Below are positions 1 through 50,898 of a stretch of 50,898 bases of DNA, in pieces. Position 1 is the stretch's first letter; the number at the start of each line of letters is the position of its first letter. Made by a program: the position numbers and the translations under genes. The notes beneath the pieces are model-generated. The model searched no databases, had not been told where the DNA came from, and was given only the letters and a program-made list of their open reading frames with translations. Origin of the DNA: Eledone cirrhosa (Eukaryota); assembly GCA_964016885.1 (NCBI GenBank), contig CAXHJY010001370.1:1-50898 (forward strand), written 5' to 3'.

Positions 1-1988
<1,988 letters not shown>

Positions 1989-2066
1989 TAATTATGTTAT
2001 CGTTATTAAGTCGCAAATCAACTCTGATTGAATAAAGTAATTAAGACATTCGTTTAATTTTTACAG

Positions 2067-2180
2067 TCCAACATCAATGCAGTAAGAGACCTTGTAAAAA
2101 TGGTGGCAGGTGTATCCGTAGAAGAGGTAACTTCGTTTGTAAATGCCGACCTGGCTTCGCTGGACGTCTTTGCCATACAT
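2067..2180 (+). CDS. EGF-like exon (QHQCSKRPCKNGGRCIRRRGNFVCKCRPGFAGRLCHT)
   Basis: ttacag| ... |gtgagt, 114 bp, phase 1-1, six-Cys EGF spacing. Confidence 0.92.
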
Positions 2181-2411
2181 GTGAGTAGAATATTAAAATA
2201 AAAGGATAACTTTTTTCATAGTCTATATGACTAGTTAAGATATCTATTTCTTTGATGCAGCAAATATCTATTTCTTCCTTGTAGCAAAAGAATTGGTATC
2301 ACGGAAATATTAAAACAATTCACAGCTTCATTGTGTTTGATTAACAATTTGGTAGATTTCTTAAATGCGCCTATTAATATATATAAAGATGATAATGGTT
2401 TCTGATTTATG

Positions 2412-2611
2412 TACAAAGCCAACAATTTTGTGGGGTGGGGAAAGTCGATTAAATTGACCCCAGTGCTTACCGGTATTTTATTTTATCGACCCCGTAAGGA
2501 TGAAAGGCAAAGCTAACCTCGGCGGGATTTGAATTAAGAACGTAAAGGGCCGTAACTCTATGCTGCAAAGGATGTTGTCCGACACTCTACCGATACTGCT
2601 AATCCACCGCC
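2412..2611 (-). mobile_element. tRNA-derived SINE
   Basis: Reverse complement of A/B-box head and CTTTGCCTTTCATCC-GGTCGATAAAATAA core shared with other copies in the window. Confidence 0.8.
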
Positions 2612-2630
2612 TATATAAAATGATAACGAT

Positions 2631-2836
2631 TGATTGACAGAATTGATAGTGTCTGACAAAATACTTTGCAGTTTTTAGTAACAAGCCTTTACATTCTGAT
2701 TTCAAATCAAGACACAGTCAAGTTTGTCTTCCACGATTCCAGGGTCGATAAAATAAAGTAACAGTTAAGTACTGGGATCAATTTAATCAACTTTTCCACC
2801 CTCCAGTTTGCTGGCCTTGTGCCTACATTAGAAAAT
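2631..2836 (+). mobile_element. Diverged tRNA-derived SINE
   Basis: GGGTCGATAAAATAAAGTA core and TGCTGGCCTTGTGCCTA tail. Confidence 0.7.
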
Positions 2837-2952
2837 ATTATATATAAAAATGTAAAACAAAAGTGTTTTAGTGGTAGAAACTATATAATTCCGGCATAAT
2901 AATTGCAATTATTCATTCAGGGATAACATGCAACTAAACAATAGTAACATAA

Positions 2953-3040
<88 letters not shown>

Positions 3041-3149
3041 ACACATACACGCGCGCGCGCGCACACACTCACACACACACAGAGGGTATGAACCGAAGTT
3101 GTAACCGCAATATAACATATTCGTATAAATATTCGTTTCATTTATACAG

Positions 3150-3263
3150 TGAGTAATCCATGTAGAAAGAGACCTTGTAAGAATGGTGGTAGATGTGTCA
3201 GTCAAAGACATGGTTTCGTCTGTAAATGCCGACGTGGTTACATTGGTCGTTACTGTCATAGAC
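3150..3263 (+). CDS. EGF-like exon (SNPCRKRPCKNGGRCVSQRHGFVCKCRRGYIGRYCHR)
   Basis: atacag| ... |gtaagt, 114 bp, phase 1-1. Confidence 0.92.
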
Positions 3264-3630
3264 GTAAGTATAATATTTCGAACATCATAATTGTTGCCAT
3301 AGACTTGTTACTCTGTTAGTAAGCCAACCCTCCAAGTGATTGCACTACCATGTAGAAATAGCAGACAATTTAATCTAAAAAAACATGCAGATCTTTAAAA
3401 GAAGTACATTGGATAATCAAATTCAGAGCTAATATTTCTCAACGGAATATCCTTGGAAATCATGCACCTAATCGCTAGATATTCCAGTCAAGACTGACTT
3501 GGAATCAAAGATCAACAAAAACAAAAATATCTAAAATATCCTTGCGTGTTTCTGAGTATATCCCTGTTATTTCACCATTATTGCATTAGAAATATGTCAC
3601 GATTAACTAAGACATTAATTTCGTCTGCAG

Positions 3631-3726
3631 TGTTTAATCTATGCCACAATAGACCTTGTATGGACAGTGGAAAGTCTCTATACTGTAAATACCGACCTGT
3701 TTGCGTTAGTAATTTCTGTCATTTGT
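3631..3726 (+). pseudogene. Degenerate EGF pseudo-exon (FNLCHNRPCMDSGKSLYCKYRPVCVSNFCHL)
   Basis: Acceptor ctgcag intact; homologous to the two preceding EGF exons but with two Cys lost, an internal deletion and a donor reading ATAAGC. Confidence 0.65.
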
Positions 3727-4249
3727 ATAAGCATAATAAATAACCATCATTGTCATAGGTTTATCATAAACTGCTACAAAGATATTTTTCTAGCGTGCCC
3801 ATTAGTGATACGGTACTCCCAAGTAATAGAAGCTAAATTTCTCTAAGCTACATAAAAACCGTTTTAAACCGTGAAATCCTTAGGAAGCTACATCTTTTTG
3901 TTGACCAAGTGTCTAATTTGTAACGAATAGATATTATGATGCCATTTAGATTCTCAGTGCAGCAAATGTGTTTTAAGTACATGGCATATATTTTGTATGT
4001 GGGTATGACATGGAGTTACATTGGGTACTTTAAAGTATTTAAATTATGAATCATGGTTTTGTGAATAGAAACCTCGCTGGGATCAGCTTTAACATTCAAA
4101 TTTGGTTGAGAGATAAAACAATTAATTAACACTGAGTTTTGCTCAAACGACTATACGCCATTTTCTTTTCCTTGCATTTCATAAAATCGATATATGTATG
4201 TGATGATATGGATGTTGAATCATTCTATCTTCTTTAACTTTCTTCCTAG

Positions 4250-4360
4250 ATAATCCTTGCTACGGCAAACCCTGTCAAAATGGAGGACGATGTGTAAGTC
4301 TTGGAAGAAAATTTAAATGTAAATGTCAGCGAGGATTCAGTGGAAAAGTTTGTTCTATAA
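4250..4360 (+). CDS. EGF-like exon (NPCYGKPCQNGGRCVSLGRKFKCKCQRGFSGKVCSI)
   Basis: tcctag| ... |gtatgt, 111 bp, phase 1-1. Confidence 0.92.
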
Positions 4361-5075
4361 GTATGTATGACTTTGTAGCATTTATTTTACAAACGTTTAA
4401 TTATAATATAATGGTTTTGCACATTGGATGAGGTATAGCGGCCACGACCATGTTTAGGGCCTTTGATTCTGTTGAGAGGTGGTGTTAAAGTGAGTGACGT
4501 ATCATGTCTACACCCAAACATTCCTACTCTTTTTATATAAACCACTACGAATAGATAAAATCTCGGTATCAAGCTTAAACCACTTCCTTTCATTTTATAT
4601 ATGACATTTACCCCCCCCCCCCATGAATAAAAGTATATACAATATAGCTCATAATGAGTGACGAATGAATTATGATTCATAATACATTGAAGTGAATGAG
4701 AAAACTTGTATATTGTCGCATAATATGTTTAAATTTGACGTTAAGTCCATCTGAATAAACACCACCGTTAAGATGAACAAGTGTTACATACGTTAAGTCC
4801 AAAAATTTCGGATTGTTTTTCCACCACACTAAAGATGAAATGACCGCAGTTAGACGTTCCGATATGAAACAGAAGCTTTATCAGTTAGCCACTTATCTCT
4901 GCGCTATCTGTTTTCTCAATTAGAAATTACCTGTACCAGAAACAAAACTATCATCACCCCCTACCATGTACAAGATTGCTAATTATTGAGAATGAATATG
5001 CAGGAAGAAAACTACAGTTATATACGAGTTCCATGCGTAACTAACTAGTAAGAAGTTATTTTTTTCTTATCATAG

Positions 5076-5642
5076 GCTGCAAAAGGGCTGTTGCTGATAT
5101 TATGTTTGCTTTGGATGAATCAGGAAGTATCACACTAAAACATTTTAAGACCATGAAAAAATTCGTAAAGAATCTTATTGCAATTTTTCCGGTTTCTAGA
5201 AAAAACATTCGTGTCGGTGTCATTACATTTAGCACCAAAATGACAAATGAGTTCAATTTGAATCGATATTTCAGTCATAGGCAATTGTTTCGTGCCATTG
5301 ATAGAATCCAATACAACAATGGAAAGACAAATACCCATTTAGCCTTGAACTATCTTAACAAATTCTCATTTGAAGCTAAAGCTGGGGATCGAAAGTTTAT
5401 TCCAAACATTGCTGTTATTATTACTGACGGAAAATCTTCTAAGCCAACCGCGACGAGCTTGGCTGCTGCAGATCTGAAAAAATCAGGAGCTCATGTTTAT
5501 ACAATTGGAATTGGAAAACGTATTTCTAAATCTGAATTGAAAACTATTGCAAGTTACCCAAGTAAAGAATATGTTTATGTTGTAAACACGTTTAGAGAAT
5601 TGTCAAAAATCAAGAATAACTTAGCATCTAAAGCTTGCCAAG
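5076..5642 (+). CDS. von Willebrand factor A domain exon with intact MIDAS
   Basis: DIMFALDESGS (DxSxS), GKTNT, VIITDG motifs; catag| ... |gtaggt; 567 bp, phase 1-1. Confidence 0.95.
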
Positions 5643-5681
5643 GTAGGTATAATTTAAAATTGATATTAAATCACACACAAA

Positions 5682-5897
5682 GGGTGGTGGATTGGCAGGA
5701 GAGGTAGACCGTCGGATAAAATACCAATGTGGTATTTGTTCTGGTTCTCGATATTCTGAGATCAAATTCCGCCCAGGTCAACTTTGCCTTTCATCCTTCC
5801 GGAGTCGATAAAATAAGTTACCAGTCAAGTACTGGTATTGATTTAATCAACTTGCATTTCCCTCAAATTTAATGGCCTGATGTCTAAATTAGAAATC
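5682..5897 (+). mobile_element. tRNA-derived SINE
   Basis: GGTGGATTGGCAG head, B-box-like GAGATCAAATTCC, CTTTGCCTTTCATCC core. Confidence 0.8.
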
Positions 5898-6164
5898 GAT
5901 AGTAAACTACACACAAACTCACATATTAAAACGCGAACACATTACAAATCACAAACATATGCGTATACATACATGTACATAGGCCCGAACACACAGACAC
6001 ATGCATTTTATCTGAAGAGAGGGAACATACAATTATGCCTATATATGGATATGGATTATGAGAAATGTTTCATAACATTTCAAATAATTGAATGTACAAC
6101 TCCCTTGAAACATGTATAAGGACATGAATATGGTTTAAAAGATAATTTGTCCATCGATATACTT

Positions 6165-6226
<62 letters not shown>

Positions 6227-6685
6227 GATGGCTGCAAATCGATTTCGACTAATGCCATCGCTTGATGAGCATCACGGATGCATCACGGATATATAAATAT
6301 ATATATATTTTGCTCTAATCTCTTAGAGCAAAAATCACGAGCACTCTATCTCAAAATTATTTTTGAAAAGCATAAGAAATGAGCAACCGGTAAAAACTTA
6401 AAACCAAAACTGAATACTAACTAATACTTATTACTAATTTATACTTATTCCCGGGAAAAATTTGTCACCATTTTCTTTTCCTTTTTACTAATATATAAAT
6501 ATTTATATATATGTCTGTGAACATGTGCACAAAAACACACACACACACACACACACACAATTACTAATTTATACTTATTCCTAATTAAACTATTTTTCAC
6601 TGGGAAAAATTTGTCAATTTGTCACCATTTTCTTTTCCTTTTTACTAATATATAAATATTTATATATGTCTGTGAACATGTGCAC

Positions 6686-6689
<4 letters not shown>

Positions 6690-6727
<38 letters not shown>

Positions 6728-6729
6728 CA

Positions 6730-6818
<89 letters not shown>

Positions 6819-6819
6819 G

Positions 6820-6861
<42 letters not shown>

Positions 6862-6903
6862 CACACACACGCACACGCGCACGCGCACATACACACACAC
6901 ACG

Positions 6904-6988
<85 letters not shown>
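6690..6988. repeat. (CA)n microsatellite
   Basis: Directly visible. Confidence 0.95.
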
Positions 6989-6990
<2 letters not shown>

Positions 6991-7054
6991 TCTATTTATC
7001 TATCTGTATATATATATATGATTTATTTTTCTGTGTTATTTTTTACAAATTTAG

Positions 7055-7168
7055 CTTCAGAGCCCTGCAGAAAGGACCCTTGTAAAAATGGAGGAAGATG
7101 TGTGGATTTATTTAATGATTTCAAGTGTGTTTGTAGACTAGGCTTTCTAGGAAAACGTTGTGAAATCG
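7055..7168 (+). CDS. EGF-like exon (SEPCRKDPCKNGGRCVDLFNDFKCVCRLGFLGKRCEI)
   Basis: tttag| (alternative in-frame acceptor 6 nt downstream) ... |gtaacg. Confidence 0.9.
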
Positions 7169-7847
7169 GTAACGTATTGAATATATACAATTTGTTTGCT
7201 TTTGTTTTACGGGAGAGATGCACGTGATCTTGTACATGGCTTGAAAGTCTGTTGAGAGTGGGGAATAATGTTATCCGCAAAATGGAGACTTGTTTCGATT
7301 GTTTGCAACAATAAAGGCACCCAAATGCCAGATCATGTTATTAGCGGAGTCAACTCTGTTGTTGTAAGCTGATATCATGCACACTTTAGTTCATATTTTT
7401 AAAGTCTTGTAATAAACTAATAGAAACTGACAGTCGTCATATCACGACTGTTAACTTTTATATTGACGAAAAGCAAAAAAACAACCAGGTTGAGCTTGTT
7501 AAGCGACACGACTTGGAATTAACTATGTAGGAAGTATTAGCTCATATCAGCTTTAGAGCAGAAAGCAGATAAAAGATACTGAATAGAACAAAAGCCTACG
7601 CCAGGTTCAGAACTATATTTTTATCTATCTATCTATCTATCTATCTTGATAGAGTAAGACACGCTTCACATCGGCTCCGCTATTCCATCGGAATTTACCC
7701 TTACTATAGTAAGTACCAGAGAATTTTTTCAGTGCAACACATTTGAAACACTTACCCCTGTTATTTAGGGAAACATTTTTACATTTACCCCCTTTTTAGG
7801 GGGTAAAATAAATATCTATTTTGCTGTAAAATCTCTTTCTTGGCAGC

Positions 7848-9702
7848 ATGGCGGAAAAGATGGCAGACATGTCTGCCATTAGCTCTGCCACGCCCCCCAA
7901 GTCTGAAGAACAAAAAGAAATAGATACAACAAAACTAGACAACGAAACAAACAAGGAAAATGAAAAAACAAATGTTACGGAAAATGAGCAAACGGAAAAC
8001 AAACAAACAGAAATTAAGAACACAAATAACAACAAGGCAACTTTCGCCCAGAAAACAAAACAGTCCATAACATATACACCAATAGACTTAACTGCCGCCA
8101 GAGAAAAACTGGCAGAAGCAAAAAACACATAGTCTTGGGGGAGAACGGAATGTTTTCCATTAACCCCCCCCCCCCAGAATTCAAGAAAGCGAGAACAGAG
8201 AGCACAGTTCCCTTCAGAACAATCTTAAACCAAACTAGAAAGCCAGCACAGCCCAGCCAAATGGAGATAGAGTTGGTCCTAAAAGACTATATGAAGAATA
8301 TTCTCTTCATACGAAAGGACCGACTCTATGGCAGCATTTCGGTCTTAACAAAAGACAAGGAAACGGCGCAGAAGCTTTCCCTAAGCCCACTCTCATCAAC
8401 AACATACAGCTTCTATCCCTCCTACATGGGTAGAAGAACACAGAGAGTCAAAGTACAAACAATGCTGCCCACAATGGACTTCTGGTGGGCTATTGCTGGC
8501 TTCATAGACATGGGCGAGGACACAGTGCTGTCAATGGGGAAGGCATCTGGAGATGCGTTCCTGGGAATGGGCCTCGACCTACTAGTCCAAATGAGGCCCG
8601 AAAGAATAGCACAAATCCCGGATCGCATCTGGCTGGATGACCTCACCCCAATAGATATAATTGTAGAGGGGAGAAGACCAGCATGCTATTTATGCACGGA
8701 AAGGGGACACGTTAAGGCTAACTGCCCGAAACGTATCCCCCAAAAAGGACTATTGCCCACACCCACCACAAACAGTACATCAACACCACCCACCTCCAAA
8801 AATACACTAATACCACACACAGCAAACAAAATACAGACACCACCAACCACAAGCACAACACAAACATCACCACCACCAGCACCAAACACAAGCACGACAC
8901 AAAAATCACCACCACCATCACCAACCACAACACAAACATCACCACCACCATCACCAACCACAAGCACGACACAAACATCACCACCACCACCACAAAACGC
9001 ATTCCAAACAAATAATATAAAAAACAGCAACAAATCTACCCCTCCCGCAAAAAAAAACAACCAGACACCACGTCCCTCCCACCTAGCGCTGAAGAGTTTC
9101 CCCCAACTTCTGAAGAAGAAGGAGGAGAAGCCTTCAGACAAGTTAAAAGAAAAAAAAGAAAGCACACACCCAGCACACCACAAATAACCCACACACAAAC
9201 ACCAACTCGAATCAAAAACACCCCACCCTCAACAAACAAAAATAAATCTGCGCCTCCCCTCTCCGAAACATTGACAGCATCACAAAAAAAGACGTTGCAA
9301 TACACATATATAAATAAAGAAAACAAAAAACTGTTTAAATTAATAAACAATAGCCCTTTGGTGCAGACCGAAGGGCCAAACTTTATCTCAACAGAGAACT
9401 TCACCCATTTAAAAATGGTAAAAGTCCCTCTGGACCTTTATCGTTCCTTAAAAGAACAATTTAGACAGGACGTGAGCCCCCCCCCGCCCCCCTGTTTAAA
9501 ACCGTTAAATCGCGTCCTCTTGAAAGATTTCCCCATAACCTCCCCTCTCCCTGACACAACTCCAAATACACCAACCACACCACACTCGGGTACCCCCACA
9601 CCACCACAAAACATCCCTCCACCCAACACACCTGATGCCATGGAAATTACACAACCCGGAGAGGTAGGTGCTTTTCTTTCTTCACTTTCAACACCAAAAT
9701 AG
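7848..9702 (+). CDS. Tx1 ORF1 (gag-like; CYLCTERGHVKANC zinc knuckle; Pro/Thr-rich repeats), frameshifted at A-runs ~8120 and ~9050
   Basis: ORFs 7848-8132, 8135-9187 and 9271-9702 align in order to ORF1 of copy 2. Confidence 0.85.
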
Positions 9703-12700
9703 ATCAATTGAGAGTTGGCTGTTTGAACGCGCGTGGCCTGGGCTCAGCTTGGAAGCAAGCAAAGCTTCTAAGTGACCTCAGGTCACGAAGTATAGATGTG
9801 ATGGTTGTTTGCGAGAGTCGGATCAGCAGCGTGCGACAGCTGGCTCCCGCCTTCGATGACTTTGAGATGCACGCATCTCTCTGTGAACCCGGAGGCGGGG
9901 GGGGGGGGGTTCCGTACTGCTGGATAAACGTCTGGCTCTCGACGTACAGATTGTTCACTCGGACCCGGGGGGGGGGGGGGGGGGGGGGGGGTCAATTACT
10001 GGTGCTGGACGTCGGAGGCGGTGAAGGCGGGGCTTTCAGACTGGTCGGTCTTTATGCCCCCTTCGGGGCTGAAGGAGTCGACTTCTTCCAGCGTCTGGAG
10101 ACTTTTCTAGGAACGTCGCGTTCCCTGCTTTTAGTGGGGGACTGGAATGGAATCCTAGATGCGCGTTGGGACTATGCAGGGGCATGTCCCGATAGAGGGG
10201 GGGGGGGTGTAGCAGCCTCAAAGGGTTACTCGATCGATTCGATCTGGTCGATAGATTTCGACTAGATTGTCCAACTGCGCCAACCTGGACCTGGGCAAAC
10301 CGCAGTGGTCAATCTAGATCGTACCTAGATAGGTTTTTGGTTAGGAGTAAGGATAGGGACGTATTTAGTTGTCCAGAATTGATCATGGTTGGCTATTCAG
10401 ATCACAAATTAGTGACCTGCGTGGTCAACCTTGATAGAACGCATAGACAGGGTCCCGGTTACTGGAAGATGAACTTGTCCTTGCCGGCAAAGAAAGATTA
10501 CAGGAACCGGATTAGTAGCTTAGTTAAGATGAGGTTGACGGGAGCGATCGTCAACAGCAGGTGGTGGGTATCTCTAAAGAGAGAGATTAGAGTAAGTTCG
10601 ATAGGTTACAGTAAGGAACTAGCGGCGAATAGAAATAGGAGGGAAAGGGAGTTAACAGATAAACTAGAAGAGGCGATTAGGAGCGGAGACGTGGCCAGAG
10701 TGTTAGCGGCGAGAGCGGCGTTGAGCCAGTTCTTTGACGCGAAGCACGAAGGCTGCGTTGTCCGAAGTAAAATACGTGCTTTAGGAAACGAGGGGACCAA
10801 AGCTGTTAGCTGGGCCCGCGTGACAGAAGCCAAGAGTGGGATTAAATACACCATTCGGTCTTTGCGAGACCAGGATGGACGGGTGATCCTTGAACCTGAG
10901 CGGATGTGCGAGGCCTTTCAAAGGCACTTTGCTCGACTGTTCGGAGGGGGCGGGGGGGGGGGATGTGGACTTCGGTCCATACCTTGACGGTCTACCGCGT
11001 CTTTCGAGCGGCGAAGCGGAGTGCTGCGAAAGGCCAATCACAGCCACTGAAATCGGGGAAGTGCTCAGCCAATGCAGCAGACGCAAATCTCCGGGTCTCG
11101 ATGGTCTACCATACGAACTTTATTTAGCTATGCCGGTCTTGTTCTCCGAACTCCTCGAGGCTGTCTATTGCAACTGGCAACAGAACGGGAGAATTCCCTG
11201 TTCTGTGACCAAGGGCGTGGTCACGCTAGTGAGGAAGGACGAGAGCAAGGGGGACGACTTAAGTAACTTCAGGCCCATAACTCTGCTGAATGCAGAGTTA
11301 CAGATTTTGGCCAAGGTGTTGGCGAAGAGGTTGGCGCTTGTGGTGGGTGGTTTGGTGGGAGACGCGCAGACATGCGCTATCCCGTCCAGGTCCATCCACG
11401 ACAACCTCCACCTCATGCGATACATCATAGAGAGGGTTGGCAACGAACCCGGCTTTGGTGGGGCCCTGATCAACTTGGATCAATCTAAGGCGTTCGATAG
11501 GGTCGACCATGGTTACCTGGATGCGGTGCTAGCGGCGGCGGGCTTCGGACCCGTTTTCAGGGGCTGGATTTCTGCCATGCACAGTGGCAACATCTACTCT
11601 AGGATTAAAGTAAACGGCTACCTCTCGGAGCCGTTTCAAATCACCCGGTCCATCAGACAGGGGTGCCCCCTCTCCTCCCTTCTGTACGTATTGACTCTCG
11701 AGCCACTGCTGCGGAAGTTGGAGTTGCTGCGGGGCATACCCCTGGAACCGGGATTGCACAAAGCGGTCTCGGCCTATGCCGACGACGTAACAGTAATGGT
11801 GGCGGACGCCTCGGAAATCGGGGCGATCGCCACCCTACTGGAGGAATACGAAAGGCTGACGGGGGCTAGGCTGAACCGGGACAAGTCAGTCGGTTTGCAA
11901 CTCGGAACGTGGAGGGGCAAACCGATGCCGTTAGACGGTGTCGTCGGGCAGTGGACGGAGGGCCCGGTGAAGCTGCTCGGGGTCTGGTTCGGACCGGACC
12001 TCCAGGTGGAGAAGAATTGGGGCGAGGTGACGAGCAGGGTGTTTGCGCTGACCCAGAAGTGGGCCAAGTGCAAACTATCACTGAAAGGTCGGGCGGAGGT
12101 GACGAACGCTTACATAGCGTCCGTCATCTACTACCGCCTGACCGTCGTGCCTTGCTCCAAGGAAAAGCTCACCATCATGGAACGCATGCTCTTCCAGTTC
12201 CTCTGGAAGAAGCGGCCTCCCATGGTGAGGAGATCCATCTGCTGCCAGTACCCTTCGAAAGGAGGGCTGGGTATACCGTGGCTGTTGATGCGTAGGCACG
12301 CATTGAGGCTACGGCATCTACAGGTTTTCCTCACCGGTCAGCCGGTGTGGGCCCCGTTTGTGAGGCGAGCCTTCCCACAGCTCGTCTCGCTCACCGAGCT
12401 GCAATCCTGGGTGAAGCAAAGACCGAGAAAACTGGGCAACTGGCACACCGAGTGTGCCCAGGCGCTCACGGCTATCTGGCAAGCGGACCCGACTATCAGT
12501 GGAGAATCCACCTCGACATTCTATAGAGGGCTGGTGGCTAGCAGGGGCGACGACACCCTTGGAGAGTCTCTAGGCATGGAGGAGGACGAACTGGCCAGCC
12601 TGTTCGGTAGAACTTTCGGCCCGGGACCCATGGACAACTTCCAGAGGTCCCTAGCCTGGCAGTGTTACCGGGGGGCTCTGCCCGTTCGAGAAAAGCTCTA

Positions 12701-13157
12701 CAGACACGGGCGCCCGGGCAGGGATCCCGCGAAAAAGATCTGTCCCAGATGCGTGCGCGACGAGGAAACCGTTGCGCATGCACTGGTACACTGCCCGGGC
12801 GTTGCCGATCTGTGGGGCTACGTCGAACGACTGCTGTCACGTGTGGCGCCGATTCGATTGACCGCCGAGTCTGTGGTGAACATCAAGCCGCCTCCTCCCT
12901 TCAGAAATGAAGCAGAGGCGGTCTTTCTGTGCGTAATAGCCACGATGAAAGAAGTTGTGTGGTGGACGCGCCTGAAAGGTCTGAGGTCGGGTGACTTTCT
13001 CTCCGGCCATCACCTGGTTTACTTCTTCCGATACCACTTCGGAAGAAGGATCAGGATGGAGAGAGAAGTGCTTGGCCCCAGACAGTTTTATGAAAGGTGG
13101 GTGAAAGAAGCGAGAATGGCTCGTGTAAATGGGCCTTCTTTCTACATTGTTCTGTAG
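9699..13157 (+). CDS. Tx1 ORF2: AP endonuclease + reverse transcriptase + zinc-binding C-terminus, frameshifted at G-runs
   Basis: LNARGL, GDWN, SYLDRF, SDH (EN); KSPGLDG, FRPITLLN, DQSKAFDRV, RQGCPLS, YADD (RT); CPRC..H..C. Confidence 0.95.
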
Positions 13158-13388
13158 GTGAAGAAGTGAAGAGGAAAGGGGGAGCGCCTCCTCTCTGGGC
13201 TTCCCCCGCGAAAAGAGTTGCACACTTTTCGGGGGTATGTGAAATCCCCAACACGCCCCCTCCCTTTTGAGGACTTTTTATTATTATGTTATTCTCATTG
13301 TTATGCCTTTTTCTTTACTCGTATTTATGTAAACTCCCCCCTGTGTATTTGTCCCTTTCTCTTGTGCCCTAGTGGCAAATAAATAGAA

Positions 13389-13480
<92 letters not shown>
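13389..13480. repeat. (ATCT)23 spacer between the two Tx1 elements
   Basis: Directly visible. Confidence 0.97.
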
Positions 13481-13484
<4 letters not shown>

Positions 13485-13692
13485 GTCTGACGTGTGAAAC
13501 AACGCAGGTAAGTTTTTTGTTAATTTATATGCAAAAAACCGATCTAATTGTTTGAAAAAATACAACACTTTGTAGATTAATCCCAAAGCTGAATTGTCAG
13601 CTGGGTGGTAATCCCATTTTTCGCCCCTGTAGGGGCGAACATTTTATTTTAAAAATTTGTTTTAAAATATCAGAATTTACAAAGTAAAAAAC

Positions 13693-15568
13693 TTGAGCAA
13701 CACTAGAACGCTGGAGAACGTTAATAGAGAAAAGAGAGAGAAAGAGGCAGATATTAACGTTATATCTGCTTCTACTACTATGGACGTTGCCATAGATACA
13801 ACTGTCACAAAAGAAAAAAATATATCAACATTTGAAAATTTTACAATTTCTACCGCCGAAGCGGAGAAAATTGACAATAACACACAGGAAAACACAGCAA
13901 AAAAACCCATTGACATACATACACATGAAAAAGACATCAACAACTCTACAGATACATCTACACATAAAATTTCCAACAACGATAACATCATCATCAACAA
14001 CAACACCACACAAAAAAAGAAAATGTCTTTCGCTGACACAGTCAACAGTCAACAAGATTTTATAAATCTTGATATCTCCAACGCAAGAGATATGCTCCAG
14101 CAAGGGAGAAAATTTGTAACTTTCGAAGAAAGAGGTGGGTTTAGAATTAACTCACCCCTTGAAATAAAGGAAGACACAAACCGCCGATCAGTCACTTTTA
14201 GGACTGTGTCAAATTCGTCAAGAAAACCGACATTTGTTAATCAAGCAGATATAGAAGATTCTTTCAAGGAAATTCTAGCAAATGTCGATTTTCTCCAGCG
14301 AGGAAAACAGTACGGAAGTGTTTCCGTACTGTTTAAAAGCGAGGCACTCGCCCCCAAAAACTCTGTGACACCAATAGTGTCAAAAGCATACACCTTTTTC
14401 CCTACATAGATGGGGAAAAGGACACAAAAAATAAAAATAAAAAACATACCTCCAAACATTAACATCTGGTGGATCTTGGCTGGCTTCGTAGAGCCAGAAA
14501 CAGACATAATACTTTCGATACGAAAATCTATTCGACAAAGGTGGGCGGGCACAGATTTAGAGATTCTGTTACAAATGAAACCGGAGAGAATCTCCAAAAT
14601 ACCCGAAAGAGTCGTTATTGATAATAACAACAAAATACACATTTCGGCAGAAGGACGAAAATTTCATTGCTTTCGCTGTGGTAGCACATCTCACCTAGAA
14701 GCCTCTTGTCCACAAACACACAACAACAACATCATAAAAAAAACGCTATTACCAACACCAACACCAAAACAACCACCACCACCACCACCACAAGTACAAC
14801 GACAGACGAAACGAGCAACCACACCAAAACAAACAGCCACTCAACCAACAACAACAGAAAAAACAGAGACAACACCCCTGAAGAACACATCCCCACTCCA
14901 TCCCACTCCATCAAACACTACCACAAACACACATACCGAAACACCACCACCACCACCACACAACATACCCTTACCCCACACACCTGACGATGATTATTCA
15001 TCGACGGATGAAGCTGCTTCTCCTTCTTTAAGTGAAGAAGATGGAGAACCGCGGAAATCTAAAAAAACAAAAAAAGAGACACCACAAAACCCCCAAAACT
15101 CCAATCACCAACACCAACACACAACCACAGACACAAACAACACCACTGTCAAACATCCCCCTATCAGCAAAACCAGCACCAACACCATCCCAAACACAAG
15201 CACCCACCATAAAATGAAAACTCCCGGATGAACAACAAACTAAAACAACACAACAAAAACACAAACAACAATACGCATACATCAACACAAACAACAAGAG
15301 TTTGATGGAGGTCATCTCCCAAAACCCCAAGGTGGAGACGGAGGGCAAAACTTTCGTCAATGCAGAATCGTCTCCACACCTTAAACTTATAAGGGTTTCT
15401 ATGGAAACCTATAAAGACCTAAAAATTAAATTTTCACAGGACGTGGGCAACCCCTGCCACAAACCCATCAACCGCGTCCTGTTGAAAGGTTTCCCCACCC
15501 CACCCAACACCCCATCCAGCACCCAAATGGAGATTGAACAACCCTATCTCCAGGAAACGAAAAGGTAA
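13693..15568 (+). pseudogene. Tx1 ORF1 (CFRCGSTSHLEASC knuckle), disrupted
   Basis: In-frame TAG at 14407 where copy 1 has TAC (PSYMG); further frameshift/stop around 15060-15230. Confidence 0.85.
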
Positions 15569-15609
15569 GTGCACCTTTCGTCCTTTTTCTCCAACTTTTC
15601 TTCACCAAC

Positions 15610-18600
15610 ATGGCTGGTTTACGAGTTGGAACCGTGAATGTGCGTGGCCTAGGGATGCCCTGGAAACAGGGCCAACTTTTAAACGACCTTAGGTCACACA
15701 GTATGGATGTGATAGCCATCACCGAGTCCAGAATCCACAACAGGCAGCAACTAACCCTCATCTTCGACGACTTTGAGATCTACGCATCTCTCTGTCAGCC
15801 AGGAGGTGGAGGTGGAGTGGCTGTTATGTTTCGGAAGAACCTGGACGTCGGAGTACAGCAAGTACACTTGGACCCGGAGGGTAGACTGGTAGTCCTAGAC
15901 GTGAACAGTATCGGAGGTGGAGCCTTCAGACTGGTGGCCGTTTATGCCCCGACCGGGCAATCGCAATCACGGCCAGATTTCTTTAAGCGTCTAGAGTCTT
16001 TTCTGGGAACGTCTCGCTCCTTACTTTTAGTGGGGGACTGGAATGGTATCCTAGATGCACGATGGGACTATGTGGGAGCATGTCCCAGTAGAGCGGGGTG
16101 CAACAGCCTCAAAACTTTAATCAGCCAATTCCAACTGGCCGATAAGTATCGACTGGATTTCCCGACTGCACCACAGTGGACGTGGGTAAACCGCAGTGGG
16201 ACATCTAGATCGTATTTAGATAGGTTCTTCATTAGAGAAAGGGACAAGGAGATGTTAAGCTGTCCACGAATGCACATGATTGCCTATTCAGACCACAAGT
16301 TAGTCGTCTGCTTAGTCAACCGTGATAGAATACATAGACAGGGTCCCAGATACTGGAAGCTGAACGTGTCGTTGCCGGCACGTAAAGCTTACAGTGAACG
16401 GATAAGTAGACTAGTCAAGCAACAGTTAACGGGAGCCATCGTCAACAATAGATGGTGGTACTCTCTCAAGAAAGTAATTAGAATAGAATCGATAGGGTAT
16501 AGCAGAGAGTTAGCCTTAGAGAAAAACAGAATAGAAAGAGAACTAGTAGCCAAGGTAGAGGAGGCACTTAGAAGTGGCAACGCGGCTAGAGTGTTAGCGT
16601 CGAGAATGGCACTGGACCAGTTCTTCGATGCGAAACACGAAGGCTGCGTGGTCAGAAGCAAAACACGTGCTCTAGGAAACGAAGGAGCGAAAGCTGTCAG
16701 CTGGGCCCGAGTGGCGGAGGCAAAAAGTGGCAACAAGTCCACGATTCGGTCTTTGAAAGACCAAAACGGACGCGTGCTACTTGACCCCAAGCAAATGTGC
16801 GCGGCTTTTCAGCGGCACTTTGCGCGACTGTTTGAGCAGAACGACGGTGAGCCGAACGGGGCAATGGACTTTAGTTCATACCTCGATGGCCTGCCGCGTC
16901 TCTCAAACACGGACGCCGAGTTCTGCGAAAGACCGATCACGGACACTGAGATACGGGACGCTCTGGGCCGCTGCGGGAAACGCAAGTCACCCGGTCTAGA
17001 TGGTCTACCCTACGAATTTTACATAGGCATGCCGGACTTGTTCTCTGGCGTCCTCGAAGCCGTCTACTGCAATTGGCAGCAGAACGGGAGAATTCCCAGT
17101 TCTGCAGGCAAGGGCGTAGTAACGCTGATCAGGAAAGACGAGAACAAGGGGGACGAAATTAACAACTTCAGGCCCATAACTCTGCTCAACACAGAGTTAA
17201 AGATTTTGGCCAAGGTGCTAGCGACGAGGTTGGCGCTTGTCGTCGAGAACCTGGTAGGGAAAGCGCAAACGTGTGCAATCCCGACCAGGTCCATACACGA
17301 CAACCTCCACCTCATGCGATACATCATAGAGGGTGGGTAGTAAACCCGGCTTCGGTGGGGCTCTGATCAACTTGGATCAGTCTAAGGCATTCGATAGGGT
17401 CGACCATCGATACTTGGAAGCGGTTCTCAAGGCGGCCGGTTTCGGTCCCGTGTTCAGAGGATGGATCGAGGCGATGCACACCAGCATCTGCTCGAGGGTC
17501 AAGGTGAACGGCTACCTATCGGAGCCGTTCGCAATCACGCGTTCCATTCGACAGGGATGCCCTCTCTCCTCCATTCTGTATGTATTGACTCTAGAACCAC
17601 TACTGCGGAAATTGGAGCTGTTGCAGGGCATCCCCCTAGAACCGGGACTGCGCAAAGCTGCGTCGGCTTATGCCGACGACGTAACGGTAATGGTGTCGAG
17701 CACCTCGGAAATCGGGGTGATCGGCAACATACTGAAAGAATACGAAACGCTGACGGGAGCAAAACTAAACCCAGACAAGTCTGTCGGTTTGCAACTCGGT
17801 ACGTGGAGAGTCAAACCGATGACATCCGACAGCGTCGTTGGACGCTGGACGGACGGACCGGTGAAATTGCTCGGGGTCTGGTTCGGTCCAGACCTCCAGG
17901 TGGAGAAAAACTGGAACGAGGTCACGGCCAAGGTGTTTGCACTCACTCAGAAGTGGGCAGAGTGCAAACTGTCCTTGAAAGGTCGAGCGGAGGTGGCGAA
18001 CACTTTCATAGCGTCCGTCATCTACTACCGCTTGACTGTCGTGCCTTGTCCCCGTGAACACCTCGTCAAGATGGAACGCATGCTCTTCCAGTTTCTGTGG
18101 AAGAAGCAGGCTCCGCTGGTGAGGAGATCCGTCTGCTGTCAGCACCCTTCCAACGGAGGGCTGGGAATGCCGTGGCTGATGATACGCAAACATGCGCTGA
18201 GGCTGCGGCATCTCCAGGTATTCCTCACCGACCCCCAACCGGTGTGGGCACCGTTTGTGAGACAGGCTTTCCCACAGCTCGTCTCGCTAACGGAGCTGCA
18301 GTCCTGGGTGAAGAAAAGACCGAAAACGATGGGCGCCTGGCACATTGAATGCGCTCAGGCGCTCACAGTCCTCTGGCAAGCGGGCGCAGCATTCAGTGGA
18401 GACTCCACTTCGACATTCTATAGAGGGATTGTACGTGACAAGGGCGACGACGTGCTCGGAGAGACTCTGGGCGTCGAAGACGATGAGCTCACCAGTCTGT
18501 TTGGTAGGACTTTCCGCCCGGGACCTATGGACAATTTCCAGAGGTCCCTGGCCTGGCAGTGCTACCGAGGAGCTCTACAGGTTCGTGACAAGATCTACAG

Positions 18601-19054
18601 GCACGGACGCCCTGGCAGGGATCCTTCCAAGAGGACGTGTCCAAGATGTGCGCAGGACATTGAAACAGTTCTGCACGCAATTGTACACTGCCCGGGCGTA
18701 ACCGACCTGTGGAACTATGCAGAACAACTGCTGTCGCGTATGGGACAAATCCAGTTGACTGCCGAGTCCATAGTAAGGATCAAACCGCCAGACTCTTTCA
18801 AAAACGAAAGAGAGGCGGTTTTCCTCTGTACGGTGGCTATGGTGAAAGAAGTTATATGGTGGACGAGGTTGAGAGGACTGAGGACAGATGCCTTTCTCTC
18901 CGGACAACAATTGATTCCCTTCTTTAAGTATCACTTTAGAAGGAGAATCAGGGTGGAGAGAGAGGCACTGCACCCCAGTAAATTTACTGAAAGGTGGGTG
19001 AATGAAGCGAAAATGGCCCGAGTGATTGGGCCTTCTCTGTTTATAAGCCTGTAG
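15610..19054 (+). CDS. Tx1 ORF2 APE-RT, one frameshift (2-nt deletion) at ~17330
   Basis: ORFs 15610-17340 and 17333-19054 are collinear with copy 1 ORF2; GDWN, SDH, YADD, CPRC motifs. Confidence 0.95.
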
Positions 19055-19500
19055 GTTGAGGAAGAGAGCAAAAGGAAGAAAGGAGCACTTGCACGCTCCT
19101 GGAGTTGAGGGTTGTTCTATCGACGGGGTATTAACCAACCCATTTGTGGCGCCTTTCCCCTATTGGGGATTTCGATTGTTGAAATTGTTTGTTTTTATAT
19201 TTTTTACACGACTGTATGTAAAATCCCCGGCATGTCTTTGTATTGTCCCCTTTTCTTGTTGCGCCCTTGTGGCTAATAAAGAAATCTATCTATCTATCTA
19301 TCTACACACACGAACACATATTTTAATACAATACATAATACTATAATTCTGATTCTACATAATATAAATAGTTTCGTTAATTATTTCCACTTCGGCTATT
19401 CTATGTATGTGTTTTAAGCTACTGTCTGAGAAGTACTATAAGACTACTAGTATTTTAAATAGTTATAATTACTCTGCTAAAACATTTGATGAATAAATTA

Positions 19501-19725
19501 GAGCGATGGATTAGCAGAATCGGTAGAGCATCGGACAATATGCTTTGTGGTATAGAGTAGCGGCACTTTACACTCTGAGTTCAAATACCACAAAGGTTAG
19601 CTTTGCTTTTCATCCTTACGGGGTCGATAAAATAAAACAACAGTAATGCACTGGGGTTGATTTAATTGACTTTATCCCCTGCAAAAAAAAAGAAATTGCT
19701 GGCCTTGTGCCCAAAATAGAAACAA
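19501..19725 (+). mobile_element. tRNA-derived SINE
   Basis: A-box TAGCAGAATCGG, B-box GAGTTCAAATAC, shared core and tail. Confidence 0.8.
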
Positions 19726-20189
19726 TAAATACCTGATTAAGAGAGGAATTGATACAGGCAAAACCTATTTGATTTATAACTAAAAACCGACAATACATTT
19801 AAAGCAGATAATATTTCCTTACATTGATAATTGTTTTGAAGATTTTAGCTCAAAATTAAACAAAAAAAAAAAAAAATTATAATTTAAAAAAATTAAACAA
19901 ATATACTTTCATAAATTTTAATGATAAAATATGAATACCACTAAATACTATTTGCATTTTAGAAAGTTATAATGTTAAATTTTTACTACTTTCTGTAATT
20001 CAATTTTCAATTACAATTTTTACCGCCAAAAATATCTACCATGCTGCTACTCACATATGGTATCATTAGCAGGAATATTTCTAGTCTCTGATGTGCAATA
20101 TTTTTATTGCGAGACGTCAAGGCTATCATAAGATGACATGGATTTAAAATTTTAACCTAGATTTTCGAATTCGTAATTTTTGTGATAAT

Positions 20190-20374
20190 TGTTTCTTCTT
20201 TTGGCACAAGTCCAGTCATGTTAAGGGAAAGGGAACATCGATTAAATCGATCCCATTGCCTCACTGGTACTTTATTTTATCGATCCCGTAAGGATGAGCA
20301 GCAAAGCTAACGTCGGTGGCATTTGAAATCAGAACGTATAGTGCCGTAACTTCGATATCGCCAATTCAGCGCCC
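20190..20374 (-). mobile_element. tRNA-derived SINE
   Basis: Reverse complement of the same core. Confidence 0.7.
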
Positions 20375-20805
20375 TTTTATTTTGTATAATTAGCGTACTA
20401 ATTAAAAAAAATATTCGTTGCGAGTACAATTTCTAATTAGATAAATATTCTTCTATTTGCATGCTGTGTCTTCTTCCTATATAGTCACTCAGCTTGCTAG
20501 AAATAGCAACAAAACTGTCTCCCCTATTTCTTTAATGAAGAAAGATTTGCCCTTGAAGAATGTAGCCTCAAATGTGCAAAAAAGACATGATGGTCATGAC
20601 TCAAACAGAGTTGACCTGGGGGTAAACAACAATAGTATAGTTTCCGTTTATACTGATATATCTCATTAACAATGAATGCTTTAGTCCTTTTCTCTCTTCT
20701 TCTTTTTGTATATACATTCACACATACAAATGATATACAAACGCACATACACACACACACACACACACACATATATGTGTGTGTGTGAGCGTGTGTGTAT
20801 GTATA

Positions 20806-20847
<42 letters not shown>

Positions 20848-20851
<4 letters not shown>

Positions 20852-21093
20852 AAGGTATGTGATTCGAAGGCTGTGACAATGCGAAAGATGTGGTACGGTT
20901 TAAGATGAAAGAAGTTAACAAAAGATAAAAGACGGCACATAAACGCTGAGACGTTGTCTTTATTTTCCAATGTTTTGGATTTCTGATTTGAATAAAGAAC
21001 ATATAAAACAGATCAGCTTTGTTACCTTCTTTTATCTTAAATCGTACCACATCTTTCGCATTGTCACAGCCTTCGAATTCCATACCTTTTTAT
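20848..21093. repeat. ~80 bp inverted repeat pair beside (TA)n, probable Penelope-type remnant
   Basis: TTCGAAGGCTGTGACAATGCGAAAGATGTGGTACG and its reverse complement at ~21040-21077. Confidence 0.75.
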
Positions 21094-21147
21094 ACTTAAC
21101 GTACAATGCTTCAAGCAAACTACAACACTATCTTATATCTATTATAG

Positions 21148-21258
21148 TTAAACCATGCAGTAGCAACCCATGTAAAAACAATGGAATCTGTGTAAACGAA
21201 GATTATGAATTTAGTTGCAAGTGCCAAGGCGGCTTTAGAGGAGATCTCTGTGCTATAG
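21148..21258 (+). CDS. EGF-like exon (KPCSSNPCKNNGICVNEDYEFSCKCQGGFRGDLCAI)
   Basis: ttatag| ... |gtatgt, 111 bp. Confidence 0.92.
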
Positions 21259-21945
21259 GTATGTATAGCTATTAATTGTTTAAATGATTTATTGATTCAG
21301 AATGTTTTTGAAAAATAATCTTTTTCATTTTTACGTTTTCATTGCCTGTTATAAATAAAATTAAGGGTATGTATGGCAGAGAGTTCAAAAAGTTAATTTC
21401 GCAACCATGTTTGGTCTCATTAAGACGACATTCGGTAGGCCAGTACTGCATTGATGTATGCCGTATATATTGTATTGTAGGCCCCCATCGGTCACAAATG
21501 ACCATGGTTTTGCACTGGAAAGTTCCTCTTCGAAGTTCAAGCCTGGCCAAGATGTGTTTATAGAAGACCAGCAGTTGCCCATGCATAACAGTCTCCCTCT
21601 CCACGCCACCGATGTGTCCAAGATAAAAGGCATTGGGCAATAACCGATAGAGCTTTGCACAAGTGACGTAGCAATTTATCAAACGCACTAACAATGTTAG
21701 GGTTAAATATAGGTTAGAATTAAATAAATAGCGATACCTCTCCTATATATATTCTGAAATACATAATTAATTTCTCTCCAGGTTCAACTACAATGAGTAC
21801 CACCATTGCATTTTACAGTTTCAAGACAGAAATAAACAATTCTTTTTGATTCCTACAATAACTTAAAAAATTGGAACATTACCTAAAAGAATTATATGCA
21901 GCATCATGCTGCATAAATAACATTATTTTGTATGTGGAATATAAA

Positions 21946-22135
21946 GCGGTGGTGGATTGGCAGTATCGGTAGAGGGTCGGACGCCATGCTTTCCAGCATA
22001 GTTACGTCCCTTTACGATCTGAGTTCAAATCCCGCCGAGGTTGACTTTGCCTTTCATCCTTACGGGGTCGATAAAATAAAGTACCAGTAATGCACTGGGT
22101 AATTGCTGGCCTTGTGCCTAAAGTAGAAACAATTA
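21946..22135 (+). mobile_element. Young tRNA-derived SINE; core resembles the Meta/MESC-type SINE core
   Basis: A-box TGGCAGTATCGG, B-box GAGTTCAAATCC; near-identical to copies at 23480 and 50107. Confidence 0.87.
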
Positions 22136-22229
22136 TTTTGTATGTGGAATAATACATTTTTGGCGAAGAATAGATATCCAATATACATATTTAATCTTGC
22201 AACAATATAGTAATATTGAAAATAGAACC

Positions 22230-22339
<110 letters not shown>

Positions 22340-22410
22340 TTTATAAGTTTACAGTAAATCATTTAAAATCGTCTGTTATGCTTTATAATTGCATTGTAAA
22401 CCTTTTCCAG

Positions 22411-22521
22411 CACCACCATGTCATAAAAAACCATGCCAAAATGGAGGAAAATGTATTAACAAAGGTGATGACTACACCTGTCAGTGTCCATTACATCACG
22501 CAGAAAAGGATTGCTCCAAAG
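22411..22521 (+). CDS. EGF-like exon (PPCHKKPCQNGGKCINKGDDYTCQCPLHHAEKDCSK)
   Basis: ttccag| ... |gtatat, 111 bp. Confidence 0.9.
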
Positions 22522-22810
22522 GTATATACACATCAATATGTATGCATGTCTGTATGTATGTATGTCAGGTCGCTCTTGAGTGCTACTGGTAACATGTACA
22601 ACCCATCGTATGCCCAGGTCGTCGGCGACTAAACCGGCAACCCACCAGGTTTACTTGGTGAGGAGGGTGATTTTGGACACCCTGCAGGAAAAAAAAACAA
22701 CATGACAATGGGCGGAAGATCTCATAGGAGTAAACGACCATCCTAAAATGTGTAAATATGTATATACATATATGCATGTGTATACAGGTATATATATATA
22801 TATATATATA

Positions 22811-23159
22811 TATAAAGAAAAAGAGATGATATCGAAAATGCAACTGGAGTCTTATTTAAAAAAAAATATATATATTTATTTGGTTCCTTTACCGATTTCG
22901 CAGTTCTTCTGCTTTTCAAAAGGTGAGTTGAGATGGAGGGTCTGTGGTTTTTCAGATGTGAAAAAAACCACAGACCCTCCATCTCAACTCACCTTTTGAA
23001 AAGCAGAAGAACTGCGAAATCGGTAAAGGAACCAAATAAATATATATATTTTTTTTTAAATAAGACTCCAGTTGCATTTTCGATTTCATCTCTTTTTCTT
23101 TATACTTTCACTCGTGTAGGACACCTCGGTTATTTTTCACTTTGTAAAAAAAACCTCAC

Positions 23160-23165
<6 letters not shown>
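22811..23165. mobile_element. Palindromic Penelope-type non-coding element (~145 bp arms plus one-sided tail)
   Basis: 22811-22953 is the near-perfect reverse complement of 22959-23104; (TA)n on both sides; hammerhead motif in the arms. Confidence 0.75.
22992..23029 (+). ncRNA. Minimal type I hammerhead ribozyme, U3-A8 core variant
   Basis: CCTT-TTGAAAA-GCAG(aagaa)CTGC-GAAA-TCGG-TA-AAGG; minus-strand copies at 22886-22923 and 23285-23322. Confidence 0.7.
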
Positions 23166-23196
<31 letters not shown>

Positions 23197-23427
23197 TGCA
23201 TATATTTATATACATATTTACACATTTTAGGATGGTCGTGTACTCCTATGACATCTTCCACCCATTGTCATGTTTTGTTTGGTTCCTTTACCGGTTTCGC
23301 AGTTCTTCTGCTTTTCAAAAGTAGAGTTGAGATGGAGGGTCTGTGGTTTTTCTCATAGTATCCAAGGAAAACTTCAACCGTTAAGGTATGTTCCTTGGCC
23401 ATGTCAAAATTTATAAAACACACTTTG

Positions 23428-23482
23428 TATTATATCTGATGAAAGCGTACCAAGGTTTTTGGTACCCTTGAAATATATATAA
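23428..23482 (+). ncRNA. Type I hammerhead ribozyme interrupted in stem I by a SINE
   Basis: CTGATGA-AAGcGTACCAA(ggttt)TTGGTACcCTT-GAAA-TATATA-TA; homologous to 33529-33602. Confidence 0.65.
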
Positions 23483-23665
23483 TTGTTTCTACTTTAGGCA
23501 CAAGGCCAGCAATTATCCAGTGCATTACTGGTACTTTATTTTATCGACCCCGTAAGGATGAAAGGCAAAGTCAACCTCGGCGGAATTTGAACTCAGATCG
23601 TAAAGGGACGTAACTATGCTGGAAAGCATGGCGTCCGACCCTCTACCGATACTGCCAATCCACCG
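23480..23665 (-). mobile_element. Young tRNA-derived SINE
   Basis: Near-exact reverse complement of 21950-22135. Confidence 0.87.
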
Positions 23666-23718
23666 AATAGAATAAATATGGTTTTATAAATATAGTTTCC
23701 ATTTATTTCATATCATTG

Positions 23719-24005
<287 letters not shown>

Positions 24006-24260
24006 ATATATATATATATATACAACAAAGAAAGTATGGTAAGATACCAGGCGGACCAGAGTACTCGATATTTAGGGTAGTAGAGTGGGTAATAGGAAAA
24101 GAGTCAGGACCCCGACGGCTGAGCTCCGACCGTTTCGACAGCTAGACCGTAACATATATATAATATTGGGTTAAAATAAAGATGTTTTGGGAAATCAAAA
24201 AATATTTTTGTCGTGTTAAATTTTCAAGTATTTTATAATTACACCATAAATCTATTTCAG

Positions 24261-24371
24261 AACTACCGTGTCTTAAAAAACCATGTCAGAATGGTGGAAC
24301 GTGTACTAACGAAAAGGATGATTTCAGCTGCCAATGTCCACCATATTACAGAGGAAAGGACTGCTCTATTG
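24261..24371 (+). CDS. EGF-like exon ([36 protein letters not shown])
   Basis: tttcag| ... |gtatat. Confidence 0.92.
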
Positions 24372-24490
24372 GTATATATACTTACTATAATATATCTACA
24401 GCGATATCTATGTTATCAAATTAACTTTTTAGAATATCTATTTACAGCTTCTATCGTGTTAATCTAACTGATCTCATACCTCCTTTACAG

Positions 24491-24601
24491 AACCACTGTG
24501 TCTTAAAAAGCCATGTCAGAATGGTGGGAAATGTATTAACGAAGAGAATGATTATAGCTGTGACTGTCCACAATATTACAAAGGAAAGGATTGTTCTATA
24601 G
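24491..24601 (+). CDS. EGF-like exon (PLCLKKPCQNGGKCINEENDYSCDCPQYYKGKDCSI)
   Basis: ttacag| ... |gtaatt. Confidence 0.92.
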   Translation, partial: NHCVLKSHVRMVGNVLTKRMIIAVTVHNITKERIVL

Positions 24602-24905
24602 GTAATTATATTTCATCTTTCTTCTCATACATATATATATAGAGACATTTTAGCGAGAGGAAATTTTGTTTTCAGCTTGATTAAAAGGTCCGGCTAATAG
24701 ATAATGGGTTCGGGATGATAATACAAATGTGGACCCTGAACTAATCATCTGTGAAGCGCATGTAACTGGTCAATAATCAATAAAACATTCATGTGAAACT
24801 TCGTCATGATAAATATATATGCAATCTGCTCTCACATTAAATGCTGATATTGTACCATCTCCAGCAACCCACAACATTACTGGATAACCTAAGCTATATA
24901 TACTC

Positions 24906-24952
<47 letters not shown>

Positions 24953-25067
24953 AGTGTGTGTGTGTTTGTATATGTATATATATATATATACACAAACACA
25001 CACACTCACATACATACACATATATATATGTATATATGAGAATGATAATATTATATATATTTGTGTT

Positions 25068-25109
<42 letters not shown>

Positions 25110-25114
<5 letters not shown>

Positions 25115-25593
25115 AAGAAGTTAATATACCCAAGGATACTAAGTACCCCTGGAAATATATAGGTTGTCTATAATTCAAGGTTGTTCAATGGTATTAATTT
25201 GACATACCAGAACTATAATATTAAGATAAGCAGAACAAGCAAAATTCAACCAATTTTTTTAAATAAATTAAAAAATATAATTTAAATATTTACCTATCCT
25301 TTTCGCCCTGACCGATCGGTTTCGCTTTGTAAAACACCAGAAATCCAATGGATTTCTAATGGAAAATCAAAGTTCATCAGAGAAGCATTTTTCTTTCCTT
25401 CCTGGGTCTTTAGCCCTAGGAAAGAAAAATGCTTCTCTGATGAACTTTGATTTTCCATTAGAAATCCATTGGATTTGTGGTGTTTTACAAAGCGAAACCG
25501 ATCGGTCAGGGCGAAAAGGATAGGTAAATATTTAAATTATATTTTTTAATTTATTTTAAAAAATTGGTTGAATTTTGCTTGTTCTGCTTATCT

Positions 25594-25595
<2 letters not shown>
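25110..25595. mobile_element. Palindromic Penelope-type element (~178 bp arms plus one-sided tail) with a hammerhead on each arm
   Basis: 25222-25399 is the reverse complement of 25418-25595. Confidence 0.8.
25430..25513 (+). ncRNA. Type I hammerhead ribozyme with long stem II and palindromic stem III
   Basis: CTGATGA-aCTTTG...CAAAGc-GAA-ACCGATCGGT-C-AGGG; GUC site; mirror copy at ~25304-25387 (-). Confidence 0.75.
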
Positions 25596-25687
<92 letters not shown>

Positions 25688-25849
25688 CACACAAACACAC
25701 ACACTCACATACACACACATATATATATGTATATATGAGAATGATAATATTAGGCATTTATAAAGATCTTTCATGAATCTCAGAAAATATTTTTGTCCTG
25801 AGTTAGATTTTCAAGTCTTTTTTATGATTATACCGTAAATCTTTTACAG

Positions 25850-25960
25850 AACCACCCTGTCTTAAAAAACCATGTCAGAATGGTGGAAATTGTACAAATG
25901 AAGACGATGATTTCAGCTGTGAGTGTCCACAATATTACAGAGGAAAGGACTGTTCTATAG
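25850..25960 (+). CDS. EGF-like exon (PPCLKKPCQNGGNCTNEDDDFSCECPQYYRGKDCSI)
   Basis: ttacag| ... |gtattt. Confidence 0.92.
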   Translation, partial: NHPVLKNHVRMVEIVQMKTMISAVSVHNITEERTVL

Positions 25961-26462
25961 GTATTTATATTTCTTGTTTTCTCGCATACATATATTCAGA
26001 AATATTTAAAGGCGATGAAAGTTTCCTTTTAGCTTAATTAATAGGTTTGATAAAGTAACTGATGCTCGGGGCAGGTATATAGGACAAATATTGATCCCGA
26101 GCCAATCATCTGTGAAATGTACATAACTTGTCAATAATCAATAAAATACGTTAAATATGATATATACAATCTTCTTTAACATCAAGTGCTTATATTGTAT
26201 CACCTCTAGTAACCCATGAATTTACTGAATAATCTAAACTATTTGAGAAAACAAGACCATTCTTCAGCAATAAGCATATAAAAAATCGGAATATGTTTTA
26301 TCTGTTTTTTTTTCATCACTGTTTTATCTGTTTTTTTTCTGTTCAAATTCTAGCTCTCTGATGAGGTCATAGTTGTTGCATAATGGTTATCACCGAAATA
26401 TATATAACACCGAATATGATTAAATCAAGTTTATTTTAACCTGTTGACTTACACTTCTTGTT

Positions 26463-26540
<78 letters not shown>

Positions 26541-26543
<3 letters not shown>

Positions 26544-26750
26544 ATAATAATAAATTTGAAGACTAAAATTCAAAGAGGGCTCGATAAGGATAAATATATA
26601 TCAGATATATAAGAACCGTAGAGCAAATATTTATAAAAATAACAGATTAAAGTTTAAGCAATGAATCGCTGCTTTCACCCTTAACGGGATCTTCAGAAGA
26701 TCCCGATAAGGGTGAAAGCAGCGATTCTTTGCTTAAACTTTAATCTGTTA

Positions 26751-26756
<6 letters not shown>
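26541..26756 (-). mobile_element. Penelope 3' end with snap-back inversion, in (TA)n
   Basis: Near-identical to 33864-34018, then folds back at GGGATCTTC-A-GAAGATCCC. Confidence 0.8.
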
Positions 26757-26805
<49 letters not shown>

Positions 26806-26828
26806 GTATATATGTATATATGTATATA

Positions 26829-26915
<87 letters not shown>

Positions 26916-26949
26916 GTATATATATATATAAATGTATATATATATATAA

Positions 26950-26999
<50 letters not shown>

Positions 27000-27022
27000 G
27001 TATATATGTATATATGTATATA

Positions 27023-27071
<49 letters not shown>

Positions 27072-27100
27072 GTATATATGTACATATGTATATATATATG

Positions 27101-27135
<35 letters not shown>

Positions 27136-27170
27136 GTATATATATATATATGTATATATATGTATATTTA

Positions 27171-27841
27171 TATGAAAATTAGAGTTAAAACTCCAATTGG
27201 ATCCCTGTAACTATTAAGCTCCAAGTATAAAAATACTGAGCCGATTAATAATATATAGTAAGAAACACAGTAAACCGTGTGTCTAAAATTACAAGGGTTG
27301 AAAAACCACATTTGTTTGAAATATTTAACCAAGAAGCAGACAGAATGATAAAATAAAAATATATTATTATACAAACCGCCTCAATAACCATTATATCTCT
27401 CGGACAGATTATCCCTAATCTGTTTCGCCCTGAGTGTGTTTGTAACAGATAATCCTGGGCATCATCAGCGAGAGAATCTGATTAAATGCAACAAACACTA
27501 TTTGCCAACGTTCACACAGAAAGATGAATTTGTCACCTCGTGCGCCGCTAGTCAAACGTGGTAAGCGCGTATTGAATAGAAATAACAGTCCAACACACAC
27601 AACTTAATAAGCTCAACTTGTGAGGGAGCAGAAATATATATGAAAATTAGAGTTAAAACTCCAATTGGAACCCTTTAACTATTAAGATCCAAGTATAAAA
27701 ATACTGAGCCGATTAATAATATATAGTAAGAAACACAGTAAACCGTGTGTCTAAAATTACAAGGGTTGAAAAACCACATTTGTTTGAAATATTTAACCAA
27801 GAAGCAGACAGACGGTTTACTGTGTTTCTTACTATATATTA
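27171..27841 (-). mobile_element. Retrozyme-like or non-autonomous Penelope-like element: 468 bp unit, ~175 bp direct repeat, 29 bp terminal inversion
   Basis: 27171-27343 repeated at 27639-27812; hammerhead inside; (TA)-rich flanks. Confidence 0.78.
27396..27475 (-). ncRNA. Near-canonical type I hammerhead ribozyme
   Basis: Minus strand: TCTCTCG-CTGATGA-t-GCCC...GGGC-GAAA-CAGATTA(ggga)TAATCTG-TC-CGAGAGA. Confidence 0.88.
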
Positions 27842-27949
27842 TATATGTATATATATGTATATATATGTATATATATATGTATATATATATATGTATATAT
27901 ATATATGTATATATATGTATATATATGTATATATATGTATATATATATG

Positions 27950-27980
<31 letters not shown>

Positions 27981-28060
27981 GTATATATATATATGTATAT
28001 ATGTATATATATATGTATATATGTATATATATATATGTATATACTATACATTTATTACAG

Positions 28061-28171
28061 AACCTCCGTGCCTTAAAAGTCCATGTCAAAATGGTGGAAC
28101 TTGTACTAATGAAGAGAAGGATTTCAGTTGCCAATGTCCACCATACTACAGAGGAAACGACTGCTCTATTG
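28061..28171 (+). CDS. EGF-like exon ([36 protein letters not shown])
   Basis: ttacag| ... |gtaaac. Confidence 0.9.
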
Positions 28172-28206
28172 GTAAACACACTTATCATAATATATCTGTA
28201 GATACC

Positions 28207-29170
28207 TACAAGGGTGGGCTGAAAACCTCATGACTGACTATAATGGAATGAGGCTAGAGCTGTGGAATCTTGCATGCGTTAATTTCAACTCTTTTTAATA
28301 ATAACCGCATTGTTTTCTTCCATGTAAATTGACATCTGACTGTTCAAAGAAGACTTCAAAAGTAGATAGTATCGACCTCTCTTTTAAATGGACAATATTT
28401 GGCATCGTGATTTTATCAAGTACCTGCAGAAAAGGGGTTTAACTTCCAATGACATTCATGCTGACATGGTTGCTACAATATGGGATGACGGTTCGGTTTT
28501 ATCAAGAGTGCAAAAGTAGGCAGCTGGATTTAGGAGGGTCATGGAGACTTTTGAAGATGACTCAAGGTCTGGACGTCCTGCAATAGACACCACCGAGGAA
28601 AACATTGATGGATGACTGACGATTGACTATAAATCCAATGCTATTATCATATCTCATGAGAGAATTGAGAATATTCTGCACAATGAACTTGGCATGATAA
28701 AGGTTTCTGCTCGGTGGGTGCCACATCTTCTGACACCTTATCAAAAGCGCACCTTGCTGCTCACATCACGGAAAACCTGATATTGTTTGAGGCAGATTGA
28801 GCTTGGTTCTTTGAATGTTTCCTAACCTAGGATAAATTTTGGATTGAATGCTTTAAGCCAGAGGCAAAGAGAAATCCATACAATGGAAACACCCTTGCTC
28901 ACCTCCTCCAAAAAGGCCAAGGCCGTTTCATTTGTAGGGAAGGTAATGGCTTCATGGCATTGTGTTTATTGACTATCTTTGAAAGGGTCACACCATCAAT
29001 GGAGAGTATTATGACAACGTGCTGATGCAGTTACAAAAAGCTGATAAGATCAATCACTCAGGAAAACTGACGAAAAATATTTTGTTTATAATGCTCCAGC
29101 ATACAAATCTTTGGTTTCGATGGCTGTTGTGCGTGACTGTGGCTCTGAATTGGTTGATCACCCTCCCTAT
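28207..29170 (+). mobile_element. Decayed, 3'-deleted mariner (Tc1/mariner) transposon
   Basis: TA-CAAGGGTGGGCTGAAAA left end; translation from 28388 gives EDDSRSGRP, ARWVPHLLT and LVDHPPY with stops and frameshifts; empty site in the paralogous intron 24372-24490. Confidence 0.88.
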
Positions 29171-29248
29171 TATCAAATTAACCTTTTTAGAATATCTATT
29201 TATGGCTTCTATCGTGTCAATCCAACTGATTTAATACCTCCTTTACAG

Positions 29249-29359
29249 AACCACTGTGTCTTAAAAAGCCATGTCAGAATGGTGGGAAATGTATTAACAA
29301 AGAGAATGATTATAGCTGTGACTGTCCACAATATTACAAAGGAAAGGATTGTTCTATAG
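29249..29359 (+). CDS. EGF-like exon (PLCLKKPCQNGGKCINKENDYSCDCPQYYKGKDCSI)
   Basis: ttacag| ... |gtaatt; near-identical to 24491-24601. Confidence 0.92.
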   Translation, partial: NHCVLKSHVRMVGNVLTKRMIIAVTVHNITKERIVL

Positions 29360-29564
29360 GTAATTATATTTCATCTTTCTTCTCATACATATATATATAT
29401 AGAGACATTTTAGTGAGAGTAAATTTTGTTTTCAGCTTGATTAATAGGTCCGACTAGCAGAAGAATAATGGGGTCGGGTTGATAACACAAATATGGACCC
29501 TGAGCCAATCATCTGTGAAACATACGTAACAGGTCAATAATGATTCATGTGAAACTTCGTTATG

Positions 29565-29878
29565 GTTGCCACAACCCAACCAAGCAGTTGGAGGCAGTTG
29601 GTGCAGCGTTCAACACTGCAGTGTCCCAACGACATCGAAAAGGGCTAAGGGACTATGGTGATGATTTTAACTTAGAGCAAGCCCATTCACTCGGCTCATG
29701 CACTCCTCTCTCACCCCCGTTTCGACAAACTGGTTGGAAGGCAGCATTTCCCTCTCCACCCTGACTTTTCTCTTCGGGTGAATCCCGAAAAAGTTTATTA
29801 GGGATTCGCCGAAGAAATAAATTGCTTGTCTTCAACCCTTTCAAGCGCGTCCACCACAAGACCTCTTTCAACAATAGG
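29565..29878 (-). mobile_element. Fragment of a third Tx1-family element (ORF2 C-terminus and part of 3' UTR)
   Basis: Minus strand KEVLWWTRLKGLK, then in a shifted frame RKVRVEREML...SRVNG, matching the ORF2 ends of copies 1 and 2. Confidence 0.82.
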
Positions 29879-29943
29879 ATTTTAGAGACTCGGAGAATAT
29901 ATTTGCCGTGTGTTAGATTTTCAAAAATGTTTTTATGATTATA

Positions 29944-30052
29944 CCTCCATGCCTTAATAGTCCATGTCAAAATGGTGGAAATTGTACAAACGAAGAGAAT
30001 GATTTCAGCTGCCAATGTCCAACATATTACAGAGGAAAGGACTGCTCCATTG
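29944..30052 (+). pseudogene. EGF exon with deleted splice acceptor (PPCLNSPCQNGGNCTNEENDFSCQCPTYYRGKDCSI)
   Basis: Relative to the paralogous 25820-25853 region, ~19 nt containing the acceptor AG are missing. Confidence 0.75.
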
Positions 30053-30163
30053 GTATACACACTTACTATAATATATCTATATATGGTATCAAATTAACTT
30101 TTTTAAATATCTATTTAAAGCTTCAGTGGTGTCAATCTAACTGATTTAATGCCTCTTTTACAG

Positions 30164-30274
30164 AACCACTGTGTCTTAAAAAGCCATGTCAAAATGATGG
30201 GAAATGTATTAACAAAGAGGATGATTTCAGCTGTGACTGTCCACAATATTACAAAGGAAAGGACTGTTCTATAG
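30164..30274 (+). CDS. EGF-like exon (PLCLKKPCQNDGKCINKEDDFSCDCPQYYKGKDCSI)
   Basis: ttacag| ... |gtattt. Confidence 0.92.
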   Translation, partial: NHCVLKSHVKMMGNVLTKRMISAVTVHNITKERTVL

Positions 30275-31009
30275 GTATTTATATTTCATGTTTCCTCGCA
30301 TTTTAGTGAATTCTTATATTAAGGCGATTCTTCAAATTCGTAACCAGTTACCAATTTTCTCCCACTGGCATATTATATGTTAAACTTTAAATTTAGAGGT
30401 ACCTTTAGTCAATAAATAATTTTGTCTAATCGAAGATTTGCATGGTGAAATATCAATGTATCCTTAGTTAATTAACAATTGTGTCTAATTGGAGACTTAG
30501 CAAATAATGTTTTACAGTAGGAGACTTTCATAGTAAATATTTTTTTATCAGTTCAAAACTTGTACTGTGAATAATTTCTATAATATATATGAATAAATAT
30601 TTTTCTAGATGGATTAGTGTTTTGAGGTTGCTTTTATTATACACCTTTCGGCCTTTTCTCTTCTATCAGTGTTAAGTCACCATAATAATTAGTCAAGTTC
30701 CGATATCATTTGTAGTATGATTAGAACCATTGTGTATTTCCTGATTACAGTTATTTACGAAAGTAGATTTAAAATATGTGGATCTAGACTTCGCCGGGGA
30801 GGTTTAATAAGGTCAAAGCATATCTGACGTTTTATTCCTTACTTTTCGAAAGAATCAAACCAATGTTAGCCAATGACTAACATTGTGTAAAATATTTTGA
30901 AAGTATATTACATTGTGATAGCATAAAAATGGGAAAAAGATACTAAACACGGGGAACCATTTCATTGTTATGGAATCTACATTATGATTGCTCTCAAAAT
31001 ATTTTCCAG

Positions 31010-31120
31010 AACCACCCTGTCTTAGTAGCCCATGTCAAAATGGGGGAGTATGCAGCAACGAAAAAGATGGTTTCAGTTGTCAATGTCCGCCTGGTTACAG
31101 AGGAGACGATTGTTCCATAG
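31010..31120 (+). CDS. EGF-like exon (PPCLSSPCQNGGVCSNEKDGFSCQCPPGYRGDDCSI)
   Basis: ttccag| ... |gtatat. Confidence 0.92.
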   Translation, partial: NHPVLVAHVKMGEYAATKKMVSVVNVRLVTEETIVP

Positions 31121-31554
31121 GTATATCTAATTATATCCAATCTATTATTGAAGTTATCCTATATGTAATGTCAAACAATAGACAACACCTAAAGTATTGC
31201 TGAGTAGGAGAATCAGTTATTCTATATAATTTATATTGACGTTTCTATGAATGTTTATTTCTCTTCCTGACCCAAAGTTGCCAATCATACATGGATTTAC
31301 TATAAATACTAGATTTTATTAACGACTGGTGTTACCAAATTTGAACACAAAAAGTATAGTCAATTAAACCAAAGCTAATATATATATATATATATATATG
31401 TATGAATGAAGTAATTTCGTCGAAAGGTCCAGGAAAAAAGAGTGCTCTATGTAGGTAACAGAGCTTAATAGTTATGTAATAAACAACATGGTAACCACTG
31501 GTAAATGAAATAATTGCCTTATGTTGTTTATTACATAAATATATATATATATAT

Positions 31555-33301
31555 GTAAGAGTTCTATTTAAATTGTTGGGATACAACAAGCAAATATTTT
31601 TATAACTGATATAAAGCACTCAACAAATATTTGGAGTAAAAATACGATATTAACAAATGGAAACTATATTTATAAAACCATATTTATTTCATTATACATA
31701 TTTCAAGGACACCAAGTTAAATTATGGTGTGCTTTCATCAGATAAAATATAATATAGATCAGTTTTATAAATAAATATTGACATACCCTTAAAGAATGCA
31801 GCCATTACTGTTGGAAGCTCCCGGATAGTCGAGTTATAGCGTTAATTATTAGTATTGGATATTTTAAAAATAAGCCATTGGGTTACGGAGAAATAGAAAG
31901 ATAGAGAAGGAAAGAGAGAGAGAGAGAGAGAGAGAGAGCAGAATAAACAGAGAGAGAAATATGGAGAGAGAGAGGAGACGGAAAAAATGAGGGAGAACGA
32001 AAAACTCTAAGTCATATCTTGTTGAGTTAACTTAACAATTGAGATGAAATGAATAAATAAAAATTAGAAATGTTAATAATCATGAATGGAATATACATAT
32101 ATAATATGAGAAATTTAACCATTGTTTAAATATAAGATGTTTAGTTAATCAGTTAAATATTGAGATCAATATATTAAACATTGGGATCTATATATTAAGA
32201 AATCCATATATTATTAAAGATCTATATATTACATAACACGTATACACATGCAAAAAATACGTACATATAAATATATATACACACTTATAAAAATACATAT
32301 ACATATCTAACTACGTATATAACATATACATACAAAATATAAAGGATTCTTTAATTTAATTTAAGATATAGGAATCTTATAAAATGTTAAGATATTAAAG
32401 GAAATTTTATGTTATACACACTTTATGTTATTAAACAAAATTTATATAAGTTTTATAAGATTACCTGTTATGTATTTATGGCAGTTATTATATGTCTTTT
32501 TGTCACGAATCTTGGGATAATCCCTATACATAAGTGCGATCGAATTATATGGATAAACACGCACATGTACATACACAATTCCCACATATACATAAACATA
32601 TGTACCTTCACAGTTATATTGCTTATAACTATATTTCCAAATCGTAATATAGTTCTTTTGTATTTTATGTACTCAATTATATTATGTACTGTATTTATAT
32701 GTACTTCTCTTTATATGTGTGCATTGACATGCATGTACATATGTTTTATGCGTGTATGTCTATCTGTATGTTTATATATACGTGATGCGTATCTACCTAT
32801 TTGTGAGGGTACATATATGCATGTATATGTGGGAATTGTGTATGTAGATGTGCGTATTTATCCATATAATTCGATCGCACTTATGTATAGGGATTATCCC
32901 AAGATTCGTGACAAAAAGACATATAATAACTGCCATAAATACATAAAAGGTAATCTTATAAAACTTATATTAAAAAATTTTGTTTAATAACATAAAGTGT
33001 GTATAACATAAAATTTCCTTTAATATCTTAACAATTTAACATTTTATAAGATTCCTATATCTTAAATTAAATTAAAGAATCCTTTATATTTTGTATGTAT
33101 ATGTTATTTTGTATGTATATGTATTTTTATAAGTGTGTATATATATTGAAATGTACGTATTTTTTGCGTGTGTATACGTGTTATGTAATATATAGATCTT
33201 TAATAATATATGGATTTCTTAATATATAGATCCCAATTTTTCGTTCTCTCTCATTTTTTACGTCTCCTCTCTGTCTCCATATTTCTCTCTCTGTTTATTC
33301 T

Positions 33302-33368
<67 letters not shown>

Positions 33369-33632
33369 CTTCTCTATCTTTCTATTTCTCCGTAACCCAA
33401 CGGCTTATTTTTAAAATATCCAATACTAATAATTAACGCTATAACTCGACTATCCGGGAGCTTCCAACAGTAATGGTTGCATTCTTTAAGGGTATGTCAA
33501 TATTTATTTATAAAACTGATCTATATTATATTTTATCTGATGAAAGCACACCATAATTTAACTTGGTGTCCTTGAAATATGTATAATGAAATAAATATGG
33601 TTTTATAAATATAGTTTCCATTTGTTAATATC

Positions 33633-33633
<1 letters not shown>
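31555..33633. mobile_element. ~2 kb fold-back element with a hammerhead near each outer end (Penelope-type inversion)
   Basis: 31645-32610 is largely the reverse complement of 32802-33633; (TA)n flanks; one-sided tail 31555-31644. Confidence 0.8.
33529..33602 (+). ncRNA. Type I hammerhead ribozyme
   Basis: TATTTTAT-CTGATGA-AAGcACACCA...TGGTGTcCTT-GAAA-TATGTA-TA-ATGAAATA; mirror copy at ~31685-31749 (-). Confidence 0.75.
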
Positions 33634-33697
<64 letters not shown>

Positions 33698-33700
<3 letters not shown>

Positions 33701-33794
33701 GGTGTCCCAAAAGATGTATACACACTTCAACAGCATTCTAATAAGTATTGCCTGTACAGGTAATCAAAGTGTGTATACAATTATTGGTTAGGAC

Positions 33795-33800
<6 letters not shown>
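33698..33800. mobile_element. Tc1/mariner-type MITE in (TA)n
   Basis: TIRs CAGGGTGTCC..GTATACACACTT / AAGTGTGTATAC..GGACACCCT. Confidence 0.75.
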
Positions 33801-33865
<65 letters not shown>

Positions 33866-35094
33866 TAATAATAATAAATTTGAAGACTAAAATCCAAAGA
33901 GGGCTCGATAAGGATAAATATATATCAAATATATAAGAACCGTAGAGCAAATATTTATTAAAATAACAGATTAAAGTTTAAGCAAAGAATCGCTGCTTTC
34001 ACCCTTAACGGGATCTTCTGAAACTAACAAAGTCAATCTGTGAACGCAGAAGTGAATATTTAAAAAAACGTTGCAACCGGAGGAAGACAGGAAGACGATA
34101 CTTTGGTTCGTGGAAACGTTCCCTGGCAAATAACGGGAAAAAACGAATATAATACGTCATTATTTGGAGCGGTGAAAAACAATTACACGCAAAGACAAAA
34201 CCACGTTTATGGTATAAAAGAATTCGTAGACTAATATTCTATTAGGTGGTTCATAGAGACGTTCTCTGGCAATGAACGGATAAAACGAAGAAAATACGTC
34301 ATATGTGGAGCGGGGAGAACAATTACACGCAAAGACAAAATTACGTAAATGGTATAACTGAAGTCGTAGACTAGAATTCTAACTAGGAAACCGAATGATT
34401 CTTGGCTTCAGAGTTAAGAATAAAGTAAATAAAATACAAAGGTAAATACATACACGCATTCATAAACGTACATACACAAGCATATGCAAAACACTCGCCA
34501 TAGGTATACAAATACACGCACATACACAAAAAAACAAACAAAACAACAACCCGCACGCACATACAGAACCCAGGCAACGCCTGTACCCGCACGCATACGA
34601 ATGTAACACCAAATACACATAAAAATATATATAAAAAAAAACTATATATATATATGTGTGTGTGTGTGCGTGTATACATATAATTAAATAAACGTATATA
34701 AATAAATAAATACGTATATAACAAGCGCACACACATACTTACATGTAAATACACATATGTTCGGAGACGTACGTCAACCAAAACACAAAGTACACATATA
34801 CACACACCATACATACGTACGAACCCGCATACTCACACAGACGCAAAACTCACGTATACACATAACCAAAAGCATATGTACCAGAATATATAATATATAC
34901 GCCATAACATATACAATTAAATATACGTACGAGAAAGTATACGTACCTTCACAAAACATCCAGGTAATATATACTTACCTATACAAATAAGTAATGGTAT
35001 AAAATAACATATACATCAAGACGTAAAATATCCGCGTATAGTTCGTACTATCCGTTAGGGTATAATGTGGGGCTGTAATACAGGAAAGTTTTGT

Positions 35095-35865
35095 GCAATT
35101 TATGTTTACAAGCCGAAATTGCCTCAGATTTTTTGTTTAAGATGTGGTCTTTGGCGTAGAGTATTCCCAGGGCCTCAGCGCACAGAGGTCACATGGTCTT
35201 TCATTTCCGTTATACAATCTAGCCCTAGCTAGGATCTCCCAGTGTAACTTATATTGGGTGTGGTTGTCTTTTAGACTCCAGATATAAGCTGAAAGTGACG
35301 TCATGTTCCTTCTTAAAGGGTAACGAAAAGAACGGGTATGCATGTAAAGACGCTGCTTGAATCTATTGGCGGTTGACCCTATGTAGGCCCTACGGGACGT
35401 GGGTGTTTCAACATTTGTAGACAATGTTACTAGAGAGACATTTCCCGGATAGGGGCAATCAACCCGATTTCTACAATTACAGTTAGTATTAACTACAGGG
35501 TTGCACGTGTTCCTACGGCTAGGTAGTTTAGCTAAATTTGAAGCTGTGATGTTATGTGCAAGGTTAGGAGTCATAGAGTAAGAAATTTTAATAGTATTTC
35601 TATTAAAAATTTAACTATATTTATGTGTAGGGGGAAAATGCTTCATAATAAGGGAGAGAAAGATCTTAGCTAATGGTGTGACCACCTCCATATTATATGG
35701 TGGGTTATACCATATAATGCGTCGGCATCTATTTCTTCTAGGTCTATTCTCGTACTCTGTATATGCTACCTTATCGACAAATCCACTCCGAGCAAGAGCT
35801 TCATTGTAATATGTGGAATGGTCGTTGAAAATATGCTCATTAGTAGATAGACGGGAAAGCCTCAA
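35095..35865 (-). pseudogene. Penelope ORF remnant: RT C-terminus, Cys-rich linker, GIY-YIG endonuclease
   Basis: RRIIWYNPPY, CNCRNRVDCP, YIGSTANRFKQRLYMH, CDLC; one in-frame TAA and small frameshifts. Confidence 0.88.
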
Positions 35866-36072
35866 AGTCTACGAATTCTTTTATACCATAAACGTGGTTT
35901 TGTCTTTGAGTGTAATTGTTTTTCACCGCTCCAAATAATAACATTATATATTCGTTTTTTCCCGTTCTTTGCCAGGGAACGTTTCCACGAACCAGAGTAT
36001 CGTCTTCCCGTCTTCCTCCGGTTGCAACGTTTTTCGAAATATTCACTTCTGCGTTCACAGATTGACTTTGTT

Positions 36073-36123
36073 AGTTTCAGAAGATCCCGTTAAGGATGAA
36101 AGCAGCGATTCTTTGCTTAAACT
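36073..36123 (+). ncRNA. Hammerhead-like fold with non-canonical core (CAGAAGA) in Penelope pLTR
   Basis: AGTTT-CAGAAGA-stem II-GAA-AGCA...TGCT-T-AAACT; element-sense copy at 33975-34025 (-). Confidence 0.5.
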
Positions 36124-36134
36124 TTAATCTGTTA

Positions 36135-36203
<69 letters not shown>

Positions 36204-36648
36204 CTCATATATGTTTGATTATGCTTGTATTGTACTGTAATGTAATACACATACCCTATAGTCTTATGCAACATGCATGAATCTATTCCAAAGTTATGAA
36301 AAACCGAAGTAAAATCGACAAAATCTAAAATTAGATAGAAAATGTCCTCAACTAAATGTTGTCCAACACTTTACTGATTCTGTCACTCCCCTGTCTTATA
36401 GGTGACAGCACATTCTGATTTATAAAATTGGCTGCAAGCAGGCCACTAATTTGTTCAGAAGGAATATAGTCATTCAAATCATTGAAATGACTTTTTTCGA
36501 TGATCGAAAATGATACACATATACAACATCCAACAGATTATGAACTTAAAATTTAGAATCTATTCATTCAAGAAAAATATTTATAATGTAGAAATTTATA
36601 TTTCTTGACCTCTCGGTGTGTAAATAATATATTTTCTGTTTTCTACAG

Positions 36649-36759
36649 TTGACCCCTGTAGTAGCAGTCCCTGCATGAATAGTGGAAAATGTGCAAATAA
36701 TGGAAAATCTTACACATGTGAATGTACTCCTTATTTTATTGGAAATGACTGCGATGCAG
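36649..36759 (+). CDS. EGF-like exon (DPCSSSPCMNSGKCANNGKSYTCECTPYFIGNDCDA)
   Basis: ctacag| ... |gtaaag. Confidence 0.92.
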
Positions 36760-37497
36760 GTAAAGTTTATTGCCTCTCACATTAGTATACAGAGTTTATA
36801 TCATTTGATCTGTCATATTTTTAATTCAGCTTCCCTCACAGAGAAATAAAAACATGAAGCACAGAAGTTCTCTTTTCAAATGTTTTTAATTCGCTAGCTA
36901 TAATCTTTTCAGATATTCTGATTACCTAGAAATATAAATGATTGGAGAGTTTTCTACGTTTTATTAATATATCTCCAATTTGAAAACAATAGAAATATTC
37001 TCGTGATGTAAAAATGGCTTATTTTTTTGGTTGATTTCAGTTTTTAGTTTGATTAAAGCGCCAAGCGGCAAAAACTATCATTTCATATCAAAAGTTTGCA
37101 TATGACTAAATATGAAATCAGAGGACTCTGTTGAACCAATTTATTTCACATACGTCGCTAAAGTCCAGTGTCAAATCCTAAACGATATCACTTCATATTT
37201 CTCTCTTTCATTATATATCGGAGTGTTTCGTATTGTCAAATAGAAACTAATATTTTTCTAACATTTCAAAAATAAACTATCGGGGCTTTGGGTAAATTTG
37301 TAATTTGTAGAATATGTTGAAATCCGAAACACAGAAAATAACTGTAACCACAGTCAATTGCTAAAAACAATAGCTTAGAAAATCGAGTAAAATACTCCTA
37401 TAGAGGGAAAAAAGTAGCCAGCAGCCTCTTCGAAAAACTAAACTCCATACTTTTCCAATTCCCGATGAGTGCTCTAAATGATTGAGCTAAACGACGT

Positions 37498-37811
37498 CAG
37501 TAGAACCTCAGTTAACAAACTTAATTCGTTCCTGAAGGCCGTTCGTTACCAGAAAAGTTCGTAACCTGAAAGTATTTTCCCCATACGAAATGTCGAGAGA
37601 TAAATACAGTGAAAGAGAGACTGTGTGGGAAAGACTGATAAATATCACCATAGTAACTAACTACACAGCAAGTGACGTTTTCTTGCCGATACTCCTAACA
37701 ATTGTTGCCGGCTTGCGTGTTCGTTACTCGAGACACCATTTATGTTCGGAAAAATTGTTAGTGAATCAATTTGTTCGCGATGAGTACCGTTCGTGAACCG
37801 AGGTTCCATTG
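37498..37811. mobile_element. pogo/Tigger-like MITE
   Basis: TIRs CAGTAGAACCTCAGTTAACAAAC / GTTCGTGAACCGAGGTTCCATTG-TA. Confidence 0.75.
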
Positions 37812-38194
37812 TATATCTTTATTATATATAGAAATGACTTTTGCAGGAATAGAACGGTTTTATTCGTATGGAATCATCAAGATATTCCTGACGATTTCAT
37901 ACGAATTAAACAGTTCTAGTCCTGTAGAAGTTATTTCTATAATAAAGATACATATACTCTACCAATGTATTGTGTACTTTCTTTAACTGTGGATACCCCC
38001 CTACACAACTCGGGAATCTATCTATTATATATAACGAATAAAACATATAGAATGATTTGTTTAATATCCACACTGAGATTAAAAATAAAATAAAATAAAC
38101 TACGGGAAGAGTTTGAAAGAGTACAATGTTGTAGTTCTTGATAAAAATACCTTCTCTTTTATGTTCTCTTTTTTTTCTTCATTTTCCTCAACAG

Positions 38195-38442
38195 TGAGAC
38201 CTCCATGTAATTGTATAGCATTTGGTAAGATGTTTTACCGGACATTTGATGACGAAATGTTACACTTCAATGGCCCATGCAGTGAAACATTGGTTAGATC
38301 TTTGCCGGAATTCAACATTACAGAGTTTTCAGTTAAGATAAGAAAGACAAAAGCGAAATCTAAAGAGTCAACTCTCATTCGTGTCGTAGAAGTGAAGTTA
38401 GAAAATAACACTATTCGATTGTTGCCGTTCAATACAATATTG
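38195..38442 (+). CDS. VWD domain, first exon
   Basis: CNCIAFGKMFYRTFDD..F.GPC; caacag| ... |gtaaca; phase 1-0. Confidence 0.9.
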
Positions 38443-39114
38443 GTAACATTAATTTTTGTAATATTATTATAAATATATTATCTGATCTCTCTTTGCCTAG
38501 CATGTATTTGTTTGTGTCTCCTACTCCAATATTATTCACTATTTTTCTCCTCCTATCTCTTATTCTTCACCATTGTACAACGTCGGATAGAATGGTTACG
38601 GGTATTCTTTCCGGCTCTCTGCTCTCTGAGTTCAAATCCCACCGAGGTCAACTTTGCCTTTCATCCATTTAAGGTCGATAAAAAAGTACCAGTCCAGTGC
38701 TGGGGTTGATTCTTCATTTAGATCTCTTTCTCACTTCCATTCCTTCACTCTGTCTATCCTTCTTTGGAAGAAATCTGCTGTAGTCAGATCTGGTGAGGCG
38801 ATAGCATCACCAGGTGTACAAAATGCCCTAGAAACGCTGTATGTCAATACAGTGCCTCTACGGTTTCATCAGGAGTTACGGGACAAAAAGAAAAATGAGA
38901 ACTACCTGTTGCATTTGGGAAAGACGACAAAATACACATGTATAAACTTTTCCCATTGCCTCTAATCTATAGTTAATTTATACCCGGGTTAACACGCACA
39001 GCAAACAATATTTATCTCCTCCCCTCTGTATACACTCACACACACACTCACACACACACTCACACACACACTCACACACACATACATACACACAGACACA
39101 GACACACAGACACA

Positions 39115-39162
<48 letters not shown>

Positions 39163-39441
39163 TACATACATACATACATACATACATACATACATACATA
39201 CACACGCATATATATATTGTCTATTTCTACATAACAGAATCAATATTACAACTATTGAGTAAAGAAATTGTTCCAAAAGAGTGCTAAATATTGTAAACAT
39301 ACGTAAATAATAGAGCTAATTAAATATGCCTGCCGTTATATATTTGTATGTAACACGAGCAAACAACACAACACATATTGCTAGATATTATAAAAAATAT
39401 CTAATAAAATCTCATTGATATATTTCATTGATGTAATTCAG

Positions 39442-39710
39442 GTGAATTCTGAGACAAGAACTTTACCATTAATAACGAAAGACTTCTCAGCTGAATTATC
39501 TGTTGGTTGGATAACACTAACTACTAAATATGGTTTGTCTGTAAGATATGATGGTGTCCATCAAGCTCAGGTCACTCTACCAACTTCATTTGCTAATCAA
39601 ATAACTGGTATTTGCGGCGACTGTAATGGTAAACAAGATGATTTAGCACCTGCACCAAATGGTAAAGTATCTATTGTTGGAGAAGTTTTCCACGTGGATT
39701 CAGGAACTGT
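39442..39710 (+). CDS. VWD domain, second exon
   Basis: GLSVRYDG...TGICGDCNGKQDD; attcag| ... |gtatgt; phase 0-2. Confidence 0.9.
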
Positions 39711-40056
39711 GTATGTAACAGAATAAAATTATTTACTTATTTCTTTATTTACTATCTCTCTAAACCCCTCACGCAATCGCTCACTCATGTTCGCCCTAAC
39801 GGACACTCTCTCTGTGTAATATATTTGTATTTGAGCTCAGATGAAAATTCTCTGTTCTTCTTCGAGCTAATATTATTATTACTGTGAACTGCGGAATACT
39901 TTAATTCCGATATTTGTATATTTAACGAGCTCCAGTTTGTTGAGCTAAGAAATTCGAATGGTTGGGCTGCTCTCTCTAGCATTTTCCCCCAATTTATGAG
40001 AGCCGTTATTTGATGCAAATAACACGTGATTTCTTTCGCCCTACGCTGGACAACGT

Positions 40057-40127
<71 letters not shown>

Positions 40128-40483
40128 AATTTACCTTAAAACGTGTGTGTGTGTATGATAAAGTTATATCTGGATATATACAGAGTGTATAACCGAGACT
40201 GCACAAAAGTGAATAAATATGTACACATATCTAAAATTTTGGCATGTAACCGCGCCAGAAAACACAAAATTCACTGTTGCTTGAGAAAATGAAAAACACC
40301 CTTTCCTAGCTCTAATTAGATCTTCGTCAGAAGGTGTGTGTATCATCCCTCAATCACAAGGAAACATGTATTTGATATTTATATATCCTCATTCGCTCTT
40401 ATTATAGGTAATTTGAATGTAATAATTTTGATGATAATAGTGACCTCACCATTGGCGACCATACTATTAACAACGATGATCAT

Positions 40484-40550
<67 letters not shown>

Positions 40551-40809
40551 GAATAATAAAATGTGAAGTAGTTTCAGATGTTTAAGGTTAATATATATAT
40601 ATATATATGGAATCGAAATGGTTGCATCGATATTTTAATCAGAATATTGTACAACAAATTAATCAGAATGATTTCCTCAACGTCCTTTTTCCTGAGGCAA
40701 ACCCAAACAGAAATATGTGTGATACTCAATTTTATAACTATATATTGTATAAATATAAATCATTTCTATGTTTATTTGTTCTTTTTTAATTTTTGCTGCT
40801 TACATTTAG

Positions 40810-41075
40810 TTGTATGCCTGGACCAATGCCTCTGCCATGTAATCAATCAAAAGTAGCTGAATGTGATGCTATCTTCAAACATCCAGTGTTTCAAGAATGT
40901 GTTAACACTATTGGTAACGAAATTGTTGCCAATCTACAGAACTCATGTCCAGTCAGTTTATGTTCAGCCCAAAATAAGGAAGATGAATTAGAAAAAGCAT
41001 GTCAAATGTCTGAATTCTTTGCTAGCGAATGTGAAAAAGTTGGCGTTATAGTAAACTGGAGATCAGCATCTTGTC
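40810..41075 (+). CDS. C8 domain exon
   Basis: C..IF..P.FQEC...C..SLC...AC...FASEC...V.WRS..C; phase 2-1. Confidence 0.9.
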
Positions 41076-41110
41076 GTAAGTTTTTCATTCCCATACTCCA
41101 TTTATACACA

Positions 41111-41221
<111 letters not shown>

Positions 41222-41222
41222 T

Positions 41223-41255
<33 letters not shown>

Positions 41256-41279
41256 ATATATATATATATATATATATTT

Positions 41280-41359
<80 letters not shown>

Positions 41360-41360
41360 T

Positions 41361-41884
41361 CAAGGTTTAGCAAATAAGAAAAAGTTTTAAAATAAATTAA
41401 AAAGAATTCACTGTACCTGCTATGGTTACCTTTACCGTACGGTTTCAAGTCTCAAAAATAAATGGATAGTCCTTATGGGCCTCCATTGAAAAGAAAGACT
41501 CTCGTCAGAAAGTTCTTTTCACTTGGAGGATATAAAATTCCCGAGTTCGAATTACGAACTGGCGCTATTCAAAATTGTTCCCGAGATGAGAGTGAATGAT
41601 ATAGAAGCAATTCTGTCCAGTGCCGTGTGCAAAGATAGAAGGCAGAGGCGGAAAGGTCAATCCACTGCCACTAGAAATAGCAGCAGTCAAAATGATCAAA
41701 ATGTTATCTCGACCAGGGGAGATTAATAATAATAAAGTATATATCCCTACATGCAAAATACATATAGGGACACATGTATTATTCAACCATATGCCAATGT
41801 GGTTCTATGGCAGGTTAATAAGTTAACGAGCCAGAACATATATAATCAAGGTTTAGCAAATAAGAAAAAGTTTTAAAATAAATT
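41361..41884 (-). mobile_element. Retrozyme-like unit (486 bp period, ~38 bp terminal direct repeat) in (TA)n
   Basis: CAAGGTTTAGCAAATAAGAAAAAGTTTTAAAATAAATT at 41361 and 41847; hammerhead inside. Confidence 0.72.
41428..41513 (-). ncRNA. Type I hammerhead ribozyme with palindromic stem III
   Basis: Minus strand: ACTTT-CTGACGA-GAGTCT...AGACTT-GAA-ACCGTACGGT-A-AAGGT; GUA site. Confidence 0.82.
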
Positions 41885-42800
41885 TTATATATATATATAG
41901 GTGTGTGTGTGTACCCCCATATATATAAGCATTCGAAGGAGTTTACATCTATGAAGGCACTGGTAATACGCATAAATAATTCAAGCAGTAATGATAAATA
42001 TTCTTAACTTCCACGTTGTGTTGGCTTGCCTTTTCTCCTATCTGCTACCCGCTGGCAACCAAAACGTAACACAGGCAATCCAAATCCAAATGATGCTAGT
42101 TTCTTACAATGAAATTTGGATGACATATAAAATCGGTCGTTCACAACAATATGTAGTTTAACGCTAAAACGAGTCCATCACAACAACGTTACTGTGGATC
42201 AGGAGATATTGAAATCCGATGCATCGTTTCATGCGCATATTACCAAGATGATGGCAATGTGCAGATCCTGGAAATACTAGCACCATACCTTGGCTCTGAG
42301 ATCTGGACCAACCCTCAAACCGGATGTCACAGCATAATGCCAAAGGTCCGATACTCCACATCAAGTGTAAGGATCAAATACTGCAATAGTGTGGATTTCA
42401 ATGACACCCAACTCTTTAATATGTTTCTAATAGACCTACATAGTGTGGTTGAGTTGTTTTCAAGTGTCAACTCAACATTCTGCTATTTAAGATCTGAACT
42501 GAACCCATGGCACGCCAAGAGGCCCACACGCGGCCGGCACAGTACAATTTCCTTATGCATTAATGGCCAACCACAGAAGTACGGCCACAGAAAATATAGT
42601 AGCAATGGCAGCTGGAACAAGGAAAGGAAAAATAAAAGAAAACAATATTTATTTAACAAAAATTATTGTAGAATAACTTAGGTAAAGGGCCTTTAGAGAG
42701 GAAAGAAAAGTGAAGCTGTATATATTGAAAGTAATATTTCGTATTTCTTTATTTCCCTTTATACAAAATTATCATTCAAAAATTCAATTCATGATTCTAG

Positions 42801-42991
42801 CGAAAATTTGTCCCAACAACCAAGAATTCAAGAGCAAGGTATTAAGTTGTCAGCCATCTTGTGATAACAAGACCCCCAACTGTACCACTTACACCGAGGG
42901 TTGTGTGTGTAAATCCGGTTTTATCTTCAGTGGAGGTGACTGTGTTCCTGAATCAGAATGTGGTTGCTTCACTAATGGTATTTACATGAAA
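42801..42991 (+). CDS. TIL domain exon
   Basis: CPNNQEF...CQPSC...EGCVCKSGFIFSGGDCVPESECGC; phase 1-0. Confidence 0.92.
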
Positions 42992-43179
42992 GTAAGTGAA
43001 TTTTATATAACTTCCATTTTCCTAAATCCTTTCGTGATTGTGTTCATAATAAACATTGGCTTGCTTGTGTTATAGGGTTGTAGTAGCTGAAAGAAAGGTC
43101 TCTGTGGGTGGTGCACGTGTATGCGTCAAACAGAGAACTCGAATACAGAACCTTCCATGATAATGTTATTACAGCGTTA

Positions 43180-43430
43180 GATGTAGTTAAGACAGTCATA
43201 TATCCTAATGGAAGACTTCAATGTACATATTGGCTCTGACCTTATGACATGGAAAGGAGTAATTGGAGGGACCGGCAATCCCAATCTAAATACGAATGGA
43301 GAGGTCTCATTAGAATAGTGTTGTAGTAATGGATTCTCTATAAACATCTTCTTCCAGCATAAAGGCATCCATAAATACACATGGTATAATGGAAATCGGG
43401 GATAGAAATCAATAATTGATCTTGTTTTGT
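43180..43430 (+). mobile_element. Decayed RTE-type LINE endonuclease fragment
   Basis: Translates as LMEDFNVHIGSD..TWKGVIG...FFQHKGIHKYTW...SIIDL with stops. Confidence 0.72.
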
Positions 43431-43659
43431 TATTGTTCCTGACAATGATATGGTACATAAACTTAATGGTGCATAACTTTATATATTTTCATAACGTTGT
43501 TTTATTATGCTGAAGATTTCAATATATTTCATTGTTAAAAACGTCGATTATATTTTCAACTTCGTTCTATATTTAAGCCTTTTTAAAGCGTATCACTTGA
43601 ACATGTATTGTGATAAGCAGAATGATATGAAAATGTTTATTTTGTTTTTCTTTCCTTAG

Positions 43660-43843
43660 CTTCATGAAGAAATCTACTTCTCTGATTGTCTTACTTTATC
43701 AAAATGTCAAAAAGGTGGAAAAGTTGTGATAACTAAAGTCGCACCATGTCAAGCTAACAGTGAATGCAGAATTGAAAGTGGGAAACGTGCATGCGTCTGC
43801 AAAGAGGGATACTCTCTATACAAAGAGAAATGTGAAAATCTAG
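43660..43843 (+). CDS. TILa/EGF-like exon (…PCQANSECRIESGKRACVCKEGYSLYKEKCENL)
   Basis: ccttag| ... |gtacga; phase 0-1 fits its neighbours. Confidence 0.87.
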
Positions 43844-44560
43844 GTACGACGTACATTTCATAACGATTATTGCTTTATAAAATTGGAAGGATGTCACAAT
43901 TTGGGAAACATATATAGTCGAACAAATGGCTCCAATACTTTTTTAGTTCTATTTTGTCAACCGCGGTAGGATGAAAGGCAAAATCAAGCTTGTCACGAAT
44001 CGAAACCAGAATGAAAAGTGTGAAACTATACACAAAAAACCATTTTGTCCAAGCATCAGCTGCACACATTCTATTTTGGTTTTTGCTTTGATAAATACAA
44101 ACACTTTTAGTTTAATAAATCTACATGAAATATACCGATAATGAACTGTCAGATCAGAATTTGTTTGAGGCAGTTGAAAACAGAGAAAGACTCCATCCCC
44201 GCGTCACCCACAAAAACATCTTCTTACATTCTATGTATTTGACTTGCCTGCAGAATTAGTTGCATCGCAATGATGTATGAGAGTGGTAAATTGAAACGGT
44301 CATTAGATCAGTTGCTTCAGCTTCTGCCTTCTGACTTCAAATCCTTCCAAGGATAACTTTGCCTTGTATTGTTTCGAAGTCAATAAATAAAGGGCCATTC
44401 ATATATTGGAATCTACTGTTCTCTCTCACCCTCTCTATCTTTTGACACTCGGAATAGGCAATGCCACTCTGTTATAAACGGTACAGACAAACACATGTCC
44501 CTTTCACCAGAAATTAAGAATGGTTGAGCGTGAAAAACTGAAACCATCGAGGGAGAGCAT

Positions 44561-44619
<59 letters not shown>

Positions 44620-45032
44620 ATATGTGTGTGTGTATATGTGTGTGTGTGTGTAGTTATTTAAAACAATTAAATATTAACTGAATGAGCATTCAATATTGGT
44701 GAACAGAGTGTAGAAGTTTATTTCTTAAGTAGAAAAGTGACATCACTTCGAAGAATTCATTAAGCCTCAACCTCATGCTCCCTCAGTCACTTATATAGCT
44801 TTGCAGCTTTAATATATATATATATTACAATACATTAGCTCATTTTCATTATTTAGAATTCTCTTTTCTTGTTTTCTCCCATTACATCTTTTTTCTACAC
44901 AGCCGGATGGCTGGAACAGGTAAAAGAGTAAAAGATACACACACACACTCAAATTGGGTCGTCAGGTATGATTTTTGTAGAAATTTATAGGAAAGAAAAC
45001 AAATTTCTACAAAGTTCATACTTGATGACCCA

Positions 45033-45106
<74 letters not shown>

Positions 45107-45139
45107 TTGAAATGAGTCATATTGTGCTTATATTTTTAG

Positions 45140-45376
45140 GTTTGGGAACATTTATCCGAGTCCAACGAGCATTACTTCAAATAAGTCCGTTTTACACTTA
45201 CCATGCATCACACCCAAACAACTGCGCAAAGAAATGTCTGCAAATTAACGAATGCTTGTCATTCAATTATAACAATGAGAATGATATCTGTGACCTCTTC
45301 TCAGAAGATGCTTTCGAGAAAAACACCTTGCAGTCAGATGATTGCGAACATAGTGACTATTATCAATTGAAGAAAG
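45140..45376 (+). CDS. PAN/apple domain exon 1
   Basis: CAKKCLQINECLSFNYNNENDICDL; ttttag| ... |gtatgt; phase 1-1. Confidence 0.88.
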
Positions 45377-45538
45377 GTATGTAATTGCTGTAGTAATATC
45401 AGACCATAACAGAAGGGATGGGGATGGCGAAATCATGTAGTATGAACTTACGATTAAGAACAAGGAGGACGGGAACTCAATATCAAGTTCTTTTATTCTG
45501 TTCCGTTACTTGTAATTATAATGTGTACATCAAATGTA

Positions 45539-45911
45539 CTCCCAAGTCTTGAATAATCGTCCCCTCCCGCTTATTATTTTTTCAGACCCCACCTCTGCTT
45601 TTATTCCACCTCACCCTCGCTTATTAAATTTTGCTAATCTATCTCCGGCGAAATTTTATTGTAAGTGATTCATATTGATACAGCAGCTGGAGAATCTAAT
45701 AATATTTTTATTTTACATTAAAAAAACACATTATATATGACAAAAAAAAAAGAATATTACAAGAAATCCCATATTTACGAACGTACACTATACAATTACC
45801 GATTTTCCATTTCCCCGTTTATTCCAATCCCCTTCCCCGGTTATAAGAATTTAAGAAAATATCCCCCCCCCCCGCTTATTCCAACCCTCCCAATTATTTG
45901 GGACCCGAGAG
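45539..45911. mobile_element. Diverged TA-flanked MITE
   Basis: TA-CTCCCAAGTCTTGAATAAT / ATTATTTGGGACCCGAGAG-TA imperfect TIRs. Confidence 0.6.
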
Positions 45912-46232
45912 TACATATATATATAAATTGATTTGACACTAACCTATATTTCACATTTGCCTATTATCTGCGTTACTCTAGTAGTAGTAGTATTGGGTGG
46001 TGGTGGTGGTGGTGATGGTGGTTGTGATGATGGTAGTAGTAGTGCTTTTGTTGTTTGAGTGGTTAGAGAATCGGATTCGCAATCAATCATGCGGTTGTGC
46101 ATTATGTCCTTGAGGAAGACACTTTATTTCAAGTTGCTCTCCTGCCTGGATTTGCGACGGTAGATATTAGCAATTGGGAAGACCAATGGAAACATTGTTT
46201 CCTCGGTCTGATTTAACGAGCTCCACCCCACC

Positions 46233-46281
<49 letters not shown>

Positions 46282-46434
46282 TTGCACTTTCTACTTCATC
46301 TTTTATTTCTTATTCTATCTTCTGGTGAAGGAGTAGTGTCGCAAACGTTAAAACTAATTTCATATTATTTCAAGCTTTAAACTAAAATATTTCTTCATTG
46401 TGCTGGGGCGTTTGCTTTGTTATTTCTGTTTACT

Positions 46435-46535
<101 letters not shown>

Positions 46536-46573
46536 TATATATATATAAATATATAAACCGATATTACTTTCAG

Positions 46574-46786
46574 ATACATTAAATGTAATCAAAGGAGCGA
46601 CACTGAGTAGTTGTGAAGAAGGAGAGTACATTGAAGACATTGAATCGAGAGCAGAATGTGAAAAGACGTGTATATCACAGAATTGCAACGCTCTTGATTA
46701 TTCAGTAACCCAAAAGCATTGTTATATCGTACCAGCAAGCATGAAGTTTTACGATTTATTCGGGCACAAAGACTTGATATACGTTG
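46574..46786 (+). CDS. PAN/apple-like domain exon 2
   Basis: ECEKTCISQNCNALDYSVTQKHCYI; tttcag| ... |gtaagt; phase 1-1. Confidence 0.85.
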
Positions 46787-47124
46787 GTAAGTTCACTGTC
46801 GGTATATAAACCACCTTGAAATAAAGTTTAGTATTTTCACATTTAATTATAAAATATTTGCGTTCCACACTGAAGAAAATTAGAAAATAAGAAAATCAAA
46901 CTGAATTTTATTGGATTATTAATTAATTGATTAAATGTATGAATAAATAAGGCGACGAAATAGGGAGTTAAGTTTTGCAGTATTTACTTTAGTTCCTTAT
47001 GTCCCGAGCTGAAATCCCGCCGATGTCAACTTTGCTTTTCATTATCTGAGACCGTGGAGGGTGGTGGTCTGCCGGTATCGTAAGAATGTATTTTTTCTGA
47101 TCCTTTGTATCCAGAATTAATATA

Positions 47125-47300
47125 CCGTATTTCCCGGCACCGAAGACGCTTCGTCCTCGAGGACGCAACCTAATTTCGACAATTTCGACAACCCGAAATT
47201 TCAAAACAATAGTAAACAACCTTCGGCCTCCAGGTCGCATGGTAGATTTTTGAGATTTATTTTAGGAAAAAAGTAGCGCTTTCGACGCCGGGAAATACGG
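47125..47300. mobile_element. Tc1/pogo-type MITE with TA duplication
   Basis: TA-CCGTATTTCCCGGC ... GCCGGGAAATACGG-TA. Confidence 0.82.
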
Positions 47301-47644
47301 TACCGCTGCATCCTACCAGCCACAATGGAACGGACTAAATGTACATGCGTAGTTAACATCAAGCAACCATGAATAGCATTAATTTGATCCATAATAGCCA
47401 AGCTGTTGAGATCAGATATTACCTTATGTTGATGATATAAACTACGAGATATGGAGGCAAATATATTGTTGCTTTAATTGAGCAGATTTAAAAGCATTCC
47501 AACCATCACGAACCTGTTTTTGTTTTAGTATATTGTCAAATCCTTATTTCATATTTAGTGATTATAGGTTGCGATGTGTGTTGTCTTGCCAAAATTAATT
47601 TTATGACTTATATTTTAGAGACATTTTGGAATAAAATGTGAAGC

Positions 47645-47749
<105 letters not shown>

Positions 47750-48873
47750 ATGTCTGTCTGTCTGTCTGTCTGTCCATCGATCTGTCTGTAGATTGGTGGT
47801 CATTTCAGTGTTATATGTGTTGGTTAAGTATATAGTACTGCGTAGGAGACAAAATATGAATCTGTAACGTGTCGAGCGGCTGACGAGTGTTCCTAAAACC
47901 TCTGCAACCATTTTGATGTTTTCTCTAGAGATAAATTGATGGTATTACGCCAGTTATCTATAAAATTTAGCGGATGATTAGAGGCTTATGCCAGGCATAT
48001 AAATATTAAAATATTTTCAGAAGTTCCGGTACTTAATGTCATTTGTAATTCATCAGTAGAGATTATGTATTTTTTCTTTTTTATTTGCAATGTTTCCTTA
48101 ATTTTATTGTATCCCAGGGAGTCATACACGAATGTGTTAGCACGGAGTATGGCGAGGAGGATGCCCTCATAGAACTATTCTAAGAATAGGGATCATGTCT
48201 ACGATTGGCTATTTCTACCACAATAAAGTTAAGTAGGGAAATGGCTCAGGGGATCCGAATATATGTAAAGCAATTGATGCCTGTCAGATAAAATGCCCTG
48301 CGCTGCGCAGATTTGAACGCACGATATACGAAATGTTAATCCAATATGATAACAAATTAGCCATTTGAGTATTTTGTATCCTTTCTATGTACTCAATAAA
48401 TTACAGAATTCGCCTACTGATAATCTATTTAATGTCAAAGGATGTTATGTTAAATCGGGTTGTGCTAATAAGCCTAGTTGTTTCTTTTGATAAGAAACCG
48501 CATGAAACTCTCCCAGATTCAGTGATACAAAGTCGTGTATTACGCTTTTCATATATATTATATATCAAAAAACCTTTCATCAAAATCTAACGATCCTTGC
48601 TAAGTTTCAAATATCGGATAAATAATGAAAAAGTTAGTTATATTAATAAACAAACGAACATTCTTGACTATTGTAAACATTATTTGAAAACCATAGTCAG
48701 TGTCTTTTATTAAAATATGATAACGCAAAGGTTAATGGGTATTATGTTATTAATCAGCATGAGGTGATGGAATCACAGAAACTGAAGTATTTCGTCTATT
48801 ACGAAACTATTTTGAAGAAAATATTCATGTTTTAAAGAAATATAAAGGTTTTTATGTTTTATATATTTTGCAG

Positions 48874-48899
48874 ATAATCTTCAAGGACCTATATCATAA
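48874..48899 (+). CDS. Probable terminal exon (DNLQGPIS-stop)
   Basis: Strong acceptor ttttgcag|, phase-1 compatible, AATAAA at 48937. Confidence 0.5.
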
Positions 48900-49116
48900 A
48901 CTATATCACCCATGGGCATTATAATTTTAATACACGAATAAATATTTCGATTATCTATGAAAAGTTTTTATCTTTCTTATTATTATTCTTGCTCTTGTTG
49001 GTGTTATGAGAACAAAGTATTGCTGCTGTTGTTATTTATGTAGCTGCTGGCGGCCCTAAATAAAACTGGGATTTATGTTGCTGCTGTTGATATTGATGCT
49101 ATTACTACCACTATTT

Positions 49117-49143
49117 ATGTATATATATACATATATATATATA

Positions 49144-49236
<93 letters not shown>

Positions 49237-49303
49237 GTATGCATGTATTTGTATGTATGTATGTATACGTATGTATGTATATATATATATATGTGTATGT
49301 ATG

Positions 49304-49336
<33 letters not shown>

Positions 49337-49474
49337 ATATATATGTGTATATATATGTATGTATGTATATATATATGTGTATATATATGTATGTATGTAT
49401 ATATATATGTGTGTATATATATATATGTATGTATATATATATGTGTATATATATGTATGTATATATATATGTGT

Positions 49475-49508
<34 letters not shown>

Positions 49509-49553
49509 GTATGTATATATATATATGTGTATATATATATATATGTATGTATG

Positions 49554-49584
<31 letters not shown>

Positions 49585-49593
49585 ATATATATG

Positions 49594-49626
<33 letters not shown>

Positions 49627-49641
49627 GTATATATATATGTG

Positions 49642-49672
<31 letters not shown>

Positions 49673-49691
49673 ATATGTATGTATGTATATA

Positions 49692-49730
<39 letters not shown>

Positions 49731-49797
49731 ATATATATGTGTATATATATATATATATATGTATGCATGTATATATATATGTGTATATATATATATA
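49117..49797. repeat. Compound (TA)/(TG)/(TATG) microsatellite
   Basis: Directly visible. Confidence 0.95.
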
Positions 49798-49971
49798 GTT
49801 AGGAAAAACAAAAAACAGACAAACGCAGGAGTAAATGTTACAAATATTATTAGTTTCACGCTTATATATATATATGCCAATAAAAAATATAAACATTTAA
49901 CGTGATAATTATTAATTTCTCTCTATATATATACGCACACACACACACACACACCCAAACACACACACACC

Positions 49972-50028
<57 letters not shown>

Positions 50029-50106
50029 TATCATATTTTAAAACTAAAGTGATAAATAAGTTCTTCTAATTTCTTCTGACATACTTTATTAACATTATTT
50101 TGCAAT

Positions 50107-50292
50107 TGGATTGGCAGTATCGGTAGAGGATCGGACGCCATGCTTTCCAGCATAGTTACGTCCCTTTACAATCTGAGTTCAAATCCCGCCGAGGTTGACT
50201 TTGCCTTTCATCCTTACGGGGTCGATAAAATAAAGTACCAGTAATACACTGGGTAATTGCTGGCCTTGTGCCTAAAGTAGAAACAATTATTT
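50107..50292 (+). mobile_element. Young tRNA-derived SINE
   Basis: Near-identical to 21955-22135. Confidence 0.87.
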
Positions 50293-50320
50293 TGCACACA
50301 ACCAAGGCATCTAAACTCTC

Positions 50321-50409
<89 letters not shown>

Positions 50410-50529
50410 CTCTCTCTCTCTCATATATATATGCGTGCGTGTGTATGAGAGTATAAATGCCTTTATTAGTGAGCAAAATAATATATTAATGAAGTATAAA
50501 ATAATATATGAGAGGACGAGTGTGTCAGT

Positions 50530-50898
50530 TTTCGCAGTCCTCTCAAGGAAGCCTGCACATTGCATTCTATATGTAAATGGAGTTCCTCTGAAGCAGGTGG
50601 AGAAGTTCAAGTATCTCCGGGCTGTGTTCACGAGTGATGGAAGCAAGAGGCTGAATTAAGTGCAAGAATTGCAGGAGATGGTGCTAGCTTCAGCATTTGG
50701 TAATCAGAAGGGAGGCAGGTGTAAAGGTCAAACTTGCTATCTTCAAATCGGTATGGTAATGAATCTTAGGCAATGACCGAAATAATATGATCGCGCATAA
50801 AAGCGGCCGAAATGGGTTTCCTCCAAAGAGAATTTCGAGTAACACTACTGCGTAGCTTGGAGATCAAAGAGAATTGAAAGATCACAGCTCCGATATTA
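50530..50898 (+). mobile_element. Decayed RTE-type LINE, RT C-terminal fragment
   Basis: VNGVPLKQVEKFKYLRAVFTSDG motif. Confidence 0.72.

Follow-up and report, generated by a model that had tools for sequence, protein, structure and literature searches.

Two LINEs stacked in an (ATCT)n tract of Eledone cirrhosa: an L1/Tx1-type lineage inserting at TATCT, with a close sister lineage on (ATT)n

The window, the whole 50,898-nt stretch of Eledone cirrhosa DNA that was analysed, contains two LINEs, E1 and E2, both on the plus strand and arranged in the order (ATCT)6, E1, (ATCT)23, E2, (ATCT)5. The array is intronic, because it is flanked by EGF exons at 7066 and, as the next exon after the array, at 21156; the host gene, of VWA/EGF type, has the same orientation as the array. 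The features are as follows.

7066..7168, plus strand: host EGF-repeat exon, upstream of the array
7623..7646, plus strand: (ATCT)6, 5' target tract of E1
7647..13391, plus strand: LINE E1, full extent, frameshifted; body end AATAAATAGAAATC
7848..9667, plus strand: E1 ORF1, broken in the window copy, with a possible weak CCHC knuckle
9699..13157, plus strand: E1 ORF2 (APE endonuclease, RT, zf-RVT)
13378..13383, plus strand: AATAAA at the 3' end of E1, followed by TAGAAA, without poly(A)
13389..13480, plus strand: (ATCT)23, separating E1 from E2
13481..19286, plus strand: LINE E2, full extent, broken; body end AATAAAGAAATC
13780..15568, plus strand: E2 ORF1, frameshifted and interrupted by an in-frame stop at 14407-14409
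15610..19054, plus strand: E2 ORF2 (APE endonuclease, RT, zf-RVT), with one frameshift near 17330
19275..19280, plus strand: AATAAA at the 3' end of E2, followed by GAAA, without poly(A)
19284..19303, plus strand: (ATCT)5, 3' target tract after E2

An earlier note on this DNA had described two full-length, same-strand elements in ATCT repeats, ending in AATAAA(TA)GAA without poly(A), and had taken them for independent insertions. The tract layout was confirmed at 7623-7646, 13389-13480 and 19284-19303, and the ends read AATAAA-TAGAAA in E1 and AATAAA-GAAA in E2. Both elements are full-length in extent but not in coding capacity, with frameshifts in both and stops in E2 ORF1; those of E1 ORF2 lie at G runs near 9900-10200 and at about 10950. 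Open frames were found in other copies, namely a 600-aa E1 ORF1 in L145, a 595-aa E2 ORF1 in L189, and an E2 ORF2 open over 1148 aa in L174, L187 and L191, and a separate ORF1 of about 600 aa is present in both families. E1 begins at the junction TCTATC|TTGATAG, and the head of E2 is repeat-like, (CTCTCT)TTCTGTCTGACG. At the DNA level, E1 and E2 are 76% identical over ORF2 and patchy or barely alignable elsewhere; their proteins share 74% identity in ORF2, falling to 38-39% over the ORF1 core. The two are members of separate multi-copy families, each of 95-98% identity. These values bear out the independence of the two insertions, and an origin of the window array by tandem duplication is contradicted by the ORF2 DNA identity of just 76%.

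The ORF2 products of the naturally open sequences P0001 and P0002 matched Pfam PF03372, PF00078 and PF13966 (the last slightly below the cut-off), and the best match of ORF2 among solved structures in the PDB was L1 ORF2p (E 3e-55), with R2 at E 7e-21. A CCHC zinc knuckle in ORF1 is a feature of the Tx1 clade. Two open ORF1s had no match in Pfam and the zf-CCHC match on the window ORF1 fragment (E 0.0055) is below the cut-off; the pattern C-x2-C-x4-H-x4-C is visible in ORF1 of E1, E2 and the sister (ATT) family described below. E1 and E2 are APE-type LINEs of the L1 group, having an endonuclease, a reverse transcriptase, a C-terminal zinc-binding domain, a separate ORF1, 5' truncation and target duplications. 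From this architecture, they are putative members of Tx1; searches for protein relatives returned no named Tx1 reference, and the relatives bore no names beyond generic JGI labels and a UniRef cluster from a frog. A metagenome scan gave 55 loci, mostly relatives of 23-33% identity, with an ATCT tract of at least 14 bp in none of them.

Across the 3.0-Gb genome, the 17-mer of the 3' end occurs 15,878 times, and its reversed control twice. The body end consists of AATAAA..GAAA plus two family-specific bases, and in 12,775 of the 15,878 occurrences (80.5%) two free bases are followed by TATCT; three further A's follow the 3' end in 7. The background frequency of TATCT is 0.0019 per position and strand, as measured in 400 kb from 40 arbitrary places. 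This background holds 736 (AT)n, 213 (AC)n, 172 (ACAT)n and only 16 (AGAT)n tracts of at least 12 bp, the last number excluding chance for the ATCT association; (AT)n tracts outnumber (AGAT)n tracts 46-fold, yet they are minor targets. When the first 30 copies along C1 were taken by position, TATCT followed 23 and a perfect tract of at least 12 nt followed 10, the other 7 being followed by a different sequence, for example TATAT or TCTCT. Since 144 of 1,484 background TATCT sites lie within tracts of at least three units, against 10 of these 30 copies in perfect tracts, repeats look favoured over lone TATCT motifs; the tracts may also have lengthened after insertion. Among 260 3' ends examined, which fall into at least six 3'-end families, TATCT came next in 224 and TCTCT in 4. 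The two bases before TATCT differ by family (TC, TT, TA, CA, GT/AT, GA), so insertion does not require pairing upstream of the nick. The specificity is thus relaxed, being for a short TATCT motif that is favoured in repeats, with TATAT and TCTCT as off-targets. The (ATCT)n/(GATA)n target that the earlier note had put forward survives as a preference for repeats but not as a strict microsatellite, and its conservation in two families was correct as to sharing and too low as to number.

We then considered the 5' side. Terminus searches gave 659 (5' end) and 1707 (3' end) candidates for the E1 family and 802 and 808 for the E2 family, with 40 candidates scored and 30 cut out per search. In 79 stretches around 5' matches, drawn from the best-scoring copies, the head was found in 77 and both ends in 72; being the best-scoring, these 72 are the youngest copies. 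None of them has poly(A). An ATCT repeat lies within 22 nt upstream in 35/36 E1 and 34/36 E2 copies having both ends, and the tail of a sister element lies within 70 nt upstream in 17/36 and 12/36, respectively, so that stacking in ATCT tracts, as in the window, is common. A second set comprised 89 distinct loci chosen by 3' end: 45 run off the locus, 12 have internal deletions, and the remaining 32 are genuinely truncated at the 5' end. The repeat is present within 22 nt upstream in 28/32 of these head-less copies and absent in four, as compared with 1,950 of 114,000 random positions (1.7%). ATCT found only as a 3' tail beside random 5' flanks, the pattern that the earlier note had set against its reading, was therefore not seen in either set.

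Target duplications point the same way. Non-repeat bases are duplicated on both sides in L034, L053, L060, L094, L264, L273, L274 and L300, and further in L066 and L333, two single examples from a 92-row automatic junction table that includes internal deletions; such duplications identify TATCT as target DNA. With microhomology included, their lengths are 12 nt (L060), 16 nt (L053, L094 and L273), 17 nt (L300), 19 nt (L264) and 29 nt (L034), as well as 19 nt for L274, which lies at an ATCT-free site. All except that of L274 begin at TATCT right after the body end, and most are of 12-19 bp. The targets of L273 and L060 comprise merely one to one and a half repeat units. In 12 of 19 informative truncated copies only the repeat part is duplicated, short of the full 12-19 bp. 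Homologues of the L095 flank without the insertion (L352 and L371) already have an ATCT-type repeat, and L323, a sister-family copy in the opposite orientation, lies in a (TA)n stretch of the repeated flank in which L095 sits at ATCT. At the off-target copies L274, L279 and L333, the body end directly meets the flank with no ATCT added; L256 has one extra repeat unit. Given the upstream repeat in most truncated copies and the duplications that start at TATCT, the ATCT repeat is almost certainly a real insertion target and not merely a tail. A fixed duplication of about 23 bp, suggested by L136, was rejected, most copies lacking it, and a SINE-like short repeat suspected in the arrays proved to be truncated sister-family copies.

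Full-length copies have a uniform 5' junction (TCTATC in 32/36 for E1, CTCTCT in 24/36 for E2). Non-repeat duplications were counted in 5/26 full-length versus 10/20 truncated copies before filtering (p=0.055), and in 1/22 versus 7/19 (p=0.016) after a post hoc filter that required a match of 10 nt and discarded five rows with the break at position 0-1, four of them full-length and one truncated (two were mis-anchored). This contrast fits, weakly, with annealing of the cDNA through its repeat-like head.

A genome search with a distant relative, P0017, recovered a sister family whose ORF2 is 71% identical to that of E2 and 68% to that of E1 (loci L393-L442, for example G000:C1:80977500-80992500 and G000:C4:166056000-166071000). 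Among the top scorers, the frame is open over 1146-1150 codons in 29/30 loci, and the mean DNA identity between copies is 99.5% over 435 pairs. The 3' end is GTGGCCAATAAATGAAATC, as in E2. ATT repeats come next after all 30 sister 3' ends, exactly ATTAT in 29, and (ATT)3 precedes 19/19 heads. These copies also form head-to-tail arrays, with spacers mostly of 15-18 nt (8/11); the arrays include at least one further ATT family (L448). The sister lineage is young and coding-intact and uses (ATT)n rather than ATCT. A wider 3' pattern gave 8,203 matches, and the flanks were counted by hand among the 100 listed: the AATAAATGAAA type (46 of the 100) was followed by ATTAT in 33 and by TATCT in none, the TGGCAAATAAAAGAAA type (52) by TATCT in 42 and by ATTAT in none, and the remaining two were ATT-like. 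Cross-overs between ATCT and ATT were seen at 2 of 282 ends in the examined loci.

Phylogenetic analysis of the reverse transcriptase placed the ATCT families in one clade (support 99/96, five rows), which was less firm in a tree of 660 residues (91/90, four rows), and the endonuclease tree left the base open. In an AU test, the two ATT rows were rejected as a clade of their own (p 0.0044), a result confounded by the P0003 row. Fourteen fixed endonuclease positions separate eight ATCT-group from two ATT-group sequences, two of them at DNA-facing positions: Y154 of E2 (C in the ATT group) aligns to L1 R155, and S196 (I in the ATT group) to L1 P197. The catalytic residues align to L1 D145, D205 and H230 in an alignment read by eye. 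According to the available text of a study of L1, R155 is among the residues expected to influence recognition downstream of the cut, and P197 is the tip of a minor-groove hairpin (PMC1950540). In the same text, single point mutants of L1 retained specificity whereas loop grafts altered it, a Tx1L loop grafted into human L1 changed nicking, and genomic integration was more stringent than nicking, with RNA-DNA pairing raised as a contributor (PMC1950540).

The use of (ATT)n by a sister lineage whose 3' end is shared implies a target switch between close relatives, likely made through surface residues of the endonuclease. We suggest tentatively, and with more doubt than confidence, that these two lineages of about 70% ORF2 identity split (ATCT)n and (ATT)n between them through a handful of endonuclease substitutions, including those at the positions matching L1 R155 and P197. 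Many of the 14 differences could be explained by shared descent, the ATT rows being just two. If the suggestion is true, a swap of few residues would retarget a LINE between simple repeats, and near-identical coding-intact ATT copies exist.

As for the mechanism, the best explanation, and in our judgement probably the correct one, is that the endonuclease picks TATCT and reverse transcription starts at the fixed body end, maybe aided by short pairing. E1 and E2, which inserted independently, belong to a multi-family L1/Tx1-type lineage found in fixed register at TATCT, for the most part inside (ATCT)n/(GATA)n. The ORF2 endonuclease likely nicks the AGAT strand in (ATCT)n/(GATA)n; as duplications start at TATCT after the body end, we infer the first nick at top-strand ^TATCT, with microhomology leaving an uncertainty of 1-2 nt, and the second cut would fall about 12-19 nt downstream. 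Reverse transcription probably begins at the fixed 3' end of the element, possibly with short RNA-DNA pairing, and full-length cDNA would join through its repeat-like head, trimming the non-repeat part of the duplication. Each insertion would leave TATCT tracts on both sides and, the duplication regenerating the target, later copies could stack there and seed arrays as in the window. The specificity may be set by the endonuclease alone.

The chief alternative is a loosely AT-rich-specific endonuclease, with the choice of site made by base pairing of a read-through RNA that ends in (UAUC)n, or in (AUU)n for the sister lineage, and that can prime only where the 3' end of a nick is complementary. 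Such tail pairing has been proposed for RTE, CR1 and L2 elements in the available text of PMC6007223. Here, AATAAA stands 6-8 nt ahead of the repeat, so normal cleavage would presumably leave repeat units on the RNA; in addition, poly(A) is not copied, the extra repeat unit of L256 fits an RNA-borne tail, and the off-targets TATAT and TCTCT are similar to the target. However, no repeat units were added at the non-ATCT sites (L274, L279 and L333), and at least six families with different final two bases keep the same register. The 14 fixed endonuclease differences between the ATCT and ATT groups, two of them DNA-facing, also speak against this alternative, although shared descent alone could yield them. 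We consider the pairing of a repeat-ended RNA unlikely to be what chooses the site.

It is highly improbable that the repeats are the element's own head or tail, or grew after insertion at random sites. Repeat-like heads and the uniform full-length 5' junctions would fit such an origin, but truncated copies without a head still have the upstream ATCT and duplications starting at TATCT, and uninserted homologous flanks already contain the repeat. Passive accumulation, as proposed for Drosophila Waldo-A/B near CA repeats in the available text of PMC3812793, whether by better survival of random insertions in microsatellites or, for the window array, by tandem duplication, is scarcely credible, given that 12,775 copies keep to one strand and one register, the minor use of the far commoner (AT)n, and the divergence of E1 from E2.

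This is a known kind of element that works like Kibi and Koshi, with a target that is new relative to the literature searched; the association with TATCT is real and well supported. Human LINE-1 inserts at TT|AAAA with poly(A) pairing. It is similar in its layout of endonuclease, reverse transcriptase and C-terminal zinc domain, in target duplications of variable length and in an AATAAA near the 3' end, whereas here poly(A) is not copied, the motif is strong and in fixed register, and copies stack in arrays. Dong is an R4-clade element with a restriction-like endonuclease. Waldo, Mino, Kibi, Koshi and Dong are listed as microsatellite-targeting, with (ACAY)n for Waldo, (AC)n for Mino and (TAA)n for Dong, in the available text of PMC3812793. 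Waldo, Mino and Dong are likewise non-LTR elements, and the repeat of Dong is of the same triplet class as the (ATT)n of the sister family; Waldo and Mino belong to a different clade, R1 by the cited title, whereas the ORF2 of E1 and E2 best matches L1 ORF2p.

The closest parallels are Kibi on (TC)n and Koshi on (TTC)n of teleosts and crocodilian Tx1 families on (TTCC)n/(TTTC)n, as given in the accessible part of PMC4494074. Like these, E1 and E2 are APE-type LINEs of L1/Tx1 architecture with a microsatellite site and several families per target; they differ in the target, here TATCT/(ATCT)n, in the host, here a cephalopod, in the about 16,000 3' ends retrieved with a single pattern, and in having a close sister lineage on (ATT)n. 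Microsatellite targeting has been defined by a single type of sequence that makes up over 20% of the flanks (PMC4494074, accessible part); here the figures are 80% of 3' ends genome-wide and 28/32 truncated 5' flanks. TATCT/(ATCT)n is absent from the targets named in the accessible parts of PMC4494074 and PMC3812793. Within the open literature, taken without Repbase, Dfam, subscription papers and the supplement and Fig. 3 target labels of PMC4494074, no (ATCT)n/(GATA)n-targeting LINE was found. RTE-clade LINEs with microsatellite-like tails are alike in showing a correlation between the repeats at their 3' end and the point where the target duplication starts; their overlap in animals is one or two bases at dispersed sites (PMC6007223, available text), whereas here the fixed part of the target covers at least five bases, with repeat in the upstream flank as well. 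For cephalopods, 13 recently active L1-Tx1 families were reported in Octopus vulgaris, targets going unmentioned in the available text (PMC13282606), and an L1-Tx1 expansion was described for coleoids (PMC8967140, in part).

How APE-type elements choose their repeat is not well understood, according to the available text of PMC3812793. While the target itself is of modest novelty, the matched ATCT/ATT sister pair is the source of usefulness: it supplies, in nature, two close families that use different repeats, together with a few candidate residues, at a junction defined to the base from thousands of copies. The candidates in E2 are Y154, S196, C62/Q63 and P159. With this pair and these residues, the roles of the endonuclease and of RNA pairing become directly testable. 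These LINEs interrupt or flank a large number of the animal's GATA-type microsatellite loci, a point of relevance to the design of markers and the annotation of repeats.

Several further features of the elements and the window were observed. The ORF2 start of the E1 family (window 9699-9701) is ATA in the E1 copies examined and ATG in sister families, and may reflect non-AUG initiation or dependence on sisters in trans. The ORF1 stop codon, which may be TAA, TAG or TGA, is embedded in a splice-donor-like G|GTRRGT in both ATCT and ATT families (window 9664-9669 and 15565-15570; L443, L444, L445, L448, L427, L326 and L388). This motif was present in 138/150 ORF1-ORF2 junction rows, followed by a pyrimidine tract of 25-45 nt and then ORF2, and is possibly a U1-binding or reinitiation signal. 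L446, which has no ORF1-ORF2 spacer, was rejected as evidence of splicing, since its ends do not match a GT-AG intron. The E1 5' junction at 7640-7653, TCTATC-TT-GATAGA, is an inverted repeat built from target and head.

The host gene, at 2078-36657 of the window, has numerous EGF exons, and its VWA exon is at 5102-5707. The LINE array lies in one of its introns in sense orientation, bringing two AATAAA signals. Elsewhere in the window, a (TCTA)35 tract at 47645-47787 is unoccupied and a (TCTG)n tract at 22230-22324 is likewise without an element end. A 145-aa ORF on the minus strand at 35137-35574, with no match in Pfam, resembles what we take to be a fragment of a Penelope-type GIY-YIG endonuclease. 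Directly downstream of the array, at about 19490-19700, lies what is presumably a SINE-like repeat, and heads like that of this repeat come after some ATCT and ATT tails (L103, L174, L399, L403 and L421).
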